A stretch of 64,000 nt of DNA from a virus (taxonomy: Duplodnaviria; Caudoviricetes), in IMG/VR virus record IMGVR_UViG_3300042691_038938. The stretch is one strand, 5' to 3'. Made by a program: the position numbers and the translations under genes. How positions within the stretch are numbered: position 1 is the stretch's first letter; every line of letters begins with the position of its first letter. The notes below the pieces were generated by a model. It was given only the letters and a program-made list of their open reading frames with translations, searched no databases and had not been told where the DNA came from. Of the stretch, positions 1 to 64,000 are shown in pieces.

Positions 1-1
1 A

Positions 2-886
2 TGGCCACAGCCAGAGAATGACCGACGTCTAGTTTATCAGAATCAGATAAATTTCATCAGACCTAAGCGACTCTATGAGACGATCTTTTCTCCAAACGTT
101 GTGAAAAGAGCAAACCTGATGGATCTTAGCATACCAGAATCTGATTTTTTCGGAAATGATTTTTCTGAGATCGGTAGAGGAAAGCTCAAGATCAATTACA
201 TAGGAGGAAAGGATTACACTAAAAAGAAGAAAGAAGCGGTTGAGGCAATCAACCTAGTCATAGATCACCTTTATGAGACTCTTAAAAATAACTATGATTA
301 CACTAATCAGGAGGACATTCGCATCTCTGGAATAGTGAATGAATTCAAGAGCGCTATTGATTCTACTAGAAATCCTCTTACCTTTAAATCTTCTTACCCA
401 AACATCGGGCTGTATGTTGACCTTAAGTCAGACAAGTATTCAGTAGAGGCAGGGTATCCTCAGATCAGGGAAAAGGTATACCAATTGGTGGTAGGCGGAG
501 GAATCACAGAAGGTCACATAAATTACGATACATACAGGGGCACCATTCAAGTAAAGGGAGCAAAGCTAAAAAGAAGTATTGTCTTGGAGGGAGTGGAATT
601 CTTTGATTGCGAGATCGAAGGAGACATTAAAGGCTGCCTTCTCGATAGATGTATAATTAGAAACTCCAAGCTCACTGAGTGCTCCATCCATTACAGTAAC
701 CTAATCAAGTTCTCAAAGGTACTAGACTGTGACTATTTAGGAGAGTCAAATGAGATCATATCTAGCTTCTTGGATAACTCCATAGATAAGCCGATAACTG
801 GCAATCTTAAGGAATGCGTGATAAATAGGGGAAAGCTTTCTCTTTCCTGTAAGATGGACGACTCTACTAAAATTATTCAACCATAA
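2..886 (+). CDS. Hypothetical phage protein, 5'-truncated by the window edge, with a C-terminal pentapeptide-like beta-solenoid
   Basis: Frame 2 is open from base 2 (WPQPENDRRLVYQNQ...) into the ORF-track start at 101. The C-terminus has short-period repeats (VEFFDCEIEG...LLDRCIIRNSKLTECSI). Confidence 0.6.
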   Translation, partial: WPQPENDRRLVYQNQINFIRPKRLYETIFSPNVVKRANLMDLSIPESDFFGNDFSEIGRGKLKINYIGGKDYTKKKKEAVEAINLVIDHLYETLKNNYDYTNQEDIRISGIVNEFKSAIDSTRNPLTFKSSYPNIGLYVDLKSDKYSVEAGYPQIREKVYQLVVGGGITEGHINYDTYRGTIQVKGAKLKRSIVLEGVEFFDCEIEGDIKGCLLDRCIIRNSKLTECSIHYSNLIKFSKVLDCDYLGESNEIISSFLDNSIDKPITGNLKECVINRGKLSLSCKMDDSTKIIQP

Positions 887-947
887 ATAAGTATAATGTC
901 TGGTGCTTGTTTTGCAAGATAAATAAACAAAATAAGCTGATACTAGG

Positions 948-2372
948 ATGGCCGTCTATAATAATTTAAAGGCGATACGACGATTAACTAATTCAAGTTT
1001 AACATCAATCATTGATATAACTAACCTAAATTTTAGGAGTCTTTCTGACGCAAATTTAGAGTTTCTTAATAATATCAGTTACGATGAGACTTTGAATGCC
1101 TTCACTCTTTATGAAGGTAACTTTGATTTCGTAAATATCACCGACACACTTAGTCTAAAATTGGACGGGATTCCGACCTTTACTATCGACTCTTTGGGTA
1201 GGGCTGAGGGCCAAGAGCTCTTGGTTAAAGTTGCCGAGACTAAGAGATTACGACTGACTGATTTTCCTGACTGGCCGACTGTCGGCGTTCCTGGTGAGAT
1301 AATTTACACAGGCATTCAAAACCAAAGACCCGAATTTGGCGAAGATTTTATCGGTTACTTACAAGGAAGAGGCTGGGTGAGCTTGACTGATAGTCAAGGC
1401 ACTGGCTATCTTATTCTTACTTTATTAGAAGGAAGTCCACCAGTTCCTCCGTGTCCTGGTGCAAATAAAGCGACGATATGGGTAGGACCTCCAGGATACG
1501 CCACTAACTCAGTCCCTACAAGTCAAACTATTTATTTCACTGATGAGAACTGTGATGTCTATGACTTGATGTCTGGAGGAGGCGGCGGTTCAGGTAGCTG
1601 CGGATATTTCACGATCGACAACTTTACAGCGAACGTACCTCAAACGATCAACCATAACTTAGGTACACAAAACGTGCAGGTTCAGACGATAAGAACTGAC
1701 ACTGGAGAATTAGTTGATGCCTTTGTAAATAACTACCTTAGCAACAGCGTAGACATCACCTTTTCCCAGACTATTGCTGCTGTTCGAGTTGTTGTGATTA
1801 GTGCAGAATGTGGAGGAGGCGGCGGAGCGGTTGAGGTTCTTCAAGACGGTACACAAGTAGTCGCGGCAGCGACCGCGATAAACATAGTCGGTCTTGGAAT
1901 AGAGGCAACTACTTCTACTCCAGGTCAAGCAGACATCTCAATAAAACAGGGAAATAAGAAATACATTGCTCCTAGTGAGACTTTGACAATTGATGCAGAT
2001 TATCAGTACATGATCTATGGAAACTTTACGGTTGAAGGAGTAGTCGACAATAGTGGAGAGGTTGTGATCATGAACGGAACTCTTAGTATACTCCCAGGAG
2101 GACAGTTCAATAACTTGGGTCTAGGGACGTTAACGATCGTTAACCTTGCGACTGGAGATTCATTCTTAGGAGCAGTAAAACAATTTACGTCCACTGCATT
2201 GGTACCAGTCAACATTTCTCACAACTTAGGTACTTCCAACTTTGTGTTTAATGCATACGATAGCGGAAGCCTTATCGATATCGATTACACGATAATTGAC
2301 AGTAATACCATTCAAGTGACGACTACTGGAAACGTTAGTGCTGGAGTGATGATATTCCAGGCAAAAATATAA
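948..2372 (+). CDS. Putative virion tail fibre/decoration protein
   Basis: 474 aa. Two copies of an I(N/S)HNLGT beta-rich module, Gly-rich linkers, ATAAATAA late-type motif at 919-926, first gene of a fibre-like cluster. Confidence 0.55.
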   Translation: MAVYNNLKAIRRLTNSSLTSIIDITNLNFRSLSDANLEFLNNISYDETLNAFTLYEGNFDFVNITDTLSLKLDGIPTFTIDSLGRAEGQELLVKVAETKRLRLTDFPDWPTVGVPGEIIYTGIQNQRPEFGEDFIGYLQGRGWVSLTDSQGTGYLILTLLEGSPPVPPCPGANKATIWVGPPGYATNSVPTSQTIYFTDENCDVYDLMSGGGGGSGSCGYFTIDNFTANVPQTINHNLGTQNVQVQTIRTDTGELVDAFVNNYLSNSVDITFSQTIAAVRVVVISAECGGGGGAVEVLQDGTQVVAAATAINIVGLGIEATTSTPGQADISIKQGNKKYIAPSETLTIDADYQYMIYGNFTVEGVVDNSGEVVIMNGTLSILPGGQFNNLGLGTLTIVNLATGDSFLGAVKQFTSTALVPVNISHNLGTSNFVFNAYDSGSLIDIDYTIIDSNTIQVTTTGNVSAGVMIFQAKI

Positions 2373-2380
2373 TTAAGTAA

Positions 2381-4912
2381 ATGGCATCAAAGAAAGTTTA
2401 TTCAGATCTATATGCAGACGGCGAGATAACTGGAAAGAAGATCACAGTTGATGGAGAGTATTCCTTGCCTCTAACTGACGGATTAGCTGGCCAGCTCATT
2501 TCGACTGATGGAGTGGGAAACCTTTCATTCGTTAACATCTCATCTCTAGGTTTGCTTAATCCTTCTAGCATAGTAAACGGCACAGGATTAACGTGGACTC
2601 AGATCTCTCCGGGAATATTACGAGGCGACGTTAGTCTTTCTCCATTTAGCACGACTAACCTAGTTGAGGGAAGTCGTCTCTACTTTACTAACGAAAGAGT
2701 TGACGACCGAGTCAATGCTCTACTTCTTGCTGGGACTGGAATTACTAAGTCATACAATGATGGAGCAGACTCCCTGACTCTAGGAGTCACGCTAGTACCA
2801 TTTAGCACTACTGATCTTGTAGAAGGGTCTAGGCTCTATTTCACGAACGAGAGAGTGGACGATAGAGTTGCAGCATTAATTCAAAACTCAGCGTCTGTTA
2901 CCTGGACCTATAACGATTCCCTAAACACCCTAACTGCAGAGGCGGTGACCTCGCCTCTACAGATTGAAAAGGACGGAGTCTTAGTGGCAGCTAGAGGAAA
3001 GGTCGACTTTATAACTGGATCGAACTCAACACTTACTGTGCTAGACGACGTGATAAACAGTAAAGTAACGGTACAAATTGACTCAAACGTTGGAGCGCTA
3101 GATGACTTATCTGATGTCACTATCCTTTCTCCAAATCCAGGAGAAGTACTAGCATATGTTGGTCCAGACTGGCAAAATGTACCAAATCCAGCAGTCATTC
3201 AAGTGGGCGCAGGAACAGGGTCCAGTATTAGAATCAATAATCTTAATACTGCAAGCGGACCTTATTCAACTGTGAGTGGCGGATACTTAAATACTGCATC
3301 TGCATACTATTCGACAGTCGGCGGAGGGTTAGGTAACACAGCAAGCGGCTATCAATCAGCAGTTGCTGGAGGAAACTCAAACATTTCTAACGGAAACGAA
3401 AGCTTTGTCGGAGGAGGATTATGTAATACCGCAAGCTCAGATTGCTCAACAGTAAGTGGAGGTCAGTCAAACTCGGCAACTGCCTGTTGGTCAGCGGTCA
3501 GTGGAGGATGCGGCAATACTTCATCTGGATATGGATCATTCATCGGCAGTGGCTGTTGTAATACTAGCTCAGGAAATTACTCAGTAATCAGCGGAGGAAG
3601 AATCAACACTTCAAGTTCATACGGTTCAGCCGTCGGTGGAGGATACTTAAATACGGCATTGGGTGCACAGTCAACGATTAGTGGAGGATATTGTAACACA
3701 GCGTCTGGAGCGTTTTCAGTAGTCGATGGAGGCTGTTGTAACACAGCATCAGATTGCTTTTCAACAGTCGGTGGAGGAAGATATAATACTTCATCTGGAT
3801 GCTATTCAGTTATCACCGGAGGAACTTGCAATCTATCTAGTGGATTTTTCTCAGCGTTGGCTGGAGGATTCTGCAATACTTCATCCTGTAGTGGATCATT
3901 CATTGGTGCAGGATATTGTAATACTAGTTCAGGAAATTACTCAGTAATTGGTGGAGGTTACATAAACCTATCTTCAGGAACAGATTCAGTGATCGGCGGA
4001 GGATTTAGAAATATTTCATCATGTAATAGATCAACGATTAGTGGAGGTTATTGCAACATAGCAAATGCAGATTGTTCAACAATAGGTGGAGGAAAAGTTA
4101 ACACAGTGACCGGCCTGAATTCAGCAATACTTGGTGGTAGAAATAACACAGCATCAAATACTGATTCAACAGTAGGTGGAGGATTCATGAACGTTGCTAG
4201 CGGATACGGCTCAGCTGTTCTTGGAGGATATTGTAACACAATGTCAAACTTTAACTCTGGTGCATTTGGCTGTAACATTACCTCAGTATGTGATAATACC
4301 TTTCATGCTAATTACTTGAACCTATACAACACACCAGAGTCAGCGACTTCAAACACCGCATCGCTAGTAAGAGACACTGTGACTGGCCAAGTAAAAGTTA
4401 GATATCAGGGAGGGATCTTTGCACAGACCACTTCAAGCACGCCGATAACTGGAACGATTACTGAAACCTCGGTGATCTCAACTGGTGTTGGGACTCTTAC
4501 TGTACCTGCGAATGGCTTCGCGGTCGGCGACAGCTTTGGAGTTTCAGTCGGGGGAGTGATCTCGTCGGCAAATGGTGAGACTGTTAGAATTAGAATAAAA
4601 TCAGGCTCAGTATTACTTGCAGACACCGGCACAGTATCTCTACCCGCACTATCCGGTAGATTTTGGTCCCTACAAGTACAGTTTACAATAAGAGCCATTG
4701 GAGCAGCAGGAGTTGCTTCCATCGCGGCAAACGGAATGTTTTCATTCTCTTCTTCTGGATTCGACATACTTGGCGCTGACTTGGGAGGAGTTGAAAACAC
4801 TCTCTTTGATACTACTGCCTCAAACACGCTAACGGTTACTGCCCAATGGGGATCGACGAACGCGACGAATAACATCTATTCTAACATATTTGTCGTAAAC
4901 AAGAACTATTAA
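2381..4912 (+). CDS. Tail fibre/adhesin-like protein with 22 x 15-aa NxxSGxxSxxxGGxx repeats
   Basis: 843 aa. Duplicated PFSTT(N/D)LVEGSRLYFTNERVDDRV module, a central beta-solenoid-type repeat and a beta-rich C-terminal domain. Confidence 0.7.
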   Translation: MASKKVYSDLYADGEITGKKITVDGEYSLPLTDGLAGQLISTDGVGNLSFVNISSLGLLNPSSIVNGTGLTWTQISPGILRGDVSLSPFSTTNLVEGSRLYFTNERVDDRVNALLLAGTGITKSYNDGADSLTLGVTLVPFSTTDLVEGSRLYFTNERVDDRVAALIQNSASVTWTYNDSLNTLTAEAVTSPLQIEKDGVLVAARGKVDFITGSNSTLTVLDDVINSKVTVQIDSNVGALDDLSDVTILSPNPGEVLAYVGPDWQNVPNPAVIQVGAGTGSSIRINNLNTASGPYSTVSGGYLNTASAYYSTVGGGLGNTASGYQSAVAGGNSNISNGNESFVGGGLCNTASSDCSTVSGGQSNSATACWSAVSGGCGNTSSGYGSFIGSGCCNTSSGNYSVISGGRINTSSSYGSAVGGGYLNTALGAQSTISGGYCNTASGAFSVVDGGCCNTASDCFSTVGGGRYNTSSGCYSVITGGTCNLSSGFFSALAGGFCNTSSCSGSFIGAGYCNTSSGNYSVIGGGYINLSSGTDSVIGGGFRNISSCNRSTISGGYCNIANADCSTIGGGKVNTVTGLNSAILGGRNNTASNTDSTVGGGFMNVASGYGSAVLGGYCNTMSNFNSGAFGCNITSVCDNTFHANYLNLYNTPESATSNTASLVRDTVTGQVKVRYQGGIFAQTTSSTPITGTITETSVISTGVGTLTVPANGFAVGDSFGVSVGGVISSANGETVRIRIKSGSVLLADTGTVSLPALSGRFWSLQVQFTIRAIGAAGVASIAANGMFSFSSSGFDILGADLGGVENTLFDTTASNTLTVTAQWGSTNATNNIYSNIFVVNKNY
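2642..2870 (+). repeat. Two diverged copies of a fibre module, 156 nt apart
   Basis: PFSTTNLVEGSRLYFTNERVDDRV at 2642 and PFSTTDLVEGSRLYFTNERVDDRV at 2798. The protein is nearly identical while synonymous sites differ. Confidence 0.85.
3245..4234 (+). repeat. Coding tandem repeat, 22 units of 45 nt
   Basis: Counted by hand from NTASGPYSTVSGGYL to NVASGYGSAVLGGYC. Confidence 0.9.
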
Positions 4913-4928
4913 AAAGAATATAACTTAG

Positions 4929-6716
4929 ATGAGCAAGAAGATTTTAAGCATTTCTCAACACAAGACAGTATGTAGTACACCAGCTACTCCGGATGCAGGC
5001 TACAGTAAGATCTACGTAAAATCAAATGGTTGTTGGTATCGACTTGACGACTCAGGTAACGAGTATCCGTTAGGCGGAGGAGGAGGAGTAATCGATGTGG
5101 GGAGCGGACCAAACTCAAGCCTTAGGATAAATAATTGTAATACTGCGAGTTCCAATTATTCGACTGCATTAGGCAGATGTAATAACTCATGTAGTCAATA
5201 CTCTACGATCAGTGGAGGTTGTAATAATACTGCAGGCTACACATCAACTGTTGGTGGAGGTCGAGGGAATAACGGATTCGGATTAGGTTCGACTATTTCA
5301 GGTGGGTGCAATAACGTAAGTGATGGTGCTTCAACATATCCAACTATTGGCGGAGGCTGCGCTAACTCAGTGAATGGAGCCGCATCAGTTGTTGGTGGAG
5401 GATGTTTAAACTCTGCATGCGGTTCAGCGTCAGTGATAAGTGGAGGATCCAATAATACGTCTAGTGGATATGTATCAACGTTGGGAGGAGGATTGTGCAA
5501 CGTTTCATCCTGCACTTATTCAACAATTGGCGGAGGTTACTGTAATCAAGCAACATCGCCATTATCAGTCATCGGCGGCGGAGGCAAAAATTACGTTTCC
5601 GGCTGTGGATCAACGATCAGTGGAGGTTACTTCAATAGCTCAAATAACAGCTTCGTAGCAATAGGAGGAGGACGATGTAACACTGCATCTGGATATTTTT
5701 CTATAATTAGCGGAGGCGCATCAAACTTCGCATGTTCAATATCGTCACTGGTAAGTAGCGGAAATTTAAACTCAGTCACTGCAATTTACTCCACTGTTAT
5801 AAATGGCAGTAATAACTCAGCTTCAGGAAATTTCGCACTCGTTGGAGGAGGTAGTAATAATACAGCAAGCGGCAGCTATTCGATAGTCGGAAACGGTTCA
5901 ATCAATATAGCAAGCGGAAATCACTCAGTTATTGTAGGAGGTTTTTGTAACAATGCAACTAGCGGTTTCGCAACAGTAAGCGGAGGTCGACGAAACACGG
6001 CATCCAGTGACTATTCAGTGGTTAGTGGAGGTTGTTGTAATACTGCTTCAGGTTATTCAGCGACTGTGAGCGGGGGTAGAAGAAACGCAACAGCCGCTGT
6101 TTGCTCAACAATAAGTGGAGGATATCTTAATAATATCTCGGCAGTAGGTTCGTATTCAGCAATAGGCGGTGGATATAACAACTGCATCACTTCTTCATGT
6201 AACGTAATTGCTGGAGGGCACTCGAACGTTTCTTCTGGAGCAAGATCAGTCGTTGGGGGAGGGACGGTAAATACTGCTAGTGCCAACACTGCGACTGTTA
6301 GTGGGGGGAGACAAAACACTGCAAGTGGATCTGATTCAACAGTCGGCGGAGGGTTAGGAAACTCATCGACTCAACCGTACGCAGCAATTAGCGGAGGATA
6401 CTGTAATGTTGCGAGTGGAGCTAGTTCAACCATTAGCGGAGGATACCGTAATACTGCGTCAGGCGCATCTGCAGGCATAGTCAGCGGCCAGTACAACTCA
6501 GCACAATGCGTGTCGACGCTTGTTGGAGGCCAATGCAATACTGCATGTCATGATTATGCTATCGTGCTTGGATGTGGACTCACATCAAACAGAGCGGCAG
6601 CAACATTCGTGAACCAGCTCTCCATCGTGAACCTACCAAGCTCTAGTGCAGGACTTCCATCCGGTGCATTATGGTATGATTCAGCAGACAGCTGCACAGT
6701 TAAATTCGTTCCATAG
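4929..6716 (+). CDS. Paralogous 15-aa-repeat fibre/adhesin-like protein, Cys-rich
   Basis: 595 aa. Shares the VIDVGSGxxSSLRINN lead-in and the repeat consensus with 2381..4912. Ends LSIVNLPSSSAGLPSGALWYD. Confidence 0.7.
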   Translation: MSKKILSISQHKTVCSTPATPDAGYSKIYVKSNGCWYRLDDSGNEYPLGGGGGVIDVGSGPNSSLRINNCNTASSNYSTALGRCNNSCSQYSTISGGCNNTAGYTSTVGGGRGNNGFGLGSTISGGCNNVSDGASTYPTIGGGCANSVNGAASVVGGGCLNSACGSASVISGGSNNTSSGYVSTLGGGLCNVSSCTYSTIGGGYCNQATSPLSVIGGGGKNYVSGCGSTISGGYFNSSNNSFVAIGGGRCNTASGYFSIISGGASNFACSISSLVSSGNLNSVTAIYSTVINGSNNSASGNFALVGGGSNNTASGSYSIVGNGSINIASGNHSVIVGGFCNNATSGFATVSGGRRNTASSDYSVVSGGCCNTASGYSATVSGGRRNATAAVCSTISGGYLNNISAVGSYSAIGGGYNNCITSSCNVIAGGHSNVSSGARSVVGGGTVNTASANTATVSGGRQNTASGSDSTVGGGLGNSSTQPYAAISGGYCNVASGASSTISGGYRNTASGASAGIVSGQYNSAQCVSTLVGGQCNTACHDYAIVLGCGLTSNRAAATFVNQLSIVNLPSSSAGLPSGALWYDSADSCTVKFVP

Positions 6717-6742
6717 ATAAATAATAAAAAAGATTTTAATAG

Positions 6743-8101
6743 ATGTACGGATCGGGAATACAGATACCTAGGATTGCTTTTTCAACAGTAGACTACGCAC
6801 AGATTCCAGCAAACAGCTTTTTCTTTGGTTTTGACTTGGATAATGCTGGTGCCCTTTCAAAAATGGACAACACAGGAGCAGTCACTGTGATCGAAGGAGC
6901 AGGTGGCGGAGGAGTAGTTGATACTGGTTCAGGCACCTATTCAACTTATAGGATATGCACAAGTAATAATGCGTCTGGCCCATACTCAACAGCCTTCGGC
7001 TATGCTAATAGTGCTAGTGGGTATGGAGCGACTGTCTCGGGAGGATATAATAATACTGTAAGCTCTGATCTCTCTACGGTTTCCGGAGGATATGGAAACA
7101 CCTCAAGCGGGTACTATTCAGTGGTCGGTGGAGGTGCATACAACACGGCGCTATCTGACTATTCAACATCTAGTGGAGGTTATGGAAACTCAGCAGCCAA
7201 TCTCGCAGCGACTGTCTCTGGTGGATACGGTAATTCAGCGACCGGTGCAGGAGCGACAATTTCCGGCGGAGTCGCTAACACGACAAGCGGATACTATTCA
7301 GTAATCGGCGGAGGAGCGTTTAACTCAATACAGTGTCAGTATTCAGTGATCGGCGGAGGATTCAATAACACTGCGTCTGGTTACAACGGTGCAACAATTG
7401 GTGGTGGAATAAACAACACTGCGTCTGGGTATAATCCATCAACTGTTGGAGGAGGATTCAGCAATACTGCGAGCGGAGGCTATTCAACGGTCAGCGGAGG
7501 TTATTTCAATACTTCTTCCGCTTATTACTCAACAGTCAGTGGAGGTTACGGTAATGTTGCGAGCGGAAGCTATTCAACAGTCAGTGGAGGATATGATAAT
7601 GCAGCGTGTGCCCAGTGTTCAACAGTGAGCGGCGGAGCGAATAACATAGTCCGAGGTTGCGGGTCAGCAGTAGTCGGAGGAGTTGACAATACATTAGGGT
7701 CTTGTGCAAGTTGTTCAATCATTGGTGGAGGTTGTTTCAATACGGTGACTAAAGAATTGTCATTCGTTGGTGGAGGGTTATGCAACTGTTCTTGTAGTAC
7801 AACTTCAGTGATCAGCGGAGGAGCTTTTAATACAACGTGTGGAGACTATTCAACAGTCAGTGGAGGATACGGAAACTTCGCTGACTCATTATATGGAGCA
7901 ATTCTTGGAGGACAGTGTAATAATACTTGCAGCTTTGCCTGTGCAACAATAGTCGGCTCAAATATTTGCGCAGTAGCCAACTGTACTCTGCATGCAAACT
8001 GTCTCTGGTTAAAGGATCTTCCTGACGATTCCGCTTTACCGTTACCTGCAGGAACAGTTTACTCGTGCACGGCTGAGGGAGGAAGGCTTTACATAGCATA
8101 A
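6743..8101 (+). CDS. Third paralogous 15-aa-repeat fibre/adhesin-like protein
   Basis: 452 aa. VVDTGSGTYSTYRI lead-in and the same repeat. C-terminal LKDLPDDSALPLPAGTVY resembles the end of 4929..6716. ATAAATAA at 6717-6724. Confidence 0.7.
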   Translation: MYGSGIQIPRIAFSTVDYAQIPANSFFFGFDLDNAGALSKMDNTGAVTVIEGAGGGGVVDTGSGTYSTYRICTSNNASGPYSTAFGYANSASGYGATVSGGYNNTVSSDLSTVSGGYGNTSSGYYSVVGGGAYNTALSDYSTSSGGYGNSAANLAATVSGGYGNSATGAGATISGGVANTTSGYYSVIGGGAFNSIQCQYSVIGGGFNNTASGYNGATIGGGINNTASGYNPSTVGGGFSNTASGGYSTVSGGYFNTSSAYYSTVSGGYGNVASGSYSTVSGGYDNAACAQCSTVSGGANNIVRGCGSAVVGGVDNTLGSCASCSIIGGGCFNTVTKELSFVGGGLCNCSCSTTSVISGGAFNTTCGDYSTVSGGYGNFADSLYGAILGGQCNNTCSFACATIVGSNICAVANCTLHANCLWLKDLPDDSALPLPAGTVYSCTAEGGRLYIA

Positions 8102-8117
8102 AAATAGAGAAAAAGAA

Positions 8118-8582
8118 ATGGCGATAAAATTTGACTGTTTAAACATAATAGCTTTTAATACTCAAAGTAAAAAAGCTCAACCTAAAGCTGAGCCTAAACC
8201 AGAACCTGCGACCACCTACTCGGGTCGATTAAAATATGTGATTATTGACGACGTTAATTTAACGACTGATATCTCAATATCAGAAATGCAGTATGATGAG
8301 TTAGGTTTTGCAGAAGTGTATTCTTCCCTTCAGCAATACGTATCTTCAAAGACTGAACAGGTCTCTCCTACTCTAGGTTCCATTTATTTTACTCCAACCA
8401 CTGTGACTTTTAGATTACCGAAGACTCTGGAAAAAGTTCAAAGCAGTCCTAATCTTAGGGGAAACAATTCTAATTGGAATAAGGTGACCTTTAATACGAT
8501 TGGGGATGGTTTTGAGGGAACTGTGACGGATTTCTTTAATAACGTTGATAAGTTAGCTAGACAACAAGAAACTACTGTCTAA
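8118..8582 (+). CDS. Hypothetical protein
   Basis: 154-aa ORF co-oriented and closely spaced in the fibre cluster. Confidence 0.6.
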   Translation: MAIKFDCLNIIAFNTQSKKAQPKAEPKPEPATTYSGRLKYVIIDDVNLTTDISISEMQYDELGFAEVYSSLQQYVSSKTEQVSPTLGSIYFTPTTVTFRLPKTLEKVQSSPNLRGNNSNWNKVTFNTIGDGFEGTVTDFFNNVDKLARQQETTV

Positions 8583-8597
8583 TAAAAATATAAAAAC

Positions 8598-8909
8598 ATG
8601 TTTAATACTATTCACATTTTCGGATACGGTGAGACTCAAATCATCGGAAGTGAGCTTAACTTAAAAATAAGTTCCTCTACTCTAACTACACTAACTCCTT
8701 TTGTAGATCACATAAAGAGCCTACGTCCTAGCGATGTGCTTGAATCAGACTATCACGTGATTCACGTATTCAATGAAGCAAAGGTAATGTACTTGTCTCA
8801 GTCAGAATCGCAAGAAGAAAAGAGAACCTTTACTATTGACTTTGACCAGATCGACACGAGTATCTTGGAAAGCCTGATTCAGGAACTGTACTCTGCTACC
8901 ATCAGTTAA
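8598..8909 (+). CDS. Hypothetical protein, possible fibre assembly chaperone
   Basis: 103-aa ORF ending the fibre cluster. The function is a positional guess only. Confidence 0.55.
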   Translation: MFNTIHIFGYGETQIIGSELNLKISSSTLTTLTPFVDHIKSLRPSDVLESDYHVIHVFNEAKVMYLSQSESQEEKRTFTIDFDQIDTSILESLIQELYSATIS

Positions 8910-9721
8910 TAATACTTAAACTCATCGTAGAACCACTTGTAATTGGTCTTGATCCAGTTACAGACGTTTACTCCAAGCACATCCTTGTAATCGGGCTTGA
9001 GTGGCGAGATCTTTGTGCGAATCTTATGGTCGCCATAGATACCGTATACTGAGTCGTCTTCAGCGGTTATCTGTTCAACGTTATCAAAGTCATGAGAGAA
9101 TTCAGGAACTCCCAAGTACTGATAGATCCTTTTCATTTCCCTTTGGGGATTTTCAGTCAGGTCTTCGTACTTGACAAAAAGCATCTTCTTGTCGATTCCC
9201 TCCTTGAATATCTGATAGAGCCTCTCTATCGCAAGACCTACTGGCTGGCCCTGTGCCCATACGTCAATCCTCTTCTCAGTGGTTGTACCAGTCATCTTTG
9301 AGTGATCGACTATTCCAGAATCCATGTGCTGGTTCTTGCGAAAGTTCTTCTCCATTGAGGCAAAGATTCCGCGAAGGTCCCTGACCATGCAGACGATCTT
9401 GGGGTCTGGATAGAACTCATTAAGAAATCCATAGTGGATTCCCCAACCTCTACTCTTATCCATGACATACGGTCGGTCGGTGATCGCGTTGAAGAATCCA
9501 TGTACCCCGTCGTGACAGAATCGAGTAAATCCTGCTCTCATCAGGGATGAGTCCTGTGCCTTAAACTCAGGAGAATTAGTGTAATTGTTTCTGGCCGCAT
9601 ACACTAACTCCAGGACTCCCGAAGTGGGCGTGACATAGAAGTCAGGATTCTGGCCCAGGACGTTTTGTAAGAGAGTTGATCCTGCTCTTGGCAGGGACGA
9701 TTGAAAGAATATCTGTTTCAT
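8906..9721 (-). CDS. PAPS-dependent sulfotransferase (Sulfotransfer_3-like)
   Basis: N-terminal 5'-PSB loop SSLPRAGSTLL, 3'-PB motif VRDLRGIFAS and the typical VKYEDL(T)ENP...IYQYLG segment. Confidence 0.85.
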   Translation of the reverse strand: MKQIFFQSSLPRAGSTLLQNVLGQNPDFYVTPTSGVLELVYAARNNYTNSPEFKAQDSSLMRAGFTRFCHDGVHGFFNAITDRPYVMDKSRGWGIHYGFLNEFYPDPKIVCMVRDLRGIFASMEKNFRKNQHMDSGIVDHSKMTGTTTEKRIDVWAQGQPVGLAIERLYQIFKEGIDKKMLFVKYEDLTENPQREMKRIYQYLGVPEFSHDFDNVEQITAEDDSVYGIYGDHKIRTKISPLKPDYKDVLGVNVCNWIKTNYKWFYDEFKYY

Positions 9722-10353
9722 ATTATGTTTGATGAGTAACTTTTGTTTTGTATTACTTGATTGAAAGGCTGGATTATCCTGATCCTGTACTTGCCTATGT
9801 TAGTATGATTGTAACTCATGTGCTGTATCACCTTTGCGTAGAAATTGTCTATTTCCATTCCTGAATGAGCTCCCATCTCTAAGATATCGTCGTATAAGTT
9901 TGCAGTCACTCCATACGCATGAGCACAGACTATCTGATTCCTAAAGAAGGGTTCAATCAACCCACCGAAATAGAGCATGTCCCAATCATTAAGGATCTCC
10001 TGGTTTATTGTGAGTAATTCACTAGGGTCGATCAGGAATTCAACGTCGTCTTCAAGTATTAAGACTCGCTGATATCCTTGATTCTTAGCATACTGAATAG
10101 CATTGAGATGAGATTGTCTACAACCTAGCTGGCCCTTGATGTACTTTTCATCGTCCTTTATGAAATTACGATAACTTATCGGTTGAGGTAGAGATATCAA
10201 GTCACTTCCTGCGATCCTTTGAAAGTTCGTGATTCCAAACTTTTCAAACTGCTTGAGCATGCCATGATCACGAGAAACGTCCTTATCCATGTTGATATAG
10301 AGTATCTTGTCAAAGTACTCATTAATGTTTACTGGACGATAGGTAAAATCCAT
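9718..10353 (-). CDS. Glycosyltransferase family 25-like
   Basis: YINMDKDVSR, GQLGCRQSHL, LILEDDV and AHAYGV motifs. Confidence 0.8.
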   Translation of the reverse strand: MDFTYRPVNINEYFDKILYINMDKDVSRDHGMLKQFEKFGITNFQRIAGSDLISLPQPISYRNFIKDDEKYIKGQLGCRQSHLNAIQYAKNQGYQRVLILEDDVEFLIDPSELLTINQEILNDWDMLYFGGLIEPFFRNQIVCAHAYGVTANLYDDILEMGAHSGMEIDNFYAKVIQHMSYNHTNIGKYRIRIIQPFNQVIQNKSYSSNII

Positions 10354-11237
10354 TAGGTTAAGGCAATTGAGTTTAATACGTCTGATTCATCAAACACGTT
10401 CAAGTCAAGTAGAGGACACTCATGTAAGGTTCCATGGAAGTTGTAATCAAACAGATAACTGTCTGGTAGCTTAACTGTGTCAGGTAGTGTTGCTGTTATA
10501 TTGTTATGTAAAGACCAACCAAAGGTCTTAGGACTCGTTCCAACCCAAAGAACAGTAGAAGGTGCTCCCAAAGCCGCAGCTGCATGCTGAAGGCACGAAT
10601 CTATCAAGACTCTCTTTGATGAAAAGAGAAGCATTGAAAGAAATTCCATGTTAGACATAGGTTCAATGACTGCCTCAGCTCCTTCGATCGCTTGTTCAGG
10701 AAGACGACACACCTGTAAGATGTGATAGTCATTTGAAAAAGTCCTAACTATTTTCTCTGCTATGTCATGCGGCATGTCTCTAGTCCAGGAATAGGGATAA
10801 GGCTGATCCTTGAGAGGGCCGCCGTTTGTTTGAAGCACCATGATGGGTTTAGTTCTGGACCATTTTCTAAATCCATACTGTCTCTGTCTAACATTGAAGA
10901 GAAGCTCAGGAGTCTCTCCAGAATAGTCTAACTGATATAACTTACACCAATTCTCGACTAGCGGAAGTTCCTGGTGTATGTGTTCATTCGTAAAGTATGG
11001 CTCATGTTTGAATATCATGGTATCCTTGCCCTTAACATAGTCTTGATAAAAGTATGGAGTCATTCCAATTCGATAGACTCTGTCCACGAATGGAAGGTTT
11101 AAGAAGACTTCTGGATACGCACATACTACGATGAGCTCCCTATCCGGATGATTATTTTTGATGCACTTTGCAACAGCTGTTGCTGCGATGTGTTTGCCGA
11201 GTCCACCTTCTAGGTGAAAGATTGAGTATTTTTCCAT
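10353..11237 (-). CDS. GT-B glycosyltransferase, GT9 (heptosyltransferase)-like
   Basis: N-terminal GGLGKHIAAT...HPDRELIVVCAYPEVF and C-terminal IDSCLQHAAAALGAPSTVLWVGTSP. Confidence 0.75.
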   Translation of the reverse strand: MEKYSIFHLEGGLGKHIAATAVAKCIKNNHPDRELIVVCAYPEVFLNLPFVDRVYRIGMTPYFYQDYVKGKDTMIFKHEPYFTNEHIHQELPLVENWCKLYQLDYSGETPELLFNVRQRQYGFRKWSRTKPIMVLQTNGGPLKDQPYPYSWTRDMPHDIAEKIVRTFSNDYHILQVCRLPEQAIEGAEAVIEPMSNMEFLSMLLFSSKRVLIDSCLQHAAAALGAPSTVLWVGTSPKTFGWSLHNNITATLPDTVKLPDSYLFDYNFHGTLHECPLLDLNVFDESDVLNSIALT

Positions 11238-11239
11238 TT

Positions 11240-11644
11240 TTATTTCTTGCTTTTTAGTAGTTTTTCAAGTATTTCATGTCCCTTTGGATCCACTAGATCG
11301 TGCCATCCAGTCTCACCTGCGTGTATCTGTCGACGAATCTCTGTTGCTGAGATGTTCGCGATCTGCGAGTCTACTTGGATCTCCTTTACCTCATATCCGA
11401 CACCTCTTCCGTAATTTACGCTAGCAATATCAGGTATGATGATGATTTTTACTAATGGGTCTCCTTTATAGATTTCCAGCCAAATCTCAGATACTTCTGC
11501 TGCAGAGAGAGGATTTTTATCGTCTGGCTCAACATCTCGAATAGCAATTAAGATGGGCTTGCCCTTGCCTAAGTATTCGTTAAAGATGGTCATGTGACCC
11601 TTGTGAGGAGACTGATATCTCCCAATAAACATGTTATACGTCAT
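11240..11644 (-). CDS. HIGH-superfamily nucleotidyltransferase (NMNAT/cytidylyltransferase-like)
   Basis: FIGRYQSPHKGH and ISATEIR motifs. The likely start is MTYNMF at 11644, in an ATGA overlap with the upstream stop. Confidence 0.8.
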   Translation of the reverse strand: MTYNMFIGRYQSPHKGHMTIFNEYLGKGKPILIAIRDVEPDDKNPLSAAEVSEIWLEIYKGDPLVKIIIIPDIASVNYGRGVGYEVKEIQVDSQIANISATEIRRQIHAGETGWHDLVDPKGHEILEKLLKSKK

Positions 11645-12084
11645 TTTTTCTTTATTTTTTCTAGTCCAAATGGTATCTTGTACCAAATCCTTTCGTGTAT
11701 GTAGTATGTAAATATCTTGATAAAGAAATCAGCTGTCCCTATCGAAAAACCTATCGTGATGCTCCCGGTAAGAAATGCGGCGATTAACGAAGTTATCGTA
11801 GAGGAATAGAAACGGTAAGTTATTGATTTTAAGATGTGTCTAAGTTTAGAGACTCTATTCTTTTCTCGAACCAGAACTATCTTGTTTTTGTCCCAGTGAA
11901 TGGAATCAACCTCACACGTGATGTGATACTTCTTTCCGACTCCCTCGACTTCATCCTGAGTGGTGTACGCCGCTCCATGAATCTCAAGATCGCTAGCTAG
12001 GTGTTCAACACCGTTTATGATGACTCGCCAAAAGAGGCCTGAATCACCAGCATCATGATTATATCGTATCTTGACTAGATGCAT
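11641..12084 (-). CDS. Two-domain protein with a C-terminal DUF2061-like membrane domain
   Basis: C-terminal RHILKSITYR...TADFFIKIFTYYIHERIW matches the DUF2061 pattern as I recall it. The N-terminal ~70 aa are soluble. Confidence 0.7.
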   Translation of the reverse strand: MHLVKIRYNHDAGDSGLFWRVIINGVEHLASDLEIHGAAYTTQDEVEGVGKKYHITCEVDSIHWDKNKIVLVREKNRVSKLRHILKSITYRFYSSTITSLIAAFLTGSITIGFSIGTADFFIKIFTYYIHERIWYKIPFGLEKIKKK

Positions 12085-12512
12085 CCTCTCAATATTAGGT
12101 GAGCCTTAATGATTCGTAGGCAGTCTAACTCGCTTGCCTTAGTATCAATTGGAAGGTAATCATTCACAGGTTCTTCATAATCGCTGACGAAAAAGTTTTC
12201 TCTTCCTCTAATGTCGCTCGTTTGTAAGAATATCTCAACTGTTTCTGCAGATTCCTTTAGCTCTTCTCTAAGATCTAGATAAGGGCTAACTAGTGCAAGA
12301 ATAGGAGTAAACCCCTTAGCGTCCAAGAATCTAGCGATATTGTAAGCATTAGTAAGGTTTCGACGACGTCCCTCTTGGCTATAATCCTTATTTTTGAATA
12401 TTTCTCGCATCTCATCTCCATCGATTATCATGGGATTAGGAACGATTTTTGCGATCTCTGCCGCAAGGGTAGACTTTCCAGCACCAGGCTGACCTATAAA
12501 ATGAATTATCAT
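12075..12512 (-). CDS. cysC: Adenylyl-sulfate (APS) kinase
   Basis: GQPGAGKST Walker A, IDGDEMR, DYSQEGRRRN, ALVSPY and DYEEP motifs. Confidence 0.85.
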   Translation of the reverse strand: MIIHFIGQPGAGKSTLAAEIAKIVPNPMIIDGDEMREIFKNKDYSQEGRRRNLTNAYNIARFLDAKGFTPILALVSPYLDLREELKESAETVEIFLQTSDIRGRENFFVSDYEEPVNDYLPIDTKASELDCLRIIKAHLILRGCI

Positions 12513-12530
12513 TAGAAAATAGTTTGTATG

Positions 12531-12556
12531 TTTTACTACAAACAGAAAGAATAGTT
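12531..12556 (-). promoter_or_regulatory. Putative early/middle promoter (AACTATT-N12-AGTAAAA) of the sulfation operon
   Basis: Matches a motif seen at five other intergenic sites and lies ~20 nt upstream of cysC. Confidence 0.5.
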
Positions 12557-12557
12557 C

Positions 12558-13106
12558 TTAGTTAAAATCTAATTCTATGTCAAAATCAAAGTAGCTAAAT
12601 TTAGCATTAAATGTTTTAAAGTCTGGTGTGCTTGAACTGTACGATAACTTGAACCCATCGACTCCCTTTAGGATAGGTCTCTTAAAGATGATAGAGCACA
12701 CTAAATATCCTTCATTGTCCAATAAGGAGAGTCTCATCGGATCGTAAGTCTGTTGAGGGTTACTAAAATCTAGAAACTTTAGACTGTTTTCAAAAAAGAT
12801 GAAATAGTTCAAGTATGCATCGGTCATCTTAAAAGTAATGGTGAACTCCTTGGTGAATAGGTCTACTACTTGAGTTGCATTCTTGTATTCTTGTTTCTTA
12901 CCCAAGATCCTAGTCTGAGAAGCAAGGTCCATGTTCCATCCCGGAAAGTCTATGCTCTGGATTGTTGCAGACATGAAATCACTAATCGAATCATATGGCA
13001 ATATGAGGCTTTGATAGTACTTCTTGTATTTTTCCTTTACTTCCTCAGTGAAATAGTCTGGAGGAAAGTTGAATATGAAACCGTTTTGTCTTACATTTAA
13101 TAACAT
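12558..13106 (-). CDS. Tail tube-fold protein (gp19/gp48/gp54-like)
   Basis: IQSIDFPG...EFTITF...LSLLD...FNAKFSY pattern typical of tube/baseplate-hub folds, in a structural operon. Confidence 0.55.
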   Translation of the reverse strand: MLLNVRQNGFIFNFPPDYFTEEVKEKYKKYYQSLILPYDSISDFMSATIQSIDFPGWNMDLASQTRILGKKQEYKNATQVVDLFTKEFTITFKMTDAYLNYFIFFENSLKFLDFSNPQQTYDPMRLSLLDNEGYLVCSIIFKRPILKGVDGFKLSYSSSTPDFKTFNAKFSYFDFDIELDFN

Positions 13107-13112
13107 TTTCTA

Positions 13113-13592
13113 TTACTTTTTAGTTGATCTAACCTTTGCCCAAGACTTGCTTGGACTTGCTGCATTTACCCTAGCCATTGCCCATTGATGAGAAGTCATT
13201 CCTTTCCTAGATCCTGAAGAATAGTACGCACCCAGTCCTTTAATGTATTCTCTTTTCAAGTCAGAAAAAGAATAGCCTTTCTTGGTAGCGACTGCTCTAA
13301 TCTTAGCTAAGGTCTCCTTGCTTAACGTGTTTGATTTTTTAGCCTCATTGACTTTGGAATCCTTACGTGGAGTGTTTTTAAAGCCAGGTTTTTCACGCTC
13401 AGCCTTTTCCATTTCATCCCTAAGTCTATATGCTTCTTCTTTGTTACCAGACTTAAGTAGATCTTGTGCTTTGTCTAGTTTCTTGGCACGCGTACTCCCC
13501 TTCGGAGCTTTATATTGGGCAGGATGAGGTTTGCTCTTTTTGCTTTCATTGAGCCACTGATTAAAAGTAAAAATGGAATTATTCTTGTCCAT
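13113..13592 (-). CDS. Basic putative internal head protein
   Basis: N-terminal FTFNQWLNES motif, Lys-rich, with the C-terminal GLGAYYSSG...QWAMARVN motif of a conserved phage domain. Confidence 0.55.
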   Translation of the reverse strand: MDKNNSIFTFNQWLNESKKSKPHPAQYKAPKGSTRAKKLDKAQDLLKSGNKEEAYRLRDEMEKAEREKPGFKNTPRKDSKVNEAKKSNTLSKETLAKIRAVATKKGYSFSDLKREYIKGLGAYYSSGSRKGMTSHQWAMARVNAASPSKSWAKVRSTKK

Positions 13593-13597
13593 ACTTT

Positions 13598-14008
13598 TTA
13601 ATTATTTTTCTTTTTATTTATGAATTGAGAGTAAGACAAGACTTGTGACTCGTTCATCTTTTTAGGCAAACTTTCCTCCTTTATGATAAGTTCTCCCAAT
13701 ACTTCTAATCTTCCCATCTCAGTCTGAAAATCTATTTGAGACATGGAAGTAGATATTTTGTCGTAAGTTTTCTTAAATTCTTTTTTGGCCTCAACTAAAT
13801 CAAACTTACCGGCTGCCGCTCTCTTGTAATAAGGAAGCTTTACATTGAAATGGTGCCAGGTTAACATTGCAAGTCCTCCTTTTCTCTTAGCGTTATCTAC
13901 GATTTTTTCCGCTCCCGCTTCTCTAGTGTCTGCGAATTCAGAAAACTTGTCCATTGTTTGCTTTGCCTTATTTCCGTGCTTCTCTATCGTTTCATTTATC
14001 GAATTCAT
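13598..14008 (-). CDS. Hypothetical phage protein
   Basis: 136 aa. The C-terminus MNESQVLSYSQFIN resembles the N-terminal motif of its neighbours. Confidence 0.6.
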   Translation of the reverse strand: MNSINETIEKHGNKAKQTMDKFSEFADTREAGAEKIVDNAKRKGGLAMLTWHHFNVKLPYYKRAAAGKFDLVEAKKEFKKTYDKISTSMSQIDFQTEMGRLEVLGELIIKEESLPKKMNESQVLSYSQFINKKKNN

Positions 14009-14264
14009 AACTCTTTACTATTTTTACTTTTAATTCGCCTGTTCCTTTTATCACTCGATGCCACTCTCCCCTAGCAATAAAGACTGCTGAATTCAAGCTT
14101 TGAGGTAACCTATTCTCTAACTGTATCTTCCAGTCAGTAGGTTGAATTGAGACTACCATTCGATCCTCATCATCGCGGTGCCATTGGAGATTGATAGGAT
14201 CGATAGATTCGTCAAAAGTCCTAATCACATAATCGATATTCTCAACCTCTCTATAAATCATCAC
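13992..14264 (-). CDS. Small cupin-like protein
   Basis: WHRD and FIARGEWHRVIKG His motifs in a 90-aa beta-rich protein. Confidence 0.55.
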   Translation of the reverse strand: MMIYREVENIDYVIRTFDESIDPINLQWHRDDEDRMVVSIQPTDWKIQLENRLPQSLNSAVFIARGEWHRVIKGTGELKVKIVKSYEFDK

Positions 14265-14827
14265 CAGAATCCAGGATATGTTTTACCTCCCCATAGGTGA
14301 GCGTATCTGTTTATTCGACATGCCCAATAACCGGCTTTCGTCCGGTCCTTCTTCTCAGCACAATTATGTCTCGCGGCAAATGACTTTCTAGCCTTGGGAT
14401 TGGAAACCTTTGCGTTGAGTCCAGGGTCTCCGAACTGAATCTTCTTAATGTTTCCGGTTTGTGGATTTCTAACGTATACTACGTATTTTTTAGAGCCTCC
14501 CCTAGTTGGGTATCCAAGCTTAGGTTTTTTCTCTTCATTGATATCTAATTCCTCTAACGGAAGGTCTAATGAAACTTCTTGCCCTTGATAGAAACCAGTC
14601 TTACCAAGGTCAGTCGTCTCCAATAGAAGACGGTCGACTCCTTCGACTAGCAGAGATCCACTAAAGTAAAGGCTCCTAGCTTCTGCTAAGATCTCAAGGT
14701 GAGCTTTGCTTCCAGGTCGATACACTGACTCTGTGATGCTGTATCCCCTGCTTATGTGATAGTCTAGACCCTCAGAGATTGCCTGATGACCTAAAAACTG
14801 TGAGTAACTCTTTATTCTAGCTTCCAT
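14261..14827 (-). CDS. Putative internal head protein with a basic Cys/His C-terminal domain (DUF6321-like)
   Basis: Starts IKSYSQFL...ISE. C-terminal KKYVVYV...FGDP...SFAARHNC...AGYWAC. Confidence 0.55.
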   Translation of the reverse strand: MEARIKSYSQFLGHQAISEGLDYHISRGYSITESVYRPGSKAHLEILAEARSLYFSGSLLVEGVDRLLLETTDLGKTGFYQGQEVSLDLPLEELDINEEKKPKLGYPTRGGSKKYVVYVRNPQTGNIKKIQFGDPGLNAKVSNPKARKSFAARHNCAEKKDRTKAGYWACRINRYAHLWGGKTYPGFW

Positions 14828-14837
14828 ACTTAATTAT

Positions 14838-15623
14838 TTATTCGCTTGGCGGAAAGTCCCGATCTATCCACACGTCATCGAGAGTTGATCCAGTAAGACC
14901 GGAGTTCTCTCTTAAGTTTATTTGTTTAATCGTATTGCCTTTATAGAAAGTAGAGTGATCGTCAAAGCTAGGAAAGTAGGTCTCCATTTGAAGGTCAAGA
15001 GAGATGGATACGATGTTTGAATCAGTATAGGTAAAGCTATAAGTCTTTTGGAACTGAGCAGTCTCAGGAAAAGTCACCTGTGCTGGAATTCGGATTCCTC
15101 TAAACTGAAAGTATCTTACCTGATTCTTATAATAAAAATCAAAGATCTTTTCCATGATCTTAAAGGTCTTATTGATGTTATCGCTCTCTATCTTTATTGA
15201 AAAGCTCAAAGCCATCGGTAACGTAAAGAGCCTAGACGAAAAAGCTTTTAGTTGCTTTTGATCATTCTCGTCCCTTACTTCCTGATTGAAGCTTCCTCGA
15301 ACGAACTTGTTTGTAATATCGCTTGACTTTATCTGAAATCCGCCTAATGTGACTATTCCCCTGGGCATCTGTTCATAGTTACCCTCAGCATGACTAGGAC
15401 ACTTACAGTCTCCAGGTATCTCAAGAAAAAAGTCTTTCATGAATCCTTCGTCTCCTCCGAAATTATAGAAGAATGGAACCTCATGATAGGTGACTTCGTC
15501 GTTTCTCTTTAAGCTAATTATGACTTCTCTATTGAGTAGGTCAAGCAGTGACAGGGTAGCATTTCTTAAGAATATGTCCTGTACGTTCTCGTTTCGTATG
15601 TTTTCGTTCTTTGAGATCTTCAT
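14838..15623 (-). CDS. Tail terminator/completion protein (T4 gp15-like)
   Basis: VPFFY near the N-terminus and LPMALSFSIKIESDNINKTFKIMEKIFDFY; sits next to a gp14-like gene. Confidence 0.65.
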   Translation of the reverse strand: MKISKNENIRNENVQDIFLRNATLSLLDLLNREVIISLKRNDEVTYHEVPFFYNFGGDEGFMKDFFLEIPGDCKCPSHAEGNYEQMPRGIVTLGGFQIKSSDITNKFVRGSFNQEVRDENDQKQLKAFSSRLFTLPMALSFSIKIESDNINKTFKIMEKIFDFYYKNQVRYFQFRGIRIPAQVTFPETAQFQKTYSFTYTDSNIVSISLDLQMETYFPSFDDHSTFYKGNTIKQINLRENSGLTGSTLDDVWIDRDFPPSE

Positions 15624-15628
15624 TATTT

Positions 15629-17773
15629 TTATCTGTTTTTAGCGATGTACGGCAGGTTCGTTTGAGGTCTGCAGTTATCGATTAGGATCAACATTGACTC
15701 GTCCTTTAGGAATTGCTGACTTAGTATAAACTCGTGTTCTTCTTCCCTAAGCATGGTGTTGAAAAGACGCAAGTTCGTGATCAGGAGCAGGGAGTTCTGT
15801 AACACATAGTTTTGGTCTAGATCAAACGTCTCTTGAGATAAGGATGATGTCGCACCAAATATCTTATTAAAATCACTGTGATTTATGATGTCGCTTGGAT
15901 CTTCAGTGATTCGATAAACATAGGTTCCTATCTGTAAGAACTCGTTAGATATGGAAACCACCATTGCGTGCCACGTGCCGCTAATAAAGTTGTTGATTGT
16001 GTATATCTTGTTCTGACCGTTTATCTCAATCAACAGGATAAGATCTCCCTCAGGATTAGAAAGGTTGTAACGATTAAAGCTTCCTGTTATTCTTAGCCCT
16101 GCTTGTAATTCATTGTCGTATCCATTGATAAAGCTAACGATATCCGCAGATGTAGGCACGTTAAAGAGACAAGTGAACGAAAGGTTTTTAATGTTTGTCG
16201 TATTGAACTTTGGAGTGGCGTTATAAATCACAGCAGACTCCCTTACCCTAAACGTAGTGATCGTGTCTGGACCTAACGTATCAGTTAGGACGTCCCGCTG
16301 ATCATTGAATCTCATGTCTCGATATGCCTCTATCCTAATGTACCTATTGGGTTCAGACTGTCCGATGTTATTTGGAATATAATCGAATGGTCCCCTTATT
16401 CTGCAGTACCTCATGCTGGTTCCTCGAATGTTCTTGTCATTAGTGATGAGTCCTCCATTCTTCCAAGTAGCATAGAGATCGCTACCCTCATACGCAAGTA
16501 TCACGTCATTTTGAGGAGGCGGAACCTTGTCTAAGCTAGGTAAACTTGCAACGTATTGGCTAGTTGAGGTGACTGGAGAAGCAGGAGTCAAAGCAACAGT
16601 TATGTCTGTGCTGGGAACTCCTCCAAGATCATAATAGTTTTCTATTAAGGGTGCAAAATTGTAAGTATATTTCAAAGGTCTTAGCGTTGTGTCAGGATGA
16701 ATCGCCTTTCGGGAAGGATCAAAGGTCGTTGTTATCTTTGAATACTGCTCAGGCATTGTGCCGTCCTTAATATCTTTCTCTACTTCAGGTCCAAATAGCT
16801 GCTCTGCTGAGAGAATCACGTTATCCAAGAAGGTACGAGTCTCATCAGTAAGGAGCATATCGATGTTTGGATTGTACTTCTTAAGCTGAATCTTCCAATA
16901 ACTAGGAGTCATCATGAAGCTGCGAAAGAGGTAAGATCCCTGGATCTCAAACATCCTATTAAGCAGAGGAAAGTAGAGAAAGTCTCTCTTCCTAGGCTCA
17001 GACTCGCTTCCAAAGATTGATTGAAAGTATTTGTGATCTACATGAATCTCAAATGGCATCTGAAAGTCTATGCCAAATTCTGTGTATTTAGGCACGTTAT
17101 CAGGAAAGGTATTACCTGGCACTAAAACCTTTATACATTTGCGATCCACGTTTTTGTAGAGAGTCCATTCCTTAAAGACATAGTCACCGCTATCTGATTC
17201 AGGAACAGTCCTAAAATAAACTACTTGATGGCCGTATAGCTGATTAGTAAAGAATGAGAGCTCATTATAGAGTCCAATTGCGCTATCCACGTTGTATGGC
17301 CTAAAACTCGGATCCCTGTTTGTAATGATTGATGTGCATTTCTCATCTGAACATTGGGTCACAGGACAGTAGGTATTCGCAACGTTTCCTGCCTGCTTAA
17401 ACCTTAGTTTCACTTCGTTTACCTGAATGACGGTCGGCATCTCATTAGAAGTGCCGTCGTCGTACTCATATTTCACCTCGAAATAGAACTGATCGTTTGC
17501 GTCTAAATAGATTCCTGCAGCGTCCCCTAAGTTACCTGGAGAGACCTCATACCATAGTGACCAGTCTAACTTGTTCCTGGAATATCTAAAGTATCTCTTG
17601 AGATTAGTAAGATCGATCGCTTCTGGTGAAGTAAACATAAGATCTTCTAGGAAGTCTGTGAACTCAGTGATTCCTGTCACAGGCTCAGTCGTTGAAAATA
17701 TCCTAAAATTCTTACTAAAAGTCAGCGAGTTTTTCTGGGGATCTATCAGTAATTTGACAGTAGTCTTAATCAT
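15629..17773 (-). CDS. Neck/head-closure protein (gp14-like core) with extra N- and C-terminal domains
   Basis: Central YGHQVVYF...FGIDF...EPRKRDFLYFPLLNRMFEI. C-terminal LamG-like beta-sandwich (WHAMVV...ITNLRLFN). Confidence 0.55.
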   Translation of the reverse strand: MIKTTVKLLIDPQKNSLTFSKNFRIFSTTEPVTGITEFTDFLEDLMFTSPEAIDLTNLKRYFRYSRNKLDWSLWYEVSPGNLGDAAGIYLDANDQFYFEVKYEYDDGTSNEMPTVIQVNEVKLRFKQAGNVANTYCPVTQCSDEKCTSIITNRDPSFRPYNVDSAIGLYNELSFFTNQLYGHQVVYFRTVPESDSGDYVFKEWTLYKNVDRKCIKVLVPGNTFPDNVPKYTEFGIDFQMPFEIHVDHKYFQSIFGSESEPRKRDFLYFPLLNRMFEIQGSYLFRSFMMTPSYWKIQLKKYNPNIDMLLTDETRTFLDNVILSAEQLFGPEVEKDIKDGTMPEQYSKITTTFDPSRKAIHPDTTLRPLKYTYNFAPLIENYYDLGGVPSTDITVALTPASPVTSTSQYVASLPSLDKVPPPQNDVILAYEGSDLYATWKNGGLITNDKNIRGTSMRYCRIRGPFDYIPNNIGQSEPNRYIRIEAYRDMRFNDQRDVLTDTLGPDTITTFRVRESAVIYNATPKFNTTNIKNLSFTCLFNVPTSADIVSFINGYDNELQAGLRITGSFNRYNLSNPEGDLILLIEINGQNKIYTINNFISGTWHAMVVSISNEFLQIGTYVYRITEDPSDIINHSDFNKIFGATSSLSQETFDLDQNYVLQNSLLLITNLRLFNTMLREEEHEFILSQQFLKDESMLILIDNCRPQTNLPYIAKNR

Positions 17774-17867
17774 TGAGAAGCTTTTTCTTTAGTTTATTTA
17801 TTTGATTTTTTACACTAAACTTGGAATCGTGCTTCAGTGAAATAAATAATAAAAAGAGCATTAAGCT

Positions 17868-18668
17868 TTGAAAGAAAAACAGATACTCGATCCTCTATGG
17901 ATAACTAAGGGCAGTTATCTAGATCCAGAATACTTTAGCTACATACTCTTGGCAGCAAGCCAAAAGTACAGAAAGGATCTTGAAGAAGGAGACCTTCGCT
18001 ACTTTTATGAGCTCTTCTTTCATAGCTTGAACCTAAATAACTTGGCGATAGACGGTAGCTTATTTGATTCAAAGCTTCATCCCATCTGGCAGAACGAAAG
18101 ATTGAATGCAATAAAGAAAGAATTACGACAGATCTTTGAGAGAAAGACGGAGGTCGTTGAGATATTTAGAAATGCAAATTACGTCTTCTTAAACCTGATC
18201 CTAGAATACATGGATCAGCAGCTAGCCGCTTTTGACTTAATGGAGATCTTTTATATGAATGAGATGATTCATGAACAACAGGAGATATTCATAGTGATGA
18301 ATGAGGTCGGAAGCAAGCAATACTCGATTTGGTGCGTGAAAGAAGACTTTACTAAGGATTATGGAGTCTCATTTAGAAAAGTAAAAACGATCGTCCTTGA
18401 TGAGATCAAGGAAAACGCTCTCAAAGAAAAGTTGAGTGAGATGAATCACCCGACCTTAAATAGAATGAAGGACAAGAAGAATGTCGTTTTTGCAATAACT
18501 GAAGAAGTCGATCAAAAAATTGCGGCAAATGTCGTGAAAGACACAATTTTGCTAAACAAGGGGATTGCTAAGGGAATAGCCTTTGAGACAAACATCATCG
18601 CTGAGCTTCAGGCTCTACTTGTTGTTGAGAACCTGATGCCCTTTACTCTTTCTCAATGGATCGATTAG
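17868..18668 (+). CDS. Hypothetical protein under a late-type promoter
   Basis: 266-aa ORF with a TTG start; ATAAATAA at 17842-17849. Confidence 0.65.
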   Translation: MKEKQILDPLWITKGSYLDPEYFSYILLAASQKYRKDLEEGDLRYFYELFFHSLNLNNLAIDGSLFDSKLHPIWQNERLNAIKKELRQIFERKTEVVEIFRNANYVFLNLILEYMDQQLAAFDLMEIFYMNEMIHEQQEIFIVMNEVGSKQYSIWCVKEDFTKDYGVSFRKVKTIVLDEIKENALKEKLSEMNHPTLNRMKDKKNVVFAITEEVDQKIAANVVKDTILLNKGIAKGIAFETNIIAELQALLVVENLMPFTLSQWID

Positions 18669-18970
18669 ATCGAATCAATCACTGTGAGTCCAAATGCTTC
18701 TAGCTTTTCCTTAGTTAGCGCGTAGGCAACCTCATAAACATTACCAGTTAATGTGAATGCTGAATCATCAGTCTTTCCTACTCTAGAATAAACCTGCTGA
18801 CTTGTCACAGTCTTGGTAGGATCAGCCAGTCTAGCCTCCTCATTTAAGTATAAGTTTAAGAATGCATTTATTGTGCCGCTCTTTGAAACCTTTACTGTTT
18901 CGATGTTTACATAGGCATCAGATGTTGTGCCTCCGTCTGTGTAAATTTCACTAGTTATCTTTAGTCCCAT
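18665..18970 (-). CDS. Small hypothetical protein, possible fibre chaperone
   Basis: 101 aa, directly downstream of the collagen/LVIVD fibre gene. Confidence 0.55.
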   Translation of the reverse strand: MGLKITSEIYTDGGTTSDAYVNIETVKVSKSGTINAFLNLYLNEEARLADPTKTVTSQQVYSRVGKTDDSAFTLTGNVYEVAYALTKEKLEAFGLTVIDSI

Positions 18971-18989
18971 TTTATTTTATTTTTTATTA

Positions 18990-21900
18990 TTATGCAATCA
19001 CGTACGAGAATGTGAACCACTGGGTGCCATCACCGATGCCTATTGCTGAGTCATCTGCCTTTTTTATTTCTACTTGAGTTGCGTTTTTATATCCTACTTT
19101 ACAAGCGGTATTTCCAACATTAAATGAAGCTACTCCCCAAGCCTGATTAGGAGCGATCGTTCCAAGAGGAATATTGATTGTTGGATTTCCACCGGCAATA
19201 GTTTTTCCAGTACAAGTGACAACGTCTCCTACTCTAGTAAATGTATAATCAGAGTTAGCCTCATCATATCTACCGCTTATGAATTGATTACTGCCACTAA
19301 ATTGGTTTGGATCTCTAGCATTAAGGTATAGATGAGGATGATCATTGATTGTAAGCTTTCCATCTAATATATTCTCATCAGCGTCTCTTACCCAAATACC
19401 GTATGCTTTGTTCACAGCAGTCGCTCCTGCATAGTCAACATATACTCCATAAACATCGCCGGCTGTATTGTTTCCAGTAAACTTAAAGTTATATCCCCAA
19501 AGGCTAGAATTGGCAGTAACTCCCGGGCCAATTTCTACCCAGTTGGAAAGCACCCATCCATCAAAGGTTGTGGTATCGCCACCAATACCAAATTTTTGCC
19601 AGTGACCCACAAAGTCTGAATGAAAGGTAGTAGATTCTCCAACGCCAGTCGCTCCTATGAGTTGAGAGGTGACCCATCCCCCATTGATGTCATTTGTTCC
19701 GCTGAGTCTAATTCTATTACAGTTAACTGCTTGTAAATCAACTGAATCTAAATCAGTAGTATCGATTAGGATCTCATCAGCGAGCGCAACGGTGTCTAAC
19801 CACTTTCTATTCAATCGTATTTTTGGAGCACCAGTTGGAGAGCTTTGTGTGATTCCTTCCAGCTTAGTTTCAATGATTGTCAATGGATCAGGAGCACTGG
19901 TGAGTACCATATTAGGATCAGAGAATCTTACCTTTATTGGGCCGTCTACCGCTAGTCCCTGACCGCGATCGATGTATACTCCTCCCTGACCCACGTTTAT
20001 TGAGTTCCCGACCTCTAATGATTCTCCAACGTATGCGTTTTTGAATACTTTGATCTCATTAGATCTTATCATAGACAGGTCGGCATTTGCAGAAACTATT
20101 CCGTCAACTTCAAACACAGAAATACCTCCAATCGTTGCAGCATATGAACCTGTTCCGTTTGAGGTGGAAACGTAAATCTTGTTTCCTACCATCGTCATCT
20201 TTCCAGCAGCAGTTATCTCACCTCTAGACTCAATTGCGACAGTAAATGGATTTAGGATGTCAGAAATATCGACTGTTGCAAGCATCCCAATTCCGCTCAC
20301 TTTATTCTCACCTAGCGCATATAAGTAACGATCACTAACTATTATGTCAGTAATATCGATATTTGTGTCCACTTCAAATGAAGAGACTAGAGACAAGTTT
20401 TGAGTGTTGTTCACATCAATGTTGTATACATAAACATCATTATCGTAAGAGCAGAATAACCAGGTCCCCAGAGCCTTGAGCTGTGCAGGTTTTTCATTAG
20501 CACCACTGGCAACAACAACGGTCCCGCTATTTGAAGCAGGTCGATAAGTTATGTTATAAGGATCATGGATATCAAACTGCTTGATTCGAATGCTGTTTGA
20601 GCTCTCAGTAAAAGTAGAAACAAACGCTCTTTCTCCAACTATCTCAAGGTCCAAGTAATTATCATCGTTTCTACCATATGATGTGGGCGAACCGAGACTA
20701 CATATTACTACAGGATTCGTCGGATCGGAAACATCAATAGCGATTATAGTTGAGTTAAGAGTAGACCATGGAGCGGCAGCCTGTCTCTTATTGATTACGT
20801 AAGCAATTGACCCAACTATCTCAACTCGCTGTAAACTGTTTCCTGGAGTATCAATTGATACCGGTACCATAGAATTTCCATTGGAGTCGGCCTCAGCTAT
20901 GATGAAAGTATTATAATTTCGATTGATACCTACACCTGGTGCACTGCCTGGAGTAGAAGGTCTGACTCTAGTTAGATAGATGTACTTACCAGCAATCTTT
21001 GCGTCAGTCACACTAGTTGCGGGAATGTCTTGAAGTACTCCAGAGATTGTGTGGCCATGGTTATCGAATGCAAGTGGAATAAGAAGATTTTGCTCAGAGT
21101 CAGTAGTAACCGTATTAAGAACAGTAAGCGCTGAGTCTAGTGCTCTAAGTTGGATTGCACCCTGAGAAGTAGTCAAGTTACTTCCGCCGTATATGTCATT
21201 AGGTCCAGCAAAAGTCTGTATTAAGTATTTACCATTGGAGAATATCGAAGTATAATAGCGGTTAGCATTACCTGGATAGCCGACTCCAAACAGCGCCTTA
21301 GAGACAAATTCAGCAGGTGTTGTGTGAATCTGCTCAATGTTGCCAGCAGTCTGTACAAGACGGTCATTAAAGAAGAAACCATTTAGTCCGCTTGAAACAT
21401 CAAATAGAGCAAAATCAGCGTTTCCTGCAGAATAAGGCAGAGTCAATTCATTTTCAAGACCCTCCTTAAGACCAAAGATAAGACCGTTTACTGCAGAAGA
21501 AATGCTGATTCCGTCAGGTACGATAGGCGGAACTGCTGACTGTTCAATTAGAGACTCGGCCGATCCTAATCGAATTGTTACCTCAGACTGAATTGTGCTC
21601 AGCCCTTCGTCGTTATACTTTGGAACTACAAATTCAAATCTTCCGTTTTGATCAATAGTTGCGATTGAGGTCGATTCTAATTTACTTAAAGAGAATCTTG
21701 CAGTATTTAACCAATAGTTAGTACTCGGCAATGGGGTTGATAGGCTAACGTCTTCCTTTAGGAACTTTACCTTTAGATTGTGTCGAATATCACTCATCTC
21801 AACTTGACTGGGACTTACTTCTGTGTTTTCGTAGAGTGATCCCATTTCAAGGTGATATCTTCCTTGAATGACAGCTGCGCCTTCACTATGGTTTGAGTAG

Positions 21901-22511
21901 ATGGATAATAGAGAATTGAATAACTCTCCAGGATTTGCTGTAAAATAAAAGTTAGTTAAGCTATTGGAAAGAACGTCCTCATTAAAATTATTTAGAAAAA
22001 GCGTATCGTTATTTGAAGTATTTAGAGTTCCTAAATTCACATCAAGCTGTGTCTCTAAATAAGTCTCTCCACGACGATTAAAGGTAATGAACCGATCATC
22101 ACTCGGACTACTTAAACCTATTCCTCTCTTAAAAGGAGAAGAAGTGGTTGAAAGATAATTATTAACTAATGTGGATATGCTGGTGACTAGTGACCAGGTA
22201 TCAGTCGCTAGATCGTATTGCCACACATCAAATGATAAAGAATCTAAGTAGAGATCATTATCGATAAGATCGATGAATCCAGTAAGAGTATTTGGATCTC
22301 CTGCATCCACAAACCAAGTAGATCCTCGTAAGCCAGCAGGTCCGCCTAGGCCAGTCGGCCCAGCTGGGCCCTGTATTCCTGAAAGTCCCTGTATCCCAGG
22401 ATCCCCTACTCCTAACTCCAATAACTTATTGAAATTAAAATTGACTTTGTCAACTGTGATTTCCTGTGAATCTGAAGGAAAGATCTCCTTTAAGTTTACT
22501 CTAATTGGCAT
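18990..22511 (-). CDS. Tail fibre-like protein with a collagen segment and LVIVD-like propeller repeats
   Basis: Gly-X-Y run near the N-terminus; repeats VEIVGSIAYV, LEIVGERAFV, IIVSDRYLYA and MTMVGNKIYV. Confidence 0.7.
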   Translation of the reverse strand: MPIRVNLKEIFPSDSQEITVDKVNFNFNKLLELGVGDPGIQGLSGIQGPAGPTGLGGPAGLRGSTWFVDAGDPNTLTGFIDLIDNDLYLDSLSFDVWQYDLATDTWSLVTSISTLVNNYLSTTSSPFKRGIGLSSPSDDRFITFNRRGETYLETQLDVNLGTLNTSNNDTLFLNNFNEDVLSNSLTNFYFTANPGELFNSLLSIYSNHSEGAAVIQGRYHLEMGSLYENTEVSPSQVEMSDIRHNLKVKFLKEDVSLSTPLPSTNYWLNTARFSLSKLESTSIATIDQNGRFEFVVPKYNDEGLSTIQSEVTIRLGSAESLIEQSAVPPIVPDGISISSAVNGLIFGLKEGLENELTLPYSAGNADFALFDVSSGLNGFFFNDRLVQTAGNIEQIHTTPAEFVSKALFGVGYPGNANRYYTSIFSNGKYLIQTFAGPNDIYGGSNLTTSQGAIQLRALDSALTVLNTVTTDSEQNLLIPLAFDNHGHTISGVLQDIPATSVTDAKIAGKYIYLTRVRPSTPGSAPGVGINRNYNTFIIAEADSNGNSMVPVSIDTPGNSLQRVEIVGSIAYVINKRQAAAPWSTLNSTIIAIDVSDPTNPVVICSLGSPTSYGRNDDNYLDLEIVGERAFVSTFTESSNSIRIKQFDIHDPYNITYRPASNSGTVVVASGANEKPAQLKALGTWLFCSYDNDVYVYNIDVNNTQNLSLVSSFEVDTNIDITDIIVSDRYLYALGENKVSGIGMLATVDISDILNPFTVAIESRGEITAAGKMTMVGNKIYVSTSNGTGSYAATIGGISVFEVDGIVSANADLSMIRSNEIKVFKNAYVGESLEVGNSINVGQGGVYIDRGQGLAVDGPIKVRFSDPNMVLTSAPDPLTIIETKLEGITQSSPTGAPKIRLNRKWLDTVALADEILIDTTDLDSVDLQAVNCNRIRLSGTNDINGGWVTSQLIGATGVGESTTFHSDFVGHWQKFGIGGDTTTFDGWVLSNWVEIGPGVTANSSLWGYNFKFTGNNTAGDVYGVYVDYAGATAVNKAYGIWVRDADENILDGKLTINDHPHLYLNARDPNQFSGSNQFISGRYDEANSDYTFTRVGDVVTCTGKTIAGGNPTINIPLGTIAPNQAWGVASFNVGNTACKVGYKNATQVEIKKADDSAIGIGDGTQWFTFSYVIA
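22323..22406 (-). repeat. Collagen-like Gly-X-Y repeat
   Basis: GDPGIQGLSGIQGPAGPTGLGGPAGLRG, residues 36-63. Confidence 0.85.
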
Positions 22512-22513
22512 CT

Positions 22514-25500
22514 CTAGATGAATTTAATTTTTATCTTTGGACTGATTGACAATCCTTTTCCAGGTTTTTTACTGAAATTGAATTTTAACACCAATCTTTC
22601 TCTTTTATTTATTTGCAAAGCCTTTAGTAGATCGTAGCCTTGAGTAAAGCGTTGTTGATCATTTAAAAAGACAAACTCTATCGTATTTGGATTGGTCTGC
22701 GACTGTGTGATCGTTGACACTAGTGATGCGTTTTCCTTGAAGAAAAAAGCATTTTCATAGATCTCGTAAAGCTTAAGAATATTTGCATCGGTGTATGCTC
22801 TAACATAATCTTCGATAGAATTAAAGTTTCCGATATACTCGTTAGAGTTTATGAGGAATTCATTAAACTTAGCTGAGATTCCGTCCTCAATAAAGTATCG
22901 AGTTAAAGCGTTACTCACATTGATATAGCCTTCTACTTGTATTGGAGTCTCCTTCACCACCATCTCTACTTGATCAATGTCTATTGTTGAGAGATCTGCG
23001 TTCTCCGCTACATTTACTACTTGAAAGTTTTCAAGCTCAATGAATTCAGGTAGAGTTATTAACTTTGAGACAAATGATTCGTCCTCTTCTACTCTAAGAG
23101 CACCGGATACTGGAGAATACTGATTCTTATTTGAATATCTAAAATGGAACCCCCAATCCCAGTTTCCTCTAAGCAAGAAGTAATCAGCTTGGCCTATTGC
23201 TATCTCATTGATTCGTTGATATTTAGCGTCATATGTGTCATCTGATTCAAGTTCAAGTATCGCGTTATCTGCGACTTTAATGTGATTGAAATTATGCACA
23301 GTAAAGATAGAACTAATGTTTCCATTTAATTTAACATTTCCTAGTTCAAGATCAGCTATTTGATTTTTAGTGAAAGTGAAATTAGATTTAAAGGATATTG
23401 AGTTTCTAACGATCGGTTCATACTCTCCTTTATATCTATTTAAGATGTATGTACTAGGTAAAGTAGCCAATTCATAATCAAAACCTATTGAGTCTAATTG
23501 TGAAAACTGGACAGGTACTCTTTCTGTAGGAATAGAGATTACTTGATTGATCTTCTCAATTCCGCTCTGATCTAATATCTCAAGATAAAAATTAGGATTA
23601 CTTGACAATACTGGATTGCCTGTTGAATCCAATGAATAAGAATAGTATTCAATGAATGGATCTAGTGAATTTATGTATTGTTTAAATCGACCAAAGGATA
23701 TTTTTTCGAATAGTTTTTCAAAGTATTTTTCTCCACCAGAAACGATTCTAAAGATGTAATAACTATTGATTAGAGAAGTTGATCCAGTCGGCAAGACGTT
23801 GTAAGGACTTACGTAATCTGGCGGAACGTTAGATGGTGTGCTCAAGCCTAATGAAGTCGTAGAATCATAGATTAAAAACTGTTCAGCAGACCCTGCGATC
23901 GGGCTTAAGCTTTGAGGATTTATTCCTACAAATTCATCAATAAACAGATCGAAACCTGTCACAAGATCACGTATCGTTATAAACGTTGAAGTTGTGGGCA
24001 TGGACACGTCGTCAGTTAAGAATCCTGAATAGTTTGGCGTGTTATTATTTTTAAGTCTCTTTATTGTTCCGTCACCAGGAATACCGTTCGCTAACGAAAG
24101 CTTTGATCCCATTTTTATGGTAGAAAAGTTATTCAAGATGACGTTGTACTTCTTATTCTTTAAGGAATAGAGAAGAGTATGAGTCAAGTTAGATACTGAA
24201 TTTGAATCAAATGAAACTCGATAGTCTCCATTTATGCTTTCAAATGGAAGGACGGATCCTAACTCAGTAACATATGTTGGGTTTGAGTAGTTTTGGTTGT
24301 TCACAGTAGTTAAAGTCGGAACCGCTTGTACCTCTTTCCAATAATTCTCTATGTCTGCGATTTGACCTATTGCTATCTCAATCACGACAACGATGAATTT
24401 AAACTCCTGATGCTCTATCACTTTATATTTGATAGGGGGCTGAGTTTGATCTAATATGTTCTCTTTTACTGGTTTAAGTATGCAGCTAAACTTATAATCT
24501 TCAAACCTTGTCGTAGAATCTTTAGCTACTGGCTTACCGTCTGCCCCAAATACATTGGGATCAGTCACATCCTTTAGCGTTAATTTAAAGCCTTTAAAGA
24601 ATGCCTCGTACTGTCCAGCCCTATTCTTAAAGACGTTTGAGTAACGAATTTGAGTTTCACCTACCTCGTTTCCAGAGAAAGTTGGAGTATACGTAAAATA
24701 ATTTATGAAATAATCAGGATCAGACAAGAGTAGAGTCTCATCAAGAGGATTGTCAAAATAATTAGAATTTAATTTAATAGTCGACTCATCATTCGTATAG
24801 TTAAACTTACTCTCTATATAGAACCACTCATGAGTAAAGTTTACTGGATTCTGAGTCCTGTCCTCATGGTCAGGAGAAAAGTTGTTTCGACTAAAGATTA
24901 ACTCAGTATTTAATCGATAAGGATTGTCTCTAGAATCTTTACCGTTTTTGATTCCCCACTTAGTGATGTATGGAATGATCTTTGATCTAAGAGCAAAATC
25001 AAGACTCTCGTTCTCCTTGTAGTAATCGTATTCAGTTTGAGTAACCCCGTTAAGATATTTTAGCCTAAGCTTGTATTCTTCGCTATCGTTTTGAGGAACC
25101 ACTTTTTCAGGATCCTTAAGTAACGAGAATCCTGGGAAATTAATTAGCTCTTCGTTTTGATCATTGATTGGAGCTACTAGACTTGCACCAGCCGTTGTGA
25201 TGTCGCTAGAATATCTAACAAGAGGTGAACCACTAACTGTTTTGTATTTGGTGAGAATCGTAACAGTAAAGGAAGTGCCGTTTGTATAATTTGATATAGT
25301 TCCGTCATTTACTTGAATCTCACCACCAATAACAGTATATTCTATTCCAGGCTCAAGCAGATTAGCTCCTTCTGGAATAAAGTAGTAGTTGTATAAGTCG
25401 ATCTCTGGAAAATTAGTATAGAGGCTGCTATAAAAATCAAAGTCAATGTCCTTTATTGGAAAGAACGATAAGAATCCAAACGACGGTCTAAATTTAGGCC

Positions 25501-27727
25501 TCATCACGAATTCTTTGTAAGCAATCGTAGGGGACTCATTCTCCTCCAAGACCACGACAATCTTTTCAAGGTAAGAATTGATGGCATTCGTTCTAAGAGA
25601 CTTACTAAGCTGATTCTCCTCAGTGATTAGATCGATGTATGGAGAAACCTTTCTTATCTTTGACCAACTATCTGATGATTTCACCAAGATTGAATCAAAG
25701 GATTGATTTATTTTGTTTAAGTGTTGGGCATCAAAGATTAAACGATTTCCCTTCTCCTTTGATCCTCCAGAAAAATTAAATAGCTGTCCAGCAACCTGTG
25801 AACCTGTTATAAAGTCTATCTCCATCGCGGAGTAGTCGGCTGCTGATAATGAGACTTTATGTAGAAGATCAAAGTCACCAGCCGCATTTGCTTTAATGAA
25901 GACTCGATCTTCATATAGGTATGCAGTAAAGGTTCTATTTCGTATTAGATTAAGAGCGGAAGTCAATGCACTCGCGATCTCATTCTTCTCACCAGTCCCA
26001 TTGATATAGAAAACATCGTATCCTACTACTCCATCATAGTCGTTGAATCCATAATAATCTCCAGGATTGGGCACAAGTCCATAGTTGTTAGCTATGGTGA
26101 TCAAATCATGTTTACCGTTTGAGTCTACTCTAGTTCCGTTTGGGTGGTATATCCTAAACTCATCATAATTTGTGAGAGTTGAATTTATCTTGATCCCAAT
26201 GTGAGAATAGCCAGGAACCTTTGTTGACTCTCCTTGGTCCTGTAAGAAAAGAATCCTGCTTTGTCCAAAAAAGAGGCCAAGGTCTATTTTTTTATTAGAG
26301 AATCTAAATTGCCCAGTATTCAATTCTTTGACTGATGTGCTAGTAGAAGTCAACGGGTCCACTATGTTGAATGAACTAATATATGAAAACTGATCATCAT
26401 TCAACTTAACAACCAGGAATTCACCTGAATAGCCCGAGTCTGGACTAACAATAGTTATTAGATCGTCAGTCTCATACCCGTGAGAGGTTAGAGAGGCAGT
26501 AACCAGGTTACCTGATCTAATAAGCTCAGTTAATCTAGGCGAGGAATAGTCTGGAGTGTACGGATCTGTTAATTTAGGTAGATAAAGCTTACCGTCCTTA
26601 TCATTAATATAGGTCAAGTACATTGAATCAAGATCAGAGAATAAATCATTGAATTCTGAGATCTTAAGTTCCAAGTTCTTATATGGAATTATTACACCGT
26701 CTGGGTTTTCTTGATAGACAGATACCTCATCTGTCTCAAGATAAGTCTTACGAAGCCTAGGAGTATTTTCCCAAGTAAGACGAGTATCGTAACCTCTCTT
26801 TAAGTCAATGTCCAGCTTTGATAGCTCAATGGTATTGACGTAAAATCCTACGTATCTATTGAAATCATATTTTTCAGAAGAATCATCATTAAAGACGAAT
26901 TCAAGGTTTAGGATGTTCGGAAAGATCACGCCGGTCCTAGAATAGCCATTCGTTATGTTTTCTTCAAAGAATTTTAGAGGAGATGATGTCCTATAAAAAT
27001 CATAGAGTAATTCTCCCTTAGATCCAAATGATCCCTCGTTTATTATTATTCCGTTCCACGTAGTAAAATCGTCTTGACCAAATGCCACACTGAGCGGGCT
27101 TGTAGGAAAATTGATGTCAGTTACGTAATCTCTAATATATTTCCCAGCCTTAGTTTCAGGACGTAAATCAAAGGTTTTAATTATCGTTGACTTCTTGAAT
27201 AGGTCCAGCATGTATTCTCCATTGCTCTGACCTGATTCATAATTCTGACGGATATCATCAAGAGGAAAGTTCGCAGGATCGTTTATCTTTAAGATCACGA
27301 AAAAATTAGGTATCTTATCCCTAAGATATAAGGGAGCTAGATATGAAAGCCTCTCAGTATATTTCTTAGATGCAAGATATTTTGCTCCACTAAAATAGTG
27401 AGAAAAATCAAATTGGTCCTTGAAATTCTTTGAAGTTTTTGTCGTGTCTACGTTTTCAGAAAGATCAAAGATTATTTCGTTAGGCGTAGTTCCTCCCTTG
27501 AAGAAACGAAAGATGTTTAATGGGTGAGAGATGTTAGAATCAATAGGAAACTTTGAATATGAATCCTTTGATAGCTCTTGATTTGCTTTTATTGATTCTA
27601 ACCATAATTCACCAGCCTCGTCTATCGCTATCTTTATGTTTCCTGTTAATTTTGGATTAGTCCTAACTAATCCAAAGCTAGAGTCATCAGTTAAAAGCTT
27701 AGTATAGAGTAAATTGCGATCTCTCAT
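22514..27727 (-). CDS. Very large putative virion (baseplate/tail) protein
   Basis: 1737-aa uninterrupted ORF in the structural block; no catalytic motif recognised. Confidence 0.6.
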   Translation of the reverse strand: MRDRNLLYTKLLTDDSSFGLVRTNPKLTGNIKIAIDEAGELWLESIKANQELSKDSYSKFPIDSNISHPLNIFRFFKGGTTPNEIIFDLSENVDTTKTSKNFKDQFDFSHYFSGAKYLASKKYTERLSYLAPLYLRDKIPNFFVILKINDPANFPLDDIRQNYESGQSNGEYMLDLFKKSTIIKTFDLRPETKAGKYIRDYVTDINFPTSPLSVAFGQDDFTTWNGIIINEGSFGSKGELLYDFYRTSSPLKFFEENITNGYSRTGVIFPNILNLEFVFNDDSSEKYDFNRYVGFYVNTIELSKLDIDLKRGYDTRLTWENTPRLRKTYLETDEVSVYQENPDGVIIPYKNLELKISEFNDLFSDLDSMYLTYINDKDGKLYLPKLTDPYTPDYSSPRLTELIRSGNLVTASLTSHGYETDDLITIVSPDSGYSGEFLVVKLNDDQFSYISSFNIVDPLTSTSTSVKELNTGQFRFSNKKIDLGLFFGQSRILFLQDQGESTKVPGYSHIGIKINSTLTNYDEFRIYHPNGTRVDSNGKHDLITIANNYGLVPNPGDYYGFNDYDGVVGYDVFYINGTGEKNEIASALTSALNLIRNRTFTAYLYEDRVFIKANAAGDFDLLHKVSLSAADYSAMEIDFITGSQVAGQLFNFSGGSKEKGNRLIFDAQHLNKINQSFDSILVKSSDSWSKIRKVSPYIDLITEENQLSKSLRTNAINSYLEKIVVVLEENESPTIAYKEFVMRPKFRPSFGFLSFFPIKDIDFDFYSSLYTNFPEIDLYNYYFIPEGANLLEPGIEYTVIGGEIQVNDGTISNYTNGTSFTVTILTKYKTVSGSPLVRYSSDITTAGASLVAPINDQNEELINFPGFSLLKDPEKVVPQNDSEEYKLRLKYLNGVTQTEYDYYKENESLDFALRSKIIPYITKWGIKNGKDSRDNPYRLNTELIFSRNNFSPDHEDRTQNPVNFTHEWFYIESKFNYTNDESTIKLNSNYFDNPLDETLLLSDPDYFINYFTYTPTFSGNEVGETQIRYSNVFKNRAGQYEAFFKGFKLTLKDVTDPNVFGADGKPVAKDSTTRFEDYKFSCILKPVKENILDQTQPPIKYKVIEHQEFKFIVVVIEIAIGQIADIENYWKEVQAVPTLTTVNNQNYSNPTYVTELGSVLPFESINGDYRVSFDSNSVSNLTHTLLYSLKNKKYNVILNNFSTIKMGSKLSLANGIPGDGTIKRLKNNNTPNYSGFLTDDVSMPTTSTFITIRDLVTGFDLFIDEFVGINPQSLSPIAGSAEQFLIYDSTTSLGLSTPSNVPPDYVSPYNVLPTGSTSLINSYYIFRIVSGGEKYFEKLFEKISFGRFKQYINSLDPFIEYYSYSLDSTGNPVLSSNPNFYLEILDQSGIEKINQVISIPTERVPVQFSQLDSIGFDYELATLPSTYILNRYKGEYEPIVRNSISFKSNFTFTKNQIADLELGNVKLNGNISSIFTVHNFNHIKVADNAILELESDDTYDAKYQRINEIAIGQADYFLLRGNWDWGFHFRYSNKNQYSPVSGALRVEEDESFVSKLITLPEFIELENFQVVNVAENADLSTIDIDQVEMVVKETPIQVEGYINVSNALTRYFIEDGISAKFNEFLINSNEYIGNFNSIEDYVRAYTDANILKLYEIYENAFFFKENASLVSTITQSQTNPNTIEFVFLNDQQRFTQGYDLLKALQINKRERLVLKFNFSKKPGKGLSISPKIKIKFI

Positions 27728-27745
27728 GAATCATGTAAATTTTTA

Positions 27746-30700
27746 TTAGAAGCTAGATCGAACTCCTCTACTTTGAACTAATGGCGAGTCTAATGATGTC
27801 TCTTTGATGTATTGAGCATCCACCTTAAGGTCAAAGGAAAAAGGAGACTCATCTTTAATGATGATGTCGATTCCAATCTTCTTAGAATATTTTATATTAG
27901 TTAAAGTAGATGTGGTTCTATATCCACCAACATATCCTAACTTGTCCGACGCTCTAAACTGAAAGAGCACAGGAATGTTTATTGAGTTTTCTTCGCCAAA
28001 CTTGATGATTTTACTTGATCTTGCTGGAAAATTACCCTCAACTGATACTGATTCATAGTTTGTAGGATACATGTAAAGATATGCTCCACATGTATACTTT
28101 CCTACCAAGTACTTATCATTGTTTTTAAATCCTAGTTTGATTGGATAATGAGAATCGTCTTTATCTGTTACGTTATTTGTAGGAATGACTGGTGTTGTTC
28201 TACTTGCTTGCTTGTAATATTCTACACCAAAGGCATTTGTATTCTCTGAAGTAGAGGTCTCAAAGTGTAGTGCATGAGAAAAAGGTAAGTATTCCTGGTT
28301 AGCGGTTAATGGAATTGCTAAACTCGATCCAAAATCAGGTCTAAACACTTCTGCAATATTACCTATCGCAAAAGAGGGTCCACACAATGTTGGAATCTCA
28401 GGATGATCTTTACTTACGCAAAACTCAGTAAGATATCCACCGCCGTTTGCTGTGACCGGAATCGCACTAGTCGTTCCATTCCAAATTCTAGAGTCAGTAG
28501 ATGTTCCTGTTACACCAGAATATTGTGGATTGAATGGAAGGTAGTGTCCCCAGTTAACCGGCACAAAGTTAGTAGTGTTAACTGTTTGTCCCTGATAAGT
28601 ATAGGCAGCTGTAAAATAAGTACCAAAACCAGTCGAAGGATCGCCTGGAGAATATACTTCTTCAGAAAGTCCATAGTCTCTTACTCTTGAATGAATAAAC
28701 TGACTCATTACCTGACCTGATTGAGCGCCTGCTCTCTGCTTAAAGTTTCCTAGTTGAGGAGTCGGATTTGAGTTTACTCCGATAGGAACGATATCGTATC
28801 TTCTATTGACATGATAGTCATTGTCTGGGTTACCGCTTGGGTTAGACGTAGTCGAAAGTTGGCCTATTCCTCCAAAGAGAAGAGAAACTAGTTCTAAGTT
28901 AGTAGCAGAAGTGTTTTGTATTGAAACTGCGTACTGTTTAGTAATTATATCTCCCTCATTGTAAATCACAGTCCCACCGGTCGTGTCCTTAATTAAGTCT
29001 TTATAGAATCCTCCAAATAGAGATATTGTATCTCCATTAGAAACGTCTAAGGAGTTTCCTTCAGAATCTATCACCCGAACCTTTATTGCTCCACGATCAG
29101 TAGTGATAGACTGTTGAATTCCATCCAGCGTTGCCTGTAGAGACTTTAGCTTTTGATATAGATCAACGACATTTCCTTCACTTGTGAAAAAGCCGCTTGA
29201 TATGTCTTCTGCAATGTGAGAATAAAACTTATCTCCCTGAGTAAATTGATTTGCAGTATGAATATCAAGACCCTTAGAATTCAAATTATTTTCAAAGTCT
29301 ATCCTAACCTTTTCAGCAAAAGCTTTTTGTGAGACTAACGTAGCCTCTTCTTCAGATTGAATTGAAGCTGGAAACTGTATTTGAACTGAATTTGACCATA
29401 CTGATTCCACTGGATTAGTCGGCCATCCTGCCTCAGAAAGAGACTTTACTTGGATCTCAACTATCTCTCCTTTACGAATAGGTATGCTTAACTGATTTGT
29501 GTTTACTGCGTCTGCGTCATTTAAGATCTCATCTACCCAAACATATAAACCTGTTTCAGGATCCAACTCTTTTACTCGAGGTCTAGTAAGTTCCTCTGTC
29601 CATGGAGAAAAAGTAGCAGTCTTGGTAGCTCCATCGCTATCAATGAATGGCTGCTGAGTAGCATTAGGTTGAGTGCCGCTTAGACTTAAGTAACGATATC
29701 TATACTTGAATTGAACGACTTGTTGAGGTCCATACTTTGTGACCTTTGCGTCTGGAATCTGCCAAAATCCTCGAACTCTATATTTTTTCTTTACGATAAA
29801 TTGAGGAGTCGTTGAAAGTTGTAAACTAATATTATTAACTAGTGTAGAAAGAGCGGTGACTTTTTCATTCCTAGAATTTAGTGACTGAGTTAACTGTTTT
29901 TGTAAACGCTTGGCTTCCTTGTCAGTTTTAGCAACTGTTGTGATGGTTGATTTAATTGAATCAATTTTCTTATTTAATTCATCAACTTCTTGCTGTAAAG
30001 CCGCTTTTTCTTTTATGTTGTTATTTAACTCTGTGACGTTTTTATCATCTTGAATGTGAGCATCTACCTGTATTACTGAGAAATTACTCTCAAATAAGTT
30101 TGGAGAAGAAGGAATCTCACCAATGATCGTAGGAACAGTTTTTTCCTTAGCTAAGTTCAATAGAATCAGTCCAAAGTCAGAAACAAAATTATTGTAATAG
30201 TCCTCTAAAGTAGATGAGCTATTGTCTACTAACGGAATTGTAAGCTCGTTTGTGTATACTCCAAAACCTTTTGAAAAGCCATCAATCGTTAAGTTCTTTG
30301 CTTTACTTACTGGCTTTACAAATATCACCTCACGTTCGTTGAATCCAACGTTTACTGGAAGCTCAGGAACCCTATATGGAGAAGGTTTTACTCGTAAAAT
30401 GCTTGCACCTATCGTGATCGCGTCTGTTCCAAAGATCTTTTCAAGAACGACTTCAGTATCAGTAGTGCTGATTGATGCGACTCTATATTCAGAATCACCA
30501 GTGGTGATTAGTACATCACCAATTGATAGAAACTTTGTGTTTTGTACTCCAGCGACGATATCAGTATAGTTTAGAGTACTAAGCTTATATCTTCTTCTTA
30601 CTGTAGAAACAGTCTGTCCACTAGTAAGAGTCTGATTTCCCTCTTCCTCAAGTATCTTTATCACATCGAATGATCCTTGATATCTATTGACTGCTACCGC

Positions 30701-31324
30701 TAGGTCAACAACAGTATCATCCTCAAAATAATCGATTGCATTTTCATCTAAATCTAGCTTTAACGCATCGACATTGATGTTGTTACTTCCTTTGTAATTA
30801 GTATCAAAGAAAGCAGCTGCATCATCATCATTTGCTGCGTTGATTATGATTCTTTTGACTACGAATTGATCGATATCATCAGTTAAGATTGAAGTGATAT
30901 CTACATTCACATAGAGAAGAGGATTCAGGAAAGATTCAAAGAACCAGTTGTTCTTTACTTTAAATGAGTTAGGAACGGTGAACGTTGAATTTTGAACCTG
31001 CTCTAGGTCTTGTATCAGCTGTGAAGTCTTTTTTAATTCAAACTTACGAACGTCTCCGTTTGAAGACTTGATACCGATCACATCACTGTTTGCTGAGATT
31101 AAGACATCAAACTTAGAGTTAATGTCTTCGATCTTTCCTTTTAGGTAGCCAAATGATGGAACAGTTATATTCACAGCACTGCCGTCTGACTTAGTTTGAG
31201 AGACCGTTACGTTTTCTGATTGTGACTCAAGGATGTTCTGTAAGCTATACAAGAATGAGTTCATGTTGTCGATGTCAACAACAAGTCTCTGTAAAACGTC
31301 AGATAGAGTATGTTTAGTATCCAT
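27746..31324 (-). CDS. Large putative virion protein with a central coiled coil
   Basis: 1192 aa; heptad-rich ELNNNIKEKAALQQEVDELNKKIDSIK segment. Confidence 0.6.
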   Translation of the reverse strand: MDTKHTLSDVLQRLVVDIDNMNSFLYSLQNILESQSENVTVSQTKSDGSAVNITVPSFGYLKGKIEDINSKFDVLISANSDVIGIKSSNGDVRKFELKKTSQLIQDLEQVQNSTFTVPNSFKVKNNWFFESFLNPLLYVNVDITSILTDDIDQFVVKRIIINAANDDDAAAFFDTNYKGSNNINVDALKLDLDENAIDYFEDDTVVDLAVAVNRYQGSFDVIKILEEEGNQTLTSGQTVSTVRRRYKLSTLNYTDIVAGVQNTKFLSIGDVLITTGDSEYRVASISTTDTEVVLEKIFGTDAITIGASILRVKPSPYRVPELPVNVGFNEREVIFVKPVSKAKNLTIDGFSKGFGVYTNELTIPLVDNSSSTLEDYYNNFVSDFGLILLNLAKEKTVPTIIGEIPSSPNLFESNFSVIQVDAHIQDDKNVTELNNNIKEKAALQQEVDELNKKIDSIKSTITTVAKTDKEAKRLQKQLTQSLNSRNEKVTALSTLVNNISLQLSTTPQFIVKKKYRVRGFWQIPDAKVTKYGPQQVVQFKYRYRYLSLSGTQPNATQQPFIDSDGATKTATFSPWTEELTRPRVKELDPETGLYVWVDEILNDADAVNTNQLSIPIRKGEIVEIQVKSLSEAGWPTNPVESVWSNSVQIQFPASIQSEEEATLVSQKAFAEKVRIDFENNLNSKGLDIHTANQFTQGDKFYSHIAEDISSGFFTSEGNVVDLYQKLKSLQATLDGIQQSITTDRGAIKVRVIDSEGNSLDVSNGDTISLFGGFYKDLIKDTTGGTVIYNEGDIITKQYAVSIQNTSATNLELVSLLFGGIGQLSTTSNPSGNPDNDYHVNRRYDIVPIGVNSNPTPQLGNFKQRAGAQSGQVMSQFIHSRVRDYGLSEEVYSPGDPSTGFGTYFTAAYTYQGQTVNTTNFVPVNWGHYLPFNPQYSGVTGTSTDSRIWNGTTSAIPVTANGGGYLTEFCVSKDHPEIPTLCGPSFAIGNIAEVFRPDFGSSLAIPLTANQEYLPFSHALHFETSTSENTNAFGVEYYKQASRTTPVIPTNNVTDKDDSHYPIKLGFKNNDKYLVGKYTCGAYLYMYPTNYESVSVEGNFPARSSKIIKFGEENSINIPVLFQFRASDKLGYVGGYRTTSTLTNIKYSKKIGIDIIIKDESPFSFDLKVDAQYIKETSLDSPLVQSRGVRSSF

Positions 31325-31332
31325 TTATCTTC

Positions 31333-33435
31333 TTATCTTATTTTGTCCACTCTAAAGGTGAATAGTGTGCTGTCCAAACAGATTATGTCAAAAATAGGGG
31401 CATTTTGAGAAGGGGTGAAATCAAGATCAGTAAGGACTGATATTAGGACACCATATTCTCCGTTATTGCTCCTATTTAGAGCATCTGTGTATATCTTAAC
31501 GTCATAGACGCTAGGTTCTAATTGATCTTCAAAGACTAGTCTTAATATCTGACCTTTTCTCCATTCAAACTTAGTATCGTCTATGAATATCTGAAGATCT
31601 CTTGAAAGAACTATCGGCGTTCCTGAGTTCTGATGAACATAATAGTTCGTGAAAGTAGATAACTCAAGAACATTGTTTGTGAACACGTTTCTCAATGAGG
31701 TATCAGATATGTTATAGTATTGTGTCGAATTGATTATTCTAGCAATATTTGGAGTTCGACGGTCGACTGATATGCCCAATCCTGGTCGAATTGCATCTAG
31801 ATCATATGACACAGTAACATTAGTGTCTCCATTTAAGATAGAATCAAGCTTAGTATTAGTATTGTCTATCATGTTCATGATCACACCAGTGTTATCAAAT
31901 ATCGCTTGATTTTCGATTAATGAAGTCTCCAAATCAGTTATCCTAGCTGAAAGTTCAGCTGAATTAGTATCATTGAGCATGAGATCTTTAAGATTATTGA
32001 CCTCCTGTTGTAATGACTCTATCTCTAAGAGCTTGTCGTTAAATCTAGTCTGTAACTGTTTAAACTCAGTCAAAACATCAGTGAATAGCTCTAGAGAAAA
32101 GGTAGAGTAATCGTTTATTGACTTCTCTATCTTAGTATCCTCAGCCGACGTGTCAAGCTTGAGATTTAACTTAAATGAAAAGGCATTACCGTTTGTCTTA
32201 TTTAGAGGGTCCGGTTTGTACTTAGAAATAGGCGGAATCTCAAATTCTAATCCAGACTGTTGTATTCTATCTAAGAATAGTACACCATATAGGTTGGTTC
32301 GTATGTCTATTGGAACCCCTGAAGCATCTACGTTATTTGGATCGTATACATCATAGTACACTAAGATCGCATTGAATTCAAAGTCACGATTTGCTACGTA
32401 ATCATTGAATTGTGAAAATACTTTTATCTCAGGATTTTCACTGGCTAGTTTGTAATTAGCTAAATCAAAGTCTAGAGATATTCCGTCTAATGTGGTTCTA
32501 GGATATTCGACGGATGTTATTCCTAACTGTTTTAGAACGTATTGATCAGTCGCAACATCGTATACACCAGTGTTATTGTAATTATCTGTGTAGTAGGCGT
32601 TATTGATCGTCTTATTGAACCAATTACCTGGAGCGTATGCACCAGTATATGAATTTTTAATTTGAGTAAACACGCTCTGATCGTCAAGATCGTAAAAGGC
32701 CTTTATTGAAAGCCCAAATGGGTGAGTCTCATTGTATCTTCTTCCAGAGAGATACTCAATGTTTAGAGGATCAATTGGAGAATTAGCAATCGTCATGTTT
32801 GGAAAGTAATTGAAATCACTAACTGATTTAAACAGGACGTGAGGCGTTGTACCAACATTCGTTGGCACGTGAATATAGACCTCAGTGTAAGAGTTGGCAG
32901 CCGATGCTAGTGAGTTAACAACGTCAATGTCCCCGATGTATTTTACTACACGGTTATAGGTAGAAGTCGTCTCAGGTTTTTCAACGAATCTCTTCTCTGT
33001 TCCAAGAACATTTATGTTCTTTTCTAAGGTATTTGCATCTTGAAAGCGAACTGCTCCTAATTCTTTTAACCACTTCCAAAAGACTCTTTCAGAAACAGTC
33101 AGTCTCTCGTTTCTTTTGTATTGTGGCCTACTTAATAATAATGCCTCAAGGTTAAGGGCATAGTTTTGAAAACTCTCAGCTAAGTTAACGTTATTATCGG
33201 GATTTAATCCCTCAATCAGTGGAGTTTCTCCTGGGGCAGCAAACTGTATCTTGTTGTCAGTCGCTAGAGAATTTGGTTCGCCGATCTCAGGTATTCTTAA
33301 TAGGGCAAACTTGGAAAAACGTACAGCACCCTCACTGTTACTTAAGGTGATATTAATATCCTCAAGCGCGCTTTGAAAGTTGTAAAATATTCCCTTTTTA
33401 TTCTGAACTGGCTTTATTAAAGGAGTTACTGCCAT
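31333..33435 (-). CDS. Putative virion protein with a coiled coil
   Basis: 700 aa; coiled segment FKQLQTRFNDKLLEIESLQQEVNNLKD. Confidence 0.6.
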   Translation of the reverse strand: MAVTPLIKPVQNKKGIFYNFQSALEDINITLSNSEGAVRFSKFALLRIPEIGEPNSLATDNKIQFAAPGETPLIEGLNPDNNVNLAESFQNYALNLEALLLSRPQYKRNERLTVSERVFWKWLKELGAVRFQDANTLEKNINVLGTEKRFVEKPETTSTYNRVVKYIGDIDVVNSLASAANSYTEVYIHVPTNVGTTPHVLFKSVSDFNYFPNMTIANSPIDPLNIEYLSGRRYNETHPFGLSIKAFYDLDDQSVFTQIKNSYTGAYAPGNWFNKTINNAYYTDNYNNTGVYDVATDQYVLKQLGITSVEYPRTTLDGISLDFDLANYKLASENPEIKVFSQFNDYVANRDFEFNAILVYYDVYDPNNVDASGVPIDIRTNLYGVLFLDRIQQSGLEFEIPPISKYKPDPLNKTNGNAFSFKLNLKLDTSAEDTKIEKSINDYSTFSLELFTDVLTEFKQLQTRFNDKLLEIESLQQEVNNLKDLMLNDTNSAELSARITDLETSLIENQAIFDNTGVIMNMIDNTNTKLDSILNGDTNVTVSYDLDAIRPGLGISVDRRTPNIARIINSTQYYNISDTSLRNVFTNNVLELSTFTNYYVHQNSGTPIVLSRDLQIFIDDTKFEWRKGQILRLVFEDQLEPSVYDVKIYTDALNRSNNGEYGVLISVLTDLDFTPSQNAPIFDIICLDSTLFTFRVDKIR

Positions 33436-33454
33436 TTACTTTTTTTTATTTTTA

Positions 33455-34411
33455 TTAGAATTGCTCCATTCCTACCGCGCCGGTGATCAAGAGACGATCG
33501 TTTGTTAATTCATCTAGGATATAAAGCAGTGAAGCATTACTTCCATACGCAGATAAAGTGGTATTAGGAATCACTGTACTTGCAGGATTTACTCCCAATG
33601 AGAAGCTTCCATCATGTAAGATGATTGGAGAGCTAGTATTTTGATTCGTTCCAGCCTTTATGTAAACCGGTAAGGATGCACCGTTTACTGCGGTAAGGAT
33701 TGATGTGAGGTTAACGTCCTCAACAACATCGACGATGTGAATAGTATACCTAGCATTTGGTGCTGGTGGGTTAGTCGCATCGAAATCAATATAGAGCGCG
33801 ATATTAGTGATTGTTCCAATGATGTTACCAACTCCATCGTATACTGGAGGTATGTTCGGTGAAGTCACCGCTTTCAACTTAACAAATATGTTCTGTCTAG
33901 AAGTATTAGTTAATGTGATTGTCGCTTTAGCTTCGGAACCATTTGCAGCAAGGTCCAATACAACAGATTCTTTTGATTCAATCACGCTTGACTTAAAGTT
34001 CACAGTTGAATTAAACTCAGATGGGCCGTTAAATGATGAAGCGTCTGTCACTATCATGTCGTTAACGTTCAACTCATTTAAGCTAGTTATCGCATTAACA
34101 TTAAGCAAGTCAACAGTAAAGATAGATTCGTTTAGACCGTTTTTTTCCAATTTTGCGATAATTTGGTTTGGAGTACCGGTCTGATAGATGATTCCCTGAT
34201 CCTGTAGAATGACTGATTGCGTCTTGATAAAATTTATCGCGTTATCAGTTCCTATTGAGAGAGAATTCACGTCTATCTCCAAGTTATTGATAAGATCCTC
34301 TAATTTAGCCTGTAGAAGTAGGTCATTTGCGTTACTGATGGTTGCGATGTCCGTCACAAAATTAGTAAGCAAGATCTCTTGGATCGGTAAAGAAACTGGT
34401 GTAAATGCCAT
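33455..34411 (-). CDS. Putative virion protein
   Basis: 318 aa, beta-rich; late-type motif at 34431-34438. Confidence 0.55.
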   Translation of the reverse strand: MAFTPVSLPIQEILLTNFVTDIATISNANDLLLQAKLEDLINNLEIDVNSLSIGTDNAINFIKTQSVILQDQGIIYQTGTPNQIIAKLEKNGLNESIFTVDLLNVNAITSLNELNVNDMIVTDASSFNGPSEFNSTVNFKSSVIESKESVVLDLAANGSEAKATITLTNTSRQNIFVKLKAVTSPNIPPVYDGVGNIIGTITNIALYIDFDATNPPAPNARYTIHIVDVVEDVNLTSILTAVNGASLPVYIKAGTNQNTSSPIILHDGSFSLGVNPASTVIPNTTLSAYGSNASLLYILDELTNDRLLITGAVGMEQF

Positions 34412-34440
34412 TTCAATTAATTATTTTTAGTTATTTATTA

Positions 34441-37400
34441 TTAGTAAGGCTTGTTCTTTAATAATTGAACTTTCCTTTCGTTTAATCTTGTTTCTATCTC
34501 ATTCACGTAACTAGTCTTATTCAAGACTCTAATAAAGTTTTGTACTACAGTCTCGTATTTTGTTTTACGATTGTCGTACACTTCAACGCTTAATGTAAAA
34601 TTACCTAAGTCTTTGAACTTCCAAACAAAGAATGGAACTGATCTTACTTTTATTACTTCTTCGCCTGTGATGTCATTTTTTAAGGTCCATACGAAATCGG
34701 ATTTTCCGTCTAAGTTATTCACAACAAAGAAGCATATGGCATTCTTAGGAGCAGCAAAGGTGCCGTTAAAAAGTTTTATGTCGGTTATGTTAAAGACATT
34801 TTGGTCTATTGTGGTAGGCAAGTATCCTATCTGCTCATCGTTTACATATTTCCAATATTTCTCGTCCCTCCAAAAGACTGGATCCTGTACTGCTCCATTG
34901 ATCACGTCGCTAGTTTTAGCAAATAGGAATAGGGTTTCCACATCAAAGACTGGTGAGATGGATTGTAAAAAGCTTATTAACGACGCTGAGAATACCTTTT
35001 TAGGTAGGAAAAAGGTGTACTCATCGTTTTTTCCACCAGCTCCATTACCTCCGCCTCCTGGGCTTGGGCTAAATCCTGGGCTTGGGCTAAACTGTCCTGG
35101 AGAATAGAGCATGTGATACATGATACGGCTTAAGTATTCTGCCTGTGCATGAATGCGACCGTTTATGATCTCATAATTGAATAATCTGATGGCTGGATGA
35201 TTGCTCTCATTGAGTATCGTGATTAGCTCATCAACGGTTGAATAGTTTGGAACAACGTAATCTGAATAAAGAGAGATCTTTATTATGCTTCCTGGAGGTG
35301 GAACTTTGATGTAAAATCCTGCGTTAAAATCATCAACATAAACTAGATCAGTAAGTCGCATCCAATACATGTCACCGACTCTAACGTCTCTAAAATCCTT
35401 TAGTGTTATGGGTATGTCGTTTTCACCTAATCCCCAAGAAAGCTTTTCTGGATGGGATTGTGCTGGATCTAGGTATGGAACGAATTGACCTGTGTCTGAA
35501 TTATATAGCTCTGCCAGATAAAGGTTTTGTCCCAATCCATAGCTATTCTTGTAGAATGAGATCCACTCTAATAGGTTCTTGTAAACGTTGATCTCCACTG
35601 CAGAGTCCTCATTATTGAGAACATTGACCTTTGGATAGTAAATCGGCGATGCTCCAAAATCCTGTAATCTAACGTTACTTAGGTTTTGTACACTGTACTC
35701 AAACTTGTCCTCAAGTCTAGAAAACGCGATGATTTCAGGTTTCATCTGGTCGGAAACAGTCACAAACTTTGAGAATGTGCTCACGTTGCCGCAAAAGTCA
35801 AAGAGCTCAATGATGACTCTATACTCTCCAGCATAGGGTAAAAAATGAGGTAATATATGCAGGTCAACAAGCTTACCCCTATACTCAAAGTTATAGGGAT
35901 TTGGAGAGGCTTTTACTATTCTCCAGTTTATCTCATAATAGTTCTTAAAATCTATGTTCTCTAGGGTCCAATATGGATCCAGTCCAGGAGCGATTGCATC
36001 TAGATCGTCTATTCTTACTCCTCGAAGATCGGCTATTGTGAATCGACCAACATCTGCGGTAAGAACCACTGGGGCACCTATCACCCTTTGAGGATCGTCA
36101 CCAAACTCCCAACTTAACCTAGCGTTAAGATCTGGAATTCTTTGGTCACGAATCTCAACATAATATTTTTCTATATAGTCAACTATTCCTGGTATCTCTT
36201 CCCTAGTGTAAAATTGAAAGGATTCAAATGGATTTTTGCTTGACTCATTGAGTTGAACCACTCCAAAGTCTATTCCATTAGGCTCGGCCGTTCTGTACAG
36301 AGGATCTAGTGATCTTAAAACAAGGTTAGTATCGTTCCCAGGATATAGTGTCACCTTGGCAGGCTCATTGATATCGTAATCTCTGATCTTAGTAGAATCG
36401 CTCCAATAATTGATCGTTAGTTTTTGAAAGTAGATGAACTCCCCTATGATGTCCCTGATCTTTACGTTGATTGGAATGAATTCATTCTTTAGTTTCTTGC
36501 GAAGCAGATCCAACTTATAGAAGATCTCATTAACACTAAAGTCAGTGGTCTCCTGTACGAGAGGAATCCCATCATCGTCAAACTCGTCAGTCATTTGAGT
36601 AAACTCATAAACTAATGCTAAGAACTCTGTCTTTTTAAACTGACTCCCTTCCTTTAATCCTCTATTTGCATCGACTAGATCTAGAGTGTCGATCTTGCCG
36701 TCATCTAAGTAATCGGTGAGATCCACCATAGTAAGAGTATTAAAGTATGGAGACCTGGGATTTGAATTTATCCAATATTCCTTTACTCGAAGAACGTCTT
36801 TGTATCCAAGAAGATTCACGATATTTGCGAGTCCCCTGTAAGTACCGATGTATGGAAAAACTTCTTCCTTGTTTACTAATAGGTTCTTTCTTGCGGCATT
36901 CAACGCCTCAAGGTCTGGATATGCCTCCTTGATGTCGTAGTCCTTAAGCACGTTTGCGTCCTCGCGTAGGAACTTGATTCCAAAGTTCTGACACCATACC
37001 TTAAATCGATCTTCTTCCTCCTCGCCTTCACCATAGAAGGATATCTCAACTATGAGTTCAGTCACCGCTCCTATCTTTCTATGTACAAGCAAGGTCCTTT
37101 CGTACCTAGCTTCAGTGTAGGGATTAAATGCGATGTTTGCCTGTAAAGGAAACCTTAAGTCTAGCGGAGAAGAGAGATTTGAGTAGTCTGAGTGAGCGAA
37201 TGTCTTGGTCTCTATCTTATTGATAAAGTTTTCCTGTAGTTCTAAATCCCTAATCACATCATAGAGAAAGAACTCATCTGAGTTTTTAGAATCCTTCCAT
37301 GAAAATATCAGTGACTCGTTTTGAACTAGAGTCGGAAACTTATAAGCATTACCAACTTTCTCAAGAATAAAGAGGTTCTCATTCTCAAATAGGTATGCTG

Positions 37401-37509
37401 AAATTGGTTCAAAGTAGATAGCCCCTTTCCAGACTTCGTTAATAGCATCGTACTCTAGGTTCAGGTTCTTTCCGAACTTATCAAAGAAGTTGAGATTTTG
37501 AACATTCAT
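34441..37509 (-). CDS. Putative baseplate wedge-like protein with PKD-like domains
   Basis: YIGTYRGLANIVNLLGY resembles the wedge (gp7/P2 gpI-type) motif. PKD-like YAGEYRVIIELFD and WKFKDLGNFTLSVEVYD. Late-type motif at 37531-37538. Confidence 0.5.
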   Translation of the reverse strand: MNVQNLNFFDKFGKNLNLEYDAINEVWKGAIYFEPISAYLFENENLFILEKVGNAYKFPTLVQNESLIFSWKDSKNSDEFFLYDVIRDLELQENFINKIETKTFAHSDYSNLSSPLDLRFPLQANIAFNPYTEARYERTLLVHRKIGAVTELIVEISFYGEGEEEEDRFKVWCQNFGIKFLREDANVLKDYDIKEAYPDLEALNAARKNLLVNKEEVFPYIGTYRGLANIVNLLGYKDVLRVKEYWINSNPRSPYFNTLTMVDLTDYLDDGKIDTLDLVDANRGLKEGSQFKKTEFLALVYEFTQMTDEFDDDGIPLVQETTDFSVNEIFYKLDLLRKKLKNEFIPINVKIRDIIGEFIYFQKLTINYWSDSTKIRDYDINEPAKVTLYPGNDTNLVLRSLDPLYRTAEPNGIDFGVVQLNESSKNPFESFQFYTREEIPGIVDYIEKYYVEIRDQRIPDLNARLSWEFGDDPQRVIGAPVVLTADVGRFTIADLRGVRIDDLDAIAPGLDPYWTLENIDFKNYYEINWRIVKASPNPYNFEYRGKLVDLHILPHFLPYAGEYRVIIELFDFCGNVSTFSKFVTVSDQMKPEIIAFSRLEDKFEYSVQNLSNVRLQDFGASPIYYPKVNVLNNEDSAVEINVYKNLLEWISFYKNSYGLGQNLYLAELYNSDTGQFVPYLDPAQSHPEKLSWGLGENDIPITLKDFRDVRVGDMYWMRLTDLVYVDDFNAGFYIKVPPPGSIIKISLYSDYVVPNYSTVDELITILNESNHPAIRLFNYEIINGRIHAQAEYLSRIMYHMLYSPGQFSPSPGFSPSPGGGGNGAGGKNDEYTFFLPKKVFSASLISFLQSISPVFDVETLFLFAKTSDVINGAVQDPVFWRDEKYWKYVNDEQIGYLPTTIDQNVFNITDIKLFNGTFAAPKNAICFFVVNNLDGKSDFVWTLKNDITGEEVIKVRSVPFFVWKFKDLGNFTLSVEVYDNRKTKYETVVQNFIRVLNKTSYVNEIETRLNERKVQLLKNKPY
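35056..35091 (-). repeat. Exact 18-nt tandem duplication encoding FSPSPG x2 before a Gly linker
   Basis: tcctgggcttgggctaaa occurs at 35056 and 35074. Confidence 0.9.
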
Positions 37510-37550
37510 TCGCTTTTTCTTGCCTTTATGTTATTTATTAAGATTTAGAG

Positions 37551-37949
37551 CTAGATGCTGTAAACTGAACTTTCTCCATTAGAATTGATAGAGATGAAAT
37601 CTAGGCTCTCGTCAGAGTCTAAGCCAGTTTTACGGTGTATGCTCTTCCACTGTTTTGCGTAACCGTTTTTACAGATCTGAGTAAAATAAGCAAAGGCGTT
37701 TGGTGTCGCCATTTTGCTCTCGTCAAAGCTCTTCCAATATTTTAGGCAGTCTAATATGGCAGACTGTACGCAGTCTTCCTTGTCTCGATAGTCCTTAAAG
37801 TATAGTCGATCTACTGCTCGGTTTGCGAGTGAGATAAAACAGTTTACTGAGAACTCCGAGAGCTCTCCGTTATTTTTACATTTAATGATGTCAGCTGTGA
37901 ATTCCTTATTATTGATATAGTGGGTGTCCCCTCTTCTTTTTCTTGCCAT
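37551..37949 (-). CDS. Late-transcription sigma factor (T4 gp55-like)
   Basis: HYINNKEF, KEDCVQSAILDCLKYWKSFD and PNAFAYFTQICKN motifs. Confidence 0.8.
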   Translation of the reverse strand: MARKRRGDTHYINNKEFTADIIKCKNNGELSEFSVNCFISLANRAVDRLYFKDYRDKEDCVQSAILDCLKYWKSFDESKMATPNAFAYFTQICKNGYAKQWKSIHRKTGLDSDESLDFISINSNGESSVYSI

Positions 37950-37959
37950 TTATCCAAGA

Positions 37960-38619
37960 TTATTTTGAAAGCTGGTAGACCTTCGCTATTCCTAGATAAG
38001 AGTCCACCATGTCAATGATTGGGGAGACTATTCGTTCCCCATCGACTATCCATTTCTCTTGGTTAACGGCTTGAAAAAGATCAGAGTTCTTTACTGCTTC
38101 CATGCCAGGATCCTCTTTAAAACGTTCAAAGATGTCCTTTTTGTTAGCGTTTCCCTTGCAGCCTATCGCGTTCTTTAGCTCGCTAGGGCTAAAGATAAAG
38201 AGTCGGTCGGCTTGACCTTTTAGTACCTTTGTTAAGAGTTCGTGCTTTAAGATTCCTGTTGATTGTGAAATATCGACCAGTGAGTTTCCTTTAGATCCAA
38301 ATGAGATGCCTTCTAGAGCAACGATTACTTCATCGTCGCCTACTTCAGATAAGAGTTCAGAGATAATTAAATTGATGAGTTCTTGGTAGTTTATCAGTTT
38401 CGTCCTTTCGGTGATGTGATACTCTGGATGAGTCTTTCGGATAGTGCTAGTCTTTAGGATCTTTATGGCTGGATACTTTTGAGTAAGGTAGTCCAAGTTA
38501 GCTTGATCGGCTTTCTTTAGCTTAGTGTTTACTACAGAAAACCACTTAAACTCTTTTAGGTCCTTACAGACACAGATTCCAGGATAAAGAATAGAAAAGT
38601 CTATGCTGACTATCGTCAT
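37960..38619 (-). CDS. RuvC-like Holliday junction resolvase
   Basis: IVSIDFS, VALEGISFGS, PSELK...GNANK and DMVDSY acidic motifs. Confidence 0.75.
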   Translation of the reverse strand: MTIVSIDFSILYPGICVCKDLKEFKWFSVVNTKLKKADQANLDYLTQKYPAIKILKTSTIRKTHPEYHITERTKLINYQELINLIISELLSEVGDDEVIVALEGISFGSKGNSLVDISQSTGILKHELLTKVLKGQADRLFIFSPSELKNAIGCKGNANKKDIFERFKEDPGMEAVKNSDLFQAVNQEKWIVDGERIVSPIIDMVDSYLGIAKVYQLSK

Positions 38620-38648
38620 TCATAACTGATATTTTTTAGATGCTCTAG

Positions 38649-38674
38649 TTATACTATGCAGCTTTAAAAAAGTT
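38649..38674 (-). promoter_or_regulatory. Putative early/middle promoter (AACTTTT-N12-AGTATAA)
   Basis: Recurrent motif located upstream of the resolvase/gp55 pair. Confidence 0.55.
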
Positions 38675-38759
38675 CTTGATTTCAAAAATATTATTTATCT
38701 TTGAAAACCTTTGCTATTTTCCCTAGTACAATGGGATGGCGGGTGGGTTACTAGTAGTA

Positions 38760-38787
38760 TTACTTTAATCTTACTTTAATCTTACTA
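38760..38787. repeat. 11-nt tandem repeat (ttactttaatc x2 plus a partial copy) in the divergent intergenic region
   Basis: Read directly from the sequence. Confidence 0.8.
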
Positions 38788-38864
38788 GATAGTACTCTAG
38801 TATACTCGTGCACACGGAAAAAGCGAAATTTTAAGAATTCCCCTAAATTTAGTATAATATCTCT

Positions 38865-39830
38865 ATGAGATTAGGATACTGTTGCATCAACCTTAGCCTT
38901 AGAGATAAAGGCATTACCGCTAACCGCGGCATGATCAAAAAGACTTGGCAGGAGCAGGGCATGGCCCGAGCCAGCGAGCTTGCGATCCTTAACTTGACCG
39001 ATCTGTATGAGATCATCAAGTGGAATATCGAACATGATATCCAAGTCTATCGCATGTCTAGCGATATCTTTCCCTGGATGAGCGAGTATAGGTTTGAGGA
39101 ATTACCAAAATACGAAGAGATATGCTCTCTCCTCAAGCGAATAGGCTCGCTAGCCATGCAAAACAATATACGTCTATCCTTTCATCCTGGCCAGTTTGAC
39201 GTGCTTGCTTCTCCTAATCCTGACGTGGTTAGTAAGACCATTTATGACTTGGACCAACACGCTAGGATCATGGATCTCATGGGTCTACCTCAAGACTATC
39301 GTTCTCCCATCAACATTCACATCGGTGGATCGTATGGAGACAAGGAAAGCGCTTTGTCTAGGTTCTGTGAAAACTTCAAGCGACTCGCCCCCTCCACGCA
39401 AGCTAGGCTGGTGGTTGAAAACGACGATAAAGCGAGCCAGTTCTCAGTCAAGGATCTCTACTATGGCGTCTACCGTGTAGTGGGTTGCCCAGTCACATTC
39501 GATCACCTACACCACAGGTTCTGTACAGGTGATCTCTCTGCCAGCGAGGCCGCTCACTTGGCTGCTTCTACCTGGCACGGCTTTACTCCCATGCAGCACT
39601 ACTCCAGTTCCAAGTCACTGTATGAGGACTCTTCAGCGATCAACCGTTCCCATGCTGATTACGTCTATGATCTTATTCCAAGCTATGGTCTTGATGTAGA
39701 CGTTGAGGTCGAAGCCAAAGCCAAGGACCTAGCCGTTTTAAAATATCGTCAAGATTTAGTATCTAATGACCCAGTATTACAAAACCCAATTTTATTCGAA
39801 TTTGAAAGTTATGAAAATGTACAAGATTGA
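38865..39830 (+). CDS. uvsE: UV damage endonuclease
   Basis: MRLGYCCIN, YRMSSDIFPW, RLSFHPGQF, RLVVENDD, FDHLHH, HADY and EAKAKDLA motifs. Confidence 0.92.
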   Translation: MRLGYCCINLSLRDKGITANRGMIKKTWQEQGMARASELAILNLTDLYEIIKWNIEHDIQVYRMSSDIFPWMSEYRFEELPKYEEICSLLKRIGSLAMQNNIRLSFHPGQFDVLASPNPDVVSKTIYDLDQHARIMDLMGLPQDYRSPINIHIGGSYGDKESALSRFCENFKRLAPSTQARLVVENDDKASQFSVKDLYYGVYRVVGCPVTFDHLHHRFCTGDLSASEAAHLAASTWHGFTPMQHYSSSKSLYEDSSAINRSHADYVYDLIPSYGLDVDVEVEAKAKDLAVLKYRQDLVSNDPVLQNPILFEFESYENVQD

Positions 39831-40266
39831 GCTTAATGAGACACAACTAGTAGTGATGCAAGAGGCACTAGAATTCTATTCAAGGTTCCTACATGGACAG
39901 GTCGACCGAATTCCCTTTTCTCTAGACTTTAGGCTAAAGAACGAACATCGTCCTTGCTACAACAACCAGATACTTGATGATGCCTTTTGGGTCATTAAAA
40001 GAGAGATGTTTGGACTTAAGAATCGAGGAGCGTCATATCCGATTGGTGCTAGAACAATAAACACTTTAGAGGAGGACAAGGAGTTACCTGAACCTCAAAT
40101 CGCTTACGAAATGTACAAGATGATACTTTACTTATGGCGCCAGGAATCAATCACCAAGGCAATCACAGAGGGCAAGGATCCAGGCTGGACCGTTCATGAT
40201 GATCTGCCCTTGCACTATTCGGATCAGCCCTTCATAAAAATCAAAAAAATAGAGCAAAATGGATAA
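39811..40266 (+). CDS. Hypothetical protein
   Basis: In frame with ORF 39766..40266; a start at 39811 or 39817 is more likely. Confidence 0.6.
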   Translation: MKMYKIELNETQLVVMQEALEFYSRFLHGQVDRIPFSLDFRLKNEHRPCYNNQILDDAFWVIKREMFGLKNRGASYPIGARTINTLEEDKELPEPQIAYEMYKMILYLWRQESITKAITEGKDPGWTVHDDLPLHYSDQPFIKIKKIEQNG

Positions 40267-40852
40267 AATCTTTTTACCCAAGAACCTAATGAGCCTAGTA
40301 TCAAAAGGCAGAGAAAGGTTTCTTAGTTTTTCATCAGACTACATGAAGAAGTATGATAGTCGAGAGAAATTTAGAGTAGGAGTTTCGTGGCACGTTCCCA
40401 CACAGTTCCTTATCGATCTCATGAAGAAACACTCACCGCTAGTTTCCGTAGGAAGCGGTTTTGCATACACTGAGAGCCTTGCAATAGAACAGGGAGTCGA
40501 CATCATACCTACTGATTTATCTCCAAACGTAAATAATAGTTGGTGCAGAGAGGGAAAGTTCTTTTGTGAGGTCGAGGAGATAGACGCAGTGTTTGCGGTT
40601 GACAAGTATAAAGACCGAAATGTGTTTATGGCATGGCCCCCTTACGATACTTCAATGGCATACGATGTTGCCTTTACAATGCTCCCAGGTCAGTGCTTGA
40701 TATACATCGGTGAGGGTTACGGAGGATGTAACGGAGACGACCAGTTTTTTGATTACTTAGAGAATCATTTTGAAGAGGTCGATCGTTTGACCATTCCTCA
40801 ATGGTTTGGTCTACATGATTACTGTTCAGTTCACATAAAAAAATCTAAATGA
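40259..40852 (+). CDS. Class I SAM-dependent methyltransferase-like protein
   Basis: LVSVGSGFAY (motif I), IIPTD, VEEIDA and FMAWPPY. Confidence 0.6.
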   Translation: MDKIFLPKNLMSLVSKGRERFLSFSSDYMKKYDSREKFRVGVSWHVPTQFLIDLMKKHSPLVSVGSGFAYTESLAIEQGVDIIPTDLSPNVNNSWCREGKFFCEVEEIDAVFAVDKYKDRNVFMAWPPYDTSMAYDVAFTMLPGQCLIYIGEGYGGCNGDDQFFDYLENHFEEVDRLTIPQWFGLHDYCSVHIKKSK

Positions 40853-41421
40853 TGAAAAGTATCAGACTTTGGTGGAAGTTCGATGGTCAGTACTATCACA
40901 AGGACTTTGCAAACGGCATACTAAACCTATGGAGGTGGTTTCCAACAATTTGGAAAGATCGTAACTGGGATCAGTCCTACATATACAAGATAATAGCTAA
41001 AAAGCTAGAGCTTCAAGCGGATTACATCGGTAGTCGCGATTTTCACGTTGACGCTAAACGCGACGCTGAGCGTATGCGGCTAGTCATTAGACTCATTGAA
41101 CACCAATTGGAAGACACGTATGAAATCGAATACATGGATTATCATGATATTAAATACGATTTTATTCCAACTGACGAGACTGAAAAGTGGTATGAGATGA
41201 AGGACACTCATATATCTGAAAAGTACGATGAATTTTTTGCAAAGTATCCCCGTCAATATAAAAGAGCTCTTAGTGGAGAGATTAGTCGATTCAATAGGAG
41301 TGAAGATCCGATTGAGAATAAAAAACTAATAGCAATGGACATATCTCATGAAAACCAAGAGAGGTCTCGTGAGTTATTATTTAAGATAATGAGCGATCAC
41401 ATCGAGAGATGGTGGGACTAA
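40849..41421 (+). CDS. Hypothetical phage protein
   Basis: 190 aa, ATGA-coupled to the upstream gene. Confidence 0.65.
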   Translation: MMKSIRLWWKFDGQYYHKDFANGILNLWRWFPTIWKDRNWDQSYIYKIIAKKLELQADYIGSRDFHVDAKRDAERMRLVIRLIEHQLEDTYEIEYMDYHDIKYDFIPTDETEKWYEMKDTHISEKYDEFFAKYPRQYKRALSGEISRFNRSEDPIENKKLIAMDISHENQERSRELLFKIMSDHIERWWD

Positions 41422-41431
41422 ATAAATCAGC

Positions 41432-41680
41432 ATGGCTTTAAAAATCATAAAATTTGTATTCATTCCAATCATATTGATTCAGATACTTGTAGTGATCTAT
41501 TTTTCTTATAAAAAGAATAATACGTGTGCCACTAGGATCCTAATGAAAGACGGTACCGAATATCTTGTAGTAAGAACCTTTCACACAAATGATGGCATGA
41601 CATGGATGAAGGACTGTGCAGGAAGTGAAAAAAGTTTTCCGACAGTCGATATCAAAACAATTGAACAAATAAATCAATAA
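41432..41680 (+). CDS. Small membrane-anchored protein
   Basis: N-terminal hydrophobic FVFIPIILIQILVVIYF. Confidence 0.6.
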   Translation: MALKIIKFVFIPIILIQILVVIYFSYKKNNTCATRILMKDGTEYLVVRTFHTNDGMTWMKDCAGSEKSFPTVDIKTIEQINQ

Positions 41681-41681
41681 T

Positions 41682-42415
41682 ATGTACACACCTAATGAAC
41701 TATCAAAGATGGTCTTTTTTGACCTAGAAACCGCACCGGAATTTGAATCACTAGATTCTCTCGCGATTCATAAACCCAAGATGGCTGAGCTCTGGTCAAA
41801 GCGTTGTGAATACCTACGCTCTAGATTTGAGGAGAACAAGGACCTTACTGACGAGGAACTTTACACGACAAAAGCTGCCTTGACTCCCGAGTTTGCACGT
41901 ATCGTTTGTGCGTCATTCGGTCGAGTGGGTTATAAAGATGGAGAGGCGTCAGTCATCATCAAAAGTTATAGCTCAACTTCTGAATCTGAAATACTTGACG
42001 GTATTGAAAAAGTCTTTACTAATTTCGCAACAATGAAATTTGTAGGACACAACATCAAGCGATTTGATGTGCCGATGATGTGTAAGAGACTCTTAATCAA
42101 CAGTCGATCTCTACCGAAAGGGCTACAGATTCAAAACCTAAAACCTTGGGAGATGCCATTCATCGATACTTCAGAGTTATGGAGTTTTGGCGCTTGGCAA
42201 GAAAGCTTTGCTTCCCTTGAGTTACTCGTAACATCAATCGGTCTTGATACTCCAAAGAGCGATATTCGAGGAGAAGAAGTAGGTCGAGTTTTTTGGGAAG
42301 AAATGAATGTTCAACGAATCACGGAATACTGTCAACGCGATGTGCTGGCAACAATTCAAGCTCTTTTAAAACTTTCCGGTCAACCGGTAGTAGAAGAGTT
42401 TGAATTACAAGCATA

Positions 42416-42416
<1 letters not shown>
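41682..42416 (+). CDS. Stand-alone PolB-related 3'-5' exonuclease (DEDD)
   Basis: FFDLET (ExoI), GHNIKRFD (ExoII) and YCQRDV (ExoIII). Confidence 0.85.
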
Positions 42417-44784
<2,368 letters not shown>

Positions 44785-44808
44785 GATAAATAAACAAGGT
44801 TTAATAAG

Positions 44809-44837
44809 AAAGGAGATAGCTAAACTATCTCCTTTTT
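44809..44837 (+). terminator. Intrinsic terminator after groL
   Basis: AAAGGAGATAG-ctaaa-CTATCTCCTTT followed by TT. Confidence 0.8.
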
Positions 44838-44843
44838 GTCTAA

Positions 44844-44868
44844 AACTATTTTAACTACCTGTGTATAA
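44844..44868 (+). promoter_or_regulatory. Putative early/middle promoter (AACTATT-N11-TGTATAA)
   Basis: Recurrent motif upstream of the S1-domain gene. Confidence 0.5.
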
Positions 44869-44885
44869 GCTTTAAAAATAAAAAA

Positions 44886-46043
44886 ATGTCAAACCAAGAC
44901 CCATTTAAAATTACCGGAAAATACAACACTTCCGTAAAACTAACAGACGATGACAAGAAGAGTGGAGTAAAAATATTTTGCCATGAACCGTATGCTCAAG
45001 AGCTATATGATGCAATGGTCAAGTATGAAAAATCAAACTCTAGAATTTCAAAGGACCTTCAAGAAGGAGCCGTCTGTAAAGTAATAGCAAAAACCATCTC
45101 ATACGACGATAAGACTATCTATGCAGAAGATATTTCTTCTAGCATGCCAGTCGCGATTCCATTTAGAGAATTCTCAAAGGACATGAGCGCTCTTGCAAAC
45201 GGAGAAGACCGTGAGTTTTTTGTGATGATTTACAAGTCTACAAAGTTTGGTGAAAACTTCGGGTCAGAGAAGAAAGCCCTTTCAATATCCTATAAGCAAG
45301 AGCTATTTGATCACTTGAATGAGGATCAGTGGTTTGACGTTACAATCACAAAGCTAATTAAAGGAGGATACCTTGCTCTCTACAAGAAAGAGATCGAATG
45401 TTTTATTCCAGGTTCACACGCAGCAGCCAATATCATTCATAACTTTAATGACATGCTGAATAAGACACTGACTGTCATGGTAGATAACTATGATCAAGCA
45501 AATGACCTATTCATCCTTTCATACAAGAAGTACGTCACTCAATCGATGCCTACTATGATTGAGAATCTAGAGTTCAATAGAGAATATACTGGTGTACTAA
45601 CCAGTAAACCTTATGACTTTGGAGTCTTTGTTGAGATTGACGGTTACTTCACAGGTCTTATACATCAGTCTGAATTTGAAGACTATGAGATCACTAAGAG
45701 AACCTTGAAAACGGGAGACACTCTTCCTGTTTACGTTAAAGATATCACTACAAAAGGTTCGCAGTTTAGAATCGTTCTTACTCTTAAGTCTGACAACGTT
45801 AATTCTGAAAAATTAGCTTGGCAGAACCTAAAAGAGAAGACTCAAAATAAGTGTTTCCCATACGACGTCAATTCTAAAAAGAATTCCATTTCTATTGAGA
45901 TTGACGGTGAAAACTTTGAAGTGTCTCTAAAGCGTAGAGACTTGGACAAGAACCTAAGTCGATACCCATTCGTTAAGGTTTCTAAGGTAGATTTGATCAA
46001 TAAGAGCCTAAAATTTGAGTTCGTTGAAGAATCTTCAAATTAA
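44886..46043 (+). CDS. Ribosomal protein S1-like multi-S1-domain protein
   Basis: S1 domains VTITKLIKGGYL...ECFIPGSH and YDFGVFVEIDGYFTGLIHQSE; 385 aa, shorter than canonical RpsA. Confidence 0.8.
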   Translation: MSNQDPFKITGKYNTSVKLTDDDKKSGVKIFCHEPYAQELYDAMVKYEKSNSRISKDLQEGAVCKVIAKTISYDDKTIYAEDISSSMPVAIPFREFSKDMSALANGEDREFFVMIYKSTKFGENFGSEKKALSISYKQELFDHLNEDQWFDVTITKLIKGGYLALYKKEIECFIPGSHAAANIIHNFNDMLNKTLTVMVDNYDQANDLFILSYKKYVTQSMPTMIENLEFNREYTGVLTSKPYDFGVFVEIDGYFTGLIHQSEFEDYEITKRTLKTGDTLPVYVKDITTKGSQFRIVLTLKSDNVNSEKLAWQNLKEKTQNKCFPYDVNSKKNSISIEIDGENFEVSLKRRDLDKNLSRYPFVKVSKVDLINKSLKFEFVEESSN

Positions 46044-46192
46044 TTTTACAAGGATGGCTCTCATCAATTCTTGACCTGATAAATAAATTAGAATCTTAAA
46101 CGATTTAATCTGGATTAAGCATACAAATAAAAAAATCTAACAATTAGCGATGCTGATAGTATAGCCTCGCTGTCTAAAAAAACAAGAAGAAA

Positions 46193-47200
46193 ATGGCAAA
46201 CTCACTCTTTACTGAACGCGTAGAATACAAACCATTCGAATACCCTATCTATTACACTGAAGGCTGGTTAAAGCAAGCTCAAGCCTTTTGGCTTCACACT
46301 GAGATCTCAATGCAGGGAGACATTAAGGACTGGAATGAGCACTTGAGTAAAGCTGAAAAGAATCTAGTAGGTAATATCCTTTTGGGGTTTGCTCAGACTG
46401 AGTGTGCAGTCTCAGACTATTGGACTGGAATGGTATCTAAGTGGTTTCCTAAGCATGAAATAAAGCAGATGGCCATGATCTTCGGTTCTCAAGAAACCAT
46501 ACACGCGACCGCTTATTCATATTTGAATGAATCACTAGGTTTGGAAGATTTTAAAGCATTTTTACATGAGCCAGCAATCGCTCAAAAATTTGAATACTTA
46601 CTAGAGACGAATTACGATTACTCATACACTGATCTTGCTGAATCATCAGATGCCCGTAGAGACGTTGCTCGCTCTCTTGCTATATTTTCCGCATTTGCTG
46701 AAGGAGTATCCCTCTACTCATCCTTTGCTGTTCTCTATTCTTTTCAAATGCGTAATCTCTTAAAAGGAATAGGCCAGCAAATGAAATGGTCAGTTCGCGA
46801 TGAGTCTTTACACTCTAAGATGGGATGTCAATTATTTAGACACATGTGCGAAGAATATCCAGAACTAAAAGAAGCGGTTCGATCTCAAGTTGAAGAGGCC
46901 GCTGCTATCATGGTAGAGATGGAGTTGACATTTATCGATAAGATGTTTGAGATGGGAGATCTTGAGAACCTAAAATCCAACGATCTTAAGGAATTCATCA
47001 AGAAGAGAGCTAATGAGAAACTTAATGAGTTAGGTTATGAGTCAATATTTAATTATGACGAATATCTAGCTTCTGAACTTGACTGGTTTTATCATCTTAC
47101 TGGAGGACACACTCACACAGATTTCTTTGCGATCCGACCTACTGATTATGCAAAGGCTGGCGAAAACGAAGATTGGGACGAAGACTCACTTTTTAGTTAA
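46193..47200 (+). CDS. nrdB: Ribonucleotide reductase class Ia beta subunit
   Basis: QAFW, FAQTE, ETIH...Y, FAEG and RDESLH diiron motifs. Confidence 0.93.
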   Translation: MANSLFTERVEYKPFEYPIYYTEGWLKQAQAFWLHTEISMQGDIKDWNEHLSKAEKNLVGNILLGFAQTECAVSDYWTGMVSKWFPKHEIKQMAMIFGSQETIHATAYSYLNESLGLEDFKAFLHEPAIAQKFEYLLETNYDYSYTDLAESSDARRDVARSLAIFSAFAEGVSLYSSFAVLYSFQMRNLLKGIGQQMKWSVRDESLHSKMGCQLFRHMCEEYPELKEAVRSQVEEAAAIMVEMELTFIDKMFEMGDLENLKSNDLKEFIKKRANEKLNELGYESIFNYDEYLASELDWFYHLTGGHTHTDFFAIRPTDYAKAGENEDWDEDSLFS

Positions 47201-47409
47201 TGGAAAAATCAGTATTACAACTATGGGAAGAGTATTGCGAGTCGGCTCATGCCAAGAGCATAGATTCTCCCTACATCATCGTCAGTGAAGAGTTATCAAA
47301 AAAAATAAGAGAGATAAATGGAAGAATTAGAAAAAGAGATAGAAGTTTGCTTGGGAGTGGGCACAAATCAAATATTTCCCGAGATCATAAAGATCAAAGT
47401 ACCAATTAA
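47200..47409 (+). CDS. Small hypothetical protein
   Basis: TAATG-coupled to nrdB; the 3' part overlaps another small ORF. Confidence 0.4.
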   Translation: MEKSVLQLWEEYCESAHAKSIDSPYIIVSEELSKKIREINGRIRKRDRSLLGSGHKSNISRDHKDQSTN

Positions 47410-47464
47410 CTTTAATCCGGATCACGCTTGGGAAAGAGTAGAAGAAGAATCAAATAAACAATAA
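47318..47464 (+). CDS. Small hypothetical protein, 48 aa, not in the ORF track
   Basis: MEELEKEIEVCLGVGTNQIFPEIIKIKVPINFNPDHAWERVEEESNKQ; ends 2 nt before the nrdA start. Confidence 0.45.
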   Translation: MEELEKEIEVCLGVGTNQIFPEIIKIKVPINFNPDHAWERVEEESNKQ

Positions 47465-47466
47465 AA

Positions 47467-49272
47467 ATGGAAGAGACTGAAATAAATCACGGAGCAGAAC
47501 ATGGATGGGAAGTCGGAGTTCATTTTCCAGTATGGGCAAACACTGAAGTCTATGTCAAAACTGTATCTAAAGGCTACTTATTAGAGGGTGAAACACCAAA
47601 GGACTCTTATTGGAGAGTGGCAAGCGCAGTAGCTAAAAGACTTAAACGACCTGAACTTGCTTCTAAGTTCTTTGATTATATGTGGCGCGGCTGGCTAAAC
47701 TTAGCTACTCCAGTTTTTTCAAACACTGGAACTGAAAGAGGTTTACCTATTTCATGTTTTGGAATCGACGTTGCCGATTCTATCGCAGACATTGGAGGCA
47801 AAAACCTAGAGCTAATGCTCCTTGCTAAGCACGGCGGAGGAGTCGGAATTGGAATCAATCAAGTTCGACCTGCAGGTTCAACTATATCTCAAAACGGAAC
47901 TTCTGATGGAGTCGTTCCTTTTTGTAAGATCTATGATTCATCAGTCTTGGCTACCAATCAAGGAAATGTTCGTAGGGGAGCAGCGTCAGTAAACATAGAC
48001 ATTGAGCATGGAGACTTTTGGGACTGGCTAGAGATCAGGGAGCCTAAAGGAGAGATCAATCGCCAGTGTCTAAACTTACACCAATGTGTAGTAGTCTCAG
48101 ACGATTTCATGCAAAAACTAGAGCATGGCGACAAGGAAGCGCGTCGACGTTGGACTGCTGTGATCAGAAAAAGAAAGGCCACTGGCGAACCTTACATCAT
48201 GTACAAAGGAAACGTTAATCGTCAAAGTCCAGAAGCATACAAAAAGAACGGTCTTAAAGTGTATATGACCAATATTTGTTCGGAGATCACCTTGCATACT
48301 GATGAGAACCATTCATTCGTTTGCTGTCTTTCTTCGCTAAACCTTGCAAAATATGAGGAGTGGAAGGATACTGACTTGATCTATACTGCTACTTGGTTTT
48401 TGGATGGAGTCCTAGAAGAGTTTATTCATCGTTCTAAATACATGAGAGGTTTTGAAAACTCAGTACGTTCAGCAGAAAAGGGTAGAGCTTTAGGTTTGGG
48501 AGTATTGGGCTGGCACACTTATTTACAAAACAAAAATATTCCATTCGATTCCCTAACTGCTCAGTTTGAGACTCGAAAGATATTCTCACAACTTAAGATT
48601 GAGAGCGAGAGAGCGAGTCGAGACCTTGCTAAAGAGTTCGGCGAGCCGTTATGGTGTGTTGGTACTGGAATGAGAAACTCTCACCTTAGAGCCATTGCTC
48701 CTACTGTTTCTAACTCTAAATTAGCAGGAAATGTTTCAGCTGGAATTGAGCCATGGGCAGCAAACGTATTCACTGAACAGACAGCTAAAGGTACATTCAT
48801 TCGTAAAAATCCTTCGCTAGAGAAAGTACTAGACAAGATCGGTCATAATACTAAAGAGGTTTGGGATCAGATATTAGCAGACGGTGGATCAGTTCAAGGA
48901 CTCGATTTTATGGATAACTATCGAGTAAAATTAGGAGAAGTTAGCTTTCCTATAACTTTAACTAAGTGGTCAAAGCTTCCTGATGTAGAGCAAGCCAATT
49001 ATCTCCCTCTTAAGGAGGTTTACTTGACCTTCAAGGAGATAAATCAGTTAGAATTAGTAAGACAGGCTGGAGTTCGTCAACAGTACATCGATCAAGCAGT
49101 CTCTCTAAACCTGGCCTTTCCTAGTGAAGCTGAACCTAAGTTTATCAATCAAGTTCACCTAGAAGCCTATAATGCTGGAATCAAGACTTTATATTACATG
49201 AGAACTGAGTCTGTTTTAAGAGGAGACATCGCGACTAGGGCAATGACAGATTGCCTAGCATGCGACGGATAA
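47467..49272 (+). CDS. nrdA: Ribonucleotide reductase class Ia alpha subunit, no ATP cone
   Basis: PISCF, TNICSEI, RALGLGVLG, AIAPT, KTLYY and a C-terminal CLAC. Confidence 0.95.
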   Translation: MEETEINHGAEHGWEVGVHFPVWANTEVYVKTVSKGYLLEGETPKDSYWRVASAVAKRLKRPELASKFFDYMWRGWLNLATPVFSNTGTERGLPISCFGIDVADSIADIGGKNLELMLLAKHGGGVGIGINQVRPAGSTISQNGTSDGVVPFCKIYDSSVLATNQGNVRRGAASVNIDIEHGDFWDWLEIREPKGEINRQCLNLHQCVVVSDDFMQKLEHGDKEARRRWTAVIRKRKATGEPYIMYKGNVNRQSPEAYKKNGLKVYMTNICSEITLHTDENHSFVCCLSSLNLAKYEEWKDTDLIYTATWFLDGVLEEFIHRSKYMRGFENSVRSAEKGRALGLGVLGWHTYLQNKNIPFDSLTAQFETRKIFSQLKIESERASRDLAKEFGEPLWCVGTGMRNSHLRAIAPTVSNSKLAGNVSAGIEPWAANVFTEQTAKGTFIRKNPSLEKVLDKIGHNTKEVWDQILADGGSVQGLDFMDNYRVKLGEVSFPITLTKWSKLPDVEQANYLPLKEVYLTFKEINQLELVRQAGVRQQYIDQAVSLNLAFPSEAEPKFINQVHLEAYNAGIKTLYYMRTESVLRGDIATRAMTDCLACDG

Positions 49273-49282
49273 ATAAAGATAT

Positions 49283-49507
49283 ATGAAATACATCATGACA
49301 TACACAGAATTATTTGAAGACGTTAGAAAGGTCGGAAACAGATATTGTGTGTATATCGATGATAAGGTATTAAAAAAGAACAAGAAGCCTGGTGAGAGAC
49401 TTGGAGCTACTCGTAAGACCAAATCTGGAAAGATTAAAATGAAGAGTGCTGCATGTCATCCGACTCGTAAAAAAGCCAATAATCACATGGCAGCCGTAAT
49501 GCAATAA
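49283..49507 (+). CDS. Small basic putative internal head protein
   Basis: MKYIMTYTELFED start, Lys-rich, ATAAATAA at 49269-49276. Confidence 0.55.
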   Translation: MKYIMTYTELFEDVRKVGNRYCVYIDDKVLKKNKKPGERLGATRKTKSGKIKMKSAACHPTRKKANNHMAAVMQ

Positions 49508-49510
49508 GAT

Positions 49511-49930
49511 ATGATACTAAATGACTTTAACCAATTCGTAAATGAGGCCAACTCAGCCGACTCTTGTCCAAGAGCAGCAAAAGATTTAAAGCTAAATACT
49601 AAAAATCGTAATCATGCGATCAAAGCTGAACACATCGAGTACGGTCCACTAAACCTTTCTGATGAGGGATATTGGGAGCACATCGCTGAACACTGGAAGA
49701 CCACAGTAAAAGTTGCTAAGAAATCAACTTGTGGAAATTGTGCCGCCTTTGACGTCTCACCTAGAATGGATAAATGTATGCCTGGAAAGCTAGAAGATAA
49801 AGACGGTAGGCTTGGGTATTGTTGGATGCATGACTTCAAATGTCACTCAGCTAGAACCTGTTATACTTGGGCGGCAGGCGGGCCAATCAAAAAAGATTCT
49901 ACTTCCTTAAGCTGGCAGAAGAAAAAATAA
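49511..49930 (+). CDS. Cys-rich putative internal head protein
   Basis: DFNQFVNEA start; CGNC, CM, GYCWMH, KCH and RTC. Confidence 0.6.
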   Translation: MILNDFNQFVNEANSADSCPRAAKDLKLNTKNRNHAIKAEHIEYGPLNLSDEGYWEHIAEHWKTTVKVAKKSTCGNCAAFDVSPRMDKCMPGKLEDKDGRLGYCWMHDFKCHSARTCYTWAAGGPIKKDSTSLSWQKKK

Positions 49931-49951
49931 AAGAGACCTACTCTTAATTAC

Positions 49952-49978
49952 GAGCAATAGGAAACTATTGCTCTTTTT
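49952..49978 (+). terminator. Intrinsic terminator with a GAAA loop
   Basis: GAGCAATAG-GAAA-CTATTGCTC-TTTTT. Confidence 0.85.
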
Positions 49979-50008
49979 ATTTAGATAAATAATAAAAAAT
50001 CCATTTTC

Positions 50009-50278
50009 ATGCTGAATAATTTCAACCAGTTCATAAACGAAAGCAAAGAGGATGAATTTAATTCCATAGTAAAAGGTGATATCGTATTACATAGAGGACA
50101 CCGATGTAAAGTTTTATCCGTCATGAAAGACAAAGAAGGAATCGTTTATTCTATTAAAATAGATCCTATTGAAAGGAAGGAAGCTTCAAAATTTGATAGA
50201 TCATTAAATCTTTCTCAATTTAAACAACAGGTATCTGGAGTAATTAAAAAAGAAAAAACTGAGGAAGATGAGGACTAA
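50009..50278 (+). CDS. Small putative internal head protein (SH3/KOW-like)
   Basis: NFNQFINES start; IVKGDIVLHRGHRCKVLSV beta-barrel pattern; ATAAATAA at 49985-49992. Confidence 0.55.
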   Translation: MLNNFNQFINESKEDEFNSIVKGDIVLHRGHRCKVLSVMKDKEGIVYSIKIDPIERKEASKFDRSLNLSQFKQQVSGVIKKEKTEEDED

Positions 50279-50765
50279 GCACATCAAGCAATATTATGAC
50301 TTTCTCTTAGAACAAGACATGATGGCTGGCGTTCCGGGTGCTCCAGGAGGAGCCCCTGCTCCTAAGCTTGAGAAGTATAAATTCATTTTTCTAGTAAAAC
50401 CTGAAGATCCTTCAGTTCCAAGCAGAAAATATCCAGATGGAAGCATTATAGCAAAATACCCATGTTACTCCATAACTCTTCCTGACTTGGAAAAATGGGT
50501 TAATTCTAATGTGATTTCAACCGATAAATTAGAACTTAATCCTTCCGAATTAGAACTAAAAAGAAAGAACATAGTACAGATAGTAAAAGGAGATAAAACG
50601 AACGTGACAAAAGACGATAAGTCATTTATTGAAAAGCTTAAAAACTCAATAGCTAGTGATATAATAGGAAAGAGAGAAGTAGATATTGAAGTTGTCTATG
50701 CAACTGATCGTAATCCGACTACTGAACACATTGATGTTACTTTCATAAAACTTCCAGAAAAATGA
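50268..50765 (+). CDS. Putative internal head protein
   Basis: KHIKQYYDFLLEQ start followed by a Pro/Gly linker. Confidence 0.55.
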   Translation: MRTKHIKQYYDFLLEQDMMAGVPGAPGGAPAPKLEKYKFIFLVKPEDPSVPSRKYPDGSIIAKYPCYSITLPDLEKWVNSNVISTDKLELNPSELELKRKNIVQIVKGDKTNVTKDDKSFIEKLKNSIASDIIGKREVDIEVVYATDRNPTTEHIDVTFIKLPEK

Positions 50766-51511
50766 TAAAATCGTTCTTAGAATTTATAAATGAAAGCATG
50801 GAAAACAACGTAGAGTTTCTTAAAAAGCTTACTATCGACATCATAGCAAAGCTTAGGGAATCTTCTAAGGAAGAAAGTTCCAGCTATGCGACATTCTCTG
50901 GGATGGAATTCACGGAACCGTTCATGTTTGATCTCATATTAAAGGTTCGTAGAGAAACTGATCCTGATCTTAGACGAGACCCTCACTTCAATGATCTTTC
51001 TTGGGAAAAATTAAATTATGACAACCTTGGATATTCAATAGATGCGAATACTCGAATGAGTAAATCAAAAGCGGCTGTGCCAAAGATAACAATGCACTTA
51101 ATCTTAAATCCAAAAAAGGAGCCAATCCTTTATGAAAAGCTCTACGCTAGGCTATTAGATATTTTAGTGCATGAGACGAATCACCTAGACCAGTTAGGAA
51201 TAAACCGTGATCCATTCAACGTAAAAGTCTCAGATCCAAGAGAAAGAGCAAAGGCTAAAAAGAGCCACAAATACTTTCTTTTATCTGATGAAGTTGAATC
51301 CATGATAGAGGGAATGTACGTTAGATCAAAGGAACAGAGAATTCCACTAGATAAAGTCTTTCTAGAATATTTAACTCCTTTTCTTGAGACTAGATACATC
51401 AGTAGTTCAGAATTTCAAAAAGTAATGTTCACATGGATAACCAGATCCTTAGAGCTTTATCCTGATGCTGAATTTTCACCCTCTGCTAAAAAAATAATAG
51501 ACTCAATCTAA
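50762..51511 (+). CDS. HExxH metallopeptidase-like protein with a capsid-targeting-like N-terminus
   Basis: MIKSFLEFINES start; VHETNH plus a downstream DEVES. Confidence 0.6.
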   Translation: MIKSFLEFINESMENNVEFLKKLTIDIIAKLRESSKEESSSYATFSGMEFTEPFMFDLILKVRRETDPDLRRDPHFNDLSWEKLNYDNLGYSIDANTRMSKSKAAVPKITMHLILNPKKEPILYEKLYARLLDILVHETNHLDQLGINRDPFNVKVSDPRERAKAKKSHKYFLLSDEVESMIEGMYVRSKEQRIPLDKVFLEYLTPFLETRYISSSEFQKVMFTWITRSLELYPDAEFSPSAKKIIDSI

Positions 51512-51536
51512 AACTTTTATCTAATTCTTAGTAGAA
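51512..51536 (+). promoter_or_regulatory. Putative early/middle promoter (AACTTTT-N11-AGTAGAA)
   Basis: Recurrent motif upstream of the Hc1-like gene. Confidence 0.55.
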
Positions 51537-51557
51537 GATTAGAAAAATTTTAGAATA

Positions 51558-51836
51558 ATGAATCAATTCGAAGAACTTAAAGCAGAGATTGCTGCCGCTC
51601 AAGAGGCAATTTTTGGACCTCTTAACTCGCTGATTACTGCAGCGGAAGACGACGCTTCAAAATACTATGATAAAGGCGTAAAAAGTGCTGGTAACAGACT
51701 AAAGAAAAAAATGCAAGAGATTCGTAAGGTGATCAAGCATCCAGTGACTAAGGCTCACATGACAAAAATCCAAAACATGGCAAAGGACGCTCGTCAAGCT
51801 CTTACTGATGAGATTTCAGCTAAAGCTACCGCTTAA
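51558..51836 (+). CDS. Histone H1-like (Hc1 family, Bacteroidota type) DNA-binding protein
   Basis: KYYDKGVKSAGNRLKKKMQE resembles the KF.EKGNK.AG.R.RK..QE core; basic and helical. Confidence 0.65.
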   Translation: MNQFEELKAEIAAAQEAIFGPLNSLITAAEDDASKYYDKGVKSAGNRLKKKMQEIRKVIKHPVTKAHMTKIQNMAKDARQALTDEISAKATA

Positions 51837-51856
51837 TTAAACTTATAATTCATTTG

Positions 51857-51886
51857 AAAAATGCCTCTTTTTGAGGCATTTTTTTT
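51857..51886 (+). terminator. Intrinsic terminator
   Basis: AAAAATGCCTC-ttttt-GAGGCATTTTT plus a T run. Confidence 0.85.
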
Positions 51887-51896
51887 GTTTTCTAAA

Positions 51897-51921
51897 AACT
51901 TTTAACTTTAAAGAAGTATAA
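51897..51921 (+). promoter_or_regulatory. Putative early/middle promoter (AACTTTT-N11-AGTATAA)
   Basis: Recurrent motif upstream of the SSB gene. Confidence 0.6.
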
Positions 51922-51945
51922 TATTATAAAAAATAACTATTTATT

Positions 51946-52956
51946 ATGACAGATTTTTTCGATTTACCGGAAGATGGTTTTTCAAAACAAAAATCATCCT
52001 CCTTAGGTAAAAAAGTGGATCCAAACGTTTACGATCCAGATCCTAATGCTTACAACGGTTCTTACAAATCGGTTTTTCGATTTATTCCGTATGTGTTCGA
52101 TAAGAGCAAGAGCAAGTACATCAAGTACACAGCAAAATTTTGGAATCCTCTAACTAAGGAATCTCTTTTTGTTGATTGTCCATCAAATGTTGAAAAACCT
52201 TCGATTCTTTGGACGATCGAATCTACATTAAGAGGTCTTAGGAAAGAAGAACCTGAATTAGTTGGTGAAATTGATAAGCAATTCTCTCGATGGAGCACAT
52301 ATCATTCAGCCGTTTACATTAAGAAGGATCCACAACGTCCTGACTTAGAAGGATCAATCAAGATCTTTAAGTTTAGAAATCAGATTGACATGTTGATTGA
52401 TCAACTTGTAAATCCTGAAGAGGTTGATGGAATCTCTCTAAGTAAAAAAGTCAATCCTTATCACCTATTAGAAGGAAAAGATTTCCTATGTGTAGTAGGT
52501 AAGAAGACTCAGCAATTTAGAGACTGGTCAAAATGTAAGTTTATGGATGAAGTAACTCCTTTAATCTTTAAGATTGGCGACACACAAGTAGCCGTTGAGA
52601 ACAGTGAAAAATCAGTAAAACTTGTGAATGAGTTCTTGACTAAGAACACTCCAAAAATGGATGAGTATTATCATCAAGAGTGGACTGATGATACTTTTAA
52701 TAAAGTTGCTGAAGCAATCGTTGCTGCAATTCCTCAAAAGGAAATCTTAGAGATGATCTTAGGTCGAAGCAAAGACACTCGAATGAATGAGCTTGTTCGT
52801 GCTAGAATGGGAGGAGCTTCAAGAGCGGCTAGACCTGCTCAAAAAGTTGATGAGGATCTAGAATTCACATCATCTAAAACAGCAAGTGAGCCAGTTACTG
52901 AATCTACTTCTTCTGACTCAGATGATGAATACGATTCACTATTTTCTGATCTATAA
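51946..52956 (+). CDS. Single-stranded DNA-binding protein (T4 gp32-like)
   Basis: VFRFIPY, VDCP, YIKKDPQRPDLEGSIKIFKF and an acidic tail DSDDEYDSLFSDL. Confidence 0.75.
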   Translation: MTDFFDLPEDGFSKQKSSSLGKKVDPNVYDPDPNAYNGSYKSVFRFIPYVFDKSKSKYIKYTAKFWNPLTKESLFVDCPSNVEKPSILWTIESTLRGLRKEEPELVGEIDKQFSRWSTYHSAVYIKKDPQRPDLEGSIKIFKFRNQIDMLIDQLVNPEEVDGISLSKKVNPYHLLEGKDFLCVVGKKTQQFRDWSKCKFMDEVTPLIFKIGDTQVAVENSEKSVKLVNEFLTKNTPKMDEYYHQEWTDDTFNKVAEAIVAAIPQKEILEMILGRSKDTRMNELVRARMGGASRAARPAQKVDEDLEFTSSKTASEPVTESTSSDSDDEYDSLFSDL

Positions 52957-52970
52957 AAAAATAAAGTAAT

Positions 52971-53249
52971 ATGGAAAACAACGAATCTGAAGTATCAGTA
53001 GAAAAAAACGACGTGTCTGCTGAGAATCCAAAAAATGTTCTTTTTGGAACTATAACGTATGCTGATGACGATGCATATGAGAACTTTATTGCTAACTTGG
53101 ACATAAATCAATCAATATTCATCCTAGTCGCTTCTGCTAATTTTGCACAAGCTAAAGGAGCTTTCAATATTCTTGAATCAGAAGTCCTATCGTCAGCAAT
53201 AAGAGTCATTAGAAAAAACTCTAAGCCTTCTCAAAAAGACGGCGAATAA
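52971..53249 (+). CDS. Hypothetical protein
   Basis: 92 aa between the SSB and RNase H-like genes. Confidence 0.6.
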   Translation: MENNESEVSVEKNDVSAENPKNVLFGTITYADDDAYENFIANLDINQSIFILVASANFAQAKGAFNILESEVLSSAIRVIRKNSKPSQKDGE

Positions 53250-53258
53250 AACAACGGT

Positions 53259-54398
53259 ATGGACTTAATAATAGATGGAAATGCCTTTATCAACATTGCG
53301 ATAAGTGTCACCAAGTCTCTTTCTCAAAAGGATAAGAGAGTGGGTGAAGCTTATTACGTTAATGATCTGTTCAGCGACGGCGGATTCATCTTAAAGGATC
53401 AAGTTAAAGTAGCTTTTAAGAATTTTTGTTTTACTTACTTGAATTCTCTGATTGCGCCAATCTCATCAAGTCCAGAAAAGATACACATCGTCTTTGATTC
53501 TACGAGTTGGAGAAAAGATTACACTGATCGATTCTTCAGAAATTCTGAATTCAAGACTAGCTCAGCACCAACTGAATTTAAGTATAAGGGTAATCGCAAA
53601 TATGATGACCACCAATACTTATTCTTTGACTATTTTCAACAAGTGATCATGTCAGCTCTAACTCAAAGGGCTGGCATAAATCACTACAAATTCAAAGGCA
53701 CTGAAGGTGATGACATAATAGCTTACTTGTGTGACGTTATTGAGGGTGATATCCTGATCTACTCAGTCGATCAGGATCTAAAACAATTGACTGGGCACTC
53801 TAAAAAGAATGTCCTATTGATAACTCCAAAACAAATGGCCAAGACCAAGAGACTCTTTGTACCTGCTCAATTGGTTCCAACCGCCGCCGATGACGAAGTA
53901 GATAATTTCTTTTCTTTGAATGATGTTCACATAACTGGAGCAACCATTGAAAAGACTATATCTAATCTCACAAGTAAAGATTATGTAGAGCATAAAGTAG
54001 ACTTCGTGGATGATATCTTAAGCAAGATCCTTTTAGGAGACAAGTCGGATAACATTCCAAAGATCACAAATATTTCTCCATCTAAAGCAAAAAAAGTAAT
54101 ATCTTCGATTCAGGAAAGATTTGGAGAAAATCTTATCGAGCAATTAGATGATCTAAATGAGGAACTGATCTTAGGAATAGTGAATGAGATCAAGATAGTA
54201 AATAAGATAAAGGACCAGGATAAATTAGATGAGGTTAGAGAGCATCTTCTCTTTAATACTAAGCTAATACGTCTTTCAGTTAAAGTGTTTCCTAAGGAAA
54301 TCAGAGATCTCCTAGATGAATTCTTTAGCACATACGAAAGCACAACCTTTAATCAAAAAGAATTTAACAATTTAAAAAATAACTTATCGCTCTTATGA
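53259..54398 (+). CDS. 5'-3' exonuclease/flap endonuclease (T4 RNase H-like)
   Basis: IIDGN, VFDS..SWRK, YKGNRK, EGDDII, SVDQD and GDKSDNIP. Confidence 0.88.
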   Translation: MDLIIDGNAFINIAISVTKSLSQKDKRVGEAYYVNDLFSDGGFILKDQVKVAFKNFCFTYLNSLIAPISSSPEKIHIVFDSTSWRKDYTDRFFRNSEFKTSSAPTEFKYKGNRKYDDHQYLFFDYFQQVIMSALTQRAGINHYKFKGTEGDDIIAYLCDVIEGDILIYSVDQDLKQLTGHSKKNVLLITPKQMAKTKRLFVPAQLVPTAADDEVDNFFSLNDVHITGATIEKTISNLTSKDYVEHKVDFVDDILSKILLGDKSDNIPKITNISPSKAKKVISSIQERFGENLIEQLDDLNEELILGIVNEIKIVNKIKDQDKLDEVREHLLFNTKLIRLSVKVFPKEIRDLLDEFFSTYESTTFNQKEFNNLKNNLSLL

Positions 54399-54694
54399 AG
54401 CCATTATATGAAAGAATTCTGGTAAAACCCAGAGAAAAAGAGATCAGAACTAAGCAAGGAATACTTCTTCCTGAAAAAGCCGTAAAGAAACCAAATATCG
54501 GTGTTGTTATCTCATGCGGAGACGGAACTCCTAATAATCCAATGAAAGTTTCTCCAGGAGACAAAGTTCTATTCAATCGATATGCTGGAGTAGAATTAAA
54601 CTTTAGAGGAGAAAAACACTATGTGATACTCTCAAATGAAGTAATTGGAGTCTTAGAAGACTTTGATGATATCTCTTTAGAGGATTTTGAATAA
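54395..54694 (+). CDS. groS: Co-chaperonin GroES
   Basis: MKPLYERILVK, GILLP, GVVISCGDG and GDKVLF..YAG. Confidence 0.93.
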   Translation: MKPLYERILVKPREKEIRTKQGILLPEKAVKKPNIGVVISCGDGTPNNPMKVSPGDKVLFNRYAGVELNFRGEKHYVILSNEVIGVLEDFDDISLEDFE

Positions 54695-54722
54695 AAAAAA
54701 GGAGCTTTAAAGCTCCTTTTTT
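54695..54722. terminator. Bidirectional intrinsic terminator between convergent genes
   Basis: AAAAAAGGAGCT-ttaa-AGCTCCTTTTTT. Confidence 0.88.
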
Positions 54723-55329
54723 ATTTAATATCAGTTGATTCCAATAGTGTATATGAAAAAGCATTTCCATGAATCTTAGAGGCTTTTCTACAAATAGCCA
54801 TAAAAGCATCAAAATCCTTCACTCTTTTAAATACTTGACACCCTTCTGACCAGTTTTCTACCCAAGTAGAATCTTGTCCAGCCTTATGGATGTTTATTCC
54901 AAACATTCCAGTATCAGTCGTATTTTCCTCAAACACTAAATCGCGATTAGCGTCTCTCCAAACAGTCACGTTTCCGTTTCTTTGACAAAGAGCATCATAC
55001 TTTCCTTGATGTTTGTCAATCTTCCATACTCCTCGATACTGTCCAGGAACAAGCCTAGCGACTCCTTTTTTATTATGGAACTCCTGAACTCCCTTTTTTC
55101 CAGGATCACAAGTTGCCATCCAACAGAAAAACTGCTTTACTCCATTTTCATCTTTATATGAAATCGTCAAGTGATCATCAAATACGTTAGTTACCTTTTT
55201 GTATACTGCTGGAGAGGTGTTTCTTACTCCAATAATGTTCACGTCATAAGTCTTGTTTGAAGCATCCTCAAACCACTTATAGCCTTTTGCTTTGACTGCG
55301 GCCTCGACCTGTTCTCTTGTATAGCACAT
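54721..55329 (-). CDS. Putative lysin with an L,D-transpeptidase (YkuD)-like catalytic motif
   Basis: GINIH...WSEGCQV His/Cys motif; TCDPG and LVPGQY; late-type motif at 55344-55351. Confidence 0.6.
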   Translation of the reverse strand: MCYTREQVEAAVKAKGYKWFEDASNKTYDVNIIGVRNTSPAVYKKVTNVFDDHLTISYKDENGVKQFFCWMATCDPGKKGVQEFHNKKGVARLVPGQYRGVWKIDKHQGKYDALCQRNGNVTVWRDANRDLVFEENTTDTGMFGINIHKAGQDSTWVENWSEGCQVFKRVKDFDAFMAICRKASKIHGNAFSYTLLESTDIK

Positions 55330-55358
55330 AATTTAATTGCGTTTTATTTATTTATTTG

Positions 55359-56291
55359 TTAAAGAGCGGTGATTCCAGCAGCAGACTCAGCTCTACCTGT
55401 ACCAGCATCCCTAGAATTGATTATTCTATTGGGTTTTACCCAATCTTTTAGCCCAATGTAAAATCCATCCTTAAGCGAATCGGTGACTTCAAATTTATTT
55501 AAGATTTCTTCTGTATTTGAGTACCCTGCCTCTTCTAACTTAGATTTAATCTCGTCACTGGTGTATTTCTTATCATCAAGGTCAGGTTCGTCTACCGCCT
55601 GGTACCAGTCAAGATATTGATAGATGCCTGACTCCTGATCAGATGTATCTATGTGTTCTGTAGTATTTTCACTATTGTTACGGGAGATGATGTTTTCTAA
55701 GTATTTATCAAGAGGTGTAAAGATGAGTACGTCCTTGATTTTATCTGAGTCGTAATAGTTTTTAATAGCATCACCTACATCATCAAAAAGAATGGTCTTG
55801 GCAGAGAGTAATGCTGCTGCCCATGCCATTGCGCTAACTCGACCGTCTCCCTGTCTGCCACCCATTTTTCTTATGGTTGACTTGCACTTTTCTGGATCGT
55901 ATCCTGCGATCCTCTCGATCTCCTCATACTTTGATTTTTCTTCTGGGCTTGCCTCTTCTTCCCATTCCTTAAACTTATCATCGTATAATTTTATCACGTG
56001 AGGAGAGTCTGTCTCAGCTGCGATTTTAGCAAGAGTCGGCATTCCGGCTTCTTCTACCAGTTTGATGAAGGCTGGTCCTACTTCAGGATTATTAAAGTTA
56101 TCAGTTCCGACTAATACTGTTTCAGCATCAAGATCATCATACCAGTGCTTCGCACCCAATTGATTCATTGCAAAATAAGTCTTGCCTGATGCACTTGGAC
56201 CTGAGAGCAATATAAGATCCTTTTGATCTAAATTAAACTCACGAGCTTCATATAATGCTACCCACCTAGTGTAATTTAATAAGTACTTCAT
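55359..56291 (-). CDS. P-loop kinase-like protein with a capsid-targeting-like N-terminus
   Basis: MKYLLNYTRWVALYEA start; LSGPSASGKT Walker A; LVGTD; ILFDDV. TATAAATA at 56339-56346. Confidence 0.65.
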   Translation of the reverse strand: MKYLLNYTRWVALYEAREFNLDQKDLILLSGPSASGKTYFAMNQLGAKHWYDDLDAETVLVGTDNFNNPEVGPAFIKLVEEAGMPTLAKIAAETDSPHVIKLYDDKFKEWEEEASPEEKSKYEEIERIAGYDPEKCKSTIRKMGGRQGDGRVSAMAWAAALLSAKTILFDDVGDAIKNYYDSDKIKDVLIFTPLDKYLENIISRNNSENTTEHIDTSDQESGIYQYLDWYQAVDEPDLDDKKYTSDEIKSKLEEAGYSNTEEILNKFEVTDSLKDGFYIGLKDWVKPNRIINSRDAGTGRAESAAGITAL

Positions 56292-56310
56292 TTTCTAGTC
56301 AATTTTAATA

Positions 56311-56336
56311 AAAAAGGAGACCCAAAGATCTCCTTT
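56311..56336 (-). terminator. Intrinsic terminator after the tail sheath gene
   Basis: Minus strand AAAGGAGAUC-UUUG-GGUCUCCUUUUU. Confidence 0.7.
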
Positions 56337-56357
56337 CATATTTATAAGCAATAGTCA

Positions 56358-59357
56358 TTAGAAGCTCGGTATAAATCCAGTAGAATCTGAACTTAACGTT
56401 CCTCCAACTCTTGTGATAGTGATTCGGTTGATGAACTTTTGAATTCCTCTTGGGAAGTCTACTCGAATATCAATGATTGCTGCATTTGCAGAGATCACCT
56501 CGTTCGTATTATTTGAAGAATCAAATATCACTTCAAAAGAGTTGACTCCTCGGGCATTCAATACTGCCGTCATGTAGTTTTCAACGATAGTTCTTACTCT
56601 TAGTCTTGTGATCTCATCATTGAAATCAAACAAGAAGTTGAACAAGATCTTCTCAATGTCTCTCTCGATAGTCGATAAGTTATCTCTAACGTGAGCGTTG
56701 TTAAGAGCTGAATTGATTCTTTGGTATGCAGTGTTATTAGAGAATAGGATGATTCCAAATCCTCTACGTTTAACTGTCAAGTTGAATCCAGCTGGCTCCA
56801 AGTAATCTCTGTCCTCGTCAGTAAGATCGTATTCTAATCCTACTACTTCAGGATCTGTGATTGCTCCACGTTTTCCTCCAGCTACGATCAAGAAAGGAGT
56901 TCCGTTCTTGAATTTTCTAACGTATAAGTTAGAGATGTAACCAGCTTGTGGAACCGAGATGTTCTTGCTTCCACTTCTAACTATCAAGTTAGGGAAGTGA
57001 TAAGAAGCATAAGAAGATAGAGGAACTCCCTTAACATCCTCTTCAGCAAACTTAAACGTGAAGCTTGGATTTAAAGAAAGATCTCCACCTTGAGAGATAT
57101 ACTCAGTTGAAACCAATTTAGTAGTTCTATTGATGAAGCTAGGATCTACTGATTTCTCAAACTGCTGAACAGATGGAGCGTTTAGTAGAGCCATTGCTTG
57201 GCCGTTAAGAGCAGCTAACTTAGCTAAGTGATACTTAGAAGATGCAGAGATTGTTCCAGCATAAGAGTCAACCACGTATCTAAAGTCTACAACTTCTCCG
57301 TTTGCTAAGGTCTGTGGAATTGAAGTCGAAGTGAAAAGGTAATCTAAGATTCCGCCTGTTCCTTCAAGTCTTTCAGCAGTTCCATTAGGAAGAAGATCAT
57401 TACGAAGAGCAAAAGGTTTCAAGTTTTGTCCCTTTAAGCTTGTCGCAAAGTTATAGATTCCTTTGTAAACTGAAACCTCATTTCCAGTTGTGTCTAGTCC
57501 TTGAACCTCATCTACACTAGGTGCCATTGTAGTCACAGTGTAAGTCAAAGTATAAGGGCTAAGCTCCTCAGCTTGAGAGACTGAGATGATTTTTAGCAAT
57601 CGTGGACGAACTGATCCGGTGATCTTTGCTTTGATAAAGTTATTCACCTTAATGAATTCGTCGATCTTAGCTTTGTTTGCTGTGTTCGCAGTATTGATTC
57701 CCAAAATCAGCTTATTAGGCTGTATGATATCGTAGCTAGTAAAGAAGTTAGTATCAGTAAGATCAAAAATGTGCTTGAATTCTTCACCAGAATCTAAAAT
57801 GATCTTTACATAGTCTTCTGTGTCAGGTCCAGTGTAATAGTTAACACTCACTTGATTCAATAAAGAAATGTCTTGGAAGATAAGAATCTTAATATAAGGA
57901 ATGGTTCCATTCAAGAAGTTATCAAGCACTTTAACATAATAAGTGTTAGATCCATCGACCATTTCATCACCAGTCTGAATGAATCCCATCATGTACGACT
58001 CATATAACTTACTTCCTTTAGTCGCAACTAAGTAAGAATCACCAACGAGTGGAGTCACTTCATAAAGGTCTCCTTCTTGGATAGGAAGAGTGTTTCCGTT
58101 ATCCTGGAATCCAGCGTTGAATGAAGATTCATTTAATACTCCGACTACCGATGGATTATTTGATAACATAAAGATAAGCTCTCCATCAGAAGGCTTAGCG
58201 TAACTTAATGTGTTAATCAATGGAGTTGAAAGCTGAGTAGTTAAGTCAGTATCGTATCCAAAATCATCAGCTGCATAAGAATCTAGTGAATCTAATTCAT
58301 CAAATCCGTGTCCAACTAAGTCAATTCTATGAGTAGTGACGTCTTGATCAGCGAATGACGTGTTAGTCAAGTCAATCAAGTCTAGTTTTTCAATGTCTAA
58401 TGCACAAAGAATTCCAGTAGTAGGATATGCACGATTTACTAATCTATCGATAGAAACAGTAACTCCGCTCTGGTCTCTAAAATCAGGAATTAAACATCCG
58501 ATTGTTCTTGTAATTACTTTGATCTCTCTTAATGCAAAGAAATCAGATGCTTTAGCAGATTTTAGTCCTACTGAATCAAAAAACTGGCTGTATACTGGGT
58601 CTTTTGAAAGTTTCAAATAATTAGACCAGTCACCGCTAATCATGATTACTTCAACGAAATAATCAGCGATAAAATCATCAGGGTGAACAAATTCAGGAAA
58701 TTCTGTTCCTGCGCCAGCAACATTTGAATACCATTCTTTTGCAGTTACGTCATATCCTGTAATAGCTGCTTTTCTTACCCAAATCGTAGCATTATTGTAT
58801 CCTAAGTTAGCAAAGGAAAGAATTTTATTCGCATCAATTGAAGTTATTCCAAATCCTCCAGGGTTAGTGATGTAATCATCACCTAAGGAAATATTCTTTG
58901 ACTTGTTTAACTCATCAGCAGATGCAAACCATAATCTTTGACGATTAAAGAAGTTAACCGCTGGCCATGCATCAGGTACAGCATCCGAGTTATTTGAAGA
59001 AGCTTCAGTATTGAACGTAGTGTAATACGCTAGGTCCAAGTTTAACGCAGGATCTTCCTCAATGTCTAAAGGCATAACGTTTAGAGCAAAAACAGGTCCT
59101 TCTCTAAGAGCGACTTCAATCGTTCTATGGAAGTAACTTCCTGCTTTTTCTAGTTTTGGATCGATCTCTCCAAATACTGCTTTTAGGGTTCTAACGTCGT
59201 TAATTAACACAACAGTATTGTAGGGTCCTACTCGGCTAGATCCGACAACAAGTCGGCCGGTCGTAAGAGGCAAGACGATGTTCTCGCTCGCGTCTATCTC
59301 AACCGTGTAAACACCGCTTGACTTGTAATTGTTCAGGTTTATCCTTGGTTCAGCCAT
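56358..59357 (-). CDS. Contractile tail sheath protein (gp18-like)
   Basis: SSGVYTVEID N-terminus; C-terminal FLIVAGGKRG, HVRDNL...FDFNDEITR and IIDIRV. Late-type motif at 59379-59386. Confidence 0.9.
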   Translation of the reverse strand: MAEPRINLNNYKSSGVYTVEIDASENIVLPLTTGRLVVGSSRVGPYNTVVLINDVRTLKAVFGEIDPKLEKAGSYFHRTIEVALREGPVFALNVMPLDIEEDPALNLDLAYYTTFNTEASSNNSDAVPDAWPAVNFFNRQRLWFASADELNKSKNISLGDDYITNPGGFGITSIDANKILSFANLGYNNATIWVRKAAITGYDVTAKEWYSNVAGAGTEFPEFVHPDDFIADYFVEVIMISGDWSNYLKLSKDPVYSQFFDSVGLKSAKASDFFALREIKVITRTIGCLIPDFRDQSGVTVSIDRLVNRAYPTTGILCALDIEKLDLIDLTNTSFADQDVTTHRIDLVGHGFDELDSLDSYAADDFGYDTDLTTQLSTPLINTLSYAKPSDGELIFMLSNNPSVVGVLNESSFNAGFQDNGNTLPIQEGDLYEVTPLVGDSYLVATKGSKLYESYMMGFIQTGDEMVDGSNTYYVKVLDNFLNGTIPYIKILIFQDISLLNQVSVNYYTGPDTEDYVKIILDSGEEFKHIFDLTDTNFFTSYDIIQPNKLILGINTANTANKAKIDEFIKVNNFIKAKITGSVRPRLLKIISVSQAEELSPYTLTYTVTTMAPSVDEVQGLDTTGNEVSVYKGIYNFATSLKGQNLKPFALRNDLLPNGTAERLEGTGGILDYLFTSTSIPQTLANGEVVDFRYVVDSYAGTISASSKYHLAKLAALNGQAMALLNAPSVQQFEKSVDPSFINRTTKLVSTEYISQGGDLSLNPSFTFKFAEEDVKGVPLSSYASYHFPNLIVRSGSKNISVPQAGYISNLYVRKFKNGTPFLIVAGGKRGAITDPEVVGLEYDLTDEDRDYLEPAGFNLTVKRRGFGIILFSNNTAYQRINSALNNAHVRDNLSTIERDIEKILFNFLFDFNDEITRLRVRTIVENYMTAVLNARGVNSFEVIFDSSNNTNEVISANAAIIDIRVDFPRGIQKFINRITITRVGGTLSSDSTGFIPSF

Positions 59358-59473
59358 TTCTGTGTAGATATTTTTAGTTTATTTATCTAAATTTATAGCA
59401 ACAAATCCAAAAAATTTGAAAAATTAAGATCCTCTGGCCCGTTTCTAGTATAATATAACAAATACTGTGTATA

Positions 59474-59941
59474 ATGGCAAACGTAGACAACACTTGTGCT
59501 GACTTAGAGATTGAAGATCTTTACTCAAAAAGCACCGATACTTTAGGCGACATCATGGCTCTCCAAAAGGACACTCAAAACAACGTTTATGGATGGGATT
59601 TTGAGGGCATGACTCTTCGAGAGATCATGTCATTTTGGCACGCAAATACTCACGCAATGGTCGATGAGATTCATGAAGCGACTGATGCATTGGGAGGAAT
59701 CAAAGACGGAAGCGGAAACGCCATTTGGAAATATTGGAAGAAGGACTTTGAAAAGTACAGTTTCATGAAATTCTCAGATCTTTCCGAGACTGATCAGCTT
59801 GAAGCAAAATTTGAAATCATTGACATGCTTCATTTTTTTATGAATTACGCAATCTCAATCGGAATGACTCCTCAGGAGATGTACAACATGTACATGTCTA
59901 AGAATAAGGAGAACAGAGATCGTCAATCTAGAGGCTATTAA
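59474..59941 (+). CDS. Dimeric all-alpha dUTPase/dCTPase (T4 gp56-like)
   Basis: DEIHE, WKYWK, EIIDMLHF and KNKENRDRQ..GY motifs. Confidence 0.75.
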   Translation: MANVDNTCADLEIEDLYSKSTDTLGDIMALQKDTQNNVYGWDFEGMTLREIMSFWHANTHAMVDEIHEATDALGGIKDGSGNAIWKYWKKDFEKYSFMKFSDLSETDQLEAKFEIIDMLHFFMNYAISIGMTPQEMYNMYMSKNKENRDRQSRGY

Positions 59942-59983
59942 TTTTAATAGTTACCATAAATTTAGTAAAATAACCCCAATACA

Positions 59984-60214
59984 ATGGATACAATCCCAGG
60001 CGGAGGTGGACAACCTCAATTAAACATTAACTTAGCTGATGCTCCATACATGGAGTGTGAAGAGTGTCAAGGAAAGCTTTTTGAAGAAAAGATGATGATC
60101 AAAAAGGTTTCTAAATTCATGACTGGCTCCGATCAGGACTCAATCGTCCCAATTCCAGTCATCGCTTGCGCTAAGTGTGGACACGTAAACGAATTATTTA
60201 AACCAAAAGTATGA
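59984..60214 (+). CDS. Small zinc-ribbon protein
   Basis: CEEC and CAKC pairs. Confidence 0.7.
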   Translation: MDTIPGGGGQPQLNINLADAPYMECEECQGKLFEEKMMIKKVSKFMTGSDQDSIVPIPVIACAKCGHVNELFKPKV

Positions 60215-61629
60215 TAGTAGGATCTGAAGTATTGAATGATGGAACTTTTCTAGTCTCTTATTATGATGAGAACGGTAAAACCGCTTTCATGAAGAAGAGG
60301 TTAGCTGACCATGAGCTCTATAACTGGGTCGAATCTTCTAATCCAACTGCTACTCGCAATTGGGATGGGAAGTTCGTCAAACGTGGAATGAGCGCCGGCC
60401 AATACATCAATCAATTTAGGATCCAAGAACTAATTCGTGAAAAACTCACAGCCGAGGAGATCGCAGCAGTCTATAACCAAGATAACTTTCCTAAAAAGAC
60501 TTACCTCGATATCGAGATCAAGCTAATAGACGATAGCTTTCCAGAACCAGATAAAGCTCGAATGCCAGTAGGTCTTATCTCCTTTTGTAATGAGGATAAC
60601 GTCACCTACATTCTTTCTATTCTTAACTCTGAAGATCAGCCTGACGGTTTGACTCAAGATCAGATAACTCAGATGGAAAAGGACGTGAACGATTACTTTA
60701 GAAAGACCGTTCCTCTTAGAGAAGCCGACCGTGCACTATTTGAGCAAGATTTTAAGATCAAATACAAGTTCTTCAAGACTGAGGAAGAGTTAATGGAATT
60801 CTATTTTCATCGAATCATGCCGCATTTCTCATTTGTTACTGGATGGAATGTGACTGAATTTGACTGGAAGTATCTCATGAATCGAGCCAAAAACATCAAA
60901 GTCGATGCAATGGCAACCATGCCGACTAAATCTACTTTCTCAAAGGTAAAGATACCAACTCACCTAGGAGTTCTCGATTACATGCAAGTCTTTGAAAAGC
61001 TCAAGCCTTATAAAGTCGTTGAGAATTACAAGTTAGACTATATTGCAGAACTCGTCCTAGGTACCGCCAAATTGAAGCACGATTACTCATCATTCATAGA
61101 GTTTCAAAAAGATACTTATCTCTTTACTATGTATAACGTGATTGACGTCATCCTAGTAAAACTAATTGAAGATAAGCTTTCAATCCTAGATGTTGCCTTT
61201 GAGATGTCTAACGTTGCCCAAGTCGATGTGAATAAAGTATTTAGTCCAGTACACATTGCAGAGCTTCTAATGTGTCGTGAATTTCTAAATAAGAATCTTA
61301 AAATGATGAAGCTCCCTTGGGGAGAAGAGGTACTCGATGCGACCTATGCTGGTGCATACGTTAAGGATCCTATTCCAGGTTACTATAACGCGATCGCATG
61401 TTATGACTTCTCTTCAATGTATCCAAACATTCAGATTCAATTCAATATCTCACCAGACACTTATTTAGGCAAGATTGATAAAGTAAAGAAGGATGGAACC
61501 GAGATCCATACTAAAAACGATACCATGTTTTCAAGCAAATCAGACTCTGTTGCTCGAACAATACTGACTCGACTCTATGATGAAAGAATCAAGACACAAG
61601 GGGAGATCAAAAAACTTAAAAACTCATAA
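60211..61629 (+). CDS. Family B DNA polymerase, N-terminal subunit (exonuclease, motif A and first finger helix)
   Basis: YLDIE, GWNVTEFD, YKLDYIAE, YNVID, GAYVKDP and YDFSSMYPNI. Motifs B and C are absent. Confidence 0.88.
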   Translation: MIVGSEVLNDGTFLVSYYDENGKTAFMKKRLADHELYNWVESSNPTATRNWDGKFVKRGMSAGQYINQFRIQELIREKLTAEEIAAVYNQDNFPKKTYLDIEIKLIDDSFPEPDKARMPVGLISFCNEDNVTYILSILNSEDQPDGLTQDQITQMEKDVNDYFRKTVPLREADRALFEQDFKIKYKFFKTEEELMEFYFHRIMPHFSFVTGWNVTEFDWKYLMNRAKNIKVDAMATMPTKSTFSKVKIPTHLGVLDYMQVFEKLKPYKVVENYKLDYIAELVLGTAKLKHDYSSFIEFQKDTYLFTMYNVIDVILVKLIEDKLSILDVAFEMSNVAQVDVNKVFSPVHIAELLMCREFLNKNLKMMKLPWGEEVLDATYAGAYVKDPIPGYYNAIACYDFSSMYPNIQIQFNISPDTYLGKIDKVKKDGTEIHTKNDTMFSSKSDSVARTILTRLYDERIKTQGEIKKLKNS

Positions 61630-61630
61630 A

Positions 61631-61858
61631 ATGGCAAAACCTATACTAGTAGTTGCATTTCCAGTACAAGTAGAGCTAGATGAAATATCTGCAGTAATCA
61701 TACCTCTTGAACGTAGGCTCACTGATTACCACGTCATCGCATATCGAGCATCAGACATAACTGAATTAAATCTTAAAGTTCTCAATCCTGGAGAGTCTTC
61801 TGATCTTGATATTGAGGCTCTTAAAAAACAAATCAAAGAAAAAATCTTTAAACAATAA
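61631..61858 (+). CDS. Small hypothetical protein
   Basis: Likely start MAKPIL at 61631, just after the pol stop. Confidence 0.6.
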   Translation: MAKPILVVAFPVQVELDEISAVIIPLERRLTDYHVIAYRASDITELNLKVLNPGESSDLDIEALKKQIKEKIFKQ

Positions 61859-61860
61859 AT

Positions 61861-62166
61861 ATGAACACACCAGAAAATTTTATCAATTGGCTTGAGGGAT
61901 TCCTCGATGCATGTAAAAACAAACCAACTGCTCCTCAAATCAAGGAGATCAGAAAGAAGATATCAGATATCAAACCCTCAAGTGGTGATACTTATCAAGC
62001 TCTTTGGAATCCAAATGTTGAACCCATGCCTATGAATAGTTTCCCAACTATAGGACTAGTTCAACCAGACAGTATTGAACCAAATAATGGCCCACTAGAT
62101 GAAGCGTTTATGGCAGAAATTGAAAAAAGAAAGTCCGCTACTACAATGGACGAGCTTTTTGACTAA
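61861..62166 (+). CDS. Hypothetical phage protein
   Basis: MNTPENFINWLEGF start; 101 aa. Confidence 0.65.
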   Translation: MNTPENFINWLEGFLDACKNKPTAPQIKEIRKKISDIKPSSGDTYQALWNPNVEPMPMNSFPTIGLVQPDSIEPNNGPLDEAFMAEIEKRKSATTMDELFD

Positions 62167-62182
62167 AAAAAATAAGAAGAAG

Positions 62183-62830
62183 ATGAATGAGGATAAGTTG
62201 ATTTCTCTTATGGAGAACTTCACTGGTCAGAAATTCCAGTGGATCAAAACAAATAGACCTGAACTTTTAGGTAAGGTCGTGACTTGTAGAAATATTGAGC
62301 CTAGAGGAGATCGCTTTTTTGCTCAATTTGATGATGGGTCATCAGTGGACACCGCTCAATTAAACTCTAATCTTTTAATGATTAGCGGTGACATGCATCC
62401 TTTAACTAAAGCGGAAGTCGAGGCGATTTCAGGTCCACGTCGACCCACTACTTCTCCTGCCCAACAAAGACATTCTGCCGCACAACCTGCATCACAACAG
62501 ACTTCTCCACACATGGGAGCTCAGCCTGCGAATCAGCCAGTCTCTCATGCAGGCCCTAAAGCCAATATGTTTGACATGTTTAGTTCAGAAAACAGTCAGA
62601 TCAGTCTAAGCCTTCTAGTAAAGCTTCCAGACAAGAAGCTATTAAAGCTTATGTACACTAACGCTGAAGACAAGGAGAAGTTTTTAGAAGAACTTTCTGA
62701 GTACGTTTTTCGTGAGATAAATAAAACTGTAGTGAAGGAAGCCGTTTCTTCTATAGTAGTTCCTCCTGGACAGACTAAAAGAGAACGCACTGGACCTACT
62801 ATAACAGTGAACGAGATCCATGAAACTTGA
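62183..62830 (+). CDS. Hypothetical protein with a Gln/Pro-rich linker
   Basis: Likely start MNEDKL at 62183 within ORF 62099..62830. Confidence 0.65.
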   Translation: MNEDKLISLMENFTGQKFQWIKTNRPELLGKVVTCRNIEPRGDRFFAQFDDGSSVDTAQLNSNLLMISGDMHPLTKAEVEAISGPRRPTTSPAQQRHSAAQPASQQTSPHMGAQPANQPVSHAGPKANMFDMFSSENSQISLSLLVKLPDKKLLKLMYTNAEDKEKFLEELSEYVFREINKTVVKEAVSSIVVPPGQTKRERTGPTITVNEIHET

Positions 62831-63377
62831 TGCTTTTAACCAGACTGAAGAATACTCTGACGGAACCTATAAGGTTTTAAACTTTACCGGAGATAAGGGA
62901 AAATTCAAAAGAATTTCTTGTTCAAAGGAAGCAATATGTTTGCTTCCTTTTGACGTTAATGAAGACGGTAAGATCAAGAATGTGTATCTTGCTAAATACC
63001 ATGACTATGTCCTAGATGGACAGAACCACCGGTGTATCACAACTAGCCTGGAGCCTGATGATTTTGAGACCTATCATGATTCTTTGATCAGCTGTATTGA
63101 CCGTGAGTTAGGATTAGATGACGTTGAAGTCAATGACTTATATTATTTAGGCCAAGTTAGACACACTATCCCATTTACTAAGAATTATAAGTGTTACGCA
63201 GTAAATGTGACTAATTATTCAGAAGATCCTACTGGATTTACTCCTAAGCTATCGGATCCAACTGATAAGCTTCACTCTATCGATAAGGTACGATTTAGCA
63301 GAGTCATTAATGGAGAGATCTGTGATTCTTTAACTTTGTCCTGTGCGATTTTACTCATTTCTTACCTTTCTGAGTAG
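62820..63377 (+). CDS. Nudix-fold protein with a degenerate Nudix box
   Basis: CLLPF...TTSLEPDDFETYHDSLISCIDRELGL resembles the GX5EX7REUXEE layout without the catalytic residues. Confidence 0.5.
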   Translation: MKLDAFNQTEEYSDGTYKVLNFTGDKGKFKRISCSKEAICLLPFDVNEDGKIKNVYLAKYHDYVLDGQNHRCITTSLEPDDFETYHDSLISCIDRELGLDDVEVNDLYYLGQVRHTIPFTKNYKCYAVNVTNYSEDPTGFTPKLSDPTDKLHSIDKVRFSRVINGEICDSLTLSCAILLISYLSE

Positions 63378-63402
63378 AACTTTTATCCTTTTTTAAGTAA
63401 AA
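63378..63402 (+). promoter_or_regulatory. Putative early/middle promoter (AACTTTT-N11-AGTAAAA)
   Basis: Recurrent motif upstream of the recombinase gene. Confidence 0.55.
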
Positions 63403-63421
63403 GATAAAAAAATAGATAAAC

Positions 63422-64000
63422 ATGGCAAAAGTGAATGACGCTATCTCAGCGTTCAACAAATTCAATGACCTCCTTGAAAAGAAAGTAAAATCGAAAGTTT
63501 CCTTAATGGGATTTTCGGACATCGATGAGTACATTCCTACTGGAAACTATTTACTAAATGCTCAAATCTCAGGTTCAGTATTTGGCGGTTATCCAAACAC
63601 ACGTAGCATAGGCATTGCTGGTGATTCTGGCGCAGGAAAGACTTTCTTGTGTCTAAACGCTGTACGAGAGCTTCAAAAGAAAGATTATTTCGTCTTTTAT
63701 ATAGATACTGAGGGAGCAATCGACAGATCAGACTACATCAAGTTTGGAGTAGACCTAGAGAAATTAAAGTATCTTCGTATGGGTCTAATCAGCGACGTCA
63801 AGTTCTTTATCAATGACTTTATTGATACGATGAAGGAGAACCCTGGACTTAAAGCAGCAATCTTTGTTGATTCAGTTGGAATGCTTGATACTGATAAAAG
63901 CAAGAGAGACATGGACGCTGGTAAAAATGCAGCAGACATGGGACTAAGATCTAAGGAGCTTCGTGCGATGTTTAAGTCATTTACCCTAGATCTTTCAAAC
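63422..64000 (+). CDS. uvsX: RecA/UvsX-like recombinase, 3'-truncated by the window edge (not in the ORF track)
   Basis: My translation: YIPTGNYLLNAQISG...AGDSGAGKT...YIDTEGA...IFVDSVGML...DMGLRSK. Confidence 0.92.
   Translation, partial: MAKVNDAISAFNKFNDLLEKKVKSKVSLMGFSDIDEYIPTGNYLLNAQISGSVFGGYPNTRSIGIAGDSGAGKTFLCLNAVRELQKKDYFVFYIDTEGAIDRSDYIKFGVDLEKLKYLRMGLISDVKFFINDFIDTMKENPGLKAAIFVDSVGMLDTDKSKRDMDAGKNAADMGLRSKELRAMFKSFTLDLSN

Follow-up and report, generated by a model that had tools for sequence, protein, structure and literature searches.

We find that the six adjoining genes described here form two separable modules, a core in which a glycosyltransferase of GT9 fold (GT9L) is paired with a sulfotransferase (ST), with a GT25-family gene as an optional third member, and an accessory unit composed of a kinase, a DUF2061 protein and a small nucleotidyltransferase (NT). 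Taken as a whole, with phage fibres as the acceptor, we read them as a PAPS-dependent two-module sulfation system, a reading towards which the evidence leans by a modest margin.

Two modules in the phage locus

The window is the whole stretch of 64,000 nucleotides that was analysed, and the phage carrying the operon is a large freshwater phage. All six genes were confirmed as minus-strand ORFs at 8906-12512, with overlaps of 10, 4, 1 and 4 nt and one 2-nt gap at their junctions (Table 1). The sequence-only reading had described six coupled genes joined by overlaps or 2-nt gaps, and this held, as did its gene identities (APS kinase, DUF2061, HIGH nucleotidyltransferase, here HxGH, GT9-like, GT25-like and sulfotransferase). 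The end that it gave, 12556, takes in the 45-nt intergenic spacer, and its statement that the operon abuts the fibre genes held only in part, with two small plus-strand ORFs intervening. The co-occurrence test that it proposed was run in relatives and was survived, both for GT9L with ST and for kinase, DUF2061 and NT, and what it called one operon is refined to two modules.

Table 1. Positions of the genes and neighbouring features in the window
Feature	Position	Strand	Size or basis
ST, PAPS-dependent sulfotransferase	8906..9721	-	271 aa
GT25-family glycosyltransferase, optional second sugar transferase	9718..10353	-	211 aa
GT9L, GT-B glycosyltransferase of GT9 (heptosyltransferase) fold, constant ST partner	10353..11237	-	
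NT, HxGH adenylyltransferase	11240..11644	-	134 aa
DUF2061 protein	11641..12084	-	147 aa
APS-kinase-like P-loop kinase, shortened lid	12075..12512	-	145 aa
Intergenic spacer upstream of the kinase gene	12513..12557	-	45 nt, read from sequence
Three tandem Ser/Thr/Gly/Asn-rich fibre genes, 15-aa repeats	2381..8101	+	composition, repeats
Two small ORFs (8118-8582, 8598-8909) between fibre genes and ST	8118..8909	+	154 and 103 aa

The separation into modules is shown directly by gene content, synteny and fusions in related phages. Wherever a related locus covers both genes, GT9L and ST are adjacent, and in most loci the pair lies beside repeat-fibre genes. GT25 is present in 7 of the 14 phage loci; it is fused to GT9L in three representative proteins (P0200, P0210 and P0223), and one such fusion directly precedes a sulfotransferase gene, which it overlaps by 4 nt. 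Fusions of GT9L to an FkbM methyltransferase are also seen. Kinase, DUF2061 and NT are all present in the window and in loci L005, L007, L012, L015 and L047. In the closest relative, L004, a single in-frame deletion has removed the three genes together, contigs of two metagenome runs show a joint that matches this deletion, and GT9L occurs without NT in at least six related loci. The PAPS-supply module is thus dispensable in close relatives.

Upstream of the kinase, genes on the same strand encode neck and gp15-like (sheath stabiliser) proteins of a late structural run. Inspection of the 45-nt spacer before the kinase gene revealed no ATAAATAA late-type motif; within the spacer, a 7-bp inverted repeat (GTTTGTA n8 TACAAAC) precedes a T-rich run, and we infer that this could act as an attenuator. 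The two small plus-strand ORFs have no Pfam or PHROG match, L004, L005 and L007 each keep one or the other in this position, and they may encode fibre accessory proteins.

The accessory unit and a candidate small ATP sulfurylase

The kinase matches APS_kinase (PF01583, 1e-11, 45.4 bits against a cut-off of 21.1), has APS kinases as its only PDB matches, and keeps the P-loop, DGDxxR, DYSxEGRxxN and SPY motifs. About 15 residues of the APS-kinase lid are missing, and its score falls below the NCBIfam cysC cut-offs. We propose that it turns APS into PAPS, a function without biochemical evidence. The DUF2061 protein combines an N-terminal domain of about 80 aa and unknown fold with a C-terminal DUF2061 hydrophobic hairpin, and the PF09834 match (9e-14) is confined to the C-terminal half. 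It could be a membrane tether for PAPS synthesis, a role that is inferred; in Mesorhizobium a DUF2061 gene sits with nodH, nodP and nodQ.

The start of NT is the ATG at 11644 (134 aa, MTYNMF...), shared with about 790 homologues, and not the TTG at 11686. The protein carries the motifs GRYQSPHKGH and ISATEIR and matches CTP_transf_like (1.5e-4); its fold is matched best by PPAT and NMNAT and more weakly by the ATP-sulfurylase domain, and it has no PF01747 or CysD match. Source annotations (JGI) name it NMNAT, yet it scores 26-33 bits against NCBIfam NMNAT cut-offs of 127-181, lacks about 34 residues relative to archaeal NMNAT, and has an invariant loop, PDIxSVNYGRxVGY, that is specific to its family. 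In the phage and bacterial loci surveyed an APS kinase always adjoins NT, and the two are fused in phrog_10255, in Salvo gp32 of the Salvo-like phages and in AFDB A0A2H0VSV5, the last of which bears the name adenylyl-sulfate kinase; all three have the domain order of PAPS synthase.

The trio of kinase, DUF2061 and NT also occurs in 30 chromosomal loci, mostly of Chitinophagaceae. These encode a full APS kinase that carries DUF2061 fused at its N-terminus (30 loci; PF01583 2e-50, TIGR00455 188 bits, above cut-off), the fusion gene lies directly upstream of NT, and the NT is 60-68% identical to that of the phage. A divergent sulfotransferase follows NT in 24 of the 30 loci, GT9L is absent from these loci, and the cassette is accompanied by protein hydroxylases and lies beside fibre-like Collar proteins without a glycosyltransferase.

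The genomes of these loci show a missing-enzyme pattern. Sat was found in none of the 29 NT genomes, and CysD/CysH gave strong matches in four and none in the other 25, so that 25 of the 29 have an APS kinase without a canonical ATP sulfurylase; in each of five NT genomes checked, the cassette copy is the sole full-length APS kinase. Among genomes of the family that have an APS kinase and no NT, CysD/CysH are present in 52 of 53, often adjoining the kinase (Fisher p = 8e-16 for the difference). Because Sat is missing in all the NT genomes and CysD in most of them, and NT is fused to APS-kinase-like domains, we consider it likely that NT is a non-canonical ATP sulfurylase of an undescribed and very small kind, although this is inferred and rests on no assay. 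The NT-bearing genomes are mostly MAGs, and the 25 without CysD/CysH are not independent events, since the bacteria with NT may belong to a single lineage or to a few related ones. In the Salvo-like phages the kinase-NT fusion lies among genes of DNA metabolism and no sulfotransferase was detected, and the pair may therefore do something other than supply such an enzyme. The description of the phage system as self-contained, made in the sequence-only reading, hinges on this inferred activity of NT.

A SulP permease (PF00916, 8e-37) is encoded outside the window, on a contig that shares 11,181 bp with it at 100% identity. Searches by tblastn with Chitinophaga queries found no CysD or CysH in the window or in about 45 kb beyond its end, the latter taken partly from a closely related contig, for a total of about 110 kb of the phage lineage.

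Proposed sugar transfer, sulfation and fibre acceptor

GT9L has only a weak PF01075 match (0.015), and its relationship is shown by fold: the structure model (pLDDT 96.2) retrieves 3tov, WaaF (1psw), WaaC and TibC from the PDB with Foldseek (E 2e-11 to 1e-7), and TibC, a protein-modifying enzyme of GT9 fold, scores nearly as well as WaaC. As a point against the reading, GT9L has GGLGK at the presumed, unaligned position of the catalytic Asp of WaaC. The family comprises 685 representative clusters, and GT9L is 56% identical to a cyanophage protein encoded one gene away from a sulfotransferase. The GT25 protein matches PF01755 (2e-9, above cut-off) and phrog_2835 'glucosyltransferase' (7e-17), and carries an EDD (DXD-type) motif. 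ST matches Sulfotransfer_3 (PF13469, 7e-22) and PF00685 (2e-13), and its 5'-PSB loop PRAGST and 3'-PB R...S motif are invariant across the phage homologues. The nearest PDB entries are TPST1/2 (E 5e-7), and among NCBIfam models the closest is that of the sugar sulfotransferase NoeE, below cut-off.

The fibre proteins give weak beta-roll, YadA-head and UspA1 repeat matches, have very few charged residues, and contain repeats rich in Tyr (up to 7%) in SGY and GGY motifs. Homologous fibres adjoin GT9L and ST in nine related loci with three different gene arrangements; in L011, no fibre homologue was found in the 8 kb upstream of GT9L. Because the genes end a late structural run and face the repeat-fibre genes, the phage's own fibres are the most likely acceptor, which we propose without proof of the target. 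Fibres, LPS and DNA had all been named as targets before this analysis, and the choice among them stays open, with synteny favouring fibres. It is possible that the fibre adjacency is mere inherited synteny within one phage lineage.

The mechanism that we propose has no biochemical evidence for any step, and its donor sugars are likewise inferred. Sulfate could be imported by the SulP permease encoded elsewhere in the genome, NT would adenylylate it (ATP + sulfate -> APS + PPi), and the lid-shortened kinase would phosphorylate APS to PAPS, accompanied by the DUF2061 protein, possibly as its membrane tether. The GT9-fold enzyme, assisted by GT25, would build a short glycan that ST sulfates with PAPS as donor, on fibres, an arrangement that would resemble the autotransporter adhesins glycosylated by the GT9-fold enzymes TibC/AAH.

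Alternative readings and known systems

The same enzymology could act on a host envelope glycan (LPS core, lipooligosaccharide or capsule), for instance to block superinfection or the adsorption of progeny to lysed cells. In its favour, GT9 and GT25 are classically LPS-core/LOS enzymes according to their Pfam descriptions, WaaC and WaaF are top structural matches of GT9L, and with DUF2061, a predicted membrane protein, PAPS would be made at the inner membrane, the site of core assembly. We find this unlikely, however, for a large lytic-type T4-like myovirus that carries the genes in a late structural run, with fibre adjacency persisting through three gene arrangements and TibC matching almost as closely as WaaC; many Bacteroidota, moreover, are without heptose cores. 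It is similarly doubtful that the fibre protein itself is the substrate of ST (at Tyr or Ser/Thr, in the manner of TPST) with both glycosyltransferases acting on it independently. The TPST1/2 matches, the Tyr-rich repeats and the bacterial cassette with hydroxylases and Collar proteins and without a glycosyltransferase support it, but in phages ST is always paired with GT9L, the GT9L-GT25 fusion overlaps the ST gene, the best NCBIfam match is a sugar sulfotransferase, and the fibre Tyr residues have no acidic neighbours, which TPST sites typically have.

NT might instead be an NMN/NaMN adenylyltransferase of NAD salvage, or a maker of ADP-sugar donor for GT9L, with APS coming from the host. 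NMNAT and PPAT match it best in sequence and structure, its sources name NMNAT, the Salvo-like phages have the fusion without any sulfotransferase, and a small HxGH adenylyltransferase is needed to make ADP-heptose, the donor that GT9 enzymes use. Against this, which we also regard as improbable, NT scores far under the NMNAT cut-offs and lacks NMNAT residues, is linked to APS kinase and not to GT9L, and occurs mostly in genomes that have APS kinase without a canonical ATP sulfurylase. Genes of cysC type are counted among viral sulfur AMGs, and the kinase could be one that boosts host cysteine synthesis, with unrelated neighbours; this is very unlikely, as no CysD/CysH homologue was found in the roughly 110 kb of the phage lineage searched, and the kinase shares translational coupling with its five partner genes and co-occurs with sulfotransferases in phages and bacteria. 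The sequence-only reading had argued for a build-and-sulfate glycan module rather than a sulfur-assimilation AMG, and this is supported; its claim that PAPS and sulfite reductases are lacking held for PAPS reductase, and the AMG reading does not fit because neither is present in the stretch searched. Equally remote is decoration of a sugar on hypermodified phage DNA, for which the Salvo-like fusions among DNA-metabolism genes speak, but the genes lie among late structural and not early replication genes, their constant neighbour is a fibre gene, and GT9 and GT25 enzymes are not known to have DNA acceptors.

Returning to fibre sulfation, the proposed supply route resembles metazoan PAPSS1/2, CysDN/CysC and NodP/NodQ in leading from sulfate through APS to PAPS in two steps, and the kinase-NT fusions (Salvo gp32, A0A2H0VSV5) place the APS kinase first, which is the domain order of PAPSS. 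Unlike in these systems, the phage adenylyltransferase has only 134 aa, is NMNAT/PPAT-like and matches neither PF01747 nor CysD, the kinase has a shortened lid, and a membrane-type DUF2061 protein serves as an obligatory partner. In Nod-factor sulfation (NodPQ with NodH/NoeE) and in Xanthomonas (RaxPQ with RaxST), a dedicated PAPS supply likewise shares its gene cluster with a sulfotransferase devoted to modifying a molecule that is secreted or on the surface, as is proposed for the phage; here, however, the system is phage-encoded, the candidate ATP sulfurylase is not of CysDN type, and the partners are GT9-fold and GT25 transferases in a fibre-gene neighbourhood. As in the phage, TibC/AAH, which act on TibA/AIDA-I, are GT9-fold enzymes whose genes adjoin that of an adhesin-like protein rich in repeats and in Ser/Thr, of beta-helical or beta-roll form. 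Compared with TibC, which has iron-finger and dodecamer features, GT9L is shorter by about 100 residues, and, unlike in TibC/AAH, no ADP-heptose pathway is seen in the phage and sulfation is an added step.

In mycobacteriophages, virion proteins are the presumed targets of glycosyltransferases encoded close to structural genes; our system differs in its glycosyltransferase families, in host phylum and in target, which here would be the fibres and not the capsid or tail tube. In the literature searched we found no report of a sulfation or donor-supply module with phage virion glycosylation. Stand-alone sulfotransferases of cyanophages (S-SCSM1, S-SKS1, S-SRM01 and AG-345 viruses) belong to the same family (27-30% identity; phrog_27463). 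No kinase, NT or DUF2061 gene is near ST in the cyanophage stretches examined, and no cyanophage was among the matches when the phage collection was searched with the kinase; the neighbours of ST differ as well, being 2OG oxygenases, a carbamoyltransferase and GT4. Cyanophage AG-345-L05 shares with the window phage a GT9L gene near ST, in its case one gene away.

Operon layout and co-occurrence in phages

The sequence-only reading proposed a minus-strand operon of six genes, and this was confirmed between 8906 and 12512 with only minor corrections to the coordinates. In order of transcription the genes encode an APS-kinase-like protein (the kinase), a DUF2061 protein, an HxGH nucleotidyltransferase (NT), a GT9-fold glycosyltransferase (GT9L), a GT25 glycosyltransferase and a PAPS-type sulfotransferase (ST). 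Neighbouring genes overlap at four of the five junctions, by 10, 4, 1 and 4 nt, and a 2-nt gap separates the remaining pair. The start of NT was corrected to the ATG at 11644, giving a protein of 134 aa, on the basis of ~790 homologues of 130-142 aa.

Features of the operon, its surroundings and related loci (window coordinates unless a locus of a relative is named)
Feature	Position	Strand	Size	Basis or remark
Two small ORFs	8118-8909	+		no family match; between last fibre gene and ST
ST	8906-9721	-		Sulfotransfer_3, 7e-22
GT25	9718-10353	-		PF01755, 2e-9
GT9L	10353-11237	-		weak PF01075 match
NT	ATG 11644	-	134 aa	CTP_transf_like nucleotidyltransferase
DUF2061 protein	11641-12084	-		DUF2061 in C-terminal half
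Kinase	12075-12512	-		APS-kinase-like; PDB matches exclusively APS kinases
ORF divergent from neck gene	17868-18668	+	266 aa	weak Gasdermin pore-forming-domain match, E 0.004, below cut-off
GroEL	43177-44784	+		phrog_5725, 1e-151
Cpn10/GroES-like protein	54395-54694	+	99 aa	gene calls of locus L053
Structural genes preceded by ATAAATAA, examples	948, 6743, 14827, 17773, 17868, 34411, 37509, 55329, 59357			motif upstream of each
TAGTATAAT-like boxes	38865, 51946, 59474			precede replication genes
SulP permease	81640-82815 (window-equivalent); L055:121-1296	- in locus	391 aa	PF00916, 8e-37; STAS domain not listed
ORF at deletion joint	L004:7652-7999		115 aa	closest IMG/VR relative
AG-345-L05 cluster	L001:2148-11869			Marine virus, Kyanoviridae
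Salvo gp32	L016:3977-4723		248 aa	kinase-NT fusion, Xylella phage
Second glycan cluster	L059:7065-18276			closely related 96-kb contig
Bacterial island	L017, L019, L021-L050; e.g. L017:990-10072			Chitinophagaceae chromosomes

Among the genes of this phage, a large T4-like myovirus, are those for a gp23-type capsid protein, sheath, a gp15-like protein, GroEL and Cpn10. A 213-kb contig carries the window's proteins, and several studies have recovered the phage in metagenomes of freshwater and lakes; megablast and blastn against INPHARED show no close relative of the window among deposited phages. The six genes close a minus-strand run that opens with neck and gp15-like genes, and they are convergent with three tandem fibre genes, which contain 15-aa Ser/Thr/Gly/Asn repeats and in which charged residues are very scarce.

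GT9L was found in twelve IMG/VR loci, and these and other related loci resolve into two modules. GT9L and ST adjoin each other wherever a contig covers both, the pair being placed in three different ways with respect to the fibre genes, and in cyanophage AG-345-L05 a GT9L 56% identical to that of the window lies one gene from ST. About half of the phage loci also have GT25. Among 685 representative GT9L clusters there are three fusions of GT9L with GT25 and three with FkbM methyltransferases, and one of the GT9L-GT25 fusion genes overlaps a sulfotransferase gene. The pattern of these three genes is consistent with assembly of a glycan followed by its capping. The cluster in AG-345-L05 contains GT4/GT1, two 2OG oxygenases, a 916-aa laminin-G protein, the sulfotransferase, DUF7936, GT9L and a NodU-like carbamoyltransferase.

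The kinase, DUF2061 protein and NT form the second group, the PAPS module, and are jointly present in six loci and jointly absent in at least six others (in L005, L007 and L012 the presence of the kinase rests on tblastn). In the closest IMG/VR relative, whose GT9L is 96% identical to that of the window, an in-frame deletion has left an ORF consisting of kinase residues 1-34 and the C-terminal ~80 residues of NT; the DUF2061 gene is removed, and GT9L, GT25 and ST are intact. Contigs from two metagenome runs, in which the full form occurs too, have a joint at the same position (window 11483/12409). From this deletion and the joint presence or absence of the three genes, we conclude that the PAPS module is one unit and is dispensable.

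The proposed PAPS module and a candidate ATP sulfurylase

The kinase matches the Pfam family PF01583 (45.4 bits, cut-off 21.1), but it stays below the cut-offs of TIGR00455 (45 bits against 138.7) and NF004041 (50.8 bits against 127), only its first ~100 residues aligning. When aligned with bacterial DUF2061-CysC proteins and APS kinases from the PDB it shows the P-loop, DGDxxR, (F/Y)SxExRxxN and (I/V)SP(Y/F) motifs. The mobile lid of APS kinases (RDPKGLYxKAxxGEIxxFTGI) is incomplete, ~15 of its residues being deleted, the FTG segment included. This deletion is common to the kinases of the window and of loci L015 and L040, and the lid is retained in L047 and in the bacterial versions. The DUF2061 protein matches PF09834 over residues 84-134 (52 bits, cut-off 23.1); in a protein-atlas search it found nothing beyond its own clusters of viral DUF2061 proteins and structural matches of low TM, and no paper in the literature searched treats DUF2061 function beyond gene lists.

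NT meets the criteria of the HxGH (class I-like) nucleotidyltransferase superfamily, with HKGH and ISATEIR invariant, and in a fold search its model, an HxGH adenylyltransferase, comes nearest to PPAT and NMNAT (TM 0.64-0.75), the sulfurylase domain of PAPSS1 matching only weakly (rank 10, TM 0.56 by query). With its GRYQSPHKGH motif and 134 aa it does not satisfy the criteria for Sat (QxRNPxHxxH, GRD motifs and a PUA-like N-domain), and it has no match at E <= 0.1 to the Sat-type ATP sulfurylase model PF01747. NT is a member of the HxGH superfamily yet lies outside the Sat family. Membership of the archaeal-type NMN adenylyltransferases (TIGR01527/NF002243) was also rejected, the scores being 26-33 bits against cut-offs of 127-181. 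That family also calls for alignment over the full length, with the central NMN-binding segment; in alignment with MJ0541, NT skips ~34 NMNAT residues and adds an insertion of 10 residues, and relative to NMNAT it carries an invariant, flexible loop, PDIxSVNYGRxVGY.

We infer that NT may be a non-canonical ATP sulfurylase, because it is linked to APS kinase by operon and by fusion and because of a missing-enzyme pattern in bacteria. The support is indirect only, and catalysis of the reaction ATP + sulfate -> APS + PPi has not been assayed. Salvo-like phages encode a fusion of kinase and NT, and an AFDB entry under the name adenylyl-sulfate kinase is another such fusion. Complex prediction for the kinase with NT gave a score of 0.00, below the mark, which says nothing about binding either way.

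A pattern scan for NT using one genome per prokaryote species identified 30 bacterial loci in 29 genomes, almost all Chitinophagaceae. Directly upstream of NT in 30/30 loci is a fusion of DUF2061 and APS kinase, whose kinase domain is full length (PF01583, 2e-50; TIGR00455 above cut-off), and in each of five NT genomes checked this copy is the sole full-length APS kinase. None of the 29 NT genomes has Sat, and only 4 have strong CysD/CysH matches. Among 150 further genomes sampled from the family Chitinophagaceae NT was not detected; an APS kinase is encoded in 53 of these, and CysD/CysH, often adjoining that kinase, in 52 of the 53 (Fisher P = 8e-16). The missing-enzyme pattern together with this contrast indicates that NT stands in for CysD both in the genome and in metabolism. 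This comparison carries the caveat that the NT bacteria may be related lineages and that most of the genomes are MAGs.

A divergent sulfotransferase follows NT in 24/30 bacterial loci. This 322-aa protein was rejected as an orthologue of the phage ST, since the alignment between the two is limited to the 5'-PSB loop. About 22 loci have one island in common, in which a formyltransferase and a periplasmic-binding protein are accompanied by two or three phage-tail-collar proteins in tandem, an Asp/Asn beta-hydroxylase, the cassette of DUF2061-APS kinase fusion and NT, the divergent sulfotransferase and a 2OG-Fe(II) oxygenase. The island resembles what may be a hydroxylation-plus-sulfation system for fibre-like proteins, an inference from its gene content.

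A further caveat to the ATP-sulfurylase reading of NT comes from phage Salvo, in which no sulfotransferase is detectable and the purpose of the kinase-NT fusion remains unexplained. The fusion is encoded by Salvo gp32 and is also found in relatives, its carriers being Salvo-like siphophages of Xylella, Xanthomonas and Stenotrophomonas, where it sits among MazG, topoisomerase and methyltransferase genes.

Proposed glycan transfer and sulfate supply, and the candidate target

The model of GT9L (pLDDT 96) has a GT-B fold and meets the GT9-fold criterion, its Foldseek matches in the PDB being 3tov (Veillonella GT9, 2e-11) and 1psw (WaaF, 5e-11), then WaaC and the protein heptosyltransferase TibC, so that the GT9 assignment is confirmed by predicted structure. 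In sequence the match to PF01075 is weak (15 bits, cut-off 22) and covers residues 210-251, which contain IDSCLQHAAAALGAP, the donor-motif criterion for GT9 being a C-terminal D(S/T)xxxH-AAA-G-P; the family member P0299 reaches 22.9 bits. The N-terminal glycine-rich motif is GGLGK (the criterion here is a catalytic Asp, D13 in WaaC, and no residue-level alignment to WaaC is available). Genes of a heptose pathway did not turn up in the stretches read. GT25 meets the criteria of its family (PF01755, 38.1 bits, cut-off 24), with the EDD of LILEDDVEF as DXD-type motif. ST meets the criteria for PAPS-dependent sulfotransferases by family score (79.2 bits to PF13469, 50.5 to PF00685), by its 5'-PSB loop PR(A/S)GSTLL and by the 3'-PB R/S of VRDLRGIFAS, the loop and the R/S being invariant in 10 phage homologues. 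Its nearest PDB sequences are TPST1/2 (E 5e-7 to 7e-4), without residue mapping to TPST.

Walking outward from the window's end, on a contig that matches the window at 100% identity across 11,181 bp, we found a SulP permease gene ~17.6 kb past that end, overlapping a helicase gene upstream and a gyrB-like gene downstream. On the closely related 96-kb contig a second sulfotransferase of 248 aa lies in a glycan cluster (CTP_transf_3, hexapeptide acyltransferase, AsnB, PIG-L, sulfotransferase, GT2 and NeuB) placed between the gp23 capsid block and baseplate genes. The cytidylyltransferase-like CTP_transf_3 gene is possibly of NeuA type, and the PAPS module could feed both sulfotransferases. No CysD or CysH homologues were found in the window or in the SulP-contig and 96-kb-contig stretches.

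The sulfated target, for which fibres, LPS and DNA had been suggested from sequence alone, is not shown by any of our data. We favour the fibres, by inference, because of the persistent adjacency of fibre genes and the late structural context, because TibC-like enzymes, which have the GT9 fold and modify repeat adhesins, offer a precedent, and because the bacterial cassette also adjoins fibre-like Collar proteins. It remains possible that the acceptor is a glycan of the host envelope, or that it is DNA. ST might also sulfate protein directly, a possibility supported by the fact that its nearest solved relatives are TPSTs.

With fibres as the target, a bolder reading can be formulated, which we consider as a whole slightly more likely to fail than to hold. 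The NT family of 130-140 aa would be a minimal ATP sulfurylase of a third class, which with the DUF2061-associated APS kinase replaces CysDN/Sat as a dedicated PAPS synthase in Chitinophagaceae and phages, and the phage would run a complete private sulfation pathway. SulP would import sulfate, NT and then the kinase would activate it, the two sulfotransferases would use the PAPS, and the end product would be sulfated glycans on the phage's own tail fibres, a virion modification so far undescribed for any phage. On nearly uncharged fibres such glycans would alter the virion's charge and stickiness and the way it interacts with receptors.

The cysC gene is known as a viral gene, and phage sulfotransferases are already annotated. 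In the literature searched we found no paper on phage cysC together with a sulfotransferase, none on a non-canonical ATP sulfurylase, and no linked system of sulfate import, activation and transfer beside fibre genes. What would be new here is this linked system and the proposed NMNAT-like ATP sulfurylase, the weight of which depends on biochemical confirmation. Should NT prove to make APS, a reaction that is universal and already known would have a much smaller third catalyst. The 'orphan' APS kinases of genomes seemingly unable to activate sulfate would then be explained, hundreds of 'NMN adenylyltransferase' annotations would be corrected, and a compact two-gene PAPS generator would become available for biocatalysis. 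If the pathway holds, this would be the first phage, within the literature searched, to import and activate sulfate and pass it to a glycan. The bacterial island, with its hydroxylases, PAPS cassette, sulfotransferase and tandem collar proteins, hints at a broader and unstudied sulfation of fibre-like proteins.

Possible promoter motifs and neighbouring ORFs

The ATAAATAA motif precedes many structural genes, 15-35 nt before their start codons, and is possibly a late promoter; replication genes have the TAGTATAAT-like boxes instead. The 45-nt spacer ahead of the kinase gene contains a small hairpin and no ATAAATAA motif. The T4 late promoter TATAAATA was rejected, with one occurrence in 64 kb, not above chance, and a sigma-70 scan found fewer sites than in shuffled sequence. 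One or other of the two small ORFs between the last fibre gene and ST is kept at the same place in relatives, and these two ORFs may encode fibre assembly factors.

Follow-up and report, generated by a model that had tools for sequence, protein, structure and literature searches.

To our knowledge, textbooks list two ATP sulfurylases, Sat and CysDN. Enzymes of the Sat/MET3 type (PF01747; e.g., 1v47 from T. thermophilus and 1j70 from yeast) measure roughly 390-580 aa, have a PUA-like N-terminal domain and a catalytic domain of about 200 aa, and belong to a HIGH-type superfamily marked by an HxxH motif. Some of them are joined to APS kinase, in both orders, as Sat-CysC fusions or PAPS synthases (2gks, 1x6v). 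CysD, with its unrelated PP-loop fold, is powered by the GTPase CysN. Metabolic models derived from genomes consider sulfate assimilation or sulfation as absent or incomplete when Sat and CysDN are lacking.

Other small adenylyltransferases have to be considered here, in particular the NMN adenylyltransferases (NMNATs) of the archaeal/NadM type (MJ0541, 1f9a; the M. thermautotrophicus enzyme, 1ej2; NadM, 2qjo) and PPAT (CoaD). The latter, an HxGH adenylyltransferase of ~160 aa, makes an ADP-linked compound that is then 3'-phosphorylated by the P-loop kinase CoaE.

The nucleotidyltransferase described below (hereafter NT) is encoded by a lake phage. It could be a miniature ATP sulfurylase of a third kind, through which the phage would be able to make PAPS, a reading to which we give a probability of about 0.7, the reaction itself being inferred. 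Both this reaction and the superfamily are known; what would be novel is the enzyme lineage, which is new and far smaller. No published description of the NT family or of a third ATP sulfurylase was found in the literature.

A six-gene operon in a T4-like phage

The window, i.e., the whole analysed stretch of 64,000 nucleotides, comes from a T4-like phage and carries a run of six genes, flanked by baseplate or neck genes on one side and by fibre genes rich in repeats on the other; they are given here in their order of transcription:

12075-12512, minus strand: trimmed APS kinase of 145 aa (Pfam APS_kinase, E 1e-11)
11641-12084, minus strand: DUF2061 membrane protein with an extra N-terminal domain of ~80 aa (Pfam DUF2061, E 9e-14)
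11240-11644, minus strand: NT, a 134-aa HxGH/ISxTxxR nucleotidyltransferase, candidate miniature ATP sulfurylase (ORF, motifs and all family-invariant residues)
10353-11237, minus strand: 294-aa GT-B protein with a GT9 (heptosyltransferase-like) fold (AlphaFold and Foldseek)
9718-10353, minus strand: GT25 glycosyltransferase (Pfam Glyco_transf_25, E 2e-9; PHROG 2835)
8906-9721, minus strand: PAPS-dependent sulfotransferase (Pfam Sulfotransfer_3, E 7e-22; Sulfotransfer_1, E 2e-13)

An earlier, sequence-only reading had pointed to a protein of ~134 aa with GRYQSPHKGH and ISATEIR, located two genes downstream of cysC. Both points were borne out: the motifs lie at residues 8-17 and 98-104 of the protein encoded by the third ORF listed, which starts with an ATG overlapping the DUF2061 stop codon (ATGA); the DUF2061 gene in turn overlaps the APS-kinase-like gene by 10 nt. 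The genes downstream of NT are separated by 0-2 nt or overlap. An alternative start, TTG at 11686, would lead to a protein of 148 aa; the homologues begin at or near the ATG. Tblastn searches with one Sat and one CysD protein gave only E values > 1, in agreement with the absence of both from the window noted by the same reading.

The 134-aa NT is a real, strongly conserved gene and not a chance ORF, given its 1491 homologues, the 893 representatives of 50%-identity clusters and an AlphaFold model with a mean pLDDT of 96.8. The best 120 of the 1491 homologues are 65-100% identical to the window protein. By megablast, 12 kb of the window found no match among GenBank phages.

The APS kinase keeps the P-loop, DGD..R, YS..R..N and SPY motifs and aligns to the solved APS kinases 8a8h and 7yq0; the NCBIfam adenylyl-sulfate kinase models match it below their cut-offs. 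Regarding DUF2061, the same domain is fused to APS kinase in Chitinophagaceae and to NT in another family member (P0127), which makes it part of the core set for sulfate activation. What it does there is not known; it could serve as a membrane anchor or in the entry of sulfate. In the window DUF2061 protein, the extra N-terminal domain is soluble and precedes the membrane part.

The 294-aa protein has no Pfam match. The "GT9-like" label that it had received from its sequence holds at the fold level: the best Foldseek matches of its AlphaFold model (pLDDT 81) are 3tov, WaaF (1psw), WaaC and TibC (E 4e-10 to 1e-5), so that a protein heptosyltransferase, TibC, figures among them besides LPS heptosyltransferases. 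Its gene lies beside three Ser/Thr/Asn-rich repeat fibre genes (2381-8101, plus strand). As the protein resembles TibC-type enzymes and adjoins these genes, glycosylation and sulfation may be directed at the fibres themselves.

Relationship of NT to known nucleotidyltransferases

The family profile, built from an alignment of 36 sequences, displays the motifs FIGRxQPxHxGH, NPxT, PDIxSVNYGRxVGY and ISATxIR and a W, all of which are present in the window protein. The latter also has every family-invariant residue (R9, H14, H17, S99, T101 and R104, plus G79, G83, Y84 and W114), and substitutions at the catalytic H..H and S.T..R positions are rare or lacking throughout the family. The ATP-binding motifs of NadM and archaeal NMNATs, GRFQPxHxGH and SxTxxR, are found in the window NT, and the HxxH of Sat-type ATP sulfurylases is matched as H14-K-G-H17. 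No recognisable counterpart of the Sat motifs QxRN and GRD exists in NT, a single 134-aa domain in which the PUA-like N-terminal domain and the ~200-aa catalytic domain are absent. A Pfam scan of NT detected CTP_transf_like only (E 1e-4, just over the cut-off) and no match to PF01747, the Sat catalytic domain; with a Sat protein as query, tblastn found nothing in the window. The NCBIfam NMNAT/NadM models TIGR01527 and NF002243 yield 26.9 bits against a cut-off of 181.2 and 33.2 bits against 127, with matches confined to the N-terminal ~50 residues, and no NCBIfam match was obtained with families of the HldE domain II, TagD or HldC type.

With the family profile, the nearest solved proteins are archaeal NMNATs (1f9a, E 2e-15). 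The alignment to 1f9a consists of two blocks (NT 7-75 to 5-76 and NT 83-130 to 109-154), about 25 residues being missing in NT and chain residues 77-108 having almost no counterpart. At the position of this missing segment, which we take to hold the NMN-contacting residues of 1f9a (about 77-108), NT carries the conserved, family-specific stretch PDIxSVNYGRxVGY. That this loop forms a small, cationic acceptor site is inferred and has not been shown.

The fold gives a similar ranking. In a VIA search, NT matches 1f9a best (Z 14.2, rmsd 2.8, 131 aligned, 29% identity), followed by PPAT (13.0), NadM (12.5) and NaMNATs (about 11). The ATP sulfurylases range from Z 10.3 (1v47; rmsd 2.9, 125 aligned) down to 7.0, and small cytidylyltransferases and HldC, at Z 5.8-7.1, stand below NMNAT, PPAT and ATP sulfurylase. 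These sulfurylases appeared only in this wider search, none being among the top 50 PDB matches of NT with Foldseek. From the sequence profile and the fold rankings, NT is a trimmed offshoot of the NMNAT branch of HIGH nucleotidyltransferases and not a member of the Sat family. The fact that its nearest solved relatives are NMNAT and PPAT, and not ATP sulfurylase, counts against the sulfurylase reading, as does the lack of recognisable QxRN and GRD motifs.

NT shares GRxQPxHxGH, NPFT, SxTxIR and a C-terminal W..V helix with archaeal/NadM NMNATs, its closest relatives by sequence and fold, but it is ~25 residues shorter mid-protein, scores far under their family cut-offs and has partners of sulfate activation, not of NAD metabolism, in genomes that have NadD. 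With Sat/MET3-type enzymes, it has in common the superfamily fold (Z 10.3 to 7.0), HxxH, the proposed reaction and the fusion to APS kinase in both orders, whereas it differs by its size (134 aa), the lack of the PUA-like N-domain and its descent from the NMNAT branch instead of the Sat branch. Unlike CysD, it has no GTPase partner. PPAT, its second-best fold match (Z 13.0), differs by its acceptor, phosphopantetheine, and by its gene context.

Linkage to APS kinase and distribution in bacteria

A search for fusions between NT and APS kinase, proposed at the outset as a check, was strongly positive. Among the best 150 of the 893 cluster representatives, 52 are fused to APS kinase, either as kinase-NT (38) or as NT-kinase (14). 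Several of these fusions include full canonical APS_kinase domains (E 7e-60 for P0203, 9e-42 for P0249, 3e-40 for P0156). Furthermore, one PHROG profile (10255) spans both the kinase and the NT of the window. That both orders exist implies that two consecutive steps were joined several times independently, as seen in PAPS synthases.

Adjacency or fusion to APS kinase is a trait of the family, which in the window takes the form of a coupled operon; the layout of this kinase-NT operon is also found in three other loci (L004, L098 and L002). The complete six-gene cassette recurs in phage contigs of 199 kb and 253 kb. Other phages have DUF2061 - APS kinase - NT - Sulfotransfer_2 - GT2, and a small phage contig has an NT::APS kinase fusion followed by a sulfotransferase. 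Cassettes are also found in bacteria: APS kinase::DUF2061 - NT - sulfotransferase on Chitinophagaceae chromosomes, a kinase-NT fusion with a sulfotransferase in Pyrinomonadaceae, and, in marine Flavobacteriales, a canonical CysC (E 5e-72) followed by NT, an unknown gene, a CysQ-like phosphatase, a flippase and two sulfotransferases. In the cassettes examined, kinase and NT are the constant core, around which sulfotransferase families, CysQ and glycosyltransferases vary. In Dadabacteria, the NT gene lies among unrelated housekeeping genes, which speaks against the sulfurylase reading.

Three other arrangements were observed. An Asp/Asn-hydroxylase-like gene accompanies APS kinase (with or without DUF2061), NT and a sulfotransferase of ~325 aa in L038 (4562-7368), L058 (5365-8658) and L002 (6531-9383); this cassette recurs in Chitinophagaceae and Pyrinomonadaceae (Acidobacteriota) and may be a hydroxylation-plus-sulfation system of unknown substrate. 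In the Sano-like phages of Xylella, Stenotrophomonas and Xanthomonas, a fusion of the APS-kinase-like::NT type directly follows a NADAR gene and a gene for a 192-aa protein (e.g., Xylella phage Bacata, LR743524.1; L001 3555-5318). No Sulfotransfer_3 was found in phage Bacata, where the neighbouring 192-aa protein has only a sub-threshold match to Sulfotransfer_4, and this context fits neither sulfation nor NAD metabolism clearly. Lastly, three metagenomic proteins of ~375 aa (P0121, P0130 and P0186) join to the NT domain an N-terminal part of ~240 aa that resembles HNH-endonuclease-like proteins of phages. Some phages may have a homing endonuclease inserted upstream of the gene, or wrongly merged with it, and this N-terminal part is uninformative for NT function.

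A scan of species genomes with a narrower family alignment found NT relatives in 371 species. Fifty NT-bearing genomes, many of them single chromosomes, were tested for the genes of sulfate activation; most NT genomes are MAGs of unstated completeness. Canonical APS kinase is present in all 50, Sat in four and CysD in three. NT thus coexists with Sat or CysD in 7 of the 50 genomes and the exclusivity is not absolute. A CysH-type reductase is encoded by 39 of them, including all the Dadabacteria-type genomes, and a sulfite-reductase-family gene was found in 5/5 chromosome-level NT genomes examined. NadD exceeds its curated cut-off in 49/50, which argues against a housekeeping NMNAT role for NT.

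The pattern is clearest in the phylum of the Dadabacteria-type genomes (G003-G141; 120 genomes), where 78 genomes have NT, 18 Sat, 15 CysD and nine none of them, and where no genome holds two. NT and CysDN would occupy the same pathway position and are mutually exclusive within this phylum. Fisher's test gives 1e-21; it is uncorrected for phylogeny and, the clades being related, overstates independence. Such exclusivity is what is expected if the enzyme of the first sulfate-activation step was replaced by a non-orthologous one. It should be kept in mind that most of this evidence was drawn from a clade whose NT shares only ~44% identity with that of the window, and that the clades are not independent samples. 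The CysD genomes of this phylum are all about 1 Mb in size.

The window NT itself, ~44% identical to the Dadabacteria copies, is 64-69% identical to chromosomal copies from Chitinophagaceae and Ferruginibacter, and it groups with those of Chitinophagaceae in a supported clade (98/97). The four genomes of this clade that were tested (G002, G035, G046 and G047) all have APS kinase and neither Sat nor CysD. Since no CysH-type gene was found in G035, G046 and G047, the kinase and NT pair can serve only sulfation there.

Possible acceptors and role of NT

According to the mechanism that we propose, NT would have evolved from a NadM-type NMN adenylyltransferase. Its conserved GR..H.GH and IS.T.IR would still bind ATP, while the NMN-binding middle segment would have been replaced by the short PDIxSVNYGRxVGY loop. 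The pocket inferred there would let sulfate attack the alpha-phosphate of ATP, producing APS and PPi. The APS kinase, encoded by the coupled gene two positions upstream, would turn APS into PAPS; as the formation of APS from sulfate and ATP is very unfavourable, this would explain why NT is always paired with APS kinase. PAPS would then feed the sulfotransferase encoded at the end of the operon, its likely consumer. The sulfated target, also inferred, would probably be a glycan that the GT9-fold and GT25 enzymes assemble.

The proposal of a minimal ATP sulfurylase, already put forward by the sequence-only reading, is supported by comparative genomics only, i.e., by the fusions and by the exclusivity with Sat and CysD in genomes that keep CysC, CysH and sulfite reductase. 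The tie with an APS-kinase-type enzyme indicates only that the product is a 5'-adenylylated compound, and the phage kinase is trimmed and weakly scored. NT could therefore adenylylate another small acceptor (another oxyanion, or a phospho- or amido-compound), the kinase-like partner converting the product into a PAPS analogue by 3'-phosphorylation. Cj1416/Cj1415 of Campylobacter or CoaD/CoaE would presumably be parallels for such a pair. This is unlikely, as many partners of NT are fully canonical CysC, sulfotransferases, CysQ and CysH are recurring companions, and the exclusivity with Sat and CysD points to APS itself; from sequence alone, an adenylylated, 3'-phosphorylated product other than APS nevertheless cannot be excluded. 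The partnership with an APS kinase, and not with a ribosylnicotinamide kinase, also weakens the idea that NT is a true NMN/NaMN adenylyltransferase forming with the P-loop kinase a NadR-like NAD salvage pair for the phage. This idea agrees with the best sequence and fold matches (archaeal NMNAT and NadM), with the JGI annotation of NT as NMNAT and with the NADAR gene adjoining the fusion in Sano-like phages. It is nonetheless very unlikely considering the scores far below all NMNAT cut-offs, the missing counterpart of 1f9a chain residues 77-108, the NadD already present in 49 of the 50 host genomes and the absence of NAD genes from all cassettes examined, NADAR beside the Sano-like fusion aside.

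The glycosyltransferases of the window raise another question. Known GT9 members use ADP-heptose, and the GT9 fold of the adjoining 294-aa protein leaves open that NT makes an ADP- or CDP-sugar, in the manner of HldE domain II or TagD, as a donor for this protein and GT25; the small size of NT is also reminiscent of minimal cytidylyltransferases (Z 6-7). Such an activation of sugars, which the sequence-only reading had kept as its alternative, is disfavoured and can be given very little weight because NT is found with APS kinase everywhere, but with the GT9-fold gene in this phage lineage only. None of the examined cassettes from bacteria or from other phages contains the GT9-fold gene; glycosyltransferases are lacking there or differ. 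In addition, the fold scores of cytidylyltransferases and HldC are well below those of NMNAT and ATP sulfurylase. Lastly, domain fusions alone are no proof of catalysis, and the APS-kinase-like domain of fungal ATP sulfurylase is regulatory. NT might by analogy be a non-catalytic or regulatory nucleotide-binding partner of the APS kinase, with APS coming from elsewhere. The near invariance of the H..H and S.T..R residues and the genomes that have NT without any other known source of APS make this highly improbable.

The ATP sulfurylase reading has a wider form, which we regard as fairly probable. A third, separate class of ATP sulfurylase of ~130 aa, derived from NMNAT, would carry out sulfate activation in numerous bacteria devoid of Sat and CysDN (Dadabacteria, marine Flavobacteriales and Chitinophagaceae), and phages would have acquired it along with a trimmed APS kinase, the two forming a portable PAPS synthase to power their own sulfotransferases. 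If true, this would close pathway holes in whole lineages, for instance in the 120-genome phylum, where 78 members encode CysC, CysH and sulfite reductase without any recognised enzyme for the first step. It would also offer a very small enzyme for the enzymatic regeneration of PAPS and clearly illustrate how an NAD enzyme can be turned to an inorganic substrate through the loss of a loop. For the phage, if its host is devoid of Sat and CysDN like the Chitinophagaceae that carry the closest bacterial relatives of its NT, both steps would have to be brought in for the sulfotransferase to work, which would be why it carries NT as well as cysC. Phage sulfotransferase cassettes would thereby become self-sufficient.
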